Shown here: positions 1 through 64,000 of the stretch, in pieces | Layout of the letters: the number at the start of each line of letters is the position of its first letter | Numbering within the stretch: the first letter of the stretch is position 1 | Assembly: GCA_949451655.1 (NCBI GenBank) | Contig: CASTST010000002.1 | Location: 2,201-66,200, forward strand | Length of the DNA stretch: 64,000 nucleotides | Direction: 5' to 3' | Source: an uncultured Eubacteriales bacterium | GTDB lineage: Bacteria; Bacillota; Clostridia; Oscillospirales; CAG-272 | The notes under the pieces: generated by a model | Database searches by the model: none | Told to the model about the DNA's origin: nothing | The model's input: only the letters and a program-made list of their open reading frames with translations | Made by a program: the position numbers and the translations under genes

Positions 1-81
1 GCCTGCATTTATGGGGCACACCCGCTCCACTGTCGAATATACTGATATGGAAACAAAAGAAAGGCAAGGAGAAAATAAAGA

Positions 82-618
82 ATGTTTTTTCATACATACA
101 AAAACAATGAACTATTAGAGCGGCTTAGAGGCAGAGCAGATGCATCTGCAAGGGTGTTCGGCAGCAGAGAATACCGCACCGTCCGGGGAACGGTTGAATT
201 TTATCAGATGCCCGATAAGGTGCTGGTGCAGGCGCACTTCATCGGACTGCCGGATCAGCTACATCATTCCCCGGATGGAAAACCCTGCGGCGGCAGTATT
301 TTAGGATTTCACATTCATGCAGGCGGCAGCTGTACGGGAAATGAAACAGATCCTTTCGCAGACGCCGGCGGACATTATGACAATACAGTGACAGCCTCCG
401 GAGGTACGCAGGGGTGTCCCCATCCCTATCATGCGGGAGATCTTCCACCTTTGTTTGTAAATAACGGCACAGCTTTTATGATTGTTGCCACCAATCGGTT
501 CACTGTAGAAGAAATTCTGGGACGCACTGTGATTGTCCATGCCCATGCGGATGATTTTCATAGTCAGCCGGCGGGGGATGCAGGCGGCAGAATCGCCTGC
601 GGAATTATAAGAGGATAA
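82..618 (+). CDS. Cu/Zn superoxide dismutase family protein
   Basis: 178-aa ORF. Metal-ligand style motifs FHIHAGGSC, GGHYD, HPYHAGDLPPL and VIVHAHADD, plus C-terminal GGRIACGII, are typical of the SOD_Cu family. No obvious signal peptide. Confidence 0.75.
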   Translation: MFFHTYKNNELLERLRGRADASARVFGSREYRTVRGTVEFYQMPDKVLVQAHFIGLPDQLHHSPDGKPCGGSILGFHIHAGGSCTGNETDPFADAGGHYDNTVTASGGTQGCPHPYHAGDLPPLFVNNGTAFMIVATNRFTVEEILGRTVIVHAHADDFHSQPAGDAGGRIACGIIRG

Positions 619-639
619 AACATTCTATCCCCCAGCATG

Positions 640-1148
640 CGCGGGGCACCTTCTGTTTAAGCCCCGCTTGTGCACAGGGGGTAGCATACTGCAAGCACGA
701 TGCGGGGCCCCCCATTTATGCCCCACTTGTGCAAAAGAGGAGGAACACGCTGCAAGCTCCCACCATATCCCAAGCCCCCTTTACAAGGGAAGGTGGCATG
801 ACATAAGCTTCTACCATACCCCAAAGCCCCCCTGTGCAAAGGGAGTGCGGCTGCAAGCTTCCACCGTATCCCAAGCCCCCCTTGTGCAAAGGGGGGTGGC
901 GGCGGAGCCGGCGGGGGGATTGTCTATGTTAAACTGCCGATTTGTAATTCCTGCAAAATGATCGCTTTACAATCCCCCAGTCGACATCGCTGCGCTTAGT
1001 CGACAGCCCCCTTTGCACAAGGGGGCCTTTTAAAGTTATGTGCTAAGCGGAAGCTCCCTATGAAGCCACGCAGTGGATCCTCACAAGGGAGCCTTTAATA
1101 TATTTTGTGGCTACACGACATGCCCCTTTGCACATGGAGCCTTTTTGT
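640..1148. repeat. Mosaic palindromic intergenic repeat cluster A
   Basis: Multiple CCC(C)TTGTGCAAAGGG(G)-type hairpins. One TIR-bounded core at 915..977 (orientation R: GGGGATTGT..ACTGCCGATTT..CAAAATGAT..ACAATCCCC). Submodules GCTGCAAGCT.CCACC.TATCCCAAGCCCCC and GCCACGCAGTGGATCCTCACAAGGGAG recur in other clusters. Lies between convergent 3' ends. Confidence 0.85.
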
Positions 1149-1153
1149 TTCTG

Positions 1154-2032
1154 CTACAAGCAAGCATTGATCCGGCGGACGGCATCCTGTAAAATCTTTT
1201 CCGGATTGTTTTCATTCACCACAACAATGCGGCGGGACGAGTCAAATCCAACAATTTCTCCGTCCGCACCAAACAGCGGACGGTTGTGTACTTCCATTTT
1301 ACAGGCTTCGGGACAAATGAGAAGTCCCTCGGCGCAAAGATCCCATAACCCCTGTGCCCAGGAAATCTCCCGAAACCGTCTGCGCAGCCAGATACACAAC
1401 GGATTCTCTCCATTAAACAGCGCGTCAATTTCATCGTCTGTGCGTCGAAACGGCGCTACCACCTTTCCCGCGCAAACCAGCACCATGTTTTCCGCAAGGG
1501 AAAACAACAGCTTTCCCCCTTCAATATCGTTGTGATAATTATATTCACCTGTATTATTTTTCCCGTCCAGATCATCCAAAGCCAGCCATACCACAATCAG
1601 CCGTTGGCGAATTTCAGGATACATTGCCAGCGCGCTCGCTACATTGGTGCAGCAGCCAGTGATAACTACATATACAGGCTCCTTAGTTGAAAGCACTGCG
1701 CGGCGGATATTTTCTGCCCCGGGACTTTCCAGCGGATGCCCCGCACGGGTGATATAGTCCGGCGCTCCTGCAAATGCAGGAATTTTTCCGGCAAGCCCTG
1801 CAGCGGCAATAATTACTTCGCACTCTGCCTTACCGGCGGAAACAGTTTCTCCACTATTCTCATTAAAGGGTGCGGAAATGGCTGCAAGCACTTCCACCCG
1901 ATCCGGGGATCGCAGGGCATAACCCAGAGCAAATTGATCGTCTCCGTCGGCGCCTGCATCACAATCCACAATGATTTTCTTTACTTTTGGGCTTTGGATA
2001 TGCGCAACAATCTCTTCCGGTGACATAGACAT
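1154..2032 (-). CDS. Inosine-uridine preferring nucleoside hydrolase family protein
   Basis: 292-aa ORF with the N-terminal DCDAGADGDDQFALGYAL aspartate cluster characteristic of IU_nuc_hydro. The second ATG (2026) has better RBS spacing (AAGGAGA). Confidence 0.8.
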   Translation of the reverse strand: MSMSPEEIVAHIQSPKVKKIIVDCDAGADGDDQFALGYALRSPDRVEVLAAISAPFNENSGETVSAGKAECEVIIAAAGLAGKIPAFAGAPDYITRAGHPLESPGAENIRRAVLSTKEPVYVVITGCCTNVASALAMYPEIRQRLIVVWLALDDLDGKNNTGEYNYHNDIEGGKLLFSLAENMVLVCAGKVVAPFRRTDDEIDALFNGENPLCIWLRRRFREISWAQGLWDLCAEGLLICPEACKMEVHNRPLFGADGEIVGFDSSRRIVVVNENNPEKILQDAVRRINACL

Positions 2033-2111
2033 TCTCCTTTACATATGATTGACAAATCGCCATAGGTTGGGTAAACTTATATTATGTAAAAACTTGGCGG
2101 GGGGATAAAAC

Positions 2112-3014
2112 ATGCTGTTTTCAGATATTCTGGCAATTTCGGATTTATCCGATCACCCTATAATTCTCACAGGACATCTCCATCCGGATTATGACAGCGC
2201 CGCGGCATGTCTGCTCATGCAGCAGTTTCTGAAGCAGTGCGGTATAAATGCACAGATCTGTCTGTACGGCAAAATGGATGCACACAGCAACGCAGTCCTG
2301 CAAAAACATGGCTATGATCCAGAGACGTTGTTTGCACCGGTTCCGGAGAATGCCTGGCTGATTTTGTGCGACTGCCATACTACAACCCAGCCCGGCAAGG
2401 TGATCGCCTGTGTGGATCATCACCCCGTCATGGATGTGCCGGATATGCCTGTGTACCTAAACCGTTCGGCAAGCTCCGCCGGGCGGATCGTATATCACGA
2501 AGCAGCCGCATACGGACTGCAAACAAACCGGGAAACGGATTTCCTTACCCTTGCCTCTGTTTATATGGACACCCGTGCTTGCAGCAGCACAAAATTTCAA
2601 GCAGCGGACAAGCCATGGATGATAGAAACTGCTGCCCGGTGGAACTTTGATTTACCGGCTTTGGAGCGGGACGGACTGTGCCTGACAGATTTGACTCAAC
2701 CTGCGGATCTGTTGGCGCAAAACGATTTTCGGGCATACACCTTCGGAAAGTACCATGTTGCTTCCAGCTACGTGCAGGCGGAAAAGGAGGAAGCAGTGCC
2801 AATTGGGACACTGCTGGAATGCTGCGAGACAGCATGCTGCAGTGGAGCATATGATTATTGGGTGTTCCTATGCTATATCCCTCCCAAAAAAATAACGGAT
2901 GTATATTTGTTCAATCGGGATGAAAATGCATGGAATAAAACACGGCATGTGGGAATTCTTTCCCGGGGAAACGATGTAATTCCCGCATTGGAACGCAAGC
3001 TGATAGATCGGTAA
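2112..3014 (+). CDS. DHH family phosphoesterase-like protein
   Basis: 300-aa ORF with GHLHPDYDSAAA, ILCDCH and CVDHHP motifs (DHH motifs I-III pattern). Confidence 0.6.
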   Translation: MLFSDILAISDLSDHPIILTGHLHPDYDSAAACLLMQQFLKQCGINAQICLYGKMDAHSNAVLQKHGYDPETLFAPVPENAWLILCDCHTTTQPGKVIACVDHHPVMDVPDMPVYLNRSASSAGRIVYHEAAAYGLQTNRETDFLTLASVYMDTRACSSTKFQAADKPWMIETAARWNFDLPALERDGLCLTDLTQPADLLAQNDFRAYTFGKYHVASSYVQAEKEEAVPIGTLLECCETACCSGAYDYWVFLCYIPPKKITDVYLFNRDENAWNKTRHVGILSRGNDVIPALERKLIDR

Positions 3015-3084
3015 TATTATAGCGTTTTTTGAAAAATTGTCAATAAACTTATAGCAGGTGTGGCAAGCTGCGAAAGTCAGCACC

Positions 3085-3520
3085 TACGCGAAAAGGTCCC
3101 CCCAGCAAAGGGAGCTGTCATGGAGCAAGCATTCATACAAAAAGGCTCCCTTGTGAGGATCCACTACGTGGTTCCATAGGGAACTGTCACGGAGCAAGCA
3201 CCCATATAAAAAGGCTCCCTTGTGCTGGAGCCGCATAGCGGATCCTATGGAGCTCCCGCGAAGCCACAAAATATATTAAAGGCTCCCTTGTGCAAAGGGA
3301 GCTCCCGCGTAGCGGGTGAGGGATTGTTTCTTTTATCATTTTGCAGAGATTACAAATCGACAGTATGTACAGACAATTCCTCCGTCACGGCTAAAGCCGC
3401 GCCACCTCCTTTTACACAAAGGAGGCTTGGAGAGATGGGAGCTTGCAGCCGCGCTCCCTTTGCACAAGGGGGCTTGGGGATATGGTGGTGGCTTACAGCG
3501 AGCCGCTTCTCTATCCTGGG
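3085..3520. repeat. Mosaic palindromic intergenic repeat cluster B
   Basis: Hairpins GGCTCCCTTGTG..; TIR core 3318..3382 (orientation F: GAGGGATTGT..TATCATTTTGCAG..AAATCGACAGT..ACAATTCCTC). Contains the reverse complement of the GCTGCAAGCT..CCCAAGCCCCC submodule seen in cluster A. Confidence 0.85.
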
Positions 3521-3600
3521 AGACTTAGAAAATGAGATTAGAGGCTGCGCCATGCTCCCCCTTCTCAGACCATAAATATAAAGAAAGACAGGTATTTACA

Positions 3601-4134
3601 ATGCTGTACGTATGGATTGCTGTTTGTATTGCCGCAGGAGCCGGCGCAGTATTTCTTGCAGGGTCTGCACCAAGCAGAAAATGGTTTTGCCGCGCCGGGT
3701 ACGGATTTCTTGCCGTGTCCGCCGCAGGACTGATTGGACTGTGCACAGGAACTGTTCTTTTCTTTTTAAATCATACCGGAGAAAACGACGGAGAAACCCT
3801 GCTGCGGATGTTCTTTTCCATAACTGCTGCCGCGGCGGGGATCTGTATTGTGATTGTTCTGGGAACGATATTTACCGGGAAAAAGCTGATTCGTCCCGTT
3901 GTGGTGTCCGTTCCGTTTTTGTGGACAGTCCCCCTTCTTCTGTGGACAGATCTGTGCGCTTCCTGGACGGACAAGCCCGGTATGATTCTGACGCTGGGGC
4001 TTTCCCTGTGTGCTTTGCTGTTCCTTTGTCCTGCTGCTGCATTTCTTCGGGCAGCCGCCCTTTTAAAACAGGGGGGAACAGAAAAAACGTACCAACATAA
4101 AGGGAAAATAAAAAACGAAAAAAAGAAGCGGTAA
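3601..4134 (+). CDS. Hypothetical multi-pass membrane protein
   Basis: ORF 3532..4134. An internal start at 3601 gives MLYVWIAVCIAAGAG... with 5-6 hydrophobic segments and a Lys-rich C-terminus. No recognisable family. Confidence 0.5.
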   Translation: MLYVWIAVCIAAGAGAVFLAGSAPSRKWFCRAGYGFLAVSAAGLIGLCTGTVLFFLNHTGENDGETLLRMFFSITAAAAGICIVIVLGTIFTGKKLIRPVVVSVPFLWTVPLLLWTDLCASWTDKPGMILTLGLSLCALLFLCPAAAFLRAAALLKQGGTEKTYQHKGKIKNEKKKR

Positions 4135-4180
4135 ATATCCGAACTTCCGGAAAATACCGGGGGACAAAATAGCCTTCCCC

Positions 4181-4209
4181 TTGACACAATTCGCACAGCA
4201 CAGTATAAT
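4181..4209 (+). promoter_or_regulatory. Near-consensus sigma-70-type promoter upstream of iorA
   Basis: TTGACA (4181-4186), 17-nt spacer, TATAAT (4204-4209), about 55 nt upstream of the iorA start. Confidence 0.6.
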
Positions 4210-4262
4210 ATTAGATGAAGTTTATAGGAAAGTGTACTGCCCAAAGAAAGGAATTTACATAC

Positions 4263-6014
4263 ATGAAAAAAATAATGCTTGGCAATGAAGCAGTCGCAAG
4301 AGGACTGTATGAAGCCGGCGTGCGGTTTGTATCCAGTTATCCCGGCACACCCAGCACGGAAATATCTGAATTTGCAGCAAAATATGATGAAATTTACGCA
4401 GAATGGGCGCCAAACGAAAAAGTGGCGCTGGAGTCAGCGCTAGGCGCAAGCTTTGGCGGCGGACGCGCCTTTTCCGCAATGAAGCATGTTGGTCTGAACG
4501 TTGCAGCAGACCCCCTGTTCATCACTGCTTACACCGGCGTCGGCGGCGGGTTCGTCATCGGCGTTGCCGACGATCCGGGAATGCATTCTTCCCAGAATGA
4601 GCAGGACAGCAGACATTACGCCATCGGCGCAAAACTTCCGATGATTGAGCCTGCTGATTCAGCAGAATGCAAAGAATTTGTTAAGCTTGCATATGAACTT
4701 TCCGAACAGTTTGATACCCCCTTCATCCTGCGGCTTACCACCCGTGTGTCCCATTCCGGCGGTGCAGTAGAACTGGAGCAGCGGACGGAAAAACCGGTTT
4801 TGGAATATACAAAAGATCCTGCAAAACGGGTTATGATGCCTGGAAATGCAAAGCGGCGCCATCCTGTTGTGGAACAGCGCCTTGCTGATCTTGCAGAATA
4901 TGCATATCATAGTCCTCTCAACCGGGTGGAAATGGGCGGTACTGCCGTTGGTGTGATTACCGCGGGCAACTGTTACAACTATGCAAAAGAAGTATACGGC
5001 GACAGCGCTTCCTATTTGAAGCTGGGACTGATTCATCCCCTGTCGGAAAAGCAGATCCGCGAATTTGCCGCATCTGTAGATTCTGTTGTGGTTATCGAGG
5101 AACTGGACGGCGTGATCGAAAACTTCTGCCGCTCTCTCGGCATTCAGGTCACCGGTAAAGACGTGCTCCCCCTGTGCGGCGAATATTCCCAGGAGCTGCT
5201 CCGGGAAAAATTGCTGGGCGAGGAACCCTGCACCGTGTCGGTTGCAGACGAAATCCCTGTACGCCCGCCGGTACTATGTCCCGGATGCCCCCACCGCGGT
5301 GTGTTCTATACCTTGAAGAAAATGGGGCTGACCGTATCGGGAGATATCGGCTGTTATACCTTGGGCGCTGTGGCGCCTCTGGGCGCAATGGATACAACCC
5401 TGTGTATGGGCGCGTCCATTTCCGCACTGCACGGATTTAATAAAGTACGCGGAGATGATTCGAAATCTGTAGCCGTAATCGGTGATTCTACGTTCATGCA
5501 TTCCGGCATGACCGGTCTTGTAAATATTATTTACAATGGCGGCGCGTCCACCGTAGTTATTCTGGATAACCGGATCACCGGCATGACCGGGCACCAGCAG
5601 AACCCCCTCACCGGACTTACCCTGAAAAACCAGCCTGCTCCCTATATCTGTCTGGAGGATATCTGCGCCGGACTGGGTGTTGCAAGAGAGCACATTCGTG
5701 TGGTAGATCCTGCCCAGCCTGCCGAACTGGAGAAGGTTCTGAAAGAAGAGCTGGCCGCAGATGCAGCTTCCGTTGTGATCTGCCGCCGTCCCTGCGCCCT
5801 TTTGAAGGGCGTGGAAAAGAAGCCCCCGCTGCGTGTTGACCGGGAAAAGTGCCGGGGCTGCAAAGCGTGCATGAAAATCGGATGTCCCTGCATTTCCATG
5901 GTAGCAGGAGAAGATGGTGTAAAAGCAAAGGTTGACGAGGGCATGTGCGTAGGATGCGGACTTTGTGAACAGATGTGTCCCTTCGATGCATTTTCATCCA
6001 CAACGGAAGAATAA
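4263..6014 (+). CDS. iorA: Indolepyruvate ferredoxin oxidoreductase subunit alpha
   Basis: N-terminus MKKIMLGNEAVARGLYEAGV..SSYPGTPSTEI (pyruvate:ferredoxin OR-type). TPP-binding region GDSTFMHSG. C-terminal two CxxCxxCxxxC ferredoxin motifs (CRGCKACMKIGCP, CVGCGLCEQMCP). Followed by iorB. Confidence 0.85.
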   Translation: MKKIMLGNEAVARGLYEAGVRFVSSYPGTPSTEISEFAAKYDEIYAEWAPNEKVALESALGASFGGGRAFSAMKHVGLNVAADPLFITAYTGVGGGFVIGVADDPGMHSSQNEQDSRHYAIGAKLPMIEPADSAECKEFVKLAYELSEQFDTPFILRLTTRVSHSGGAVELEQRTEKPVLEYTKDPAKRVMMPGNAKRRHPVVEQRLADLAEYAYHSPLNRVEMGGTAVGVITAGNCYNYAKEVYGDSASYLKLGLIHPLSEKQIREFAASVDSVVVIEELDGVIENFCRSLGIQVTGKDVLPLCGEYSQELLREKLLGEEPCTVSVADEIPVRPPVLCPGCPHRGVFYTLKKMGLTVSGDIGCYTLGAVAPLGAMDTTLCMGASISALHGFNKVRGDDSKSVAVIGDSTFMHSGMTGLVNIIYNGGASTVVILDNRITGMTGHQQNPLTGLTLKNQPAPYICLEDICAGLGVAREHIRVVDPAQPAELEKVLKEELAADAASVVICRRPCALLKGVEKKPPLRVDREKCRGCKACMKIGCPCISMVAGEDGVKAKVDEGMCVGCGLCEQMCPFDAFSSTTEE

Positions 6015-6028
6015 CGAGGAAAATAAAT

Positions 6029-6613
6029 ATGACAACAAAAAATATAATGATCGTCGGCGTTGGCGGGCAAGGCTCTCTTCTGGCAAGCAGAATTTTGGGG
6101 GCAGCCGCTACGGCAGGCGGATATGAAGTAAAGATTTCCGAGGTGCATGGCATGAGTCAGCGCGGCGGATCCGTTGTAACGTATGTGCGCTACGGGGAGA
6201 AGGTAAATTCCCCTGTAATTTGTCAGGGAGAAGCAGACGTAATTCTGTCCTTCGAGCTTTTGGAAGCTGCAAGATGGCTGCCATTTCTGAAACCCGGCGG
6301 AACACTGATTACCTCTATCCAGGAAATTAACCCTATGCCGGTTATTATCGGCGCAGCGGAGTATCCGGCAGATTTGGCAGAGAAAATAGATGCGCTGGGC
6401 GTAAATATCATTGCGAAAGACGCCGCTGCTATTGCAGAAGAAGCAGGCAACGTACGGGCAGCTAATGTAGCGCTGATCGGACTTGGCGCCCATGTGCTGG
6501 GCTTTGATGCGGCAGTGCTCCGGGGTGCGGTAGAGGAATGCGTTCCCGCAAAGGCGCGGGAAATCAATCTGCGTGCCTTTGATTTGGCGGCAACACATCA
6601 GGATGTGCAGTAA
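6029..6613 (+). CDS. iorB: Indolepyruvate ferredoxin oxidoreductase subunit beta
   Basis: Starts MTTKNIMIVGVGGQGSLLASRILG (POR gamma-like fold). RBS GAGGAA upstream of ATG 6029. Tightly coupled to iorA. Confidence 0.85.
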   Translation: MTTKNIMIVGVGGQGSLLASRILGAAATAGGYEVKISEVHGMSQRGGSVVTYVRYGEKVNSPVICQGEADVILSFELLEAARWLPFLKPGGTLITSIQEINPMPVIIGAAEYPADLAEKIDALGVNIIAKDAAAIAEEAGNVRAANVALIGLGAHVLGFDAAVLRGAVEECVPAKAREINLRAFDLAATHQDVQ

Positions 6614-7167
6614 TGGTGGATTTGCTTGCATTACAAAAACATTTTATCCTGACCCATCTCAGACCGGGTGATACAGCCTGTGATTTTACTATGGGTAACG
6701 GACACGACACCGCGTTTTTATCCAAAACGGTCGGAGAAACAGGACAGGTTGCGGCATTTGATATTCAGCCTGCTGCTCTGGAAAGTACAGCCCGCCGCTT
6801 GCGGGAGGAAAATTGTCCGAATAACTGGGAGCTGTACTGCCGCTCTCATCATTTGGCAAAGGAATGTGTCCGGGGACCCATACGGGCAGGTATGTTCAAT
6901 TTGGGATATATGCCAGGCAGCGGCAACAAAGCGCTGACCACCATGCGGGAGACAACGCTCCCCGCGGTAGAGAGTGCGCTGTCCATGCTGGGACAGGACA
7001 GTATCCTTATGGTAGCAGTTTATCCGGGGCATCCGGAAGGGGCTGCAGAGGGAGAGGCATTGCAGGCATATTTTGCCACCCTCAGCCGGTACAAGCTGAG
7101 TATTGCAAAATTTCAGATGCTCAATTCTCCCACATCCCCGTATTTTATGATCGCAGAAACAAAGTAG
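6613..7167 (+). CDS. Class I SAM-dependent methyltransferase (YtqB/MnmM-like putative RNA methylase)
   Basis: 184-aa ORF overlapping the iorB stop (TAATG). Motifs DFTMGNGHDTAFL and AFDIQ fit the small rRNA/tRNA methylase family. Confidence 0.7.
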   Translation: MVDLLALQKHFILTHLRPGDTACDFTMGNGHDTAFLSKTVGETGQVAAFDIQPAALESTARRLREENCPNNWELYCRSHHLAKECVRGPIRAGMFNLGYMPGSGNKALTTMRETTLPAVESALSMLGQDSILMVAVYPGHPEGAAEGEALQAYFATLSRYKLSIAKFQMLNSPTSPYFMIAETK

Positions 7168-7190
7168 ATATATAAAAAGCAGTATACAAT

Positions 7191-8384
7191 TTGACTGGGG
7201 GCGAGGCTGTGAACAATAAAACATATGGCTCCCGCCCCGCGTCCCGGGGCTATGTCAACGCGGACGGAACCGTTGTCCGCCCGAAAAAAACCAGCGGGCC
7301 TCCGCCTACAAACGCACCGCAGCATAAGGCGCGGGCAATGTATGGAGCACAGCCTGTACGTCCTGCTGTTCCCCCACGCAGTACGCCGCCCCGTCCGTCG
7401 TCAGCGGCGGCAGGAGGTGCGCAGAGAAAACCTATGCCGCCTCATCCGCAGGCAGGCAGACCTGCTGCACAGCCCCGTCCGGCTGCAAATCCGGGGCAGA
7501 AAAAAAGACCGCCCCAAGGGCAGCGTCCGATGCGTCCGGCCGGGGGGAAACAACCTGTACAAAAACGTGGAACACCCCGTCCGCCCCAGCGCAGGGACAA
7601 ATCCGGATGGATCTATCCGGAAGGCGCTGGAGGGACAAATCCCGCTTCTGATTTTGAACGGTACTACCGACAGCGGCGGCAGGAAGAGCTACGGCGGCAG
7701 CGGCAAAGGCAGGAGCGTGCGCGCCAGGAAGCTCTGCGGCAAAAGAAATTGCGCCGTAAAAAGCGGCTTGCCCAAGTGCGTGGGATATTGGCGCGATTTA
7801 TCATTGTGTTTGCACTCATTTGCGGGATCACTGCGGGGGCATATTTCAAAATATATCACAAGGGTGCTGTAGAAAAATATAACGCCGTAACATTTACTGT
7901 CGGCAAAGACGACACATTTGAAGCCGGCGCTTCCGCGGCATATTATGGCCGCGTGCTGTATACCGATTTCACCCGCTTGGCGTCTTTTCTGGATATGCCC
8001 ATGGCGGGCAGCATCCACTATATGCGCTTTATTATTCCTTCTGAAACGGAAAGCGACAGCGCAGGAAACGGTATGGAGGAAACAGTGCTGTTTACTGTTG
8101 GATCTTCAACGGTCAATATCAATGGTGTCAATATGAACATGACAGGACCCTGCCGACTGATTGGCACATCCATATGGGTGCCCCTCTCATTTGTGGAACA
8201 CTATATGTCCGGCGTTACGGTAAAATATGAAAAATCGGATAAAATTTCTTTGACACGTACCATAGTGGAAGAGGAAAACAATAAGGATAAAAAACAGGAA
8301 GAGAAGAAAACAGAGCCGCTCACCTTCCGGGTGAAACCCCAGAAACCCATTGACCCGGTGGAATATCCGAATGCGGCAACGTAA
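7191..8384 (+). CDS. Membrane-anchored protein with Pro/Arg-rich disordered N-terminus and copper-amine-oxidase-N-like (stalk) C-terminal domain
   Basis: 397 aa. The first 150 aa or so are P/R/Q/A low complexity, followed by an R/K/E/Q charged stretch, one TM segment (FIIVFALICGITAGAYF), then TVNINGVNMNMTGPCRLIGTSIWVPLSFVEHYM resembling Cu_amine_oxidN1. Start codon uncertain (TTG 7191). Confidence 0.6.
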   Translation: MTGGEAVNNKTYGSRPASRGYVNADGTVVRPKKTSGPPPTNAPQHKARAMYGAQPVRPAVPPRSTPPRPSSAAAGGAQRKPMPPHPQAGRPAAQPRPAANPGQKKRPPQGQRPMRPAGGKQPVQKRGTPRPPQRRDKSGWIYPEGAGGTNPASDFERYYRQRRQEELRRQRQRQERARQEALRQKKLRRKKRLAQVRGILARFIIVFALICGITAGAYFKIYHKGAVEKYNAVTFTVGKDDTFEAGASAAYYGRVLYTDFTRLASFLDMPMAGSIHYMRFIIPSETESDSAGNGMEETVLFTVGSSTVNINGVNMNMTGPCRLIGTSIWVPLSFVEHYMSGVTVKYEKSDKISLTRTIVEEENNKDKKQEEKKTEPLTFRVKPQKPIDPVEYPNAAT

Positions 8385-8420
8385 ACCAGAGAATATTCAC
8401 AGGTTGGAAAGGCAAATACA

Positions 8421-8918
8421 TTGACAAATATTGTTTTGATCGGAATGCCCGGCTGCGGAAAGAGCACCGCAGGCGTGCTGCTTGCAAAAACACTTGGATA
8501 CAGCTTTTTGGATACGGATTTGCTGCTCCAGCAAAAGGCTGGAAAAAAGCTGTATGAAATCATCCGGGACGATGGGATGGAAGCATTTCTGAGGTTGGAG
8601 AATGAGACGGTAGCGGCGCTGGGAAATTTGGATAAAACTATAATTGCTACCGGCGGCAGTGTGGTGCTTGGAGAAGCAGCCATGGCGCGGTTGAAAAGTC
8701 TTGGAAAGATTGTTTATCTACAACTCCCCCTTGCACAAATCGAGCATCGGATTTCCAATATCAAAACAAGAGGAATTGCCATGGGTCCCGGAGAAGGACT
8801 GGCAGACGTTTATGCGCATCGGGTTCCTTTATACGAGCGATATGCGGACGTTACTGTGTCTGCACAGGATTTCTCGCTGGAGGAAACTGTGGAAGCAATC
8901 ACGCAAATGGTGATTTGA
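8421..8918 (+). CDS. aroK: Shikimate kinase
   Basis: 165 aa. IVLIGMPGCGKSTAGVLLAKTLGYSFLDTDLL P-loop plus the shikimate-binding pattern. TTG start with an upstream GGAAAGG. Confidence 0.85.
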   Translation: MTNIVLIGMPGCGKSTAGVLLAKTLGYSFLDTDLLLQQKAGKKLYEIIRDDGMEAFLRLENETVAALGNLDKTIIATGGSVVLGEAAMARLKSLGKIVYLQLPLAQIEHRISNIKTRGIAMGPGEGLADVYAHRVPLYERYADVTVSAQDFSLEETVEAITQMVI

Positions 8919-8954
8919 CAGGGTGTCCGTTTGTCCCCCAGAATATTTAGAAGT

Positions 8955-8990
8955 AAAAAAATCAGCCACCTTTCAGTGGCTGATTTTTCT
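8955..8990. terminator. Bidirectional intrinsic terminator
   Basis: Hairpin ATCAGCCAC-CTTTCA-GTGGCTGAT (8961-8984) flanked by an upstream A-run and a downstream T-run. Lies between aroK (+) and the orphan RHS fragment (-). Confidence 0.75.
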
Positions 8991-9142
8991 ATATTAATTG
9001 GCACATTGCGATTGCATTACAGATAAAACAAATTGCACGTATGGAAACCAATACGATGCATAAAAAATGATCCGTTAAACAGGATGGATATTCAAGGCGA
9101 ATGCTTTTTGTCTGTTTCAACGAGTTGGATGCGCCTATTTTG

Positions 9143-10231
9143 CTAACCATTGACATACGTGTACAGATTCAAACTGGTCGAATCAGCTATGCTTCCATCC
9201 AGTATATCCGCATTCATGAACCGCTTCAGCTGCGGATTGTAAAACCGCGTCCGCATGTACAACAGCCCATTGGGATCCGTCAGCACACCGTACTGCCCGT
9301 TGTAGCCGAAGATCAGCTTGCTGTCTCCCGTACGTTCAATCGTGCTTCCGTATGCGTCATACTTCAATGTGTCTGTCACATTGCCATCGATGTCTGTTAC
9401 TGCAACCACACTGCCACGGTAGTCGTAATGGTATACCATGTACTCCCCGTTGCATCGCGACCACAATAGTCCTTCCGTTCCATAGAAATAGCTGGTCTCA
9501 TTCTCATTGTGATCGCTCGTCCAGATCAGCCTGCTTCTTCCTCCCGAGCTGTCATACAGATACTGCATATTCGTATGATAGTAGTACATATTGATTCGGG
9601 TGCCGTCCGCATCATACCAGTATTCGTTATTGTCCCCGTCGATCTTTTTCAGGCGGTTGGTTACGTCATAGCTGATACTCACTTTCTTTCCCTGAATCTT
9701 GCAGGTGGTTGTATTTCCGTTCACCGTCACGCCGATTCCGTCTTCATTCATCTTGCTGATGCTGTTATTCTGATTGTATTTGTACGTGTTTGCTGTCCCA
9801 TCCGGCGTTACTGCTGTCAGGATGTTTCCTGCTGCGTCATAGGTGAAGGTTTCCGTATGAATCGCTTCGTTGGTACGCAAATCATATTCCACGCGCTGCG
9901 TTACCCGTCCCAGACTGTCGTAGGTCATACGGTAGTCTATCATTTCTATGGGATTCAGTTCCGATGTGATTCTTCCCAGCGTGTCATAGGTGAAGATATT
10001 GATAAACAGAATTTTTCCGGTCTTGTCTTTATCCGTCAGGATTTGCAGTCTGCCTGCGTTGTCGTAATTTTTCGTGACGGTTCCGCCGTCAATGTTGTTG
10101 ACTTTCGTAACCTGATTCTGTTTGTTGTACTCGTATGTGGTAGTGCATTCCTCTCCTTCCACTCCGCTGGTCAGCATGTTGTGGTTCGCGTCATAGGTAT
10201 ATACTGCTGCTTCTCCGGTTGCGTGCGTCAT
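9143..10231 (-). pseudogene. Orphan RHS core fragment (toxin-less duplicate of the RHS C-terminal core)
   Basis: The 362-aa ORF is almost identical to residues of the main RHS protein from MTHATGEAAVYTYD to NLYTYVNG. It stops right after YVNG, i.e. before the NPISFVDPFGL motif, and has no toxin tip. It is part of direct repeat 9147..10264. Confidence 0.8.
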
Positions 10232-10264
10232 TTTGCACAGGTTCCCGCAACAGTCGTATTCGTA
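9147..10264. repeat. 1.12-kb direct repeat, copy 1 (offset 2694 bp from copy 2)
   Basis: Aligns base for base with 11841..12958. ORF translations on both strands are identical across the centre. About 15 mismatches, clustered near both ends. Confidence 0.9.
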
Positions 10265-10326
10265 GCGGATGAATATCCAGTGTGTAACGCAGCTTGAAAA
10301 TCAAGCTGCGTTACCAATGTCACTTT

Positions 10327-10980
10327 TTAGGATGAGAAATACTGTTCCAGCATATCTTTTGCCCACTGAATAATTTCTTCTTGTGTATGCTCTGATTCAT
10401 TGAAAGATGACATTTCTGCATCGCTGAAATTACTAAGCGCATATCTTTCCAACAGAGGTCGTATATCATTGCTTTTTTTCTCAGCCAATACTGATCCAAC
10501 CTGATAGATGTAATCAATATTTTCAGTCAAGAGCATATTTGCCATAGCTTCATCAATGGCATTCATATAACCAAGATCATATCCATAAATATCCAAAAAT
10601 AATTTATAGGACCACATATCATAGGTGGAATCAAACCAGCTTAAGTATTTACTACCGTTTACAAAAATAATATGCTCTTGAAATTTATAAAAATTAGTGT
10701 TCCCAAAGTTTCCCAATTCCTCAAATGAGGAAAGTGGATCATCAGGCAGCGTTTCACTTTCTCTATCGGTAAACGAAATACGTCCTTCTAAATAATCACT
10801 ATCAATAATATAGTGGGGATACATTCCGTGCAAGTTCCCGCTGAGATAAATTTCAAAAGTAAGTTTGTCTCCCAACTCTGTTTCTAAATCATAAAATCTA
10901 TGTCTGTTACCACACCCGCTTAAAATAGGCATCAACATTAAGACAAGCAAAATTATCGAAATAGCTTTTTTTATTTTCAA
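10327..10980 (-). CDS. Putative RHS-toxin immunity lipoprotein
   Basis: 217 aa. Signal peptide with a lipobox (LMPILSGCGN). TTG start 1 nt after the RHS stop, with RBS GGAAGG inside the RHS 3' end. Very AT-rich. No recognisable family. Confidence 0.6.
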   Translation of the reverse strand: MKIKKAISIILLVLMLMPILSGCGNRHRFYDLETELGDKLTFEIYLSGNLHGMYPHYIIDSDYLEGRISFTDRESETLPDDPLSSFEELGNFGNTNFYKFQEHIIFVNGSKYLSWFDSTYDMWSYKLFLDIYGYDLGYMNAIDEAMANMLLTENIDYIYQVGSVLAEKKSNDIRPLLERYALSNFSDAEMSSFNESEHTQEEIIQWAKDMLEQYFSS

Positions 10981-10981
10981 A

Positions 10982-13900
10982 TTATCGCCTTCCTGCTTGT
11001 ATTGCTATATATTCTGCAAATCCTTTTGCAACATCCGGATATATGCCTTCGCTATAGGATGAATCAAACATTGTCTTAAATGTATTCGTCAAAAGACCAG
11101 GTGCGAGATATCCCGCGGCACAGCTTTCCAATGCACTTTGACTTCCGTTGAACCCTCTATCCAAAAATAAAGAATATCTAGCTTTGTAACTATCACCATA
11201 ATATGTATCTATTGCTTCATAAATAGGTGTCTCATTCATATAATCTGCAATCAAAAAAGCATCAATGTCGCCAAGCAAATCGCTTTTGGGGAAGGTAGAT
11301 TTATCGCTTTCCATAAAATCCATTACAGCTTGTACAATATCTGAACTAGAAGATATACCAAGGTCTTGCACATTTCCAGCCAACGTAATCAGATCACCTG
11401 CCCAGCCTGCATATGCATTAAAAGCATTATCCAAACTATCATCCAAGCTGAAAGTATAGTAATAATTTGCATTTAAAGTAGCCATCGAATGCACAAAGTC
11501 AATTTCAGCACCAGAAGATGGATCAATAAACACGGCAGTTTTTAAATAATCATACTCATGAAACTGCTCTAAGTACTTTTGCCCTCCTCTGTCAATTGGT
11601 CCTGCTATTACGCTCCATGCTAAACCTTTTGCGGCACTTGCATCATAAAATCTTTTACTAATTATAAACTTCAATACTGCGTCATTTGCATACCTTTGGA
11701 CATAACCGGTATTCTCAGGTGTATTATAATAGGAAAAAGCTAAATTATACAGTCCTTCCAGTCCTGATATTATACTTAAATTATTGCTGTATCCCCGCTC
11801 CGCGCTCAACCCAAAAGGATCCACAAACGAAATCGGGTTCCCATTGACATACGTATACAGATTCAAACTGGTCGAATCCGATATACTTCCATCCAGTATA
11901 TCCGCATTCATGAACCGCTTCAGCTGCGGATTGTAAAACCGCGTCCGCATGTACAACAGCCCATTGGGATCCGTCAGCACACCGTACTGCCCGTTGTAGC
12001 CGAAGATCAGCTTGCTGTCTCCCGTACGTTCAATCGTGCTTCCGTATGCGTCATACTTCAATGTGTCTGTCACATTGCCATCGATGTCTGTTACTGCAAC
12101 CACACTGCCACGGTAGTCGTAATGGTATACCATGTACTCCCCGTTGCATCGCGACCACAATAGTCCTTCCGTTCCATAGAAATAGCTGGTCTCATTCTCA
12201 TTGTGATCGCTCGTCCAGATCAGCCTGCTTCTTCCTCCCGAGCTGTCATACAGATACTGCATATTCGTATGATAGTAGTACATATTGATTCGGGTGCCGT
12301 CCGCATCATACCAGTATTCGTTATTGTCCCCGTCGATCTTTTTCAGGCGGTTGGTTACGTCATAGCTGATACTCACTTTCTTTCCCTGAATCTTGCAGGT
12401 GGTTGTATTTCCGTTCACCGTCACGCCGATTCCGTCTTCATTCATCTTGCTGATGCTGTTATTCTGATTGTATTTGTACGTGTTTGCTGTCCCATCCGGC
12501 GTTACTGCTGTCAGGATGTTTCCTGCTGCGTCATAGGTGAAGGTTTCCGTATGAATCGCTTCGTTGGTACGCAAATCATATTCCACGCGCTGCGTTACCC
12601 GTCCCAGACTGTCGTAGGTCATACGGTAGTCTATCATTTCTATGGGATTCAGTTCCGATGTGATTCTTCCCAGCGTGTCATAGGTGAAGATATTGATAAA
12701 CAGAATTTTTCCGGTCTTGTCTTTATCCGTCAGGATTTGCAGTCTGCCTGCGTTGTCGTAATTTTTCGTGACGGTTCCGCCATCAATATTGTTAACCTTA
12801 GTGACCTGATTCTGTTTATTGTACTCGTATGTGGTAGTGCAGTCCTCTCCTTCCACTCCGCTGGTCAGCATGTTGTGGTTCGCGTCATACGTATATACTG
12901 CTGCTTCTCCGGTTGCGTGCGTCATTTTGCACAGGTTCCCGCAGCAGTCGTATTCGTACCGGACGACTCTACCATAGACATCCGTATACTTTGTTACACG
13001 GTTCAACGCATCATATTCCCGCTTCACCGTTCCGGTCGAATCGGAGGCTGTTAGTACGTTTCCGTTTGCATCGTATGTATATTGGATCGTTCCGGCTCCG
13101 CCGTCCTTTGCCGTGATCCTTCCTGAAAGGTCGTAAGCATACTCCATTTCATAATAGAAGAACCCGGTTACTACGGCATTCAGCAATCCTGCTGCGTTAT
13201 AGTAATAGCTATCCTTGTAGTCTGTATGAGTACTGCCTTTTCTAAACATACGACCGGTGGAATCGTAGGCATATTCTTTTACATGCCCGCCGGGACCTGT
13301 CATAGACGTCAGGTTCCCCATGCCGTCATAAGTAGCATAACTGATTCCGCCCGCTTTGTCAATAGCTGAAATCATCTGACCTGCTCCGTTGTAGGTATAG
13401 GTCGCAGACTGATTCATCGCATTGGTTTCTTTTGTCAGATTGCCTGCCCAGTCATACGCATTGGTGGTTTTACTCCCTGCCGCGTTGGTCACCTGGGTAG
13501 CATTTCCCATGCTGTCATACACTGCCTGATAATCCACATGACCGGATGCATTTGTGATTTTCACAATATTGCCGAGGGCGTCATATTCCTGGGTTATGGT
13601 ATTTCCTTTTGCATCCGTCTGGGCTGTCATTCTACCAAGGGCGTCATACGTATAGGATACCACATGCCCACCGGGATCTTTTGTCGAAACAAGTCGATTC
13701 AAGCTGTCATAAGTATTTGTTGTGATCTGATTCAGCGCATTTGTCACTGTCAGCAGATTGTCTGCTTTGTCATAGGAATACGTTGTTGTATTTCCTCTGG
13801 GGTCGGTGACGATAAGCAGGTTTCCGAAGGCGTCGTATTTGTTGTTTGTTTTGTTGCCCATGGGATCCGTCACATAGATCAAGTCTCCCGCAGTGTTATA

Positions 13901-16744
13901 GGTATATACAGTTTCGCCGCCCTGGGAATTGACAGATTTTATCATCCGGCCATTGTTGTCGTAAGTATAGGAGGTGGTAACAGTAACATTTGTCATTGCC
14001 CAGTCCTCACCCTCATAATCTTCCGGATAATCAAAATCATAGTACGGATCATAAATCGTCAGGGGCTCCTTTGTTTTAGTGAGATTCCCCGCCGCGTCAT
14101 ACTCTTTCAGGATTACGCCGCCTTCTGCGTTTGTCGTTTTAACAACATTATTCGCCGCGTCATACTCGAATGCAGTGGTATTTCCGTCCCGGTCGGTCTG
14201 TTTTATCAGTCTGCCCCCTGCATCATAGGTATTGACTGCGGTTGTGCCATCGGGATAGCTTGTCCGGATCAGTCTGTCCTCGCCGTCATATGCATACCGG
14301 ATCGTTTTACCGTTGGGCAAAATCATAGAAGTCATTTTCAGGTTTCCGTTATAGGTATAGGAAGTGACGTTGCCTTTTGCATCGGTAGACTTCACAAGGC
14401 TGCCGCCTGCATCGTATTCCTTTGCAGTTACATTTCCTGCTGCGTCAGTAACCGTAAGCATATTGCCTTTGTTGTCGTAGGTATAGCTTGTGGTATTGTC
14501 CTGCGCGTCAGTGACAGACATCAAAAATCCGGCTTCATTATACGTTTTGGTTGTTGTTCTTCCCAGAGGATCTGTAACGGTCGTTGGCTGTCCTTTGGTA
14601 TATGCGTACGTAACGGTTCTGCTCGCATAAGATGCCTTGGTAAGCAGATTCTGTGCGTTATACGTATATGTAGTGGTAACGCCCCGCAGATCTTTGCTGG
14701 AGGTCAGCAGGTTTTTACTGTCATAGGTTTTGGTAACAGTGCCGCCGCCGGGGTATTGCACTTTAGTAAGGTTATTTTTTGCATCGTAGGTATATTCGGT
14801 TTTGTTTCCAAGTTTGTCTGTACTGGAAATCAGGTTATCCCGTGTATCGTATACATTTACGATGCTGTTGCCCAGTCCGTCTGTTTTTTTGGTCAGATTT
14901 CCGTGGGAGTCATATGTATATTTTGTTTCCGCGCCGTTCGGATCGGTTTTGCTGATAAGCTGTTTTTTATCATTGTACTTGTATACAGTTGTCTGCATGG
15001 TTCTGTCGGTAACGCTGACCAGCAGATAATCGGGATTTGTTGCTTCATCATAGCGGATGACCGTTTCCGTGTTATCCGCAATTGCGTCCTTCTGACTGAT
15101 TACTCGTCCTGCGCTGTCATAGGTATCTGTGAAATAGATAATACCGTTCTGATCGCGTCCCCGCTCGATCTGTCCCTTTTCGTTATACTGATAAGACAGG
15201 ACTTCTCCGTTTTCATCGGTAATGGAAACAAGATTGCCGTCAATGTATCCCAGCGTACAGGTTCTGCCCGTATTGTCCGTTACAGATGTGATTTTTCCGT
15301 CGCTGTTTTTCGTAAGCTGCATATATCTGCCGGAAACTTCGTCTGTAATTTTTATAGTATTGTTATTGGGATATGTGATCAACGTATTCAATCCGGTTTT
15401 GCCGGTGATTTTTATAAGTCTGCCGTGGTAATCGTAATATTCCGTAGACTGATCGCTGCAGTTTACAACGTAACTGGTATTCAGCCCGTCCGGGATCCTG
15501 GTCGCGGTGTAGTTTTGCTTTGTAACCGTATCGCTTTTAAATACATTGGCATCGGAAGCAGTCTTTTTATACACAGCATAATAGGCGGGACTGTCGTAAA
15601 TATAGAGTGCGTCGCCATCGTCTGCAATTTTCTTTTCAAAATTATGAGACCAGCCCCTGCCCACGGAGCCTTCTGTCAGCACGTTAGAGCGATAGCTGAT
15701 GCCAAAGCTCAGCGTCTGTGCGCCGGAAATGGTCATTAGTGTATGGTCGATCACATGTGCGCCGGTGCTGAGATCAATGAGATCTGCGTGATACTCGTCC
15801 TTCAGGGCAGGCTTTTTCGGTACTTCAACCGGTTCCTTCACTGTTGTATCCTTCGGTGGCGCAACCGCTGTACCGCCGCCGGAAGTCTTTGTAATTACAA
15901 TCGCCTGTTTGCCAAGGGCCGCGTATGCTTTCTCAACACTTGCCTTGGAATAGCCCTGTATTTTCTTTGCCATGGGATCGTTGAAGTAATAGTTGTTTTC
16001 ATCGTATCCAACCAACAAGAGACAGTGAAGCTTATTGTTATATGAAATAGATTCGCCGTCTGGAGTTACCCAGGTGTGCACCTTATATGTAGAAGTCATG
16101 CCGACCGTTGCCCACATAACAACAGGGATCCCTTTGTCAATATAAGTTGTGCATAAATTCTGCAAAGATGTTCCGGATGCATTGGTAGCTTTCACACCTA
16201 TTACATTTTCAAGCTTACCGACAGCTTTCATAATTACAGGAGAGAAGCATCCCCAGCTTTTGTCATTATAACCCGGAAACGGATTTCCCATGTATACTTT
16301 GTTTGGATTGGGTCCGCTGTTTCTTGATGGAGAAGGAGTGCTGGAAGTCCAATCCAAATAGTAGTTTAAAAAAGCCGACAAGCTTATTTTATCCGTACCA
16401 ACGGCATGCTGCAATGCCATAACGGTGCTGGCGCTTTCACAGCCGTTCGGCAGTTTTTCGTTAAACTGATTGATATAGGGGGCATCAATCAGTTTCGCAT
16501 TTTTCGATGGTGTCGGATCCATGCCTTTGCGCTCATAGATACGGATATCCAGCGCCTCAATCTTTTCTTTCGTAGACCAGCCGGCATTGGTTGTACCGGT
16601 ATCAAGAGCACCGGGAAGACCAAACTGATCTTGAATGGCTTCCATAACTGGCGGTTCCCCGTTGCTTGCCCAATCCAGCCACCCTCTGCCGGTAACCTTC
16701 GCGCGGTACATGAGGCGTTGGATTTTGCTGTAAATAACCTTCAT
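10982..16744 (-). CDS. RHS/YD-repeat polymorphic toxin with an N-terminal papain-like (peptidase C39-like) domain
   Basis: 1920 aa. N-terminal ChW-like fragment (YRAKVTGRGWLDWASNGE..IEALDIRIY). C39_2-like domain (PNGCESASTVMAL .. HCLLLVGYD). Pro-rich linker. Dozens of YD repeats (YTYDxxGN..). RHS core end DPNGLLYMRTRFYNPQLKRFMNADILDG..NLYTYVNGNPISFVDPFGL. Then a 274-aa unrecognised C-terminal tip (10985..11806). Confidence 0.9.
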   Translation of the reverse strand: MKVIYSKIQRLMYRAKVTGRGWLDWASNGEPPVMEAIQDQFGLPGALDTGTTNAGWSTKEKIEALDIRIYERKGMDPTPSKNAKLIDAPYINQFNEKLPNGCESASTVMALQHAVGTDKISLSAFLNYYLDWTSSTPSPSRNSGPNPNKVYMGNPFPGYNDKSWGCFSPVIMKAVGKLENVIGVKATNASGTSLQNLCTTYIDKGIPVVMWATVGMTSTYKVHTWVTPDGESISYNNKLHCLLLVGYDENNYYFNDPMAKKIQGYSKASVEKAYAALGKQAIVITKTSGGGTAVAPPKDTTVKEPVEVPKKPALKDEYHADLIDLSTGAHVIDHTLMTISGAQTLSFGISYRSNVLTEGSVGRGWSHNFEKKIADDGDALYIYDSPAYYAVYKKTASDANVFKSDTVTKQNYTATRIPDGLNTSYVVNCSDQSTEYYDYHGRLIKITGKTGLNTLITYPNNNTIKITDEVSGRYMQLTKNSDGKITSVTDNTGRTCTLGYIDGNLVSITDENGEVLSYQYNEKGQIERGRDQNGIIYFTDTYDSAGRVISQKDAIADNTETVIRYDEATNPDYLLVSVTDRTMQTTVYKYNDKKQLISKTDPNGAETKYTYDSHGNLTKKTDGLGNSIVNVYDTRDNLISSTDKLGNKTEYTYDAKNNLTKVQYPGGGTVTKTYDSKNLLTSSKDLRGVTTTYTYNAQNLLTKASYASRTVTYAYTKGQPTTVTDPLGRTTTKTYNEAGFLMSVTDAQDNTTSYTYDNKGNMLTVTDAAGNVTAKEYDAGGSLVKSTDAKGNVTSYTYNGNLKMTSMILPNGKTIRYAYDGEDRLIRTSYPDGTTAVNTYDAGGRLIKQTDRDGNTTAFEYDAANNVVKTTNAEGGVILKEYDAAGNLTKTKEPLTIYDPYYDFDYPEDYEGEDWAMTNVTVTTSYTYDNNGRMIKSVNSQGGETVYTYNTAGDLIYVTDPMGNKTNNKYDAFGNLLIVTDPRGNTTTYSYDKADNLLTVTNALNQITTNTYDSLNRLVSTKDPGGHVVSYTYDALGRMTAQTDAKGNTITQEYDALGNIVKITNASGHVDYQAVYDSMGNATQVTNAAGSKTTNAYDWAGNLTKETNAMNQSATYTYNGAGQMISAIDKAGGISYATYDGMGNLTSMTGPGGHVKEYAYDSTGRMFRKGSTHTDYKDSYYYNAAGLLNAVVTGFFYYEMEYAYDLSGRITAKDGGAGTIQYTYDANGNVLTASDSTGTVKREYDALNRVTKYTDVYGRVVRYEYDCCGNLCKMTHATGEAAVYTYDANHNMLTSGVEGEDCTTTYEYNKQNQVTKVNNIDGGTVTKNYDNAGRLQILTDKDKTGKILFINIFTYDTLGRITSELNPIEMIDYRMTYDSLGRVTQRVEYDLRTNEAIHTETFTYDAAGNILTAVTPDGTANTYKYNQNNSISKMNEDGIGVTVNGNTTTCKIQGKKVSISYDVTNRLKKIDGDNNEYWYDADGTRINMYYYHTNMQYLYDSSGGRSRLIWTSDHNENETSYFYGTEGLLWSRCNGEYMVYHYDYRGSVVAVTDIDGNVTDTLKYDAYGSTIERTGDSKLIFGYNGQYGVLTDPNGLLYMRTRFYNPQLKRFMNADILDGSISDSTSLNLYTYVNGNPISFVDPFGLSAERGYSNNLSIISGLEGLYNLAFSYYNTPENTGYVQRYANDAVLKFIISKRFYDASAAKGLAWSVIAGPIDRGGQKYLEQFHEYDYLKTAVFIDPSSGAEIDFVHSMATLNANYYYTFSLDDSLDNAFNAYAGWAGDLITLAGNVQDLGISSSSDIVQAVMDFMESDKSTFPKSDLLGDIDAFLIADYMNETPIYEAIDTYYGDSYKARYSLFLDRGFNGSQSALESCAAGYLAPGLLTNTFKTMFDSSYSEGIYPDVAKGFAEYIAIQAGRR
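11841..12958. repeat. 1.12-kb direct repeat, copy 2 (inside the main RHS gene)
   Basis: Counterpart of 9147..10264. Homology begins exactly at the codons for YVNG, just upstream of the DPFGL boundary. Confidence 0.9.
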
Positions 16745-16746
16745 TT

Positions 16747-17473
16747 GATTGACATAAACCCATGCAAAGGTGTTAAAACTCCAAAAGTATTACCGCCATC
16801 CATTAAAGTCTACACAGATACACATCAGCACCAGATAGAAAAAGCTGCGCTTGAGCACGAAAATGTAAATGCACTTATGGTGTTGATAGATTTGTATACC
16901 GGTTTAAGAATTGGGGAATTGTGCGGCTTAAAGTGGAGCGATTTTGGAAGGGATAAAGAATATTTTGATATTCACCGCATTATCGAACGGCTGAAAATTC
17001 AATGGGCTGAAAACCGCAGCGATTATCAAAGGATTTCTCTTATCAGTGCCCAACCGAACAGCAGCACTGCATTATATATTGGCACACCGAAGACCGAGCA
17101 GGGGAAGCGTAGAATATATACTTCCAGCCAAGCCGTTTTGGGATTTGAAAGGATAGAATCCTATCAAAAGAATAATGAAACTTATCGGGAAAATGGTTTT
17201 GTTTTTCTGCAAAGAAACGGGAATCCATATGAACCCAAGGCGTACAATGACCTGTATCGAGATGTTTTAAAATGCGCTGATGTTGACTACCGAAACTTTC
17301 ACACGCTGCGGCATACGTTCGCCACACGTGCATATGAGTTGGCATTCGACATTCCTACTTTATCAGAAATACTGGGGCATGCGCAAAAATCCACTACGGA
17401 AAACATGTACGGACATTCACTGGACGACACCAAAAAGAAAGCTATGACAAAGTTCAACAGAGGATTTTTATAA
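16747..17473 (+). pseudogene. 5'-truncated tyrosine recombinase (phage-integrase family) fragment
   Basis: Readable only from ..IDINPCKGVKTPK (end of the core-binding domain) through the catalytic domain (LYTGLRIGELCGLKWSDF, HTLRHTFATRAYE, LGHAQKSTTENMYGH). No N-terminal domain, and no plausible start or RBS. Upstream sequence is the antisense of the RHS 5' end. Confidence 0.75.
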
Positions 17474-17557
17474 TGAATATTATGCATAGAAAGGATAGTA
17501 CTGAATATGAGTGAAAAATACGGATAGCGGTCAAAGCATTGATTTGAAGAAAAGCAA

Positions 17558-17590
17558 AAATCCTTGAAAACTTAATGTTTTCAAGGATTC
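17558..17590 (-). terminator. Intrinsic terminator after the tRNA pair
   Basis: Hairpin ATCCTTGAAAAC-TTAAT-GTTTTCAAGGAT. On the minus strand it is followed by TTTTTGCTTTT. Confidence 0.7.
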
Positions 17591-17595
17591 CAAGT

Positions 17596-17673
<78 letters not shown>

Positions 17674-17701
17674 ATATTGATTTGTAATAGATTCCTGCCG
17701 T

Positions 17702-17790
17702 TGGTGCCGGAAACCGGAATCGAACCGGTACGCGACTTTCGTCGCATTGGATTTTAAGTCCAAGGCGTCTACCTATTCCGCCATTCCGGC
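17702..17790 (-). tRNA. tRNA-Leu (anticodon TAA)
   Basis: The reverse complement reads GCCGGAATGGCGGAATAGGTAGACGCCTTGGACTTAAAATCCAATGCGACGAAAGTCGCGTACCGGTTCGATTCCGGTTTCCGGCACCA. It has a long variable arm and anticodon loop CT-TAA-AA. Confidence 0.9.
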
Positions 17791-17884
17791 ACGCCGGTAC
17801 ACGCATTGGTCCGCTGCACACAAATAGGACCCTTGCAGTTTCAGAGAGGACACTCGGCAGAAGCGCCTCGCTTTGGACTCATTT

Positions 17885-17913
17885 AGTATACCATTGTATA
17901 CGGCAAATGTCAA
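17885..17913 (-). promoter_or_regulatory. Consensus-like promoter for the tRNA-Leu/tRNA-fMet operon
   Basis: Minus strand: TTGACA, 17 nt, TATACT with TGG immediately upstream (extended -10). About 90 nt upstream of the tRNA-Leu 5' end. Confidence 0.6.
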
Positions 17914-17920
17914 GAGCTTT

Positions 17921-19564
17921 TCATAAATTTTTCATCGACAGCGGATTTCGACCCCCGCTCCCATGATCCGTGCACCCATCCAGATCTTCTCCCCGCATCC
18001 GAAAAAATTCCCGACGCAGCATAGGAATCAAGGGCGCACACACACTCAAGGAAGTAATGCCAAAAGATAGAAGCATAGACAGCATCTCCGCATCCCCTGC
18101 CGCATCCCCGCAAAAATGGCACGGAATTTTTGCGGACTGCGCTTCTGATACGGCGTGACGGATTGCCCGCAATACGGGAAGCGCAGTATACATGTCCCCT
18201 CCCGCAATGGTTCTGGAACACGCCATGGTATACCGCATCAAATCTCCGGAGCCTATAGAGAAAAAATCCGATACAGCTGCCAGCCTGTCCGCAGCAAAAA
18301 CTGCTGCCGGTGTTTCAATCATAACGCCGACGGGCAGACTCGGCAAAGCTGTATACCCCCGACCTGCAAGCTCCTCCCGGCATTCCTTTATAAGCCGCCG
18401 CGTCTCTTCCACTTCGGATTTATCAGTTACCATTGGAAGAAGCAGCTGAACTGCATTATACTCCGCCGCAGTGCGCAAAACAGCGCGCAGTTGATTTTTG
18501 AACTGCTCTTTGTGAGCAAGACAATACCGGATTCCCCGTTGTCCTGTATAGATGTCCGGCGTTTTGTCCCAGCTTGGATCCAACGCACGGATGCATAGCG
18601 GCTGACCTGCTGAAAGATAAGACGCCGCTTTTTTATACTCTAAAACCTGCATTTCTTCATCCGACGCGCCTGCCGCAAACAAAAATTCGGTACGGAACAG
18701 CCCCACCCCCTCCGCACCTTGCAGGACGCCTGCCCGCACTTCCTCAGCAGAGGAAATATTGCAGAGGATTTGTATGGAACCCCCGTCTGCCGTCTGCAAT
18801 CTACCCGTGCCTGCCGTCGGCAAATGCGGCTTTGCACATTGCTGCTGCCATTCCTTGTGAAAGTACGTCTGGGAAGCCGGCTGCGGTGCAGCAATAACCC
18901 GCCCGGCAGATGCATCGCAGAGGATGTCCGTTCCGGCAGGCACCTGCAAAATCTCCGGAAGCTGCACAATGCATGGAATTCCCATTGCACGGATCAGAAT
19001 CGACCCATGAGAATGACTGCCGCCGTTTTGACAAAGGACGGCGGCAACCCTTTGCGGATTCAGGTGTGCGACCATAGCCGGAGACAGATCCTCAGCAATC
19101 AGCACCGTTTTTTCCGGAAGTGTTTTCAAAAACGAATATGTCTGCACATCGGCAAGGGCGTGCAGCAGTCCCAGACGTACATCCTCAAAATCTGCATATC
19201 TGTTTGGTACACGATTCCCCAGCTCCGTCCAAACCTGATCTATAGCGGATTCGGCACTACAGCCCTGCTCCAGAAGATTACAAATTTGCAGTTCTGCACC
19301 TTTATCCAAAGCAAGCGCCTGCTGAAGCAGGAGAATTTGCAAATCCTCCCCGGAGATAGCCCCTTCCAACTGCTTTGCCCGCTGCTCTGCCTGACGGCAA
19401 TAGCATTCCCGCGCCCGATAAAACCGTTCCTTTTCGCTGACAGGACTCAAAGGAGCGTCAGCATGGTATTCCCCGGGAAATAGGCGCATTACATATGCTT
19501 TTCCTTCCCCGAATCCGGGAGACACAGACACACCGCAATACCGTTTTTCCGAAAAGATTTTCAC
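17921..19564 (-). CDS. ptsI: Phosphoenolpyruvate-protein phosphotransferase (PTS enzyme I)
   Basis: GVSVSPGFGEGKAYV N-terminus, phospho-His region GGSHSHGSILIRAMGIP, and a PEP-utilising C-terminal domain with FFSIGSGDL and CGDAAGD. The likely GTG start at 19564 sits immediately after the HPr stop; the ORF track extends to 19642. Confidence 0.85.
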   Translation of the reverse strand: MKIFSEKRYCGVSVSPGFGEGKAYVMRLFPGEYHADAPLSPVSEKERFYRARECYCRQAEQRAKQLEGAISGEDLQILLLQQALALDKGAELQICNLLEQGCSAESAIDQVWTELGNRVPNRYADFEDVRLGLLHALADVQTYSFLKTLPEKTVLIAEDLSPAMVAHLNPQRVAAVLCQNGGSHSHGSILIRAMGIPCIVQLPEILQVPAGTDILCDASAGRVIAAPQPASQTYFHKEWQQQCAKPHLPTAGTGRLQTADGGSIQILCNISSAEEVRAGVLQGAEGVGLFRTEFLFAAGASDEEMQVLEYKKAASYLSAGQPLCIRALDPSWDKTPDIYTGQRGIRYCLAHKEQFKNQLRAVLRTAAEYNAVQLLLPMVTDKSEVEETRRLIKECREELAGRGYTALPSLPVGVMIETPAAVFAADRLAAVSDFFSIGSGDLMRYTMACSRTIAGGDMYTALPVLRAIRHAVSEAQSAKIPCHFCGDAAGDAEMLSMLLSFGITSLSVCAPLIPMLRREFFRMRGEDLDGCTDHGSGGRNPLSMKNL

Positions 19565-19565
19565 G

Positions 19566-19829
19566 CTATAACCCAGTTGTCCCACGCAAAAGATCCGCGG
19601 CGCGGTGAAGCATTTCTTCTTCATCGGGACCGTCGCATACAATCCGCACCTGTGCGCCGGTGCCGATCCCGGCGGAAATCAAACTTACAAGGCTTTTTCC
19701 GTCTGCCGTCCGATCCCCCGATTCCAGACGGATGCGGGAATCATACCCGGACATACGTGCCGCAAAGGTCATAGCGGGACGCAGATGCATACTCTGCCCG
19801 TTTTCCAATGTTACCGTTTCATAAACCAT
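19566..19829 (-). CDS. ptsH: Phosphocarrier protein HPr
   Basis: 87 aa. The active-site His context (GQSMHLRPA) and GKSLVSL (regulatory Ser context) match the HPr family. Confidence 0.85.
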   Translation of the reverse strand: MVYETVTLENGQSMHLRPAMTFAARMSGYDSRIRLESGDRTADGKSLVSLISAGIGTGAQVRIVCDGPDEEEMLHRAADLLRGTTGL

Positions 19830-19853
19830 ATCGGTTCCTGCCTCCTCTGATTT

Positions 19854-21959
19854 TTATACCGTCTCCTGCTGCAGCACTGCGGCAGGCTGATTGACAGAGT
19901 CGGTATTTTCTGCCGGCTCTCCTGTATGCGCCTTATGAAAAGCAGCCAGTAAAAACATACTGATGATGGCGCCTACAGCAATCGCAGGAAGCATATACAT
20001 CCACCCGCCCGCAGTGCGGAATGCAAACATTCCCCCTACAGATGCGGATACAGTGCATCCAAACGCCGCGGTGACTGCACCGGCGGCGGCACTTCCTATA
20101 AGACAAGCCGGAATCACCCGCAAAGGGCTGGCGGCTGCATAGGGTACCGCGCCCTCCAGAATACCCCCAATGCTCAAAATATAATTTACTGCGCTGCCCT
20201 GCCGCTGATATACGGGAAAATGTCCCCGGAATACAGTAACTGCAAGAGCGATGGAAAGAGGTATAGTAATCCATGCCGCCGCAACAGCAGCAAGCGCCGT
20301 ACCGCCTCCTGACACGGCAAATACATATGCCCCGCGGGAAAGGGGACCACCCATATCCAAAGCAGTGCATGCGCCCGCCAGCGCGCCTGCAAGGATGCCG
20401 CTTAAACCGGCTGCCTCTTCCAGCAGCCGGTATGCTCCGTTATACAATACGGCAGCAAGGGGATTCACTGCGCAAATTGCCGCGCCGGTAAGGATCACGC
20501 TGCAAAGCGTGCTGAAAAAATATATCCCTCCGCTTTTTGACATATCCTGTAATCGGACGAAAGGCTTTTGCAGCAGAAGCGTCAGCACACCTGCGGCAAA
20601 TCCTGCAAACAGCGCACCGAACATACCGGAGGAAACACCCCCGCCGATTTTATGGTAGGATGCGCCGATCACTGCCAGCCAGCCTCCGATAAAGCCCGGC
20701 GTAAGACCCCATTTGCCTGCAATCTCCTCTGCAATGGTTGCAGATAAAACCGGCAGGGCAAAGGTAAACAGCATGGTTCCCACAGTATAAAACAGGGATG
20801 CAGCGTGAGAAGTATACCCAAAGGACTCTACCACCGGAACGCCTGCAAACAGATCTATAAGGAATCCAATCATTTTCAAAAGCCCGCCGGCGGCGTAAAA
20901 CGGCAGAACCCGTGCCGCTCCCTTATGCAAATACCGGGAAAGAGAGGGCAAAGAAGGAGAAGTTTTTTTACCCTTCTTTACTTTGGATTTTTGTCGCAAA
21001 GACGTATTGTGATATACAGGTGCAGTACCGCTCACCGCCCGGCGCAGCATTTTTTCCCCGTTGCGGATTCCGTCTCCCAAGCTGCCGCGCACTACACGCT
21101 TTCCGTCAAATCTGGACATATCAAACGGACCGTCCGCGGCAATGACAATTGCCTCTGCCTGATCCAGTTCCTGCTGGGTGAGCAAATTTTCACTGCCGTC
21201 TCTGCCGTGGGTTTCCACTTTTATTGTGATACCAAGCTGTGCGGCGGCAGAATGCAGCGCCTGAGACGCCATATATGCATATGCGTTGTCCTCTGCATCT
21301 GCATCCCCCTTCCCAGGCGCATTGGAAACTACCGCTAAAACCCGGTAAAATTCCTGACTTTGAAAAGCAGTGTCAGCAGGTTCCGGCATATCCGGAGGAG
21401 TCACGTCGGACCAATCCGGCGGGAAATTCCGGCGCTGGGGCATTGGCATTTTATACGGGTCCATCCGTCTGGCGTTTTCTTCCTCTTCTAAAATGGACAG
21501 AAACGCTTCCGGGGTTTCCGCCCGTGCCAGTGCGCGGGCAACCGTTTTATTCATGAGCATGGTAATCAGCCGGGACAACACTGCCAGATGTTCCCCGCCT
21601 TGTTTTGGTGCGGCAATCAAAAAAATCAACTGCACCGGTCTGCCGTCCGGGGCACCCCAGTCTATCCCCTCCTGCAGCGTCATGGCGCACAGTCCTGTCC
21701 GGCGCACTGCGCTGCCCTGAGCATGAGGGATGGCTGTTGCGCCCCCAACTGCTGTAGTTCCTTCTTCCTCTCGGATCAGCACCTGTTCATAAAACGCAGC
21801 AGCATTTTTTAAATTTCCACATCGGCTGTGCAATTCGACCAATGTATCTATAACGCTTTTTTTATCGGATGCAGCGCTGCCGATTACAATTCCTTCTGTT
21901 TGCAGAAAATCCCGAATTTGCATACTAAAAATGATTCCTTTCTTCCCCTTTTGCCGCAC
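19854..21959 (-). CDS. PTS fructose-family EIIA-EIIB(like)-EIIC protein
   Basis: N-terminal EIIA_2 (GGATAIPHAQG), a central EIIB_fru-like segment (GITIKVETHGRDGSEN..AIVIAADG) and a C-terminal multi-TM EIIC. The start may be the internal ATG at 21923 (MQIRDFLQ). The EIIB-like segment has no Cys (see findings). Confidence 0.8.
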   Translation of the reverse strand: MRQKGKKGIIFSMQIRDFLQTEGIVIGSAASDKKSVIDTLVELHSRCGNLKNAAAFYEQVLIREEEGTTAVGGATAIPHAQGSAVRRTGLCAMTLQEGIDWGAPDGRPVQLIFLIAAPKQGGEHLAVLSRLITMLMNKTVARALARAETPEAFLSILEEEENARRMDPYKMPMPQRRNFPPDWSDVTPPDMPEPADTAFQSQEFYRVLAVVSNAPGKGDADAEDNAYAYMASQALHSAAAQLGITIKVETHGRDGSENLLTQQELDQAEAIVIAADGPFDMSRFDGKRVVRGSLGDGIRNGEKMLRRAVSGTAPVYHNTSLRQKSKVKKGKKTSPSLPSLSRYLHKGAARVLPFYAAGGLLKMIGFLIDLFAGVPVVESFGYTSHAASLFYTVGTMLFTFALPVLSATIAEEIAGKWGLTPGFIGGWLAVIGASYHKIGGGVSSGMFGALFAGFAAGVLTLLLQKPFVRLQDMSKSGGIYFFSTLCSVILTGAAICAVNPLAAVLYNGAYRLLEEAAGLSGILAGALAGACTALDMGGPLSRGAYVFAVSGGGTALAAVAAAWITIPLSIALAVTVFRGHFPVYQRQGSAVNYILSIGGILEGAVPYAAASPLRVIPACLIGSAAAGAVTAAFGCTVSASVGGMFAFRTAGGWMYMLPAIAVGAIISMFLLAAFHKAHTGEPAENTDSVNQPAAVLQQETV

Positions 21960-22102
21960 GGCGGCATACTGTGGGCGGAAAATGATTCTTCACTGGGTAT
22001 TGTTCCCCTGTTCAGGAAAAAAATCCATTGAAGAGGTGGATTTTTTATGCTATACTGAAATATGTAAAAATTTGATTGGTACGGACGGGAGCTACATATC
22101 AT

Positions 22103-23194
22103 ATGATAAGAAACACACTGCCGCAGACAAAACTGACATTATCCGATTTCCATTATGATCTGCCGCCGGAGCGGATTGCCCAGACACCCATAACCCCCCG
22201 GGACGCCTCCCGACTGCTTGTAATGAACCGGGAAACGGGAGAACTGGAACATCGGATTTTCCGGGATATTTTAGAATATATCCGCCCAGAGGATGTGCTG
22301 GTTCTCAATGATACCAAAGTCATTCCTGCAAGAATCGTAGGGCGGCGCGCATATAAGGCCGTGGGAGACAGTGTGGAAAAATCGACCAGCACCGCGCCGG
22401 TGGAACTGCTGCTTCTGAAGCAAACGGAAAAGGATGTATGGCAGGCGCTTGCGGGTCCGGGCAAACGGGCACGGATCGGAGATATTCTGGAATTCGGGGA
22501 CGGGATCTTACAAGCACATGTGGAAGATATTGTGGAGGGGGGGCAACGGATTGTACGCCTTACCTGTGATACAGCCACTATATATGAAGCGCTGCACCAG
22601 ATCGGATCCATGCCCCTTCCTCCGTATATAACGGAAAAGCTTGCAGATCCGGACCGGTATCAGACTGTATATTCCAATATAGAAGGATCAGCTGCGGCGC
22701 CGACTGCGGGACTGCATTTTACAAAGGAACTGCTGGAGCAGGTACGCGGGAAGGGAACTGCCATCGCACCTGTATTGCTTCATGTGGGGCTGGGTACATT
22801 TCGCCCTGTAAAAGAGGAGCATATTGCAGATCATGCGATGCACGCAGAATATATCTCCATATCAAAGGAAAGCGCCGATCTGATCAATGAACGCCGGGCC
22901 GCGGGCGGGAGAGTAATCGCTGTGGGAACAACCTCCTGCCGCACGCTGGAAAGTGTGGCGGACGAAAACGGTATTTTGCAGCCGTATTCGGGAGAAACAG
23001 GCATTTACATATATCCAGGATACCGGTTCAAAATTGTAGACGGACTCATTACAAACTTTCATTTGCCGGAAAGCACGCTGCTGATGCTGGTATCTGCTTT
23101 TGCCGGGCGGGAGAAGGTTTTGGAGGCATATCATACTGCTGTGGAAAAGCAGTATCGGTTTTTCAGTTTTGGAGATGCAATGCTCGTGGTGTGA
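22103..23194 (+). CDS. queA: S-adenosylmethionine:tRNA ribosyltransferase-isomerase
   Basis: LSDFHYDLPPERIAQTP N-terminus, PLPPYI, AAPTAGLHFT and VGTTSCRTLES motifs typical of QueA. The ORF track starts at 22076; ATG 22103 is preferred. Confidence 0.9.
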   Translation: MIRNTLPQTKLTLSDFHYDLPPERIAQTPITPRDASRLLVMNRETGELEHRIFRDILEYIRPEDVLVLNDTKVIPARIVGRRAYKAVGDSVEKSTSTAPVELLLLKQTEKDVWQALAGPGKRARIGDILEFGDGILQAHVEDIVEGGQRIVRLTCDTATIYEALHQIGSMPLPPYITEKLADPDRYQTVYSNIEGSAAAPTAGLHFTKELLEQVRGKGTAIAPVLLHVGLGTFRPVKEEHIADHAMHAEYISISKESADLINERRAAGGRVIAVGTTSCRTLESVADENGILQPYSGETGIYIYPGYRFKIVDGLITNFHLPESTLLMLVSAFAGREKVLEAYHTAVEKQYRFFSFGDAMLVV

Positions 23195-23328
23195 GTAAAA
23201 ATTTTGGGCGGGGAAAAGCCCGCAAAAGCGCAGTATTACTGGGGTTTCACGGGTTTTTGGCGCTAAATTTTCAAAACAACTTTTTGGGCGTTTTTGGGGT
23301 AAAAATGAGGAAAAAGGCCCTTTTTGGC

Positions 23329-23350
23329 CCAAACTTTTGCAAAAGTTTGG
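23329..23350. repeat. Perfect 22-bp palindrome at the composition boundary downstream of queA
   Basis: CCAAACTTTTGCAAAAGTTTGG. Embedded in a G/T-rich stretch with repeated TTTGGG(G)CGGG(G)AAAAG motifs (23203-23218 and 23345-23361). Confidence 0.8.
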
Positions 23351-23469
23351 GGCGGGAAAAAGGTGAATATATATTCGTGATTCTTGAATTTATATTCAAC
23401 CAGCGTAGTTGATGGCCGAGCATTCATGTATCGAAATTATCGGCTTTTTGAACTCAATTATGTCTCTAA

Positions 23470-23509
23470 TGTAGTAAAAAAGAAGAGGAGGCAGCATTTT
23501 GCTGCCTCC
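23470..23509 (-). terminator. Intrinsic terminator of the serine recombinase gene
   Basis: Hairpin GGAGGCAGC-ATTTT-GCTGCCTCC (23487-23509). On the minus strand it is followed by CTTCTTTTTT. Confidence 0.75.
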
Positions 23510-23526
23510 TTTGCACTCTATGTATA

Positions 23527-25170
23527 TTATCGTTTAAACTGATGAGGAGTACCATTCTCCTGTTCTGTACGAAACGCAATTGCTTTAATCTCCCCACCCT
23601 CGACATATATCGCTTTGATCACGTCTTGAAAGAAGTGCTTCAAGTCATAGAATGGAATGTTTTTCACACAGTTTGAAAAATCAATATCGGAGAGGTGGTA
23701 TAAGTTACGCTGGATGTAAAAGTCATAGCACGTTTTCAAATAGTCCACCTGTGGAACAGATTGCGTACTGATGCTATTTTCCAGCTGTTGTAGTTCCGCA
23801 GATAGTTTCTTTACCGCTTCTTTAAGATGATCCATTCGATCATCTGCTTTGTCAGAATTATTTGCTTCAAGGGATTCCATACGTTCTAACTCCCGTTCTT
23901 TCATCTGTATCTCAAATTTCAGTTTCCGCTGCTTATCCTGAACATCCCCATTTGAAGAACCACTTCCAAACAATGAACGTTTGATTTCTTCAGCATTAGC
24001 AAGCGCTTCAATTTCATCAAAATCCTTACCTCGAAGTAGCATCCTTTTTAACGCCAAAGGAGAAGTGGAGGGGGAAATCTGCCCACATGCCCTTAGCAGA
24101 TTGAGAAGATAGTTCATGATAAAACTGCCGACTTCTTTATCTGTAAAGTTGCTTTTCGGACAGTGGGGACACCAATAGGTAGCTGGTGATGAAAACTTGC
24201 GAGCATTTTCTTTTTCCCACGAGAGTGGAATCTGATGTGTAGTACAGGTCAATAATTCTGCAAAAAGCGGCTTTCGCACATGATAGACCGAATTTTTCCT
24301 GTCAGTATATCTCTGCTGACATCGCTCAAAGAGTTCGCTGGAGATAATAGCCGGATGATCGTTTTCCACAAGAACCAAATCCTTCTCGTCATTTATCACT
24401 CGTTCCTTTTTCGAGGTATAGCTGCGATAATTGTATCGAAGCGCACCGGTATAGGAAATGTTCGTCAGCATCCGCTCAATGGCGGGCACTAGCCATTTCT
24501 TTTTGATTCGTTCTGCTAATGGAAGACTGTTGAGATGTTTGGCTATTGCATATACCGTGATTCCCTGGTCAAACATATTGAAAATAGTGCGGATAATGTT
24601 GGCCTCTGGTTCTTCAACAGAATATTCCTTTGTTTTTGGATCCCGCCGATATCCGAAAGGGATACGGAAGCCGGTATACTCTCCAGCCTCTGCCTTTGAA
24701 AGCAGAACAGCTTTTGACCTTTCGGCGGCATTGTGTCTTTCCAGCTCTGCAAAAATCAAAATTATCTTCAATAAAGCCTGCCCTACGATACTTGAAGTAT
24801 CAAATTGCTCTGCCAGACTAATAAAAGTAACGTCTAACCTATGCAATTCTTCAAACATCTCAGTGAAATCGATGATATTTCGGCTGATACGGTCAATTTT
24901 CCAGACAATCAGATGTGAAAATTCGCCCGTACGCAGCTTTTGCATCATTTTTTGATAATCCGGGCGATCGGTGTTCTTGGCTGAGTACCCTGCGTCCCGA
25001 AAAATCTCGTATTCATTCATGTTCAATACCAACTTCGTATAGTTGATCAGCTCCCGTTCTTGTACTTTTAGGCTGTCCTTGTCAATTTGATATACGGTCG
25101 AAACGCGGATGTACAATGCGGCTTTATCTTTTGCTGCAGGGGGGATGTTGTTTTTCTTCTTCCGTGCCAT
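23527..25170 (-). CDS. Large serine recombinase
   Basis: 547 aa. Resolvase-type N-terminus with catalytic Ser context (AALYIRVSTVYQ..DSLKVQ). Recombinase domain, Cys-rich zinc-ribbon region (CTTHQ..CPHCPKS) and a C-terminal coiled coil (KLKFEIQMKERELERMESL). Confidence 0.9.
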   Translation of the reverse strand: MARKKKNNIPPAAKDKAALYIRVSTVYQIDKDSLKVQERELINYTKLVLNMNEYEIFRDAGYSAKNTDRPDYQKMMQKLRTGEFSHLIVWKIDRISRNIIDFTEMFEELHRLDVTFISLAEQFDTSSIVGQALLKIILIFAELERHNAAERSKAVLLSKAEAGEYTGFRIPFGYRRDPKTKEYSVEEPEANIIRTIFNMFDQGITVYAIAKHLNSLPLAERIKKKWLVPAIERMLTNISYTGALRYNYRSYTSKKERVINDEKDLVLVENDHPAIISSELFERCQQRYTDRKNSVYHVRKPLFAELLTCTTHQIPLSWEKENARKFSSPATYWCPHCPKSNFTDKEVGSFIMNYLLNLLRACGQISPSTSPLALKRMLLRGKDFDEIEALANAEEIKRSLFGSGSSNGDVQDKQRKLKFEIQMKERELERMESLEANNSDKADDRMDHLKEAVKKLSAELQQLENSISTQSVPQVDYLKTCYDFYIQRNLYHLSDIDFSNCVKNIPFYDLKHFFQDVIKAIYVEGGEIKAIAFRTEQENGTPHQFKR

Positions 25171-25226
25171 TTTTGCACTCCTTTCATCTTCAATGGGTTC
25201 AATCTGAAGATGAAAGGAGATTGACA

Positions 25227-25877
25227 GTGAAAAATTTTATAACGGCACGGTATATTGGCTATGTGGTTGGGAATGTGAAGTCCATGGAAGGAGGATATGG
25301 CTTTAGAATTAAGCTAATCTATAAAGATGGAGAAACACTGGTTGAAGAAAGCGCTGGATACAAATCAGAGAAAGAAGCAAAGTGGGAGAGAGAAGTGTCT
25401 ATGAAACTCTTGAAAAAACATCAATATGTTATTCAACCAGATACAATAGCAGAAGATTACTTTAATGCCTGGTTGGATTTTGTTTCTCCAAAGCTTTCAA
25501 AAGCAATGCGTCAGGAGTATCAGGATGCAGTCCTTTATATTAATCAGAAATATGGAAAAGTGAAGATCCGTTTTTGGGATGCGGAACATGTCGTTTCAGT
25601 TTACAAAAGCGTATGGAAAGATTCTAAAACGGATCATACAATAATACGCAATGTTCTGAAAAAAGCCTTAAAGTTCGCCAAAACAGTGGGATACTTAAGT
25701 TATGACTTAGAAAAAGACGACTTGATTTTTGAAGAGTGGTTTATTTCAAATGACATGCTCAGCGGCTCAGGGGAAATAACGATGACCGAGGATGGTCAGC
25801 CGGTTTATAATTTATCTGCTATAAGCAAATATATTGAGGAGTTAGGAATTGATGGCCTGCATGGGAAGAATAAATAG
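25227..25877 (+). CDS. Protein resembling only the N-terminal (arm-binding + SAM-like core-binding) part of a tyrosine integrase
   Basis: GTG start 6 nt after AAAGGAGA. GYGFRIKLIYKDGETLVEESAGYKSEKEAKWE fits the AP2-like arm domain. YFNAWLDFVSPKLSKAMRQEYQDAVLYINQKYGKVKIRFWDAEHV..ALKFAKTVGYL fits the SAM-like domain. No catalytic domain follows. Confidence 0.55.
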   Translation: MKNFITARYIGYVVGNVKSMEGGYGFRIKLIYKDGETLVEESAGYKSEKEAKWEREVSMKLLKKHQYVIQPDTIAEDYFNAWLDFVSPKLSKAMRQEYQDAVLYINQKYGKVKIRFWDAEHVVSVYKSVWKDSKTDHTIIRNVLKKALKFAKTVGYLSYDLEKDDLIFEEWFISNDMLSGSGEITMTEDGQPVYNLSAISKYIEELGIDGLHGKNK

Positions 25878-25967
25878 CGCAGATATAATTTTTATATCTG
25901 AAACTTAAATAGAGAGGAGAAGTATGAAAAACATAGAATTGAAAAATGCAGAAAGGAGGGGTAAATT

Positions 25968-26159
25968 TTGAGTGAGGTCAGTTGTATGGTATATACGGCA
26001 GACGAAGTTCAAGAGATGCTACATATAGGAAGAAACAGCATCTACGATTATTTGGGTGAAGTGTACCGAGAGCAATATCCATTCCGAGTAATCAAGATTG
26101 GAAAGCAATACCGTATTCCTAAGGCATCCTTTGATAAATGGATTCAATCAGATATTTGA
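25968..26159 (+). CDS. Excisionase-family helix-turn-helix DNA-binding protein
   Basis: 63 aa. YTADEVQEMLHIGRNSIYDYL..RVIKIGKQYRIPKASFDKWI matches the HTH_17/Xis-like pattern. RBS AAGGAGG. Followed by hairpin AGGGCTTAA..TTAAGCCCT plus Ts. Confidence 0.65.
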   Translation: MSEVSCMVYTADEVQEMLHIGRNSIYDYLGEVYREQYPFRVIKIGKQYRIPKASFDKWIQSDI

Positions 26160-26365
26160 ACCAAAGTGAAAAAATTCAAAGGGCTTAACATCAAATTTAA
26201 GCCCTCTGAGTTTTTATCTGAAGCCGTCTTATGTTTCGAATTCTGCTTTCCGGACATGTACGAGATTTGTTTAACGATCTCCTTCGATATGACATTTTTA
26301 TATTTTTGCATGAGACACAGAGTTAGCTGAGTGATATCATTTCACAGAGAATGAAATAGAAGGGA

Positions 26366-26539
26366 TTAATACGGTTTTGTATTATTATGTCGTTTTTTGC
26401 TTCTGGGTCGCTTTGCTGCCCAAGGGCAAATGAATATGCTAATCTCCAATTTGCTGCGATATTCCGATAGTAACTTATCAACAGAAATTCTTGAGTTCTT
26501 CTCCGCCAAAAAACGTTCAAGTTCAGTTTTGTTTATCAT
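26366..26539 (-). CDS. Hypothetical small protein
   Basis: GGAGGGA RBS 7 nt before the ATG (MINKTELERFLAEK...). 57 aa. No recognisable family. AT-rich region, so it may be a remnant. Confidence 0.25.
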   Translation of the reverse strand: MINKTELERFLAEKNSRISVDKLLSEYRSKLEISIFICPWAAKRPRSKKRHNNTKPY

Positions 26540-26998
26540 TATATTTCCCTCCATAAATTTATGATGCTTTCAATGAAGCTCATTTAAAATATGGAAGAAG
26601 TTGATGTGTCTAAATATTTAGAATGAACACGTCCGCTAAAAAGCCTTGCAGTGTAACAGCGCATTCGATTGAGAGAAGGATGTCGGCATTTTTAACAAGA
26701 ATGGTGAAATGTGCAATACACTGTATTTCCGAATAGCAAATAGAGGGAGCAAGAAAAGGGACCCTTTTATCAATAAATTGACTGTGTTCTCCAAGGAAAT
26801 CATTCCCACAGTAAAAAGGTATACCCTCTCGGGCATGATACCAGTCTTTCATGATACGGGCGAATATTGCGTTGTCATTGTTGAGCCAAACAAAAGAGAT
26901 ATAAAAGTATAGCAACAACAAGCTCAAATCATAAATGGGTAGGATAACGCACAAAAGAACAAAACCAGACATTATGCTTAATTTTGTTCCGAACATTG

Positions 26999-27027
26999 TT
27001 GATTTTATTCTGCCACAGTGGTATACT
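26999..27027 (+). promoter_or_regulatory. Sigma-70-type promoter with extended -10 upstream of the three-gene cassette
   Basis: TTGATT (26999-27004), 17 nt, TGgTATACT (-10 at 27022-27027). 28 nt upstream of the GGAGG-preceded ATG at 27055. Confidence 0.6.
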
Positions 27028-27054
27028 ATATCTGAAAAGCTTGGAGGTGCTAAC

Positions 27055-28923
27055 ATGAGTGATGCCATAACTGTAAAGGAAGCGGCAAAGCTTTGGGGAA
27101 TCACGGAGCGCCGAGTAACCGTCCTTTGCAAAGAAGGTCGGATAGAAGGGGCATATAAAAATAACCGCAGTTGGGTGATTCCTATGGATGCCGAGAAACC
27201 TGCGGACAGCCGGATTAAAACCGGTGCATATAGAAAAACCAAAACATTGTCTGGTCTACCGCTGCCGGTTGGAATTTCAGATTATCGTCTGGCCTCGACC
27301 GAGTACTACTATGTCGATAAGACCATGATGATTAAGGATTTTCTGGACGAGAGACCGATGGTGTCTCTGTTTACCCGTCCGCGCCGTTTTGGCAAAACCT
27401 TGAATATGGATATGATCCGCACCTTCTTTGAAAAGACGGACGAAGACACCTCTATTTATTTCAGAGATAAAAAAATTTGGGCTTGTGGTAAAAAATATCG
27501 AGATTATCAAGGAAAATACCCGGTGATTTTCATCACTTTTAAGGATGTGAAACGGGACTCCTGGGAGGAAACCTATGATCAGATTTCCAAGATTCTGACA
27601 CAGGAGTTCGAACGCCACAGCGAGCTCTTGGAAAGCGAGCAGTGCAGCAAATATGAGAAATCGTACTTTAAGAATGTTCTGGAAGGGAAAGCGGACAGCA
27701 CAGATATGATGATGTCCCTGCAAAGGCTCTCTCAAATGCTGGACGAGCATTATGGTATCCCACCGATTATTATCATCGATGAGTATGACACGCCGATTCA
27801 GCAGGGGCATATGAGGGGGTTTTATGATAAAGTGATTCTCTTCATGCGCAACCTCTTTTCAGGCGGCCTGAAGGATAACCGGCACCTTTCTTATGGCTTT
27901 TTAACGGGCATTCTTCGTGTGGCCAAAGAGAGCATTTTCAGCGGCCTAAACAATTTAAAAGTGAATTCCATATTGGACAACCAGTATAGTGAATATTTTG
28001 GTTTTACGCCGGAAGAGGTAAAAGCGATTGCCCTCTATTACCATGCGGGGGAGAAGTACGCGGAAATCTGTACTTGGTACGACGGGTATCGGTTCGGGGA
28101 GACGGAAATATTTAACCCATGGTCTGTCATCAACTATTTTAGCAATGGCTGTCAGCCCAAGACATTTTGGCAGTCAACCGGCAGCAATGAGATCATTGGC
28201 GAAATTTTGGCGCATGCAGGAGAAGAAATCTATGAACGACTTAATGCTTTATTGCAGGGGAAATCTTTCCTGACGTATATCGACACCGGAGTTATTTATC
28301 CACAGATTCGAAATAATCCTTCCTCCGTATACAGCTTTCTTCTGGTTGCAGGCTATCTGAAAGTCGTAAGGGGAGATCCTGCTTTCAGCGGCGATTATAT
28401 GTGCGAGGTGGCGCTGCCCAACCGGGAGATTGCGTTTGTGTATAACAAAGAGATTCTACAAAAATTGTCCGATATCATTCCACAGGCTACAGCAATCTCC
28501 ATTCAAGAAGCCTTGTATTCTAATGATGCTCAAAGGCTGCAAAAGGAGATGCATAAGCTTCTTCTCCAATCGGCAAGCTGCTACGATACTGTCGGAGAAA
28601 ACTTTTATCATGGTTTTGTTCTGGGGCTTTGCGCCATGATGGATAACCGCTACTATATCAGCTCGAATGGGGAATCCGGAGAGGGCCGATATGATATCCA
28701 ATTATTGCCTAAGTCAGAGAATATGCCAGGTATTCTGATTGAACTGAAGGCTGCCAGAAATTTCTCCGAAGACAAACTAAAGCGGCTCTCAGAGACGGCT
28801 TTGGCACAAATTCAGGATCGCAAATACGATACCGATATGATCTCAAAAGGCGTTAAAACGGTCTTCAAGTATGGCGTAGCTTTCAGCGGGAAACAGGTGG
28901 AGATTGCGGCAGCTTCCCAATGA
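27055..28923 (+). CDS. HTH + AAA-ATPase-like (PF09820-type) + PD-(D/E)XK (PDDEXK_9-type) protein
   Basis: Start ATG 27055 (GGAGG, 7-nt spacer). N-terminal HTH ITVKEAAKLWGITERRVTVLCKEGRI. Then LPVGISDYRLASTEYYYVDKTMMIKDFL..FTRPRRFGKTLNMDM, typical of the predicted AAA-ATPase family. C-terminal GESGEGRYDIQLLP..GILIELKA nuclease-fold motif. Confidence 0.85.
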   Translation: MSDAITVKEAAKLWGITERRVTVLCKEGRIEGAYKNNRSWVIPMDAEKPADSRIKTGAYRKTKTLSGLPLPVGISDYRLASTEYYYVDKTMMIKDFLDERPMVSLFTRPRRFGKTLNMDMIRTFFEKTDEDTSIYFRDKKIWACGKKYRDYQGKYPVIFITFKDVKRDSWEETYDQISKILTQEFERHSELLESEQCSKYEKSYFKNVLEGKADSTDMMMSLQRLSQMLDEHYGIPPIIIIDEYDTPIQQGHMRGFYDKVILFMRNLFSGGLKDNRHLSYGFLTGILRVAKESIFSGLNNLKVNSILDNQYSEYFGFTPEEVKAIALYYHAGEKYAEICTWYDGYRFGETEIFNPWSVINYFSNGCQPKTFWQSTGSNEIIGEILAHAGEEIYERLNALLQGKSFLTYIDTGVIYPQIRNNPSSVYSFLLVAGYLKVVRGDPAFSGDYMCEVALPNREIAFVYNKEILQKLSDIIPQATAISIQEALYSNDAQRLQKEMHKLLLQSASCYDTVGENFYHGFVLGLCAMMDNRYYISSNGESGEGRYDIQLLPKSENMPGILIELKAARNFSEDKLKRLSETALAQIQDRKYDTDMISKGVKTVFKYGVAFSGKQVEIAAASQ

Positions 28924-28965
28924 AGAAATAGAAGCAAGTACAGATATGTACAAAGTGCTTTTGAC

Positions 28966-31900
28966 ATGAACAAGCAACAGGGGATGATAGAAATGGATAA
29001 ACGGATTTTCGCTTCTATGATCGTGAAGCATTGGTATCTGCTGGAGTTTTTGGGGCAATCCGATTTTCCCGTACAAAGTCGGGACAGCCGCGAGCTTTGT
29101 TCAAAAGCGGCCAAAGGAGAAACGCGTACGAAACAGATCACGGTGTATCGTTTGCTATCCGATCAAGCGGACACACACGCTAAAAATCAAAGATCGGTCT
29201 TTATAGAGCCGTATACAGCACTGCAAAGCGATGCACATGTTTATACTTCATATGGTGTGCTATCGGATGAAATCCATATTTGTTTGGGGAAGATAGAACG
29301 CTACCTGTTTGCTGAGCGCTTACAGCAAACTTTTCATCAGGATTTGGAGTTGCCGGAGAAAAACGGCAAACCTGTATGCCTCATAGGCCTGAAGTGTGAT
29401 GAACAAGGGAAGTATATTCCAGGCAGCATTCAAGTGTCCCCGTTGGCTTGGGGGATCTATCAGCTTCTACATCACGCCGAACAATTGACAAAAGAGAATA
29501 TGGCGGACTTTTTATCCATGAATTCCTATGAGTCCGATATGCAATTTTTTGACAATCAAATGGTAGAAGTGACGGAGGAAAGGCGTGTTGGACAACTGCT
29601 CACATCGGATTTGCTGAATTCTATTAGGGATCAAGCAGAAAGAAAATATTTGGTGAATATTATCCAGCGGGAACAGGAAATAAATTGGGACGGTGTCATG
29701 ATTTATCGCCGGTATAGGACCGAAGAGAATAAGGCGCGGGATACAGACGTTTTTCACGATAGTGACTTGGCCAACAGCTTTTTTGCAGATGATCTGCACA
29801 TGGTGGAAACAGCGATTAGCGATAGAGAGTTCGGCAAAAATCCGTTGGAACAGGCGATATTGGATTACATAACTGGGGTATATGCGGAAGAAAACCCAGA
29901 GCTGCATTGGCTGGATTTTCAAAATCGTATCGATGTGCACAATGTTTGGAACAACGGAAAGGAAGAAAATCGCACCGACTTTTTCCACCGCCATTTGGAT
30001 ATTGCAAAAGCTCCTCTTGGCAAATGGCCGTCCAAATTTATGCCTTGCTTGATGCAGCAGTTGGCAGTCAATTTGAGCTGGCGTCCGTCGCCGGATAACC
30101 TGCCCATTTTTTCTGTGAACGGTCCTCCTGGTACAGGAAAGACTACTCTGCTGAAGGAAATCATAGCCGGCAATATCGTGGAGCGGGCAGATTTGCTTAC
30201 CCACTATCAAGACCCGGATGACGCCTTTATTCAACGTCGCTTTCAAGATGGAGATAAGATGCACAGGGGATATTCTCAATATTGCTGGGGATATTACGAC
30301 TTTGCCGATGAACAACTGAAAGACTACGGGATGCTGGTGGCCTCGTGCAATAACGCCGCTGTGGAGAATATCACGAAGGAGCTGCCGGATGGGATGGCCC
30401 TGTTGAAAGGGATAGAGCCTGGTAAGAAGGAAGATGAGGCCGTTCGTCAAGGCCTTTTGGAAATACAGAAATTGTTTGAAATAGATGAGGCGGACAAAGA
30501 AACCTATAGAGTATGGAATCAAGAAAGATATGAATCCAAAACCTATCCGGATATCTATTTTACAAAGTTAGCCAACGATTTGGCGAAAAGGAAAGAGGGG
30601 GAATGGGATCGTTGGGGATTGATTTCTGCGCCGTTCGGGAAGATGAGCAATCTGAAGGAATATATGTATGCTGTCTTAAAAACCTATATCGGAAGCTTTG
30701 GTTCCAATGACAGCATTCAGCAGCACAAAGAGGAGTATATAGGTGCTGCCCAGCGTTTCAAGAGACAGCATGAAAAAGTCAGACAAATGGAACAAGAGCT
30801 CCAACAGATCAGCGGTGCAAGGAAACGCTTTACAGAACAACAAGCGTCGCTGGACAATCAAGCCCAAAGGACAAGAGATCTTCAATCCCAACGAGAACGG
30901 GATGCGGAAGAGTTGCTGAAGAACTTGCAGGAGCTGGCGCAGCAGTCAAAACTGGCGGAACATACCTTGAACGATTATCAGGGAGAATTGGCCGATTTAC
31001 AGCATCGGAAATCCTTCCAGGACGAAAATCAAGTGAATGCGGAAAATCAAGTCCAGGAACTCCGCCAGCAAATTATAGAGCTGGAAAACAGTCGTCAGTT
31101 TCGAGACATTGTTCTTGAAATTTTCCGTCGGCCCACCATGTTGTCTCGTACCATCCAGGAGCAGTATCGAGCCTTGGCCACGGCGGAACAGCACCTTCAA
31201 GATGAGGCGGCGAAGACGGGACAGCTGCAGCAGGAATTGGAACGTCAAAACCGGAAATGTAATTTACAAAGCGATGTCATAAGCAGCCTTGAAAATCAGC
31301 AAAACCAACTTTCAGAAAAACGAAGAAACTGTCTTGAAGAGGTAACCCGGCTGCGCCTGCAAACGGAGGAATGCTTAAAGAAGATCACACAGGCCCGCAA
31401 GTCCTATATATCGCTTTTGAAGGAGGCTTCCGAGCAGCGCGGCGCTCAGGCGATGACGGTACTGGATGAAGCGTTCTTCCATCTGTATGATAGTGAAGAG
31501 GACAAAGAATCCACTGCGGCACAGGTGGCTAATCCCTGGCACACAGCGGCCTATAATCGGGAGAGGGAGAAGTTGTTCTATGAAGCGTTAAAGCTTCATA
31601 AGGCGTTCTTATTAGGATCGAAAGCTTGTTTATGGAATTTTAAGAATCTGTTATTGCTGTGGAAAGAACCGGGGGATGATGGTAAGACTCCTGCAGCATT
31701 TTCTCAGCGCGACCGGGAAGCAGCGTTCGGTTCTTTGCTGAACACGGTGTTTTTGCTGACCCCTGTGCTTTCCACTACGTTCGCATCCGCGGGGAATATG
31801 CTGTCATCCATTCGGCATCCAGGAGAAATCGGCTGCCTGATTATCGACGAGGCTGGACAAGCCGCGCCGCAGATGGCGTTGGGATCCCTTTTCCGCTGCC

Positions 31901-33417
31901 GCCGTGCGATCGTGGTTGGTGATCCCAAGCAGGTGGAACCAGTTGTGACGGATGAAATGGATTTGATCAAACAGGTGATCCAAAACGATTATACCAGCTA
32001 TTATCAATCCAAGATCCACTCGGTTCAAGGCTTTGCCGATCGGCTGAGCACCGTAGGGACAACCTATGCCGATGGCGAACAGAAAACTTGGGTAGGATGT
32101 CCATTGGTCGTACATCGGCGTTGTATCAGCCCTATGTTTGAATTGTCCAACGCACTGTCTTATAACCACATGATGAAACAGCAGACTGCTCTGCCGGGAT
32201 CTGAAAAAGAAGCCAGATTCTGTCAGAGAAGCTCCGGCTGGATCAATGTCAGCGGAAGCGAGAACAGCAGAGCGGGCAAGGATCATTTTGTGGAAGCGCA
32301 GGGAAGAAAAGCGTGGGAACTTATCCGAGAATCATTTCGGTTATCCGAAGAAATACCGAACCTTTTCGTCATTACCCCGTTTACTACTGTGCGGGACGGC
32401 ATGAAGAAGTTGATTCGATCTCAGCCGGAGTACCGGGAGGATGAACGATTTGCCGAGTGGGTTGAAAACAACATAGGAACCGTGCACACCTTCCAGGGCA
32501 AAGAAGCGGATCAGGTCATTTTTCTGCTTGGATGCGATAAGAATGCCTTGCCGGCTGTTCGTTGGGTAAACGCTAATATTGTCAATGTGGCAGCTACCAG
32601 GGCCAAGTACCGTTTGTATGTAATCGGTGATTATACTGTTTGGCAGCATTCCGTTCTATTCCAAAAGGTAAAGGGAATTCTGGACAGCTATGCTCTTCAC
32701 GCCCTGCAAAAAGCGGCGGACAATCCCGATGTGCCGCGAAATGAAAAACAGATAGAGCAGTTGTTGCAAGAAGTGCCTGGCGCTGACTCCTTGACAATAG
32801 ATGGGGAATTGGATGATTGCCTGGTAGCACCCCTTTTTCAAGAGTTGGACGGTTTGTGGAAAAATAGTTCACTCACACCGGCACAGTTGGCGGCGTTCGG
32901 CCTTTCTGCATCCGATATGAAAAGTTTACCGTCGAAAATTCAGCAAAGGCTTACCAGCAGTATACTGCTGCATGAGCTGTTTGCCACGATGAGAGAACGG
33001 TATAACCTGGAAGATATGGATGCATCCTGTGCAGGCATCTTGTTCTGCAAGACGATGGAATCTATGCTGAAAGAAATGCTCTTAGGGAAATTGAAAGCAC
33101 TGTTTCCGGACGAGAAGACAAGTAAGGGAAAACTTTGTGATATAAAGGATCATAAAGTAACAACCGGTACCTTTACAACTCTTCTAAATAAAGAAGAATT
33201 GCGCTCCCGGTTAGCTTCCCGCAGGGCTATCCTGTTTGAACAGGTTTGCGATGATCGGTGGTGGAAAGAATATGCCGAGGAATTAGAAAAATTTCGTTTG
33301 CTGCGCAACACCTGCTGTCATTCCGAACCGCTGAACTGGCAGCAGGAGAACGAACTGATACAGATCCTTTTTGCTAAACAGGAGTTTATCAAAACACGGG
33401 TTGGCGATGCCTTGTGA
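28966..33417 (+). CDS. 1483-aa Upf1/DNA2-like SF1B helicase with coiled-coil insertion and C-terminal HEPN-like domain
   Basis: Motif I NGPPGTGKTT (30121-30144). Ia MLVASCNNAAVENI. II LIIDEAGQA (31837-31863). III AIVVGDPKQVEPV. HRRC motif. V TVHTFQGKEADQVIF. VI NVAATRAKYRLYVIGD. Heptad/Q-E-R-rich segment at about aa 585-830. C-terminal LLRNTCCHSEP (Rx4H, 33304-33321). Start could also be 28984 or 28993. Confidence 0.9.
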   Translation: MNKQQGMIEMDKRIFASMIVKHWYLLEFLGQSDFPVQSRDSRELCSKAAKGETRTKQITVYRLLSDQADTHAKNQRSVFIEPYTALQSDAHVYTSYGVLSDEIHICLGKIERYLFAERLQQTFHQDLELPEKNGKPVCLIGLKCDEQGKYIPGSIQVSPLAWGIYQLLHHAEQLTKENMADFLSMNSYESDMQFFDNQMVEVTEERRVGQLLTSDLLNSIRDQAERKYLVNIIQREQEINWDGVMIYRRYRTEENKARDTDVFHDSDLANSFFADDLHMVETAISDREFGKNPLEQAILDYITGVYAEENPELHWLDFQNRIDVHNVWNNGKEENRTDFFHRHLDIAKAPLGKWPSKFMPCLMQQLAVNLSWRPSPDNLPIFSVNGPPGTGKTTLLKEIIAGNIVERADLLTHYQDPDDAFIQRRFQDGDKMHRGYSQYCWGYYDFADEQLKDYGMLVASCNNAAVENITKELPDGMALLKGIEPGKKEDEAVRQGLLEIQKLFEIDEADKETYRVWNQERYESKTYPDIYFTKLANDLAKRKEGEWDRWGLISAPFGKMSNLKEYMYAVLKTYIGSFGSNDSIQQHKEEYIGAAQRFKRQHEKVRQMEQELQQISGARKRFTEQQASLDNQAQRTRDLQSQRERDAEELLKNLQELAQQSKLAEHTLNDYQGELADLQHRKSFQDENQVNAENQVQELRQQIIELENSRQFRDIVLEIFRRPTMLSRTIQEQYRALATAEQHLQDEAAKTGQLQQELERQNRKCNLQSDVISSLENQQNQLSEKRRNCLEEVTRLRLQTEECLKKITQARKSYISLLKEASEQRGAQAMTVLDEAFFHLYDSEEDKESTAAQVANPWHTAAYNREREKLFYEALKLHKAFLLGSKACLWNFKNLLLLWKEPGDDGKTPAAFSQRDREAAFGSLLNTVFLLTPVLSTTFASAGNMLSSIRHPGEIGCLIIDEAGQAAPQMALGSLFRCRRAIVVGDPKQVEPVVTDEMDLIKQVIQNDYTSYYQSKIHSVQGFADRLSTVGTTYADGEQKTWVGCPLVVHRRCISPMFELSNALSYNHMMKQQTALPGSEKEARFCQRSSGWINVSGSENSRAGKDHFVEAQGRKAWELIRESFRLSEEIPNLFVITPFTTVRDGMKKLIRSQPEYREDERFAEWVENNIGTVHTFQGKEADQVIFLLGCDKNALPAVRWVNANIVNVAATRAKYRLYVIGDYTVWQHSVLFQKVKGILDSYALHALQKAADNPDVPRNEKQIEQLLQEVPGADSLTIDGELDDCLVAPLFQELDGLWKNSSLTPAQLAAFGLSASDMKSLPSKIQQRLTSSILLHELFATMRERYNLEDMDASCAGILFCKTMESMLKEMLLGKLKALFPDEKTSKGKLCDIKDHKVTTGTFTTLLNKEELRSRLASRRAILFEQVCDDRWWKEYAEELEKFRLLRNTCCHSEPLNWQQENELIQILFAKQEFIKTRVGDAL

Positions 33418-33468
33418 TGACGTTTGAAAATATCCAGAACCGATTTTGTGAAAACGGAGGGAAGACGA

Positions 33469-34197
33469 ATGCATGGAAAGCTTTATTTAGAAGTTCCTTA
33501 TGCAGAAAAGGAACTCGCAAAGAGCTTGGGTGCCCAGTGGGATCCTAAGCTGAAAAAGTGGTTTTATCAAGGGCCGGTAAGCGACTATGTGAAGTTTGCG
33601 CGCTGGATTGCAGGAAACCGGGAGCTGACCATTATCGCGCATGAGTATATCTATATCGTGGAAGGAACACAGACTTGCTTTCGCTGTGGAAAGCCCACAC
33701 ATGTAATCGGCCTGGGAATTGGAGAACACACAAGATTATACTGCAATGATGACGGCAGCTTTGAGAGTGAAACCATTGAAGATTTGGTGGGATATGAGCC
33801 GCTGTTTCTTTCGTGGGTAGACGATGAAAAGGATATACCGCCAGCCCTATTAAAGTACATAAAGCAAAAATATAATGTGCGCACCGGATTTTCCAAGACA
33901 GCAGGAGAGTGCTTTGCAAATCACTGCGATCACTGCGGAGTGATACAGGGAAATTGGTATTTGTTTGAGGAGGACAGCCCTCTTACTGCTTTTATCCCGG
34001 ACGGGCCAGAGTTAAGGGATAAGTTAAGCAAACTGAAGATCTACAGTATCGGGATTGATGAAAATTTAGTTTTGGATTGGAATTTTGGTATGGGAGATAA
34101 TGATGAGCTTTATTTCAAATATTGTCCCACCAAAGAGTTGATCTTGCCTCCTAGCGACGATGCATACATCACCTATGCTGATATGTATAAACCGTAA
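33469..34197 (+). CDS. DUF5710-like N-terminal domain protein with CxxC...CxxC module
   Basis: ATG 33469, 7 nt after GGAGGG. KLYLEVPYAEKELAKSLGAQWDPKLKKWFY matches the DUF5710 pattern. CFRCGK and CDHCG pairs lie about 85 aa apart. The ORF track's upstream TTG start at 33424 is less likely. Confidence 0.7.
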   Translation: MHGKLYLEVPYAEKELAKSLGAQWDPKLKKWFYQGPVSDYVKFARWIAGNRELTIIAHEYIYIVEGTQTCFRCGKPTHVIGLGIGEHTRLYCNDDGSFESETIEDLVGYEPLFLSWVDDEKDIPPALLKYIKQKYNVRTGFSKTAGECFANHCDHCGVIQGNWYLFEEDSPLTAFIPDGPELRDKLSKLKIYSIGIDENLVLDWNFGMGDNDELYFKYCPTKELILPPSDDAYITYADMYKP

Positions 34198-34298
34198 ATG
34201 GCTGTATTTTATGCTTCATCAAAGCTTAAGAACGCCAAATTTTTCGCCCTTCATATTGACTTTCCAGCTAAAACCTGCTATTATAAATATACAGAAAA

Positions 34299-34335
34299 GC
34301 GGTGCAGGGAAAGTGTCCCCGCACCGCTCTTTTTT
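34299..34335 (+). terminator. Intrinsic terminator closing the cassette
   Basis: GCGGTGCAGGG-AAAGTGT-CCCCGCACCGC followed by TCTTTTTT. A second hairpin GAAGCCCTCGGAA..TTCCGAGGGCTTC lies at about 34377-34427. Confidence 0.75.
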
Positions 34336-34592
34336 GGAGATGCAATGTATATTGGGTGAGTAATTTTATTCAAAAGAAGAAGCCCTCGGAAATGCGCACA
34401 CACCATGCACTTCCGAGGGCTTCTTTATTCCAGCTCAATACCCTATAGTACCAATCATTACTGTTTTATGTTGGTTGTTTCGCCTTCTGTTTTTCAGTAA
34501 ACTGTTTCCAGTAAAAAGTGAAACGATAGAGGAGAAAGCTTGACGATGATAGAAATGCTGAGATTGAAAACCTGCTGGGCAATGGCAATAAA

Positions 34593-35462
34593 ATGATGAA
34601 AGGGATTTTGCTTGCAGGCGGTAAGGCGACGCGGTTTCGACCAGCAACACAGGCAGTTTCCAAACAACTGCTATGCGTGTATGATAAACCGTTGATCTAT
34701 TACCCGCTAACGATGCTGATCGAAATGGGGATTCAGGAAATCGCCATCATTGCGGCAGGAGAAACAGTAGATGTCTATCGCAAGCTACTGGGAGATGGCA
34801 GCCGATTTGGAACAACTTTTACCTACTTGACACAGCCGGAACCGGGCGGAATCGCACAGGCATTTTTAATCGCACGCCATTTTATCGGAAAAGAAAAAGT
34901 TTGTCTGCTGCTTGGGGACAATATCTTTTTGAACGCACATCCCAATCGTATCGCCGCTATGGCTGCAAATACGGATAATGCGTATATATTAGCACTCCCG
35001 CATCGAAACCCGTCCCAATATGGTGTCGTTTCATGCAGCAGACGCGGGGAGGTCCTTTCTATAGAGGAAAAACCGCAAAAACCGCAATCTCATTTTATCG
35101 TGCCCGGCTTGTACTTTTATAACGCTTCTGTGGTACAAACAGCAGAAAATCTGCAGGTTTCCCCCCGAGGGGAATTGGAAATCACAGATATCAACAAATA
35201 CTACTGGAAAAAATCCACCTTAAAAGTTATTTATCCCAGCAAAAAAACGAAGTGGTTTGATGCCGGATGTCCCGAGGATCTATATCATGCAGTACGGGTG
35301 GTTCGTCAAAAGCAAAAACAAACGGGAAAACAAATCGGATGTCCCGAAGAGGCTGCCTTTCGACAAGGCTGGATCGGGCGGCGCGAATTGGAACAAAGCA
35401 TGAGACAAAATTGTCATTCAGCGTATGGACAATATTTAATGGAGCTGATGGAACATGCATAA
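34593..35462 (+). CDS. rfbA: Glucose-1-phosphate thymidylyltransferase
   Basis: MKGILLAGGKATRFRPATQAVSKQLLCVYDKPLIYYPL and LGDNIF motifs. Confidence 0.85.
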   Translation: MMKGILLAGGKATRFRPATQAVSKQLLCVYDKPLIYYPLTMLIEMGIQEIAIIAAGETVDVYRKLLGDGSRFGTTFTYLTQPEPGGIAQAFLIARHFIGKEKVCLLLGDNIFLNAHPNRIAAMAANTDNAYILALPHRNPSQYGVVSCSRRGEVLSIEEKPQKPQSHFIVPGLYFYNASVVQTAENLQVSPRGELEITDINKYYWKKSTLKVIYPSKKTKWFDAGCPEDLYHAVRVVRQKQKQTGKQIGCPEEAAFRQGWIGRRELEQSMRQNCHSAYGQYLMELMEHA

Positions 35463-35998
35463 ACGCATGATGATAACCGGTGCGGGCGGTATGGTCGGCA
35501 GACAGGCTGTACACTATTTTCGTGAAAGTTATGCAGTGACCGCGCTGACCAGAACCATAGTATCCATAGCAGACAAGGAATCTGTGAAGCAGGATTTCAA
35601 ATTGTAAAACCCGATAAGCCTTTACAGTCGGACAAAAGCTTGAAATTTTAGGAAATCAATATGGCAATCCAACCAGCGTGTCAGAGCTATTAAATATGAT
35701 TGCCTTGCTTTAACAAACAAAAGCATACGGTATTTATCATGCTGTATGTCTTGGAAGAACAAGCCGGTTGCACTTTGCCAGGCAAATCATCCTGGAAGCG
35801 GGATTGGATGTTCCCGCTCAGGAGATAAACAAAGATAGAGAACCCATATTGGACACATCCCTTTCAACAAAAAAACTACAGCAGATAATCCAATATACCC
35901 CTGTCCATTGGGATAAAGCACTCACAGACTATATAGACGAGGCAAAATATGAAAATTTTATCCAGTGTCCTGAACGGAGTTTTAAAAATCGGGGCTAA
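35455..35998 (+). pseudogene. rfbD: dTDP-4-dehydrorhamnose reductase remnant (internal deletion, stops and frameshifts)
   Basis: N-terminal piece MMITGAGGMVGRQ..VTALTR..ADKESVKQDF then a stop at 35605. Out-of-frame middle piece GNQYGNPTSVSELLNMIALL / YGIYHAV. C-terminal piece FARQIILEAGLDV..PVHWDKALTDYI (ORF 35768..35998). Far too short for an intact RfbD. Confidence 0.7.
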
Positions 35999-36497
35999 GC
36001 AACATAACGATTCGCGCGGCTGGTTTTGTGAGGGATACCGGCAGGACACCTTTCAACAGCTGCAGATACATAATGTTTTTGTGCAGGATAATTATTCGCA
36101 CACCATAAAAAGAGGAACGATCCGCGGATTGCATTATCAGAAGGAACCGTATGCGCAGACCAAGCTGTTCCGCTGCATCAGCGGCGCAGTATACGATGTG
36201 GTAGTAGATCTTCGACAGCACTCTGCAACGTATCTTCAATGGGCTGGATTTGTGTTAAGTGGAGACCGATTTGAATGGCTGCTCGTCCCCAAAGGGTTTG
36301 CACATGGATTTCAGGCACTTTGCGATCACTGTGACGTGCAATACAAGGTGGATGAAACCTATCATCCGGATGCGGAGCGGTGTATCTGCTGGAATGATCC
36401 GACACTGGGAATTACCTGGCCTGTCCCACAGGTAATTTTATCTGCAAAAGACCGGCAGGGTATGAGGATTGCCGAACTCGGGCATACAGGAGAATAG
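35949..36497 (+). CDS. rfbC: dTDP-4-dehydrorhamnose 3,5-epimerase
   Basis: DSRGWFCE, RGLHYQ, KLFRCISGAVYDVVVDLR and VPKGFAHGF motifs. Confidence 0.85.
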   Translation: MKILSSVLNGVLKIGAKQHNDSRGWFCEGYRQDTFQQLQIHNVFVQDNYSHTIKRGTIRGLHYQKEPYAQTKLFRCISGAVYDVVVDLRQHSATYLQWAGFVLSGDRFEWLLVPKGFAHGFQALCDHCDVQYKVDETYHPDAERCICWNDPTLGITWPVPQVILSAKDRQGMRIAELGHTGE

Positions 36498-36501
36498 AAT
36501 C

Positions 36502-37524
36502 ATGCTAACCAATCAATTTAATCCTCAGGATAAGTTGCTGCAATACATAGACAAAATCAATGCTTTTCTGTCTATTGGAAAAACCTTGGTGGTTGCAGAA
36601 CTGGATTTGACCAACCGCTGCAACAATCGCTGCCCTGCCTGTATTGGAAAAAACACAGTGAAAGACGAGCTGACGTGGAATGAAATCCAACGAATTGCAG
36701 ATGGTCTACAGGAGTTGGATTGCAAAGGAGTCATTTTAAGCGGAGGGGGAGAACCATTGCTCCATCCCCTGTTTATACAAACAATTGCACTTTTGCAGGA
36801 AAAAGGATTACAAATCGGCATCAACACAAATGGCCTGGCGCTGGATCAAGAGAAGGCGGAAGCGATTGTCAAATACTGCAAATACTGTCGAATTAGCCTA
36901 GATAGCGGGGATGCCGAATTTTATCGAAAAACGCACGGAATGGATGCACAAGCATTTGACAATGTTGTGAAAAATATCCGCCTTTTCGCTGCTGTCAAAA
37001 AGAGAGCAGGCGCGCTTTTAAGCCTTGGGACAGGCTTTTTAACGAGCAAGGAAACTGTCGGGCAAATGGAACGCTTTGTAAAATTGTCCCAAGAATGCGG
37101 CGTGGATTTTGCTCAATTCCGTCCGTTTCAGGAAGATACAACGGATATTTCGGCGGAATATGAGCGATTAAAAAAAATATATGATAAGGACGGATTTCGG
37201 GTAGTAGCATCACAGCAAAAATACAAAGCCTTCAAAGAAGGAAAAAAGAAACCATATAATCGCTGCCGCGGTATGTTTTTTTCCACTGTCATCACCGCAA
37301 ACGCCAGGGTTTATGCCTGCCTTCATCACCGGCAGGATCCCCGCTATCTGATTGGAGATATGCGGGCGGGAATTTCACTGGTTGACATTTGGAACTCCCA
37401 TCGGAAATGGCAGGTGTTTGAACAAATTGACGTGCAAGAATGTCCTGCTTTCTGCCGTAATGATGCAATCAACCGGACGTTGGATGGATTGAGTGAAAAG
37501 GTATTTCATCAGGAATTTTTATGA
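36502..37524 (+). CDS. Radical SAM protein
   Basis: CNNRCPAC (Cx3Cx2C) cluster motif in LDLTNRCNNRCPACIG, plus GGGEPLLHP. Start ATG 36502 with RBS AGGAGA. A terminator hairpin AATTCCCCGGC..GCCGGGGAAT follows. Confidence 0.75.
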   Translation: MLTNQFNPQDKLLQYIDKINAFLSIGKTLVVAELDLTNRCNNRCPACIGKNTVKDELTWNEIQRIADGLQELDCKGVILSGGGEPLLHPLFIQTIALLQEKGLQIGINTNGLALDQEKAEAIVKYCKYCRISLDSGDAEFYRKTHGMDAQAFDNVVKNIRLFAAVKKRAGALLSLGTGFLTSKETVGQMERFVKLSQECGVDFAQFRPFQEDTTDISAEYERLKKIYDKDGFRVVASQQKYKAFKEGKKKPYNRCRGMFFSTVITANARVYACLHHRQDPRYLIGDMRAGISLVDIWNSHRKWQVFEQIDVQECPAFCRNDAINRTLDGLSEKVFHQEFL

Positions 37525-37611
37525 TTTACATAAGCAATTCCCCGGCACATGCCGGGGAATGAACTTCTTTAGAATGAAAAACACAAAGAAAGGAAAAATC
37601 AGAGGGAACAA

Positions 37612-37639
37612 TTGACAAGTATATTTAAACAGTTATAAT
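37612..37639 (+). promoter_or_regulatory. Consensus-like promoter upstream of ORF 37676
   Basis: TTGACA (37612-37617), 16 nt, TATAAT (37634-37639). Confidence 0.55.
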
Positions 37640-37675
37640 AAGAAGTGTAGTTATATTTAAAATCGGGGGAAAAAT

Positions 37676-38143
37676 ATGTTTGGAATCGGGAAACGGAAAA
37701 AAACAAAAAAGTATGTGCAACAATATAACGATTTGCGGCTTCTTTATTTTAACAAACCAGTTGATGAGGATGTTTCTGCTGCCCTCGACCTCGAAAAAAG
37801 AACATTTGCATTAAAATGGAATAATACCCTGTATATTATGGCGTGGGACAGGCTTTCAGCGTCCTACTACCGTGACATTTATACAACCTTTCTTGCCCAG
37901 GGAAGAGAAGTTTTTTCTGATCATTGGCAGGTCATGCATAATCTGCTGCTGCGGGAAAAAGAAAGTCGGGAACGACAAGGCGAAATAAAAAGCCGTGACG
38001 GAATTAAAATTACATATCAAACAAAAGAAAACGGCATACTGACATGCCTGCTTACCTCAGAGGTACTTCTCTCCATGCCCCACATATATCAGGATCTGCA
38101 TGCATGCATCGGCAGCAAGGATTTTGAAATGGTTGAACTATAA
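37676..38143 (+). CDS. Hypothetical protein
   Basis: 155-aa ORF behind a strong promoter and a GGGGGA RBS. No recognisable motif. AT-rich. Confidence 0.5.
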   Translation: MFGIGKRKKTKKYVQQYNDLRLLYFNKPVDEDVSAALDLEKRTFALKWNNTLYIMAWDRLSASYYRDIYTTFLAQGREVFSDHWQVMHNLLLREKESRERQGEIKSRDGIKITYQTKENGILTCLLTSEVLLSMPHIYQDLHACIGSKDFEMVEL

Positions 38144-38172
38144 TGCTGTATGTAAATCAGGAGCACCCTATT

Positions 38173-39144
38173 ATGGAACAAAAAAAGAAAATTCTTTCGG
38201 TTGCAGGTCCCACTGCATCGGGAAAAACAGCGTTGGCTATATCCCTTGCACGCCGACTTGATGGCGAAGTAATATCCAATGATTCCATGCAGGTTTATAC
38301 GGGAATGACCATCGGCACTGCTGCACCGACAGAATCGGAAATGGGAAATATCCCCCATCACATGATTGCAGCAGTACCGCCTACGGCAGATTTTTCATGC
38401 GCGGACTATGCCGAAATGGCAGCGCCGATTGTGGAAGATATCCTTTCCCGGGATCATCTGCCGGTATTCTGCGGCGGAACAGGGCTGTATCTGGACGCTA
38501 TTTTATATGGGGACGGTTTATCCGACAGCACAAAAAATCCCGCGGTGCGGGCATGTTTTGAAGCAGTTGCCCGGGAGCAGGGCGCAGACGCGCTGCACGG
38601 ACTGCTTGCTGCGGTGGATCCGGAATCTGCGGCAGCCATTCATCCGAACAATGTGCGCCGGGTAATCCGAGCTTTGGAAATCTATGAAACCACTGGGATC
38701 CCGAAATCCCAGTTTGACGGACTTTCCCCTACAGCAGAGGCAAAATACGACTGCGTGAGAATCGTGCTATCCTTTCAGTCCCGCCAGCTTTTGTATGAGC
38801 GAATCGACAGACGGGTTGCAGAAATGATGCAGGCAGGGCTGCTGGAGGAAGTAACCGGGCTATATAAATCAGGACTGCTGCGTGAAGACGCGCCCGCATT
38901 TCAGGCGATTGGATATAAGGAATTTCTGCCGTATTTTGCTGGGGAGTGCACTTTGGAACAGACAGTTGATGAGATTTGCCGCAATACCCGCAGATATGCC
39001 AAGCGGCAGATCACCTGGTTCAAGCGGTATCCTGAGGCGATTATTGTTTCTGTGGATGCGCATGGACAAATGCGCCCCACAGAGGAGCTTGCAGAGGAAG
39101 TTTGCATAGAACTGTATAATCGGCATTTTTTCGGAAACGGATAA
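38173..39144 (+). CDS. miaA: tRNA dimethylallyltransferase
   Basis: ILSVAGPTASGKTALAISLA..VISNDSMQVYTGMTIGTAAPT, IHPNNVRRVIRALE and RQITWF motifs. ATG 38173 (RBS CAGGAG) is preferred over the ORF-track start at 38143. Confidence 0.85.
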   Translation: MEQKKKILSVAGPTASGKTALAISLARRLDGEVISNDSMQVYTGMTIGTAAPTESEMGNIPHHMIAAVPPTADFSCADYAEMAAPIVEDILSRDHLPVFCGGTGLYLDAILYGDGLSDSTKNPAVRACFEAVAREQGADALHGLLAAVDPESAAAIHPNNVRRVIRALEIYETTGIPKSQFDGLSPTAEAKYDCVRIVLSFQSRQLLYERIDRRVAEMMQAGLLEEVTGLYKSGLLREDAPAFQAIGYKEFLPYFAGECTLEQTVDEICRNTRRYAKRQITWFKRYPEAIIVSVDAHGQMRPTEELAEEVCIELYNRHFFGNG

Positions 39145-39174
39145 TATTGCATATTATAAAGCGAGGGCGATGGT

Positions 39175-39834
39175 ATGATTACTTATGCGCAGCTGCGGGA
39201 AAATGAAGAAATCCGGACCTATATAGAAAAAGCGGACGAAGCGCTGGCGGCGCTCGGCTATACAGAACACAGCTTTGCTCATGTAACAAAAGTAAGTCAG
39301 ATTTCCAGTTACATTCTAACGGAAATGGGAGCAGACTCCCATGCTGTGGAACTGGCACAGATCGCAGCATATCTTCACGATATCGGAAATCTGGTGAACC
39401 GTGTGGATCACTCACAAAGCGGCGCAGTCATGGCGTTTCGTATTTTACGGAGTATGGACATGGATCCGCGGGATGTGGCAACAATCGTATCTGCAATCGG
39501 CAACCACGATGAGGGAACAGGCGTACCGATCAATGACATATCGGCTGCATTGATTTTGGCTGACAAGTCGGATGTGCGGCGCAGTCGGGTACGCAATACG
39601 GATGTGGCGAATTTTGACATACACGACCGGGTGAATTATTCGGTAACGGATTCTGTATTAGAGATAAACGGGGATAAAACGGAAATCACGCTGATGCTGA
39701 CAATTGATACAAAATATGGCAGTGTAATGGACTATTTTGAAATTTTCCTGGGGCGTATGGTGCTTTGCCGAAAGGCTGCGGAAAAGCTGGGACTGCGGTT
39801 TCGCCTGCAAATAAACGGGCAGTCCTTGCTGTGA
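39175..39834 (+). CDS. HD domain phosphohydrolase
   Basis: HSFAHVTKV .. AAYLHDIGN .. GNHDE pattern of the HD superfamily. Confidence 0.75.
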   Translation: MITYAQLRENEEIRTYIEKADEALAALGYTEHSFAHVTKVSQISSYILTEMGADSHAVELAQIAAYLHDIGNLVNRVDHSQSGAVMAFRILRSMDMDPRDVATIVSAIGNHDEGTGVPINDISAALILADKSDVRRSRVRNTDVANFDIHDRVNYSVTDSVLEINGDKTEITLMLTIDTKYGSVMDYFEIFLGRMVLCRKAAEKLGLRFRLQINGQSLL

Positions 39835-39899
39835 AAGATCAGCTTTACGTTGCGTCCAACTCCAAAAGACTTCCGGGTGTAGATGTGGCACAAGCACAA

Positions 39900-40330
39900 C
39901 TTCAATCAAAAGGCTCCCATGTGAGCTGTCGCGCAGATCCCTACTTAAAAGGCCCCCTTGTGCGGGGATCCGGTTTCGAATCCCTGGGGCATCCCGCGGA
40001 GCAAGCACCCACATTAAAAGGCCCCCTTGTGCAAAGGGGGCTCCCGCGAAGCGGGTGGAGGATTGTTTGTATAAGCTGCCGAGTTATTATATCTGCAAAA
40101 TGATAGCATGACAATCCCTCAGTCATGCCTACGGCATGACAGCTCCCTTTGCACAAGGGAGCCTTTTTAAACGTGGGTGCTATGCGGAGATAGCTCCCTA
40201 TGGAGCCACGCAGTGGATCCTCACAAGGGAGGCTATGAAGTAGGACGAGGTTTGCAGCGCATCGCCTCCCTTTGATGGGGGGAGCCTTTTAAGTTATGTG
40301 TTACGCGATAGTTCCCTTTGCTGGGGAATT
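39900..40330. repeat. Mosaic palindromic intergenic repeat cluster C
   Basis: TIR core 40057..40120 (orientation R). Flanked by hairpins CCCGCGAAGCGGG and GTCATGCCTACGGCATGAC. Also contains GGGGATCCGGTTTCGAATCCCTGGGGCATCCCGCG and GCCACGCAGTGGATCCTCACAAGGGAG submodules. Confidence 0.85.
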
Positions 40331-40419
40331 CGTACTGTATGCAATTTTTTCAATTTCGTATACATGTCAATCATAGGGGAATAATAAATGCAGTCCAGTC
40401 AGTAGAAAGGATTTCCGCT

Positions 40420-40662
40420 ATGAATGATAAAAAGAAAAAGAAACCGATTGAAAATGAAGAAAATCTGGTATCTCCTCTGGAGGATTTTACCGGTCCCGAT
40501 GAGCCGAACGGACCCGCATCTGCTCAAATTTACCCTTCCAATGAGGTAGAAGACGGCATTCGTCCCCGCATGACAGTAGGAGATCTTGCAGGGGAGGAAT
40601 ATTCCCGCTATCCCGCAAAAAATACAGAAGATGGCGGAGACACGCCTGTCGGAGAAGATTAA
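40420..40662 (+). CDS. Hypothetical small acidic protein
   Basis: 80 aa from ATG 40420 (RBS AGAAAGGA, 8-nt spacer). Followed by a strong terminator. The longer ORF-track start lies inside the repeat cluster. Confidence 0.4.
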   Translation: MNDKKKKKPIENEENLVSPLEDFTGPDEPNGPASAQIYPSNEVEDGIRPRMTVGDLAGEEYSRYPAKNTEDGGDTPVGED

Positions 40663-40676
40663 ATTATATGAAAATT

Positions 40677-40716
40677 CGTCCTGAATGCATGCTGCGTTCA
40701 GGACGTTCATTTTTTT
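40677..40716 (+). terminator. Intrinsic terminator
   Basis: CGTCCTGAA-(11 nt)-TTCAGGACG followed by TTCATTTTTTT. Confidence 0.75.
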
Positions 40717-40749
40717 ATTAAATCTGCATAATCTTTATTTGGTTTGTAA

Positions 40750-40936
40750 ATTCCCCGGCAAAAGGGACCTGTCACACAGCACCCGCGTTAAAAGCCTCAT
40801 GTGAGGATCTGCGGCGCAGCTCCATAGGGGGCTGGCTCCGCGTAGCGGAGACTGAGGGATTGTTTTTACTATCATTTTGGATAATGATAAAATCGGCAAT
40901 CTGTGCAAACAATCCCCTCGCTTTGTACAAAGCAAA
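40750..40936. repeat. Mosaic palindromic intergenic repeat cluster D
   Basis: TIR core 40854..40919 (orientation F) preceded by hairpin CTCCGCGTAGCGGAG. Flanking C-rich hairpin variants. Confidence 0.8.
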
Positions 40937-41080
40937 ACTAAACTTGTGCTTTGCTTCTCTTTCCCAGAGAACACCATTTTTAGTCCAATCACTTCAATGC
41001 TGCTCCATTACAGGCGCGGCTTGATTAAATTTATGCGACACGGGGAAACCTATAGGAAAGCCAACAGAAAGGCAACAATC

Positions 41081-42283
41081 ATGTATATCAACCCTAAACT
41101 GCGAGATATCCGATACGAAATCCGCGGCGCACTGCAGCAAACCGCAGATGAAATGCAAAACCGCGGCGAAAAAATACTGCATCTTAACATTGGAAATCCT
41201 GCTTCGTTCGGATTCCGCGCACCGGAAGACTTACTGCACGCCTATACGGATCGTCTTATTGCATCCCAAGGATATTCCGACTCCCGGGGGCTTCTCAGCG
41301 CCCGGCTGGCTATTACAGAATACTGCCGCAAAAAAGGGATGTTTCCTTATTCCACCGATACGGTGTATACAGGCAATGGCGTCAGTGAAATGATCCTTAT
41401 GTCTATGCAGTCACTGCTGGAAAACGGGGACGAGGTGCTTGTTCCTGCACCGGACTATCCTCTGTGGACTGCCGCAGTTCGGCTGGCAGGAGGGCGCGCT
41501 GTACATTATCTGTGCGATGAAGCCGCAGGGTGGATTCCCGATTTGCAGGATATGGAACGGAAAATCACCTGCCGCACCCGGGGGATTGTTTTAATCAATC
41601 CCAACAATCCGACAGGCGCATTATACCCTGCCGCGGTACTATCGGAAATCGGTGCGCTTGCCCGACGGCACGGGCTGATCTTACTGTCAGACGAAATTTA
41701 TGATCGGCTGGTGCTGGATGGTCGCACCCACGTTGCCACCGCTGCTGCCGTGCCGGATGTACCGGTTGTCTGCTATAACGGACTTTCCAAATCCCACCTG
41801 GTTTCCGGATTTCGGTGCGGATGGATGTGCTTGTGCGGAGACTGGTCCCGGCACAGCGGATTTATCCGGGGAATGGATTTGCTCGCTTCTCTGCGGCTGT
41901 GCTCCAATGTGCCTTCCCAGGCAATTATTCCGGACGCTCTTGCAAACGATGCTGCAATGCAGGCGCTGCTCGCACCCGGCGGAAGGATTTTCCAACAGCG
42001 GCAAGCTGTATGCGATGCATTGGCAGAAATCACTGGAATCAGCTTTTGTACACCCCAGGCAGGATTTTATATTTTTCCGAAAATAGATTTGCACAGATAC
42101 CCTATTGGTGACGATAATGCGTTTGCAGCCCGTCTGCTCACCAGAGAGAAAATTCTTATTACGCCGGGAACCGGCTTTAACTGGACTACTCCGGATCACT
42201 TTCGCATTGTGTTTCTGCCAACGGCAGAGCAGCTTACAGATGCGGTTGCGCGGATTGGTTCGGTATTGGAATCTTTTGTATAA
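41081..42283 (+). CDS. Pyridoxal-phosphate-dependent aminotransferase (AlaA-like, class I/II)
   Basis: MYINPKLRDIRYEIRG N-terminus, LNIGNP, INPNNPTG and YNGLSKSHLVSGFRCGW (PLP-Lys context). The ORF-track start at 40877 lies inside repeat cluster D. Confidence 0.85.
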   Translation: MYINPKLRDIRYEIRGALQQTADEMQNRGEKILHLNIGNPASFGFRAPEDLLHAYTDRLIASQGYSDSRGLLSARLAITEYCRKKGMFPYSTDTVYTGNGVSEMILMSMQSLLENGDEVLVPAPDYPLWTAAVRLAGGRAVHYLCDEAAGWIPDLQDMERKITCRTRGIVLINPNNPTGALYPAAVLSEIGALARRHGLILLSDEIYDRLVLDGRTHVATAAAVPDVPVVCYNGLSKSHLVSGFRCGWMCLCGDWSRHSGFIRGMDLLASLRLCSNVPSQAIIPDALANDAAMQALLAPGGRIFQQRQAVCDALAEITGISFCTPQAGFYIFPKIDLHRYPIGDDNAFAARLLTREKILITPGTGFNWTTPDHFRIVFLPTAEQLTDAVARIGSVLESFV

Positions 42284-42289
42284 ACGAAA

Positions 42290-42888
42290 AAGGCTGCCCA
42301 CGGCAAAGGAACTCCCGCAAAGCACAAACAAAAAGGCTCCCTTGTGTAAAGGGAGCTCCCGCGTTAGCGGGTGAGGGATTGTTTTGTGATGATCATTTTG
42401 CAGGATCAATAAATCGGCAGTATGTTTATACAATCCCTCCGAGTTTTGCTACGCAAAACCCACCTCCCTTTACACAAGGGAGGCTTAGGTTTGCTTGAAG
42501 GCTCCCTTGTGAGAATCCACTACGCGGCTCCTAAGGTACTATCGCGCAGCCACCGCGTTAAAAAGGCTCCCTGTGCGGGGATTCGCTTTCGAATCCCTGG
42601 GGCATCCCGCGAAGCGGGTGGGGGATTGTTTTTACTATCATTTTGGATAATGTTAAAGTCGGCAGTATGTACAGACAATTCCTCCGACACGATCGCTGCG
42701 CTTGGCCGCGCCACCTCCTTTTACACAAAGGAGGCTTATAAAATTGGTAGGAAGGCTCCCTTTGCACAAGGGGGGCTTTTATTGCTTGTGCTATACTACT
42801 GCAGCTGAGGGAGCCTTTTTACTTGTGCTATGCGGTTCCAGCACAGGGGAGGCTTTTTGTTTGGTGGGGCTCCTCACATGGGAGCCTT
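42290..42888. repeat. Mosaic palindromic intergenic repeat cluster E (two cores)
   Basis: TIR cores 42373..42439 and 42620..42684, both orientation F and 247 bp apart. Many CCCTT(T)GTGCAAAGGG-type hairpins. GGGGATTCGCTTTCGAATCCCTGGGGCATCCCGCG submodule. Fills the convergent alaA-like/uvrA gap. Confidence 0.9.
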
Positions 42889-42891
42889 TCC

Positions 42892-45741
42892 TTATTCCTT
42901 ATCAAATCCGGGAAGTTTTCCCCGCAGATACTGTCCTGTATAAGACGCGGGACACTCTGCAACCTCCTCCGGCGTGCCGCAGCAAACGATATTGCCGCCG
43001 CCGGCTCCGCCTTCCGGTCCCAAGTCAATAATATAATCCGCCGTTTTGATAATATCCAGATTGTGCTCAATCACCAGCACTGTATTTCCTGCATCCACCA
43101 GCCGTTGAAGCACGCTGATCAGTTTTTCCACATCGGCAGTGTGCAATCCTGTAGTGGGTTCGTCCAATACATAAATCGTGCGGCCTGTGCTGCGTTTGGA
43201 TAGCTCCGCAGACAATTTCACCCGCTGGGCTTCTCCGCCGGACAAGGTGGTGGAAGACTGTCCGATTTTCACATAGCCAAGTCCCACATCGCACAAGGTT
43301 TTCAGCCGGTTCGCAATACGGGGCAGATCGGCGAAAAATGCCGCGCCTTCTTCGGCAGTCATTTCCAGCACATCGGCAATGCTTTTGCCTTTGTACTTTG
43401 CCTCCAGCGTTTCTTTATTATATCGCTTGCCATGGCACACATCGCAGGTGACATACACATCCGGCAAGAAGTGCATTTCAATTTTCTTCACACCGTCCCC
43501 TTCGCATGCCTCGCAGCGTCCGCCACGCACGTTAAAGGAAAACCGACCTGCTTTATATCCCCGCAGGTTTGCCGCCGGTGTTTTTGCGAACAGCTCCCGT
43601 ATATCGGTAAACAGTCCTGTATATGTGGCAGGATTGGAACGGGGCGTGCGCCCGATGGGGCTTTGGTCGATGTCAATGACTTTGTCCAGCGCCTCAATGC
43701 CGCGGATCTCTTTATGTTTACCCGGCCAAGTGGTGGCACGGTTCAGGGATGCGGCAAGAGAGCGATATATAATCGTATTCACAAGGGAAGATTTTCCGCT
43801 TCCGGACACGCCGGTGACGCAGACAAAACATCCCAGGGGAATATCTACAGTAACATTTTTCAGATTGTTTTCACACGCATCCACAACGGTGAGAACCTTG
43901 CCGTTGCCCTTTCTCCGATGCTCCGGCACGGCAATGGTGCGCCGTCCGGATAAAAACGCGCCGGTGAGGGATTTTTTATCCGCCATGATCTGCTTGGGCG
44001 TGCCGGCGGCAACAACTTCGCCCCCGTGTACACCTGCACCCGGACCGATATCCAAAATATAGTCCGCATTTTCCATGGTTTCTTCATCATGCTCCACCAC
44101 GATTACGCTGTTGCCGATATCCCGCAGCTGCTTCAGCGTTTGAATCAGCTTGCTGTTGTCCCGCTGGTGCAGACCAATGCTGGGCTCATCCAGAATATAC
44201 AAAACCCCTGCAAGGGAAGATCCAATCTGGGTTGCTAGACGGATTCGCTGCGCCTCGCCGCCGGACAGAGTACCGCTGCGCCGGGACAGTGTAAGATATT
44301 CCAAACCAACGGATGCCAAAAAGCCCAGTCTGCTTTTCAGCTCTTTGATAATCTGCCGCGCAATTTGTTCTTCCATTTCAGTGAAGTGCAGGTTGTTTGT
44401 AAACGCCAACGCATCTGTAATGGACAAATTGCAGAACTGGTCGATATTCAGCCCGCCTATGGTAACGGAAAGGGATTCCGGACTCAACCGGCTGCCGCCG
44501 CAGGCGGGACAGTCCTGCTCCTCCATAAATTGCTCATAATATTCATTTTCTGCACCGCCCTGCTCCATCCGGGCGCTGATCGTATGGAGTATGCCTTCAT
44601 ATTTCACACGCTGCCGGCGGGTGTATCCACCAAAGCCCCGAACGATGTCATAGGTTTCGTCTCCCGTTCCATGGAGCAATGCTTTCAGTGCTTTATCGGA
44701 GAAAGTGGACAAGGGCTGATCCATACGGAATCCGTATTTTTCTCCCACAGCGGCAATCAGCGGACCGGTCCATGTATCCGGACCCAAGGTTTTGAATCCG
44801 TTTACAGCAATTCCCCCCTCCAGAAGGGACAGTTCCCGGTCAGGAAGGATTTTCTGTATGGAAATGTTGCGGGTCACGCCGAGACCGGCACAGCTTTTGC
44901 AGGCACCGAAAGGATTGTTGAAGGAGAACATCCGGGGTTCCAGTTCACCGAAACTGATCCCATGCTCCCCACAGGCATAGTTTGTGGAAAATTGCAGTTC
45001 TTCTTCTGTTCCTCCGTCGCTTCCCGGCAGAATCACAACGGTCAGCAGACCGCCACTTTCCCGCAGAGCTGTTTCCACGCTGTCGGACAGACGGGTACGA
45101 ATATCCGGCTTCATTACCAGTCGGTCCACTACAATTTCAATGGAATGCCGCTGATTTTTCTCCAGTTCAAAATCCTCTGCCAAATCATAGATGATTCCAT
45201 CGCAGCGCACTCTGGAAAAGCCGCTTTTCTTTGCATCGTCCAGCACTTTTTCGTGCCGTCCCTTTTTTCCGCGGACTACGGGAGAAAGGATCATAAACCG
45301 TGCGCCCTCCGGGATGCCCATGACCCGATCCATGATCTGATCTGTTGTCTGCTGCCGGATTTCCTTACCGCAGACAGGACAATGGGGCACGCCCAAGCGA
45401 GCATACAGAAGCCGGAGATAGTCATAAATCTCTGTAACGGTGCCCACAGTAGAGCGGGGGTTTTTGGAGGTAGTTTTCTGGTCAATGGAAATTGCAGGGG
45501 ACAGTCCTTCCACGGAATCTATATCCGGCTTGTCCATCTGCCCCAGAAACATCCGGGCATAGGAGGAAAGACTTTCCACAAACCGGCGGTGTCCTTCTGC
45601 ATAAATGGTATCAAAGGCAAGGGAGGATTTCCCCGATCCGGACAGTCCGGTAAGAACTACCAGCTTGTCCCGGGGAATTTTCACATCAATATTTTTCAGA
45701 TTATTTACGCGGGCGCCCCGCACAGTGAGATATTTCGGCAT
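42892..45741 (-). CDS. uvrA: Excinuclease ABC subunit A
   Basis: 949 aa. [50 protein letters not shown], two ABC ATPase modules (a second [10 protein letters not shown]), LSGGEAQR signatures and zinc-finger Cys pairs. Confidence 0.95.
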
Positions 45742-45819
45742 ATACGATCATCCTTTTTATAGTTGGAAAGAAGGGAGTTTGTAAGGCTCTTTCTGCTGGA
45801 ACTGTACAACATGCTCCGT

Positions 45820-46275
45820 TAAAGGCTCCCCTAGCAAAGGGAACGCTAAACTTAATCAAGCCCCCTTGTGCAAAGGGGGGTGGCTCGCTGTAAGCGAGTC
45901 GGGGGGATTGTAAAGCTGTCGATTTATAGATAATCTAAAATGACAATAGGGACAATCCCTCACCCGCTAACGCGGGAGCTCCCTTTGCACAAGGGAGCCT
46001 TTTAAGTAGGGTGCTACGCGGAGCCAGCACAAGAGGGGTGTCACAGCTTTGCTGTGACGGGGGGATTGTACGCATAGGCTGGTGATTTATAGATCCTGCA
46101 AAATGATAGATAACAATCCCTCAGTCATGCCTACGGCATGACAGCTCCCTTTGCACAAGGGAGCCTTTTAAGTATGCTGCGCTCCGCGGGATGCCCCAGG
46201 GATTCGAAACCGAATCCCCACACAAGGGAGCCTTTTAAGCTTGATTTCGCTACAGTCTCCGGCGGAGCCTTTTTG
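45820..46275. repeat. Mosaic palindromic intergenic repeat cluster F (two cores)
   Basis: TIR cores 45902..45961 and 46060..46122, both orientation R. Flanking hairpins GCTCGCTGTAAGCGAG, GTCACAGCTTTGCTGTGAC and GTCATGCCTACGGCATGAC. GGGATTCGAAACCGAATCCCC submodule. Confidence 0.9.
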
Positions 46276-46404
46276 GTTCCTACAAACTTATACACGCAAG
46301 CGTTCGCCGGGAAGCGAACGCTTGTTTGTTACTGCTATTGTACAGAATATAATATGACAACAGTGTGTCATATTATGACGAATTTTATACCTTTTTGTCC
46401 GGTA

Positions 46405-48711
46405 TTATTTTCCGGCTTCTTCCCGTTCTTCTCTGGCTCTTCCGGTGAGACTGCCGGCAAGAATGATTTTCCGCTCATCGTCAGTCAGACTTCCCAAAGA
46501 GAAAGTGTGTTTCGTCACGGTTCCCTCTCCTGTGTGATACAGATATCCTTCCACAGTCTCTGCACCGTTTGCAACAGCGCTGCGGATGCCGGGCAGTATC
46601 AGCCAGTCGCCGCAGAGGATTTCATCCTCCATGGTGCCGCCGTTTTTACCCATAGCCATTTCCGGGCAGGTCAGGGGCAGCATACCCCAGTTAATCAGAT
46701 TGGAACGATACCGTTTGGTAGCGTAATCCCGGGCAATGTTGGCAGCGCCGCCCAGCACACGCTGACAGGATGCTGCCTGCTCTCTGGCGCTTCCGTCCCC
46801 CGGACGGACTGCGCAAACCAAGCTTCCGATGCTGACGGAACCTTCCAGCTTACCGCAAGCGGCAATGGCTGCTTCCATAGCGGCTACGGCATTCTGATCC
46901 AGCAGAGCAGGATTATATTCTTCCCCTACGTAGTTCTGTGCCGCCGCGTGAATAGCGTCCGCACGGTTTACATATTCCGGATCCCGGCGGGACAGAGTCA
47001 GGCGAGACAGACGGAAGGGATTGGAACGGTAAGAAGAAGATTCACCGGAGGGAATCAGCTCGTCTGTAGTAGTCACTTCATCGTCGATGACAGAAGCAAC
47101 ACCCAGTACCAGATTGTCTCCCAAAGCGGGCATCTTGGGCCAGTCTTTAATATTGGGACCGAATTTCAGTTCGGCGTTCTTGTCTGCCTTGCCGTAGCCG
47201 AACCATACCCGGTTCTCGTAAATGGAAGTATCAAATTTATAATCCGGTGTGCGGTATTCCACATCCAGTTCATCCGCACCGGTAAGCAAACCGCCGGCTG
47301 CGGCAGTTGCTGCAATGGAACGTGCATCCATCAGGGCTACGGATGCAAACTGTCCTTCTCCGGGTTTGGAGCCTTCCCGGTTGGGGAAGTTCCGGGTAGA
47401 ATGGCGAATGCTCAATCCGCCGTTGGCAGGTACATCGCCCGCACCGAAGCAAGGACCGCAGAAGGCAGTGCGCAAAGTTGCGCCGGCACGCATCAGTTCG
47501 GATGCAATACCGGTATCCAGCATACGCACAAAAGCGGGCTGGCTGGCAGGATATGCGGAAAGGGCAAAGCTGTCCGCTCCGATGGAAGTACCGCGCAGGA
47601 TATCCGCAGCGGCGCACAGGTTATCGTAAGTACCGCCGGCACATCCGGCAATAACGCCTTGATCTACCCGCACGCGTCCGGTTGCAGGATCCACTTTATC
47701 GGTAAGCTGCAGGGTTCCGGGAGCAAGACCCAGCTGCTGCTCGCCTTTGATTTCCACCTGACGCAGAATATCGCCTGCATTTTCGTTCAACTGCCGTACA
47801 GTATAAGTATTGGAAGGATGGAAGGGCAGTGCGATCATCGGCTCAACCTTAGACAGATCCACCAGTACCGCGCCGTCATAATATGCCATATCGGCAGGAG
47901 CAAGCTCTTTATAAGCCTCGGGTCTGCCATGCATCTGGAAATACCGCTGTGTTTCTGCATCTGTCGTCCAGATGGAGGAAAGGCAAGTGGTTTCCGTTGT
48001 CATAACGTCGATGCCGTTCCGGAATTCGATGGGCAGATTTGCAATGCCGTCCCCAACGAATTCCAAAACCTTATTTTTCACAAACTTTTTGGAGAACACT
48101 GCACCGATAATTGCCAGCGCCACGTCCTGAGGACCTACGCCCGGACGGGGTTTGTCGGTAAGATGGACAGCAATTACCTCGGGCATGTCCACATCATAAG
48201 TGCGGCTGAGAATCTGTTTTACCAGTTCGGGACCGCCTTCTCCCACTGCCATGGTGCCAAGGGCGCCGTACCGGGTGTGGCTGTCACTGCCAAGAATCAT
48301 TTTTCCGCAGCCGCTCATCATTTCCCGCATAAATGCATGGATTACCGCCTGATGGGCAGGAACATAGATCGCGCCGTATTTTTTCGCCGCAGACAGACCA
48401 AACATGTGGTCGTCCTCGTTAATGGTGCCGCCCACAGCGCACAGGCTGTTATGGCAGTTTGTAAGTACATAGGGCAGGGGCAGTTCTTCCAAACCGCCGG
48501 CGCGGGCTGTCATCAGAATGCCTACGTATGTAATATCGTGGGAAGCCAGCGCGTCAAAGCGAATTTTCAAATGCTTGTCATCTCCGCCCACATTGTGGCT
48601 TTTCAAAATGGAATGGGCAATGGTGCCCTGTCTTGCGACAGCAGGATCGCCGCCCGCGTCCAGAAAACGGTTGTCTTTCAGAAATACGCCGTGTTCAATC
48701 AATTTTACCAT
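46405..48711 (-). CDS. Aconitase-family hydratase
   Basis: 768 aa from ATG 48711 (RBS GGAGG). GSDSHT, CGPCFG and swivel-domain motifs typical of aconitase/IPM isomerase-family hydratases. The exact substrate cannot be assigned from sequence alone. Confidence 0.8.
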
Positions 48712-48888
48712 GCAAAAACCTCCGATATGCCGCGTTTCGCGGCAAAATACTATCATAAAGCGAATACTATCATTATATACTATAAACAAAGAAAAATCAA
48801 CTGGACGGGGCGATAAAATTGCGCCGTGTCAAATGTTGGAAAATTATTTGGAAGAATCCACAAAACTGAAAAAAACTTTGGAAGATTG

Positions 48889-48917
48889 TAGACAGAATTC
48901 GCCCGGTATGGTATAAT
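48889..48917 (+). promoter_or_regulatory. Candidate promoter upstream of repeat cluster G and the GS-like gene
   Basis: TAGACA (48889-48894), 17 nt, TGgTATAAT (-10 at 48912-48917). Confidence 0.4.
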
Positions 48918-48934
48918 GTGTGCAGGTAGTTTAT

Positions 48935-49240
48935 AAGTCTCCCATGTAAGGAGCCGCTATGCGGATCCTAGTGGAACTTGTCGCGCACGCACCTAACTCC
49001 CTAAGGCTCCCTTGTGCAAAGGGAGCTGGCTCCGCACAGCGGAGACTGAGGGATTGTCTATGCTATCATTTCAGATACCCTGAAAATTGGTAGTTTTTCA
49101 ATCCCTCCGTCACACCTACGGTGTGCCACCTCCCTTTACACAAGGGAGGCTATAAAGTAGGACGAGGTTTGCAGCGTGTCGCTTCCCTTTGCACAAGGGA
49201 GCCTAAAAAAGGTTTGCTCCAGCACAAGGGAGCCTTATAC
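48935..49240. repeat. Mosaic palindromic intergenic repeat cluster G
   Basis: TIR core 49048..49107 (orientation F, more diverged). Hairpins CTCCGCACAGCGGAG, GGCTCCCTTGTGCAAAGGGAGC and CCTCCCTTTACACAAGGGAGG. Confidence 0.85.
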
Positions 49241-49269
49241 TGTTCCAAGGTTAGGGAAAGGATGTACCC

Positions 49270-50397
49270 GTGCCGTATACAGCCGCGCAGGTTATGGAGT
49301 TTACAGAGCAGGAAGACGTGAAGTTTGTCCGTCTTGCTTTTTTTGATGTCTTGGGACATCCGAAAGCAGTCTCTATTGCACCTTGTCAGTTGTATCGCGC
49401 CTTTACCCGGGGGATCCCTTTCGACCCTTTCGACATAAACGGATACAGCAGCACAGGCACTATGCTGCGTTTGTTTCCGATCCCGGATACATGCACGCTT
49501 TTTCCTCCGGATCAGAGCCCTGAAACAACAGTCCGCATGTATTGCAGCGTCCGCCATCCGGACGGTACACCGTTTCAGGGAGACAGCAGGGAAATTCTAT
49601 ACAGGGCAGATCAGGCAGCCGCGAAAATGGGGCTGTCTCTCCGTTTCAGCTGGGAATACACATTTTATCTTTTCACTGCCGATTCGGAAGGGAATCCGAC
49701 AAGAATTCCCCACGACCGGGCAGGATATCTGGACACGGCTCCCTTAGACAAAGGAGAACAGATTCGCAAAGAAATCTGTCTGGCGCTGGAGCAAATGCAT
49801 GTTTACACATGTCTGTCCCAGCATTACCGGGGCCCCGGACAGCATTTGATCCGCAGCTGCAGCGGCAATGCGCTGGAAACAGCAGACAATGCTGCGTCTT
49901 TCTGCATGATAGTACATACTGCCGCGCACCGGCACGGACTGCACGCGTCTTTTGCGCCCAACCCCTTGCCAAACGCGATAGGAAACGGGCTGCACATTCG
50001 CATATCCGGTGCGCAGCACACAGATTCTTTTTTTGCGGGAATTCAAACCCACCTGCGGGATATGACCGTTTTCACAAACCCAACCTATCAATCCTACGAA
50101 CGACTGCACACATTAAAAACGGAAAACCGGACTTCTCCTGTATACATATCAGATGAAGAATCCGACCAGATTCTATTGACAGCTGCGGATCCTGCCGCAA
50201 ACCCCTATATTCTGCTTGCACTGCTGATTTATGCAGGATTGGACGGCATTCTATGCGGGCTTTCTCCGGCAAAGAACTATGGATTTGGAAAGCTTCCCCA
50301 CACAAGGCAGGAAGCATCCCGGTTTGCCGGGATCAGCGATTTTATCGGCGCGGTACTGCCCCGGCAGGTAATTGATGCTTATTTGCATGAACAGTAA
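49270..50397 (+). CDS. Glutamine synthetase family protein (short, GlnA-like)
   Basis: 375 aa. The N-terminal beta-grasp-like VKFVRLAFFDVLGHPKAVSI and later blocks resemble the GS catalytic domain, but it is shorter than canonical GSI. GTG start. Confidence 0.6.
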   Translation: MPYTAAQVMEFTEQEDVKFVRLAFFDVLGHPKAVSIAPCQLYRAFTRGIPFDPFDINGYSSTGTMLRLFPIPDTCTLFPPDQSPETTVRMYCSVRHPDGTPFQGDSREILYRADQAAAKMGLSLRFSWEYTFYLFTADSEGNPTRIPHDRAGYLDTAPLDKGEQIRKEICLALEQMHVYTCLSQHYRGPGQHLIRSCSGNALETADNAASFCMIVHTAAHRHGLHASFAPNPLPNAIGNGLHIRISGAQHTDSFFAGIQTHLRDMTVFTNPTYQSYERLHTLKTENRTSPVYISDEESDQILLTAADPAANPYILLALLIYAGLDGILCGLSPAKNYGFGKLPHTRQEASRFAGISDFIGAVLPRQVIDAYLHEQ

Positions 50398-50435
50398 ATA
50401 GACGCGAGGTATTTCGCGTTTGTAATATAGTATAA

Positions 50436-52073
<1,638 letters not shown>

Positions 52074-52081
52074 AAAATGGA

Positions 52082-52110
52082 AAAGGACGCTTTACAAAAG
52101 CGTCCTTTTT
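52082..52110 (+). terminator. pyrG intrinsic terminator
   Basis: AAAGGACGC-TTTACAAAA-GCGTCCTTT followed by TT. Confidence 0.75.
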
Positions 52111-52149
52111 ACATTGTGGGGGAAAGATCCGTTGCACACGCGCAGCTTC

Positions 52150-52500
52150 ACTCAAACGAAAAGGCTCTCTTGTGCGGGGATTCGGTTTCGAATCCCTGGG
52201 GCATCCTGCGGAGCAAGCACCCACATTAAAAGGCCCCCTTGTGTGGGGATTCGGTTTCGAATCCCTGGGGCATCCCGCGAAGCGGGTGGGGGATTGTCCC
52301 TGCTATCATTTTGGATTATCTTCAAATCGGTAACCTATGCAGACAATCCCTCAGTCTCCGCTATGCGGAGCCAGCTCCCTTTGCACAAGGGAGCCTTTTT
52401 TGTTTGTGCTACGTGGGAACTCCCTTGGAACTGCGCAGCAGATCCTCACATGGGGTCTTTTGTAGTTAGTGCTGCACGACAGCTCCTTCGGATCCGCACG
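52150..52500. repeat. Mosaic palindromic intergenic repeat cluster H
   Basis: Two copies of GGGGATTCGGTTTCGAATCCCTGGGGCATCC(T/C)GCG. TIR core 52288..52352 (orientation F). Hairpins CTCCGCTATGCGGAG and GCTCCCTTTGCACAAGGGAGC. Confidence 0.9.
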
Positions 52501-52540
52501 GCACTTCCATAAAAGATTTTTTTGAAATTTGCCCATCTCC

Positions 52541-52594
52541 CCAAAAAATGGAAATCCCCGCAAACTTGTGCGTACATGCACCGCGTTTACGGGG
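52541..52594 (-). terminator. Candidate minus-strand intrinsic terminator about 240 nt downstream of the DUF1292 gene
   Basis: Minus strand: CCCCGTAAAC..GTTTGCGGGG long hairpin (plus-strand coordinates 52556-52594) followed by ATTTCCATTTTTT. Confidence 0.5.
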
Positions 52595-52828
52595 AAATAT
52601 TCCATTGTATGACCCACTGTGCCGTGTAAAGTCATAATTAAGAAACCCTGCTAAAGCAAGGTGGTGCCCTATATCCGCACTTCGTGCTTCCAACGTCCGG
52701 GTCCGCCTGTCGCAAAGGAGAGGCGGGCGGGAGGCCTGCATTCCCGTTTGGGGTCGAGCTCCATTAATCAACTGTGGGTTTAATTAAAAACCTTATCACT
52801 AACACCGCAGGCTGAATAAATTCTTTAC

Positions 52829-53137
52829 TTATTCAGCATCGTCCTCGTCTGCGCCTTCATCATAGTCGATATCCGCAAACTCGTCGTCGAAAATATCCGC
52901 GATCCGGTCAAATTCCTCGTCATCCTCGATGGATACAAGAACATCTTCACCGTCCTCATCTTTTTCACCGCGCAGGACAATATATTCCTCAGCCTCTTTA
53001 TCGTCATCAGTGCAGGGAATGAGAGCATAATAGGTGACGTCGTCCACTTCTACCGTTCCGATCAGCTCGTAATCGTCCTCGTTGCCTTCTTCATCGGTGA
53101 GCGTGAAAACATCGCTCTCGAAAAGTTCGTCTGCCAT
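52829..53137 (-). CDS. DUF1292 family protein
   Basis: 102 aa from ATG 53137 (RBS AAGGAG). Acidic. FTLTDEEGNEDDYELIGTVEVDDVTYYALIP..EEYIVLR..DVLVSIEDDEEFDRIADIF is typical of DUF1292. Confidence 0.75.
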   Translation of the reverse strand: MADELFESDVFTLTDEEGNEDDYELIGTVEVDDVTYYALIPCTDDDKEAEEYIVLRGEKDEDGEDVLVSIEDDEEFDRIADIFDDEFADIDYDEGADEDDAE

Positions 53138-53281
53138 GTTTAATCTCCTTTGTTGATAGAGTTTACTTGCTACTACTATTCTATACATTTCAGCGGGTTT
53201 TGTCAAGCATAAAATACTGCCTGTTTCCGACATCATAGGAAAACTGTGGGTATTTTTAGAAAAATTAGAACCAAAAATCCC

Positions 53282-55255
53282 TTACTTTCCTGCCTTGGTG
53301 GTTTCCAGAGAACGGATTCTGTCCCGCAGATATGCAGCTTCTTCAAAGCGCAATTCCTTGGACGCTTTCTGCATTTCTTCACGCAGGCGCTGGATTTCCT
53401 GGTCCATTTCCTGCCTTGTGAGATGTTTTTTCTTTCCTTTTTTCGGCGCGTCATCCGCCGCGCTAATTTTAATCAGTTCGCCGATTTCCTTTTTAATGGT
53501 TGTGGGCGTGATGCCGTGCTCCTCATTATACTGCTGCTGAATTTTCCGGCGGCGCTCTGTCTCGCTCATAGCGCGCTGCATAGATCCGGTGATTTTATCC
53601 GCATATAGAATAACCTTACCGCCGGCGTTCCGGGCAGCCCGTCCGATGATCTGAATGAGGGAGGACTCGCTGCGCAAAAAGCCTTCTTTATCTGCGTCCA
53701 GCACTGCCACTAGCGTAACCTCGGGCAGGTCAATGCCCTCCCGCAGCAGATTGATGCCCACCAGCACATCAAACACACCCATACGCAAATCCCGCAGCAG
53801 CTCGCTGCGCTCCATTGTATCCACGTTGTGGTGGATGTACTTTACGCGGATTTCCTGGGCGTCCAAATATTCTGTAAGATCCTCCGCCATTTTTTTGGTG
53901 AGGGTGGTAACCAGCACCCGTTCCCCTTTTTCCACCCGCAGACGGATTTCTCCCAGCACATCGTCTACCTGGGTCGCTACGGGACGCACCTCTACCTGGG
54001 GATCCAACAATCCCGTGGGACGGATAATCTGCTCCACAATCGCCTCGGCACGGTTTCGTTCATATTCCGCCGGAGTAGCGGAAACCATGACAACCTGATT
54101 CAATTTGCTTTCAAATTCTGTGAAATTGAGGGGACGGTTATCATACGCAGAAGGTAGGCGGAAGCCGTAATCCACCAGATTGGTTTTCCGGGCGTGATCT
54201 CCGCCGAACATGCCCCGCACCTGGGGAATCATAACGTGGGACTCATCAATAAACATTAGAAAGTCCTTCGGGAAATAATCCAGAAGAGTATAGGGCACCG
54301 CGCCAGGCTCCCGTCCTGCAAGAACGCGGGAATAGTTTTCGATACCGGAGCAGGAACCGATTTCCCGGAGCATTTCCATATCGTATCGGGTGCGCTCTTC
54401 AATCCGCTGGGCTTCCAACAGCTTGCCTGCCTTTTCAAAATAGGCAACCCGCTCTTCCAGTTCCTTTTCGATTTGCCCCAGCGCCTGTTCCATTTTGCTG
54501 TGATCCACCACATAGTGGTTTGCGGGATATACGGCAGCGTAGCTCAAGGTTTGCAAAATCTTGCCGGTCAGAGGATCAAATTCGGATACCCGATCAATCT
54601 CATCACCGAAAAATTCCACCCGAATGGCTTTATCCGTTGCGTTGGAGGGGAACACCTCTAACGTATCCCCCCGCATGCGGAAGGTATTGCGGACAAAGCT
54701 CATATCGTTCCGGTTATAGCTTACATCAATCAGTCGACGTGCAAGATCGTCCCGTTCCATACGCATACCGGGGCGCAGCGCCATTACCTGGGCGCTGTAT
54801 TCCTCCGGGGGACCAAGAGAGTAGATGCAGGACACACTTGCCACGATAATTACATCCCGCCGTTCAAAGAGGGCGCTGGTGGCGCTGTGGCGAAGCTTGT
54901 CAATTTCATCATTGATAGAGGAATCCTTCTCGATATACATATCTTTCCCGGGGATATAGGCTTCCGGCTGATAGTAGTCGTAGTAGGAGACGAAGTACTC
55001 GACGGCGTTATGGGGAAAGAATTCCCGAAACTCGCTGCAAAGCTGAGCGGCAAGGGTTTTATTATGGGCAAGAACCAGTGTGGGACGGTTCATACGGGCG
55101 ATCACATTCGCCATAGTAAAGGTTTTTCCGGAGCCGGTAACACCCATGAGAACCTGATTGCGCATCCCGCTTTCCAGTCCCTGCACCAATGCATCAATCG
55201 CCTGGGGCTGGTCGCCGGTAGGTTTATATTTGGATACAAGTTCAAAATGATCCAT
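53282..55255 (-). CDS. uvrB: Excinuclease ABC subunit B
   Basis: [35 protein letters not shown], the helicase C-terminal domain and the C-terminal UVR motif ([10 protein letters not shown]). ATG 55255 has RBS AAGGAGG. Confidence 0.95.
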
Positions 55256-55364
55256 AACAGCCGCCTCCTTTGCATGTATCGTTTCTTTTATCATTTTCTA
55301 ACTTTGGATATAGTATACCATGGGATTTTATAAAATGAAAGAGGATTTTTATAAGTTAAGCCAA

Positions 55365-55820
55365 AAGGAAAAGCCTTCCTTGTGAGAGACTCCGACAAAC
55401 ACCCCCTTGTACTGGAGTTTGCGTAGCACAAACATAAAAAGGCTCCCCCCAACTGGAGCTGCACAACACAAACATAAAAAGCCCCCTTGTGCAAAGGGGG
55501 GCGCGGCCAAGCGCAGCGATCGTGTCGGAGGGATTGTTTGCATAGACTTCCGATTTGAAGATTAGCTAAAATAATAGCATAGACAATCCCTCACCCGCTA
55601 CGCGGGAGCTCCCTTTGCACAAGGGAGCCTTTTATCGTGGGTACTACGCGGGAGCCCCCTTTGCACATGGGGGCCTTTTATCGTGGGTACTACGCGGAAG
55701 CCCCCTTTGCACATGGGGTCTTTTATCGTGGGTACTACGCGGAAGCCCCCTTTGCACATGGGGTCTTTTTCGTTGGGACCACGCGGGATGCCGCGGGGAT
55801 TCGAAAACGAATCCCCACTT
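55365..55820. repeat. Mosaic palindromic intergenic repeat cluster I (with 45-bp tandem array)
   Basis: TIR core 55528..55592 (orientation R). Four tandem 45-46-bp units at 55611..55791 (CCCCTTTGCACATGGGG.CTTTTATCGTGGGTACTACGCGGAAGC). Terminal GGGGATTCGAAAACGAATCCCC hairpin. Confidence 0.9.
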
Positions 55821-55828
55821 TGTCTGTG

Positions 55829-57253
55829 TTACTTCAACATAGATATCGCATCGGAAATCGTTTTTTCAAAGGCTTCTCTGCCGTATTTATCCACTTCCGC
55901 CTTGTTTTTATCTCCGTGCGTTAGGCAGCCGGCGCCGCCAATACAGCCGCCGGAACACGCCATACCTTCAATAAAGTTCGCATCCAGCACGTTTTTGCTT
56001 TTCTTGAGAAGTGCTGTGCGGCAGGCTTCAATTCCGTCACAGGGGAGCGCTTTCAACTGGAAGTCCTCGATTCCGTGTTCCTTCAGTCCCTGCGCCACTG
56101 CATCGGACAGTCCACCGCTTCTGGCAAAGATTCTGCCGAAATAGGATGCATTATCCAGCACGTCTTCTTCCAGCTCGGTAATTTCCAAATCCTTACTGTC
56201 AAACAGTGCCTGCAATTCCTCAAAGGTCATTGCCACATCCACATACGGACGCACAGACTCCTTCTGCACTTCCGCTTTTTTCGCCGTACAGGGACCGATA
56301 AATACAACCTTGCAGGGTGCCTCATGCTCCTTGATATATTTCGCAATCGTTGCCATGGGGGACAGGTTGTGGGACACAAATTCCAAAAGATCCGGGAAAA
56401 ATTTGCCGATATAATCCACAAACGCGGGGCAGCAGGAACTTGTGAGAAATCCCTTTTCCGCAAGTTCTTTGGATTCAGCATGCGCCACCATATCTGCGCC
56501 AAGCGCCGCTTCCACTACCGTGTGGAAGCCCAGTTCTTTCAATCCGGATATAACCTGCCCCAGCTTTGCATATCGGAACTGACTGGATATGGAGGGAGCA
56601 ATGACTGCAAACACCTTATACTTCTGATTGTTTTCGCTTTTCTTTAAAATGTCGATTACATCCAGAATATAGGACTTATCCATTATTGCGCCGAAGGGAC
56701 ACTGATATACACATGCGCCGCAGGCGATACACTTGTCATTATTGATTGCGGCAGCTTTATTTTCGTTCATATAAATTGCTTTGATTTTGCAGGCGTTTTC
56801 GCAGGGGCGTTTCCGGTTGACAATGGCAGTGTAAGGACACACCTTTGCGCACGCGCCACAGTCCACGCATTTGGACTTGTCAATATGCGCCACGTGATCG
56901 TGGTCAAAAGAAATGGCACCTCTGGGACAAACGTCCTCACACCGGTGAGCAAGGCAGCCCCGGCAGGAATTTGTGACCTCATATCCGCCCATGGGGCATT
57001 CGTCGCAGGCGGTTTCGATGACCTCGATTACGTTGGGGTTTTCCTTATCCCCGCCCATAGCAAGTTTGACCCGGTCTCCCAGAATTGCCCGTTCTTTATA
57101 TACGCAGCACCGCATGGTGGACGTTTTGCCGGGAACGATTTTCTTCGGGATTTCCATGATATTATCCAGAAGGGTATCGTTCCAGGCTTGCTTTGCCACT
57201 TCCCGCAGAACTTTATATTTCAGATGCTGTACTTTTGTATCAAATTTTCTCAT
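55829..57253 (-). CDS. [FeFe]-hydrogenase (ferredoxin-domain + H-cluster domain)
   Basis: 474 aa. Two 4Fe-4S CxxCxxCxxxCP motifs. H-cluster signatures TSSCCPAF (L1), GPCTAKKAE (L2) and EGMACSGGCIGGAG (L3). Confidence 0.85.
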   Translation of the reverse strand: MRKFDTKVQHLKYKVLREVAKQAWNDTLLDNIMEIPKKIVPGKTSTMRCCVYKERAILGDRVKLAMGGDKENPNVIEVIETACDECPMGGYEVTNSCRGCLAHRCEDVCPRGAISFDHDHVAHIDKSKCVDCGACAKVCPYTAIVNRKRPCENACKIKAIYMNENKAAAINNDKCIACGACVYQCPFGAIMDKSYILDVIDILKKSENNQKYKVFAVIAPSISSQFRYAKLGQVISGLKELGFHTVVEAALGADMVAHAESKELAEKGFLTSSCCPAFVDYIGKFFPDLLEFVSHNLSPMATIAKYIKEHEAPCKVVFIGPCTAKKAEVQKESVRPYVDVAMTFEELQALFDSKDLEITELEEDVLDNASYFGRIFARSGGLSDAVAQGLKEHGIEDFQLKALPCDGIEACRTALLKKSKNVLDANFIEGMACSGGCIGGAGCLTHGDKNKAEVDKYGREAFEKTISDAISMLK

Positions 57254-57324
57254 AAAAATCCTCGATTATGACCGCTCCTGCGGTTATTGACAATAAAATG
57301 GATTCGGTTTACACTTACCTGATA

Positions 57325-57622
57325 GCCTCCCCCAGCAAAAGGGAGGGGTAGCTGGAAGCTCCGCCCCTCTTTTTAGCCTCCCTTGTGCAAAGGGAGGTGT
57401 CACAGCTTTGCTGTGGCGGAGGGATTGTAAAACTACCGATTTACAGATTATCTAAAATGATAGCAAGGACACAATCCCCCACCCGCTTCGCGACAGCCCC
57501 CTTGGAGCCACGCAGTGGATCCTCACATGGGGGCCTAACACAAGACTTGAGCCTCCCCTGTGCAAGGGGAGGTGCCGGCAAAGCGTAGCGATGGCGGCGG
57601 AGGGGTTGTTCGTCTATACATT
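57325..57622. repeat. Mosaic palindromic intergenic repeat cluster J
   Basis: TIR core 57419..57479 (orientation R) preceded by GTCACAGCTTTGCTGTGGC. GCCACGCAGTGGATCCTCACATGGGGG submodule. Degenerate half-core GGAGGGGTTGT at about 57598. Confidence 0.85.
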
Positions 57623-57634
57623 TACGCTACCTTT

Positions 57635-58807
57635 TTAAAAATAGCTTACTTTGATTCGCTTGCCCATTTTCTTCAGGCACGCAGTCAATTCCTCCACCAG
57701 ATTCATCTTTATGTTGAAGTTGATAGGCAAATCCGGATTCTGGTGTGCCGGGTTGACCGCCCTGCCTACGTAAAAGTTGATATCCGTTGCTTCTTCAAAC
57801 AGCAGACGACAGATCAGGGATGCGCCGTCCCGTTTGGTGCTCCACTGCTCGTACAGTTCGTTTTTATCCAACGCATCCCGGGCATACTCAATCACCTTAT
57901 TGATTGTGATCACGCCCTCTGTTACCAAGTCAATTCCTTCTACCTCCGCAATGGGTGGCACGTCGCTGTGGTCGAAGGTGAGACTTGCTTTTACAGGCTT
58001 GCCCAGATACTGGGCGGCAATCGATGAAGTAGTGCCGCCGCAGACGATATGCTTGCCTTCCTTAGAGAAAAACAGAGACATCATCCGGTTGCAGTCATCC
58101 CGGTTTCGGGGGGGGCCGAACAGGATGTTCATGGGCGCGCGTTTGCGTATATGAATCACGCAGGCTGTCGCATCATCCCCCGGCTCATAGCCGTACTGCT
58201 TGTTGCATTCATCCACAAGCATGGTGGAAAGGGTTTTGGCTGTATATCCCACATGGGCGAACGTCTCCATAAAATCAATGATATTTTCCCGTTTCCAGCC
58301 AAAATTATATGCCAGTCCGATACCCGCGTGGGGGCATCCGTCGCTCATGGCAACAAAAATATCGTTTTCCTGCAGTTTGATTACGGATTTATAAATCTTT
58401 TTGCCGCCGATATTCAGCTCACTTTTCGGATAATCCCAGTTCTGACAATCCCGCAGTACAATTACCTGTGGGTTGTCATACTGGATCAGCTCCGCCGTAT
58501 GATTTTCAATCAGGTGGATAATTGTGAAGGTGGAATATGCCACACCCCGTTCGCTGCAAATGGGAAGGGTTGCCGCAATGGTGGACACACATTCCTCCAG
58601 GGGCAGATCCGCAGCCATCATGGTAGAAATGATTTTGGAGGTGAGGGTGGAAAGGATACTTGCCTTCACTCCACTTCCCAAACCGTCCGCAAGGACGATT
58701 ACCGTGGAATTTTCCCCCTGCTCCACAATATCCACATGGTCGCCGCAAAGCTGCTCTCCCGCATGGTTAATGCTTTTCCATCCGATATCTGCACACAAAT
58801 TATTCAT
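57635..58807 (-). CDS. SpoIIE/PP2C-family serine phosphatase
   Basis: 390 aa. GEQLCGDHVDIV..VIVLADGLGSGVKASILS.. and DDATACVIHI PP2C-type metal-binding Asp motifs. The start overlaps the HydS-like stop. Confidence 0.8.
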   Translation of the reverse strand: MNNLCADIGWKSINHAGEQLCGDHVDIVEQGENSTVIVLADGLGSGVKASILSTLTSKIISTMMAADLPLEECVSTIAATLPICSERGVAYSTFTIIHLIENHTAELIQYDNPQVIVLRDCQNWDYPKSELNIGGKKIYKSVIKLQENDIFVAMSDGCPHAGIGLAYNFGWKRENIIDFMETFAHVGYTAKTLSTMLVDECNKQYGYEPGDDATACVIHIRKRAPMNILFGPPRNRDDCNRMMSLFFSKEGKHIVCGGTTSSIAAQYLGKPVKASLTFDHSDVPPIAEVEGIDLVTEGVITINKVIEYARDALDKNELYEQWSTKRDGASLICRLLFEEATDINFYVGRAVNPAHQNPDLPINFNIKMNLVEELTACLKKMGKRIKVSYF

Positions 58808-60473
58808 CGCTGATGGACTCCTTTAATTTGGAAAGGGCGATTTTCGTCTCGGCTGCCGTCTCTCCCAGGAGAGACGCAATTTCCTGTACGATACGCATTT
58901 GCTTATCTACCACCCGGTCGGCAATTTCCACTGTCTGACGGCTGATGCTTTCCTTCTGCTCCCGCACAGTTTCTTCTTCGGTCACATCCCGCATGATGCA
59001 GACAAGGAGACGGTACTCCTGGTCGTACACAATGGTTTCTTCCACGTATTTTTCATACTCTGCAAGGTAGATCCGTTTGTCGCGGATGTTTCTGCCGCTG
59101 TGCAACACTTCCACAAAATCTTTGGGATCCAGAATCCGGATCACCCCTTCGCCCAATACGTCCGCCGGGGAACGGAGATTCATGATTTTCAGGGCAACCT
59201 TATTGATCTGCTGCACCTCTAATTTTTCGTTAAGCACGATAATACCGTTGGGCGTGTTGCGGACAATATTGTCGGAGAAGGTTTCCGCTTTATCCTTCAG
59301 ATAAGGCAGACACATGGACGCCTCCGCCTTGCCCTGATAAATGGCGACAGCTTTTTCCCGGCAAGTGTTGTATCCGCAGGATCCGCAGTTCAGCTCATCC
59401 GCAGGGGTGCGCTTACCCATCTGCCGGAGAATATCGGTAATTTCGCTTTCCGTGGGCATTTGTGTTTTCCGCTCAATGGCAGTAAACATTTTTTGCAGCG
59501 CACCCTCTTCCGGCTGCTCCACCGGGAAATCCTTTTTTCCGGCAAAATTTGATATTGCCATATAATCCTGCACGGGAGAACGGTGGAATTTTTCCATAAC
59601 GGGACCGCCGATACAGCTTCCCACGCAGGCGGACATTTCAATAAAGCAGTTATGTACTTTGCCTTCCGCAATATCCCGCAGGGCGGCGATACAGTTTTCC
59701 ACCCCGTCGATTGCCATATAGGAATATTTGGGATTATCCTGCTTCATGGTTTTGAGAATTCCACCGGTGGTGGGGAAGAACCGGGCTCTGCTGTTTTCGT
59801 CCGCGTCCATTTCCCGGCGCAGTTCGATATGCTCTGCCTGGAACCAACGGGTCAATTCATCAAAAGTGAGCACTGCGTCTACAATGCCTTCATAGTAGGA
59901 GGCTTCATCCTTTTTGGCAACGCAGGGTCCGATAAATACGGTTTTGGCATCCGGGTACCGACGCTTAATATCCTGACAGTGTGCCTGCATAGGAGACATT
60001 ACGTCTGCCAGAAAGGGGAGCTGGGCGGGGAAGTATTTCTGAATCAGGAGGTTAACGGAATGGCAGCAGGAGGAGATGATCACATCCCGTTCTTCCTCGT
60101 TAATCATGTGTTCATAGGCATTCTTTACAATGGTTGCGCCGATGGCGGTTTCTTCCGCGTCGTAGAAGCCCAGCTGTTTCAGGGCATCCCGCATGGCGTC
60201 AATGCCCACACCTTCGTAATTTGCCACAAAGGAGGGTGCAAGGCTGACAATTACCGGATCGCCGCTTTGGAGAAGCACCCGCGCTTTTTCCGTTTCGTCC
60301 ACGATTTGCTTTGCGTCCTGGGGACATACTACAAAGCAGTGTCCGCACAGAATACATTCGTTGCCGATAATATACGCCTGGTTCCCGGAAAAGCGGATGG
60401 ACTTTACCGGGCAGTGGCGGATACATTTATAGCAGTTTTTACAGTTGGATTTTTTTAAGGTCAGGCAGTCCAT
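58800..60473 (-). CDS. Sensory-type [FeFe]-hydrogenase-like protein with C-terminal PAS domain (HydS-like)
   Basis: ATG 60473 (RBS AAAGGA). N-terminal 4Fe-4S motifs (CKNCYKCIRHCP, CILCGHCFVVCP). Variant H-cluster motifs SSCCHSV, GPCVAKKDE and EMSACVGSCIGGPV. An extra Cys cluster CGSCGYNTC. C-terminal PAS-like region (IVLNEKLEVQQINKVALKIM..). Confidence 0.8.
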   Translation of the reverse strand: MDCLTLKKSNCKNCYKCIRHCPVKSIRFSGNQAYIIGNECILCGHCFVVCPQDAKQIVDETEKARVLLQSGDPVIVSLAPSFVANYEGVGIDAMRDALKQLGFYDAEETAIGATIVKNAYEHMINEEERDVIISSCCHSVNLLIQKYFPAQLPFLADVMSPMQAHCQDIKRRYPDAKTVFIGPCVAKKDEASYYEGIVDAVLTFDELTRWFQAEHIELRREMDADENSRARFFPTTGGILKTMKQDNPKYSYMAIDGVENCIAALRDIAEGKVHNCFIEMSACVGSCIGGPVMEKFHRSPVQDYMAISNFAGKKDFPVEQPEEGALQKMFTAIERKTQMPTESEITDILRQMGKRTPADELNCGSCGYNTCREKAVAIYQGKAEASMCLPYLKDKAETFSDNIVRNTPNGIIVLNEKLEVQQINKVALKIMNLRSPADVLGEGVIRILDPKDFVEVLHSGRNIRDKRIYLAEYEKYVEETIVYDQEYRLLVCIMRDVTEEETVREQKESISRQTVEIADRVVDKQMRIVQEIASLLGETAAETKIALSKLKESISDE

Positions 60474-60475
60474 AC

Positions 60476-60736
60476 TTAGTTCCTTTCCGCAGAGAGAGGC
60501 TTCAGCACATGCTCTGCAAAGAATCCCTGAAATTTTTCTTTTGTAAGTCCGGTATAAACGGTATCGTCTATGGTTACGGTAACGCCTTCCCGGTTGCATT
60601 TTCCGGTACAGAAGCTTCCCGCAAGGGTGATGTCCGCATCCAGCCCGTGCTCGGCGACGGCGGCTTCAAACAGCTCCACAATATCCTGGGAGCCTTTCAG
60701 ATAGCAGGCGGAGCCTACGCAGATTTGTATAATCAT
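60476..60736 (-). CDS. Thioredoxin-like [2Fe-2S] ferredoxin domain protein
   Basis: 86 aa. Cys pattern Cx4C...Cx3C (CVGSAC .. CTGKC). Confidence 0.7.
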   Translation of the reverse strand: MIIQICVGSACYLKGSQDIVELFEAAVAEHGLDADITLAGSFCTGKCNREGVTVTIDDTVYTGLTKEKFQGFFAEHVLKPLSAERN

Positions 60737-60801
60737 ATGTATAACTGTTCCTTTCTATGGACAGATTGCCAGGCGTTCCGCTGGAACGCCTGGCAGAATT
60801 C

Positions 60802-61041
60802 TTATACTTTTGCTGCAACGTTTTCCATGAAAAACGTTTTGACTGTGTCCGGTGTTACGGAGAAAAACGCATCATCCACGGTCACGCACACGCCCTGCTG
60901 ACACTTACCCATGCAGAAGGTACCTGCAAGCTCTACTTTATCGCCCAGATTGTTTTCATGAATCAGATACTGCAGCTGTTCCACTACCTGACGGGAACCT
61001 TTAATATGGCAGGAGGAACCGATACAAACTGTGATTTTCAT
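60802..61041 (-). CDS. Thioredoxin-like [2Fe-2S] ferredoxin domain protein (paralogue)
   Basis: 79 aa from ATG 61041. Cys pattern CIGSSC .. CMGKC. Paralogous to the downstream gene. Confidence 0.7.
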   Translation of the reverse strand: MKITVCIGSSCHIKGSRQVVEQLQYLIHENNLGDKVELAGTFCMGKCQQGVCVTVDDAFFSVTPDTVKTFFMENVAAKV

Positions 61042-61059
61042 ATATTTCACACCTTTCTA

Positions 61060-61809
61060 TTATTCGTAGTCTACTACGTTGATCCAGGAATACAGGAATT
61101 CGCGTTCGTTTTCGTTTGCCTTCACTACCTGAGAAGCCGCTACAATGGGCATCCATTTCTGCACATACTGCTTTGCAGTATTGCTTTTGTCGCAGAACAG
61201 CTCCAGATATCTGTCTGCGCCGGCAATATCTCCTGCCAGCCAGAACAGCAGGTAGGTTCTTGCCGCGTCCGCAGAAGCGTTGCCCTGGGTGGCGTGTGAC
61301 CAGTCCAGTATATACGGCGTGCCATCCTCCGCTATGATGATGTTCGACGGGTTGAAATCTCCGTGGCATACCTTGTTGTGCTTCGGCATGGACTCCAACC
61401 GGGTGTGCAGGTCATAACGCACCGTAGCGGACAAGTCTGTCTGACAGATTTTCCGGTTCATTTTATCCTTGAGCTTGTTCAGCATGGGGCAGGTTTTGCT
61501 GTGGGTTTCCAGCTGCAACCCCACAAACAGATTCAAATACTGTTCTTTTTCTGCGGGATTTTCCTGCATATGCTGCGCCAGTGTCTTACCCTTGATATAA
61601 TCGGAAACGATTGCCCATTTTCCATCAATCATGGTCACTTCCAAAACCCGGGGAATGTTGAGTCCGGTTTCCTCAATCCGTGCCTGATTCAATGCCTCAT
61701 TCAGCACGTCCGCCTTGGAGTAGTCCTCCTGAAACACCTTCAGGCACCGGTCTCCGTCGCGGTACACGGTTTTATTGTTTCTGACTGCAATAATGCGATC
61801 CAAATTCAT
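61060..61809 (-). CDS. Protein-kinase-like fold phosphotransferase (APH/choline-kinase family)
   Basis: 249 aa. VCHGDFNPSNIII catalytic loop and ILDWSHA (DxS/D) motif. Confidence 0.7.
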   Translation of the reverse strand: MNLDRIIAVRNNKTVYRDGDRCLKVFQEDYSKADVLNEALNQARIEETGLNIPRVLEVTMIDGKWAIVSDYIKGKTLAQHMQENPAEKEQYLNLFVGLQLETHSKTCPMLNKLKDKMNRKICQTDLSATVRYDLHTRLESMPKHNKVCHGDFNPSNIIIAEDGTPYILDWSHATQGNASADAARTYLLFWLAGDIAGADRYLELFCDKSNTAKQYVQKWMPIVAASQVVKANENEREFLYSWINVVDYE

Positions 61810-61831
61810 AGCAAAATCCTATCCTTTCCAC

Positions 61832-64000
61832 TCACAGTTGAGAATGCTCACCATAGTAAGCATTGAGATACATCTGCTTGATCTCGGACATGAGGGGATA
61901 TCTGGGGTTGGCGCCTGTGCACTGATCGTCAAACGCCTGCTCTACCATGTCGTCCAAACGTGCAAGGAAATCTTCTTCATCCGGTACGTAGTCCCGGATC
62001 GTTTTCTTGATCCCTACCCGCTCCTTCAATGCATCTATCGCTGCAATCAGTCCTTCCAGCTTCTCCGTATCGTTCTTTCCCTTAATGCCCAATGCATCCG
62101 CTACCTCTGCATACCGTGCCAACGTATGGGGATGATCGTACTGGGAAAACGTTCCCATCTTCACCGGTGTTTCCGATGCGTTGAACCGAAGCACCTCGTC
62201 TATCATCAGCGCATTTGCTACGCCGTGGGGCAGATGGTGGAATGCGCCCAGCTTATGCGCCATAGAATGGCATACTCCAAGGAACGCGTTCGCAAACGCC
62301 ATACCCGCCATCGTTGCCGCGTTCGCCATCTTCTCACGAGCCTTTGCGTCCGTCTGTCCGTTGTCGTATGCTCTGGGCAGATATTCAAAAATTACCTTCA
62401 GTGCCTGGATTGCCAGACCGTCTGTGTAATCTGTTGCCAACATCGCTGCGTATGCTTCCAGTGCATGGGTTACTGCGTCAATACCGGACGCTGCAGTCAG
62501 TCCCTTCGGTGCGGACATATGGAGATCCGCGTCAACAATTGCCATATTCGGCATCAGCTCATAGTCTGCAAGGGGATACTTTACGCCGGTGTTTTCATCT
62601 GTGATGACCGCGAAAGGCGTTACCTCAGAGCCTGTACCTGCAGAGGTGGGGATTGCAATGAAGTATGCCTTCTCTCCCATTTTCGGGAAGGTATAGATAC
62701 GCTTGCGGATGTCGATAAACCGCATTGCCATATCCATGAAGTCTGCTTCCGGATGCTCATACAGCACCCACATGATTTTTGCCGCGTCCATTGCGGAGCC
62801 GCCGCCCAGGGCGATGATCGTATCCGGCTGGAACGCCTTCATCTGTTCTGCGCCACGTTTTGCACAGCCCAGCGTGGGATCCGGTTCCACATCAAAGAAT
62901 GTGGTGTGCTGGATTCCCATTTCGTCCAGCTTATCGGTGATTGCTTTTGTATATCCGTTCTTATACAGGAAGTTGTCTGTTACCAGGAAGGCACGTTTTT
63001 TGCCCATCACTGTTTTCAGTTCATCCAGAGCAACCGGCAGGCAGCCCTTCTTCATATATACCTTTTCCGGTGCGCGGAACCACAGCATGTTTTCCCTTCT
63101 TTCTGCCACTGTCTTAATGTTCAGCAAATGTTTTACCCCTACGTTTTCCGATACGGAGTTGCCGCCCCAGGAGCCGCAGCCCAGTGTAAGGGAAGGCGCC
63201 AGCTTGAAGTTATACAGATCTCCGATGCCGCCGTGGGAGGAGGGGGTATTTACCAGAATACGGCAGGTTTTCATCCGGGCTGCGAATTCGTCCAGCTTTT
63301 CCTTACCGGTAGCTACGTCCAGATAGATAGAAGAGGTATGACCGTAGCCGCCGTCTGCGATAAGCTGTTCTGCTTTGGCGAATGCGTCCTGAATGTTCTT
63401 TGCCTTATACATAGCGAGTACGGGAGAGAGCTTCTCGTGAGCGAACTCTTCGGAGATATCTACGCTTTCCACTTCTCCGATAAGGATTTTGGTCTTTTCC
63501 GGAACGGTAACGCCGGCAAGTCCTGCGATGGTGTGAGCGGACTGACCCACGATTTTCGCGTTCAGTGCGCCGTTGATGAGGATGGTTTTCCGGACCTTTT
63601 CCGTTTCTTCCGGAGAGAGGAAGTAGCAACCTCTGTCTGCGAATTCCTTCTTTACTGCTTTATATACTTTATCCAGTACGATCACAGACTGCTCAGATGC
63701 GCAGATCATACCGTTATCAAAGGTTTTGGAATGGATAATGGAGTTGACTGCCAGCAGGATATCCGCGGTATCGTCGATGATAGCGGGGGTGTTGCCCGCA
63801 CCTACGCCTACGGCAGGTTTTCCGCTGGAGTAAGCAGCCTTTACCATACCGGGACCGCCGGTTGCCAGGATGATATCTGCTTCCTTCATAATCAGGTTGG
63901 TCATATCCAGGCTGGGCACATCAATCCAGCCGATGATATCCTCCGGTGCGCCTGCTGCCACTGCTGCTTCCAATACAATTTTCGCTGCTGCGATGGTGCA
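61832..64000 (-). CDS. adhE: Bifunctional acetaldehyde-CoA/alcohol dehydrogenase (N-terminus beyond the window edge)
   Basis: The reading frame is open to the window end. Covers the C-terminal part of the ALDH domain, the linker and the iron-type ADH domain (GGGSAMDAAK, HxxxH region CHSMAHKLGAFHHLPHG). Confidence 0.9.
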   Translation of the reverse strand, partial: CTIAAAKIVLEAAVAAGAPEDIIGWIDVPSLDMTNLIMKEADIILATGGPGMVKAAYSSGKPAVGVGAGNTPAIIDDTADILLAVNSIIHSKTFDNGMICASEQSVIVLDKVYKAVKKEFADRGCYFLSPEETEKVRKTILINGALNAKIVGQSAHTIAGLAGVTVPEKTKILIGEVESVDISEEFAHEKLSPVLAMYKAKNIQDAFAKAEQLIADGGYGHTSSIYLDVATGKEKLDEFAARMKTCRILVNTPSSHGGIGDLYNFKLAPSLTLGCGSWGGNSVSENVGVKHLLNIKTVAERRENMLWFRAPEKVYMKKGCLPVALDELKTVMGKKRAFLVTDNFLYKNGYTKAITDKLDEMGIQHTTFFDVEPDPTLGCAKRGAEQMKAFQPDTIIALGGGSAMDAAKIMWVLYEHPEADFMDMAMRFIDIRKRIYTFPKMGEKAYFIAIPTSAGTGSEVTPFAVITDENTGVKYPLADYELMPNMAIVDADLHMSAPKGLTAASGIDAVTHALEAYAAMLATDYTDGLAIQALKVIFEYLPRAYDNGQTDAKAREKMANAATMAGMAFANAFLGVCHSMAHKLGAFHHLPHGVANALMIDEVLRFNASETPVKMGTFSQYDHPHTLARYAEVADALGIKGKNDTEKLEGLIAAIDALKERVGIKKTIRDYVPDEEDFLARLDDMVEQAFDDQCTGANPRYPLMSEIKQMYLNAYYGEHSQL

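What the first reader, a model, noticed from the sequence alone, without database searches (positions are those of the whole stretch)
42373..42684. A 60-67-bp core bounded by 10-bp inverted repeats GAGGGATTGT/ACAATCCCTC occurs 12 times (MITE-like or small-RNA-like unit)
Copies lie at:
- 915-977, 3318-3382;
- 40057-40120, 40854-40919;
- 42373-42439, 42620-42684;
- 45902-45961, 46060-46122;
- 49048-49107, 52288-52352;
- 55528-55592, 57419-57479.

The interior is asymmetric and conserved (..TATCATTTTG(C/G)A....AAATCGGCAGT..), so orientation can be scored: 6 forward and 6 reverse. Each core is flanked on both sides by a short variable hairpin whose stem sequence differs between copies but keeps its pairing (CCCGCGAAGCGGG, CTCCGCGTAGCGGAG, GTCACAGCTTTGCTGTGAC, GTCATGCCTACGGCATGAC). 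A C-rich hairpin follows each of these, giving a nested palindrome of about 150 bp. Compensatory variation in the flanking stems suggests selection on structure in DNA or RNA.
Basis: seen in the sequence. Interest (0 to 1): 0.6.

Follow-up and report, generated by a model that had tools for sequence, protein, structure and literature searches.

The report
Gene-less slot of DUF559 palindromic repeat
The 65-base "core" is the empty middle of a 150-base folded DNA repeat that fills the gaps between genes in this gut bacterium; in related bacteria the same middle holds a small nuclease gene, which gives a 30-year-old orphan repeat type (E. coli BoxC-like) a testable partner enzyme.

Summary
All 12 copies are there, 6 in each orientation. 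The genome holds about 250-290.

The 10-mers GAGGGATTGT/ACAATCCCTC are not transposon ends. The inherited unit is the whole ~150-bp nested palindrome. It has a polarity: the core's direction matches the two kinds of flank in 169 of 238 copies.

In 79 of 80 related loci from herbivore-gut Clostridia, the same arm, hairpin and 10-mer sit directly before the ATG of a 122-aa DUF559 (Vsr-fold) nuclease gene. There the left 10-mer is positioned as the ribosome-binding site. The right 10-mer and its hairpin encode the last nine residues.

Here and in three sister species the slot holds a 45-bp AT-rich filler. Each 10-mer covaries with its adjacent arm as a mirror repeat (odds ratio 152), not with its partner 10-mer. 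That is the layout of E. coli BoxC/TMECO triplex motifs.

Units are gained, lost and inverted between sister species. I saw no target duplication, and found no IS or RAYT.

The mechanism is inferred: the nuclease acts on folded DNA and the unit spreads by repair copying.

The scan has reported the DUF559-BoxC link before, on other pieces of this genome and in other genomes.

The parts
914..978 (+). Core copy. Strand is given in 'gene orientation', the direction in which DUF559 reads in full cassettes.
3318..3382 (-). Core copy.
40057..40120 (+). Core copy. The left 10-mer is the variant GGAGGATTGT. This copy happens to carry a strong promoter-like match, TTGTCA-17-TATAAT, which is not conserved in the family.
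40854..40918 (-). Core copy. The right flank is truncated and lacks a B arm.
42335..42356 (.). A-type arm of focal unit 1: the C-rich hairpin GGCTCCCTTGTGTAAAGGGAGC, preceded by an A-run. It looks like an intrinsic terminator on the minus strand.
42358..42371 (.). Variable mini-hairpin CCCGCGTTAGCGGG of focal unit 1.
42373..42439 (-). Focal core copy 1: the 10-mers at 42373-42382 and 42430-42439, with a 47-bp AT-rich filler between them.
42443..42459 (.). Variable mini-hairpin GTTTTGC-TAC-GCAAAAC of focal unit 1.
42463..42483 (.). B-type arm of focal unit 1: CCTCCCTTTACACAAGGGAGG.
42560..42605 (.). Composite left arm of focal unit 2: a C-rich hairpin with a nested GGGGATTCGCTTTCGAATCCC hairpin in its loop.
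42606..42618 (.). Variable mini-hairpin CCCGC-GAA-GCGGG of focal unit 2, the commonest hairpin type in the genome.
42620..42684 (-). Focal core copy 2. It is 97% identical to its positional orthologue in sister genome G041, although both flanking hairpins differ.
42714..42734 (.). B-type arm of focal unit 2: CCTCCTTTTACACAAAGGAGG.
45902..45961 (+). Core copy. This spacer is empty in sister genome G015.
46060..46122 (+). Core copy. It has an orthologue in G041 and is absent in G015.
49048..49107 (-). Core copy. The whole unit is inverted relative to the orthologous units of G015 (90% identical after reverse-complementing) and G041.
52288..52352 (-). Core copy. It is preceded by two 69-nt tandem arm modules.
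55528..55592 (+). Core copy. It has an orthologue in G041 (85% identical, with flanks 88-92% identical).
57419..57480 (+). Core copy.
57560..57609 (+). Solo half-unit (arm, hairpin, then GAGGGGTTGT) abutting unique DNA. It is present in all three sister genomes compared.

Best explanation
SHOWN. The 'core' is the central slot of a polar, ~150-bp nested palindrome made of two inward-facing half-units. Each half-unit reads 5'->3' towards the centre as follows:
- a C-rich hairpin arm (CCTCCCTT...AAGGGAGG or GCTCCCTT...AAGGGAGC);
- a hypervariable mini-hairpin with a G-N-A triloop closed by C-G;

That tract is a mirror repeat of the adjacent arm's purine strand. This gives the C-stem / G-stem / G-stem layout of E. 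coli BoxC/PIT/TMECO intrastrand-triplex motifs, with the mini-hairpin taking the place of loop 2.

In related gut Clostridia the identical half-units bracket a 122-aa DUF559 (Vsr-fold PD-(D/E)XK) nuclease ORF. The left tract sits where a Shine-Dalgarno site would be (GAGGGATTGTA-ATG). The right tract and its hairpin encode the C-terminus ..EQSLSQLR*. The right arm has the form of an intrinsic terminator after the gene.

In this genome and three sister species the slot holds a 45-bp AT-rich filler instead. That gene-less unit has multiplied to at least 250 copies. Copies lie between genes, most densely between convergent genes, and are gained, lost and inverted between sister species.

INFERRED. 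The unit works as DNA, not RNA. The half-units fold, as hairpins and possibly a short triplex, when the strands are separated or supercoiled. The genome's single conserved DUF559 nuclease recognises or cuts that folded structure. The break is then repaired by copying from another unit. This would be a homing-like gene conversion into terminator-like palindromes, which spreads and homogenises units without target duplications. As a side effect, the arms could stop transcription.
For: - Architecture and polarity: (169 B-left/A-right units against 27 flipped).
- A full cassette with identical 10-mers, junction bases and arms: G123; G007. In those loci the left 10-mer lies within 16 nt of the start in 79 of 80, the right 10-mer lies near the stop in 74 of 75 (inside the ORF in 73), and a terminator-like arm follows the stop in 71 of 75.
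- A series of slot sizes between the same 10-mers: 8 nt (G002), 21 nt (G169), 45 nt (here) and about 370 nt (the gene).
- Mirror covariation within this genome: arm GGGAG goes with tract GAGGG in 248 of 253 half-units, and arm GGGGG goes with GGGGG in 89 of 118 (odds ratio 152). The two 10-mers of one unit do not covary.
- The same intervening hairpin occurs with both matched states, 103 matched against 12 mismatched.
- Across 20 half-unit families, the mean mirror run is 6.5 against 5.16 +/- 0.26 when pairings are permuted; 0 of 5000 permutations reach 6.5.
- Turnover between sister species.
- Association across 201 genomes of the family: 23 of 25 genomes with at least 10 arms have a DUF559 homologue, against 48 of 176 others.
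- The genome's own DUF559 gene is intact and under purifying selection: 11 synonymous against 5 nonsynonymous codon differences versus G041.
- Nuclease fold: PDB 3HRL, E = 4e-13.
- The cassette's arms and 10-mers are near-identical across genera, and its protein is 80-88% identical across the 80 loci. Yet uvrA is only 72% identical within this genus.
- E. coli ycjD ends in a BoxC-like palindrome 154 nt from TMECO #9 (PMC4666352, Table 1).
Against: - No nuclease activity, cut site or binding specificity is known for any DUF559 protein.
- Sister genomes G015 and G021 have 60 and 138 cores but no DUF559 hit, though both are only 67% complete.
- This genome's own DUF559 gene sits in a degenerate cassette without clean 10-mers.
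- Copies are old: filler identity is 67% pairwise and 86% to the nearest neighbour, and only 6 copies have an identical twin. No recent burst is visible.
- The co-occurrence statistics are inflated by shared ancestry, and each cassette itself carries two arms.
- The triplex would be short (8-9 triplets) and has a 16-25-nt loop 2. The TMECO paper could not show triplex formation in vivo even for E. coli (PMC4666352).
- The strings used were picked by hand.
- The origin and role of the 45-bp filler remain unexplained. Its best match to the gene, at the YIADFY codons, is not significant.
Confidence: 0.5

Rival explanations
1. Passenger model. The palindromic units spread and are homogenised by host processes alone: recombination between repeats, and template switching at hairpins during replication. 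DUF559 is then either a selfish homing-type nuclease gene that has colonised the central slot, or a cargo gene. It would not be the engine of the repeats.
For: - Slots occur with 8-, 21- and 45-nt fillers and no gene.
- G015 and G021 have many units and no detected DUF559.
- Modules are shuffled like a mosaic. The hairpins were replaced around a core that stayed 97% identical.
- Whole units invert between species.
- Seven genomes with at least 4 arms lack a DUF559 hit.
- An earlier scan note (e1-703951) raises the same caveat.
Against: - 92% of arm-rich genomes have a DUF559 homologue.
- The gene is fitted very tightly to the unit, sharing its ribosome-binding site, coding end and terminator with it in 73-79 of 80 loci.
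- The solitary gene in this repeat-rich genome is under purifying selection.
- Host processes alone do not explain why identical arms and 10-mers occur across more than 50 genera.
Confidence: 0.3
2. Host-function model. The units are kept mainly because they do something for the cell: they act as bidirectional intrinsic terminators or insulators, or stabilise mRNA 3' ends. That would make them like REP/BIME elements.
For: - Arms score as intrinsic terminators: 24 terminator-like sites against 8.1 +/- 3.0 in shuffles.
- Units are three times denser between convergent genes (19% of such spacers) than in tandem or divergent spacers, about 6%.
- In G015 the orthologous spacer holds only a plain terminator hairpin where this genome has two units.
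- 121 of 238 units have an arm followed by a T-run on the downstream side.
Against: - A plain hairpin does the same job in the sister species, so the 150-bp unit with its filler is not needed.
- Arrays also lie in divergent spacers, for example upstream of uvrA.
- PIT/TMECO elements showed no terminator or promoter activity in E. coli, according to PMC4666352.
- This model does not explain the mirror covariation or the nuclease cassette.
- It can coexist with the best explanation as a side effect.
Confidence: 0.12
3. Classical MITE or REPIN. The 65-bp core, or the whole unit, is a non-autonomous transposon moved by a DDE/IS transposase that recognises the 10-bp terminal repeats, or by a RAYT (Y1) transposase that recognises the hairpins.
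For: - The element has inverted 10-mers, a high copy number and presence/absence polymorphism.
- The hairpin doublets resemble REPINs.
Against: - No pair of these 10-mers brackets a transposase in the genome.
- There is no PF01797 hit.
- No target duplication was seen at the compared sites.
- The conserved, polar unit extends beyond the 10-mers.
- The gene-carrying form encodes a nuclease, not a transposase.
Confidence: 0.04
4. Structured small RNA or 3'-UTR element. The core and its hairpins are selected as RNA.
For: The stems covary, and the units would be co-transcribed with upstream genes.
Against: - No Rfam family matches.
- There is no conserved promoter.
- There is no strand bias relative to genes, 39 against 35.
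- The G-N-A triloops sit symmetrically on both strands, as expected for DNA hairpins.
- The variable position in the two 10-mers shows no compensatory change between them.
Confidence: 0.04

Closest known systems
BoxC / PIT / TMECO intrastrand-triplex motif repeats of E. coli and other Proteobacteria (Holder et al. 2015, PMC4666352; BoxC of Bergler 1992, cited from memory)
   Same: - The layout is C-rich stem, loop, G-rich stem, loop, then a second G-rich block that mirrors the first.
- The repeats are intergenic and occur on both strands.
- They often occur as inward-facing pairs of two subtypes (A with B) around a short spacer.
- Their sites vary between strains.
- No transposase lies nearby.
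- In E. coli the only DUF559 gene, ycjD, ends inside such a palindrome 154 nt from TMECO #9.
   Different: - The sequence does not fit the TMECO consensus CCCTCNCCC-N3-6-GGGNGAGGG-N3-GGGNGAGGG.
- Loop 2 is a 13-19-nt G-N-A mini-hairpin rather than 3 nt.
- The stems are 8-9 nt with an A/T-rich inner end.
- Copy number is more than ten times higher than in E. coli K-12 (23 copies).
- The central spacer carries a conserved 45-bp filler.
- The link to DUF559 does not appear in that paper (0 mentions).
REP / REPIN-RAYT systems (Pseudomonas, enterobacteria; PMC3337134)
   Same: - They are abundant extragenic palindromes arranged as inverted doublets with a spacer.
- A single-copy domesticated enzyme gene sits between the repeats.
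- The gene-less doublets far outnumber the gene.
   Different: - The enzyme here is a PD-(D/E)XK (Vsr-fold) nuclease, not a Y1 HUH transposase.
- No RAYT gene was found in the genome.
- There is no conserved GTAG 5' of the hairpin.
- The gene shares its ribosome-binding site and its coding end with the repeats.
BIMEs (bacterial interspersed mosaic elements) of E. coli
   Same: Both are mosaic intergenic arrays built from a small set of palindromic modules in alternating orientation. Both are often found at the 3' ends of operons.
   Different: The module sequences are unrelated. Nothing here shows binding of IHF, gyrase or Pol I. A nuclease-carrying form exists here.
Free-standing or intron-borne homing endonucleases with a Vsr-like core (I-Bth0305I; PMC3424549 lists Vsr, DUF559 and 3R3P in one clade)
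   Same: Both are small, selfish-looking nuclease genes of the same fold that sit exactly in the middle of a conserved, repeated target-like sequence. Spread by break repair would leave no target duplication.
   Different: - There is no intron or intein.
- The 'target' is a multi-copy palindrome at many loci, not one allele.
- The protein is the bare 120-aa core with no DNA-binding extension.
- Homing has not been shown.

Membership tests
BoxC/PIT/TMECO triplex-motif repeat | A C-rich stem and a G-rich stem form a hairpin, followed by a third G-rich block that is the mirror repeat of the G-stem. | tested here: met
   The arm purine strand AAGGGAGG is mirrored by the tract GGAGGGATT, giving 8-9 allowed purine-motif triplets. 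The A/G state of the tract follows the adjacent arm: 248/5 against 29/89, odds ratio 152. This holds across shuffled intervening hairpins.
BoxC/PIT/TMECO triplex-motif repeat | A match to the published pattern CCCTCNCCC-N3-6-GGGNGAGGG-N3-GGGNGAGGG, with a 3-nt second loop. | tested here: not met
   The unit reads CCTCCCTT-loop-AAGGGAGG-(16-25 nt hairpin)-GGAGGGATT. Both the sequence and loop 2 differ from PMC4666352.
BoxC/PIT/TMECO triplex-motif repeat | [quoted passage not shown] | not testable with these tools
   This needs oligonucleotide biophysics.
BoxC/PIT/TMECO triplex-motif repeat | Intergenic, no strand bias, inward-facing A+B pairs, and sites that vary between relatives. | tested here: met
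MITE | The terminal inverted repeats are the outer ends of the mobile unit. | tested here: not met
   Conservation and polarity run on through the hairpins and arms. Arrays are bounded by AAAAGGCTCCC...GGGAGCCTTT.
MITE | Target-site duplication at insertions. | tested here: inconclusive
   None was visible at four orthologous spacers compared with G041 and G015. All of those are multi-module arrays rather than clean single insertions.
MITE | A cognate IS with the same ends that encodes a transposase. | tested here: not met
   No such pair exists in the genome. The gene-carrying form encodes DUF559.
REP/REPIN-RAYT | A RAYT (Y1 transposase, PF01797) gene flanked by the repeats. | tested here: not met
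   There is no PF01797 hit in the genome, which is 89% complete. The control genomes do give hits.
REP/REPIN-RAYT | Inverted doublets of a short palindrome with a spacer, far outnumbering the enzyme gene. | tested here: met
   About 250-290 gene-less units against 1 DUF559 gene.
DUF559 (PF04480) nuclease cassette | The ORF matches PF04480 and has the Vsr-like fold. | tested here: met
   The genome's own gene scores 97 bits against a 20.6-bit cut-off. The cassette protein matches PDB 3HRL with E = 4e-13 and the NCBIfam YcjD-type model below its cut-off.
DUF559 (PF04480) nuclease cassette | The window's units carry the ORF. | tested here: not met
   All 12 window cores, and all others in the genome, are gene-less. 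The only DUF559 gene is on another contig, in a degenerate cassette.
Small regulatory RNA | Its own promoter, strand specificity, and a known family or a discrete transcript. | tested here: not met
   Transcript evidence was not obtainable.

The most novel reading that the evidence does not exclude
DUF559 nucleases and BoxC-type half-units (arm, mini-hairpin, mirror tract) together form an undescribed class of mobile DNA. The class would be widespread, from Clostridia to E. coli. The enzyme would be a structure-specific PD-(D/E)XK nuclease that recognises a folded hairpin or triplex, not a transposase. The element would spread by break-induced copying into terminator-like palindromes. The roughly 250 gene-less units here would be its non-autonomous offspring, mobilised in trans by the single conserved DUF559 gene.
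Probability: 0.27. Interest if true: 0.85.

Novelty: new variant of a known kind. Interest (0 to 1): 0.62.

Why it matters
BoxC/PIT/TMECO repeats have been known in E. coli since 1992, with no function and no partner protein. DUF559 is a large family of nucleases with no known role.

This genome is a natural experiment with about 470 half-units. It shows that the 'inverted repeat' is constrained to mirror its neighbouring arm, which is the signature of fold-back or triplex DNA. It is not constrained to pair with its partner.

The same half-units are fused base-for-base to a DUF559 gene in dozens of other species. That makes a concrete experiment possible: test the nuclease on the folded half-unit, with and without mirror-breaking changes.

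If the link holds, it defines a new way for selfish DNA to move. It would also explain why such genomes assemble poorly and why their spacers turn over so fast.

Tried and rejected
1. I tested whether the 45-bp filler is an internal-deletion remnant of the DUF559 gene. The best local match falls repeatedly on the YIADFY codons but is not significant against shuffles (p 0.014-0.56). Not established.
2. I tested whether the filler is a promoter. Promoter-like sites are not in excess (8 against 6.4), and only one copy has a strong match. Rejected.
3. I looked for an IS or transposase between distant 10-mer pairs. Only host genes or chance pairs turned up.
4. I looked for a RAYT gene. None was found.
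5. I scanned the family for GGATTGT-N385-415-ACAATCC. The hits were mostly chance, but the scan found the G123 cassette and a 41-nt mini-core.
6. A conserved 135-nt tail follows the cassette in other genomes. I asked whether it is part of the unit here. It is absent from this genome.
7. My first regex for typing the arms was poorly designed. I replaced it with junction typing.
8. My first interior-anchored search used the wrong gap length. I corrected it.
10. Literature searches for DUF559 together with palindromic repeats found no paper that links them.
Full report
OBSERVATION

The 10-mer GAGGGATTGT, with up to 1 mismatch, occurs 26 times in the window. Shuffles give 4.0 +/- 2.0.

The window is G000:C2:2201-66200, part of a 2.44-Mb draft genome in 251 contigs with 46.5% G+C. 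Genome-wide, a regex finds 286 cores with a modal length of 64-65 nt. When copies are found from the interior alone, there are about 247 units, and 206 of them have both 10-mers within one mismatch of consensus.

The consensus, written with ATCATTTTG first, is GAGGGATTGT-TATACTATCATTTTGCAGGATCTACAAATCGGCAGTATGT..AG-ACAATCCCTC. The 10-mers and two interior motifs (TCATTTT and AAATCG) are 87-100% conserved. The remaining positions are 42-80% conserved.

ANATOMY

When the cores are oriented by their interior, the flanks are not symmetric.
- One side reads AAAAGGCTCCCTTGTGCAAAGGGAGC-T-[hairpin]-ACT|core. I call this the 'A' arm.
- The other side reads core|CG-[hairpin]-CCACCTCCCTTTGCACAAGGGAGGCTT. 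I call this the 'B' arm.

169 of 238 units have the same A/B polarity relative to the interior. 27 are flipped, 13 are A/A and 9 are B/B. So the inherited unit is the whole ~150-bp nested palindrome, not the 65-bp core.

The inner hairpins are perfect in about 90% of copies, in more than 100 distinct sequences on each side. Their loops are G-N-A triloops closed by C-G: GTA, GCA and GAA on one strand of one side, and on the other strand of the other side. Re-pairing half-stems between units gives a perfect stem in only 11-18% of trials. From memory, d(GCGNAGC) is the classic hyper-stable DNA mini-hairpin.

The arms score as intrinsic terminators: 24 terminator-like sites against 8.1 +/- 3.0 in shuffles.

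THE GENE-CARRYING FORM

I followed a lead from earlier scan notes on other pieces of this genome and tested it independently. The genome has one DUF559 gene (PF04480, 97 bits) on contig C144, in a degenerate cassette.

In G007, of the same genus, a DUF559 ORF sits between arm, GAA-hairpin and GGAAGGATTGT on one side and ACAATCCTTCC, hairpin and arm on the other. In G123, of another genus, the ends are exactly GAGGGATTGT and ACAATCCCTC, with the same junction bases and arms.

A scan of species-representative genomes found at least 566 close relatives of that protein. The best 80 are MAGs of herbivore-gut Clostridia (Acutalibacteraceae, Oscillospiraceae and 'Eubacteriales') and are 80-88% identical at protein level. 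Their layout is highly uniform:
- In 79 of 80, the left 10-mer lies within 16 nt of the start, reading GAGGGATTGTA-ATG. It is therefore placed as the Shine-Dalgarno site.
- In 74 of 75, the right 10-mer lies at the stop, and in 73 of those it is inside the ORF. The sequence GAA CAA TCC CTC AGT CAG CTT CGC TGA encodes ..EQSLSQLR*, and the stop codon lies inside the variable hairpin.
- In 71 of 75, the A arm with a T-run follows.

The cassette has 43 different upstream and 61 different downstream contexts.

The arm 19-mer is found in 72 of 201 genomes of the family, in 52 of 97 genera. Arm pairs are spaced about 100 nt apart in gene-less units and about 422 nt apart in gene-carrying ones. Between the same 10-mers, the slot holds 8 nt in G002, 21 nt in G169, 45 nt here, or the gene.

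The 45-nt filler motif occurs only in G000, G041, G021 and G015, out of 32 genomes of the genus. The full-core pattern, run on 41 relatives that did not include G041, matched only G000, G021 and G015 in numbers.

WHAT THE '10-BP INVERTED REPEAT' REALLY IS

Position 2 of the 10-mer is polymorphic (A or G). Between the two 10-mers of one unit this is not compensatory: A-T 124, G-C 8, G.T 52, A.C 51.

It covaries strongly with the neighbouring arm instead. Arm GGGAG goes with GAGGG in 248 of 253 half-units, and arm GGGGG goes with GGGGG in 89 of 118 (odds ratio 152, p = 4e-53). The p-value overstates the case because copies are related. However, the lack of covariation between the two 10-mers of a unit is a built-in control.

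The same intervening hairpin sequence occurs with both matched states in at least 10 hairpin classes, 103 matched against 12 mismatched. So this is not simply inheritance as a block.

The tract GGAGGGATT is the mirror image of the arm's purine strand AAGGGAGG. That gives 8-9 consecutive triplets allowed in a purine-motif triplex. Across 20 half-unit families from different genomes, the mean mirror run is 6.5. Permuted pairings give 5.16 +/- 0.26, with 0 of 5000 reaching 6.5, and a non-mirror control gives 5.15. Those strings were picked by hand.

This is the C-stem / G-stem / G-stem layout of E. coli BoxC/PIT/TMECO motifs (PMC4666352), with the mini-hairpin as loop 2. In E. coli K-12, the DUF559 gene ycjD ends (..TCA CCC TCT CCC TGA) inside such a palindrome, 154 nt from TMECO #9 of that paper. 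That paper found no mobility gene near TMECOs and never mentions ycjD.

DYNAMICS

Window positions 37.6-61.9 kb are syntenic with G041 (88-94% identical) and G015 (80-92% identical). Every spacer differs between the three genomes.
- The focal spacer, 42299-42841, has two units here and one in G041. In G015 it has only a plain terminator hairpin, AAAAGGAAG..CTTCCTTTT.
- The spacer next to uvrA has 2, 1 and 0 units in the three genomes.
- At 48917-49216 the whole unit is inverted between species, with the core 90% identical after reverse-complementing.
- The core at 42620-42684 is 97% identical to its G041 orthologue, yet both flanking hairpins have been replaced.

Arrays are bounded by AAAAGGCTCCC...GGGAGCCTTT. 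No target duplication is visible.

Using crude ORF calls, units occupy 19% of convergent spacers but only about 6% of tandem or divergent ones. They show no orientation bias relative to genes, 39 co-oriented against 35 anti-oriented. Copies are old: filler identity is 67% pairwise and 86% to the nearest neighbour.

LINK TO THE NUCLEASE

Across 201 genomes of the family, 23 of 25 with at least 10 arms have a DUF559 homologue, against 48 of 176 others. Two caveats apply: related genomes are not independent, and each cassette contributes two arms of its own.

The genome's own gene differs from its G041 orthologue at 11 synonymous and 5 nonsynonymous codons, so it is maintained by selection. The protein matches the Vsr-like structure 3HRL. 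DUF559 is listed among gene families enriched at predicted inversions (odds ratio 14.3; PMC9881135).

Against the link, G015 and G021 have many units but no DUF559 hit. Both are only 67% complete.

VERDICT

What is shown:
- The core is the gene-less central slot of a polar, BoxC-like, nested-palindromic unit.
- The full form of that unit carries a DUF559 nuclease gene.
- The '10-mers' are mirror tracts belonging to their own half-units.

What is inferred, at about 0.3-0.5:
- The unit folds at the DNA level.
- DUF559 acts on the fold.
- Spread occurs by repair copying.

The main rival, at about 0.3, is that the nuclease is a passenger or homing-type invader of a repeat that spreads by host recombination.

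The classical MITE, REPIN-RAYT and small-RNA readings fail their defining tests. No paper in the library links DUF559 to these repeats.

The scan itself has reported the DUF559-BoxC link before, on other pieces of this genome and in other genomes; a word search returned 379 notes from at least 314 genomes. What this case adds:
- the large within-genome covariation data set;
- the polarity of the unit;
- the shared ribosome-binding site and coding end;
- the clade-specific 45-bp filler.

Noticed in passing
window 52607-52816 (-): A 6S RNA gene (Rfam RF00013, 49 bits) lies directly next to the repeat array at 52159-52500.
   Followed up: no
window 39947-40031, 42560-42605, 52159-52312, 3128-3293: A ~69-nt tandem arm module whose loop holds the hairpin GGGGATTCGGTTTCGAATCCC. 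That hairpin contains a tRNA T-arm-like GGTTTCGAATCC. It is another module of the mosaic and was not explained.
   Followed up: no
L064-L142 (other genomes), about 135 nt after the A arm: In 54 of 69 loci the DUF559 cassette is followed by a conserved ~135-nt tail of three hairpins (..CTTGTCAATTTTCCTGACAAGCACTGCATTTGTGGACACAAATGCAAAATACGGCATACC..). The tail moves with the cassette. It is absent from this genome.
   Followed up: partly
L143 (E. coli K-12 NC_000913 1351204-1351802): The start codon of ycjD lies in a perfect 17-bp hairpin and its stop lies in a BoxC-like palindrome. A partial duplicate of the gene's 3' end lies between that palindrome and TMECO #9.
   Followed up: partly
window 42606-42711 vs G041:C1: The orthologous units have cores 97% identical, but both flanking mini-hairpins are completely different sequences drawn from the shared repertoire. 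The hairpins therefore turn over far faster than the core.
   Followed up: partly
window 48917-49216 vs G015:C4 and G041:C1: The whole unit (arms, hairpins and core) is inverted between sister species at an orthologous spacer.
   Followed up: partly
window 9147-9446 and 11841-12140: A 300-nt direct repeat at 99% identity, 2.7 kb apart. It is unrelated to the palindromic family.
   Followed up: no
L010/L012 (G010, G006), upstream of a 348-aa DUF559 fusion ORF: A longer gene-less element with different arms and tracts (GGTAGGGGTGT / GCAACCCTTCC). It still contains CTATCATTTTACAG and ACAAATCGG, the two conserved filler motifs. Its DUF559 domain is fused to a HAD-like protein.
   Followed up: no
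window 17599-17790 (-): Two tRNA genes (Rfam RF00005).
   Followed up: no
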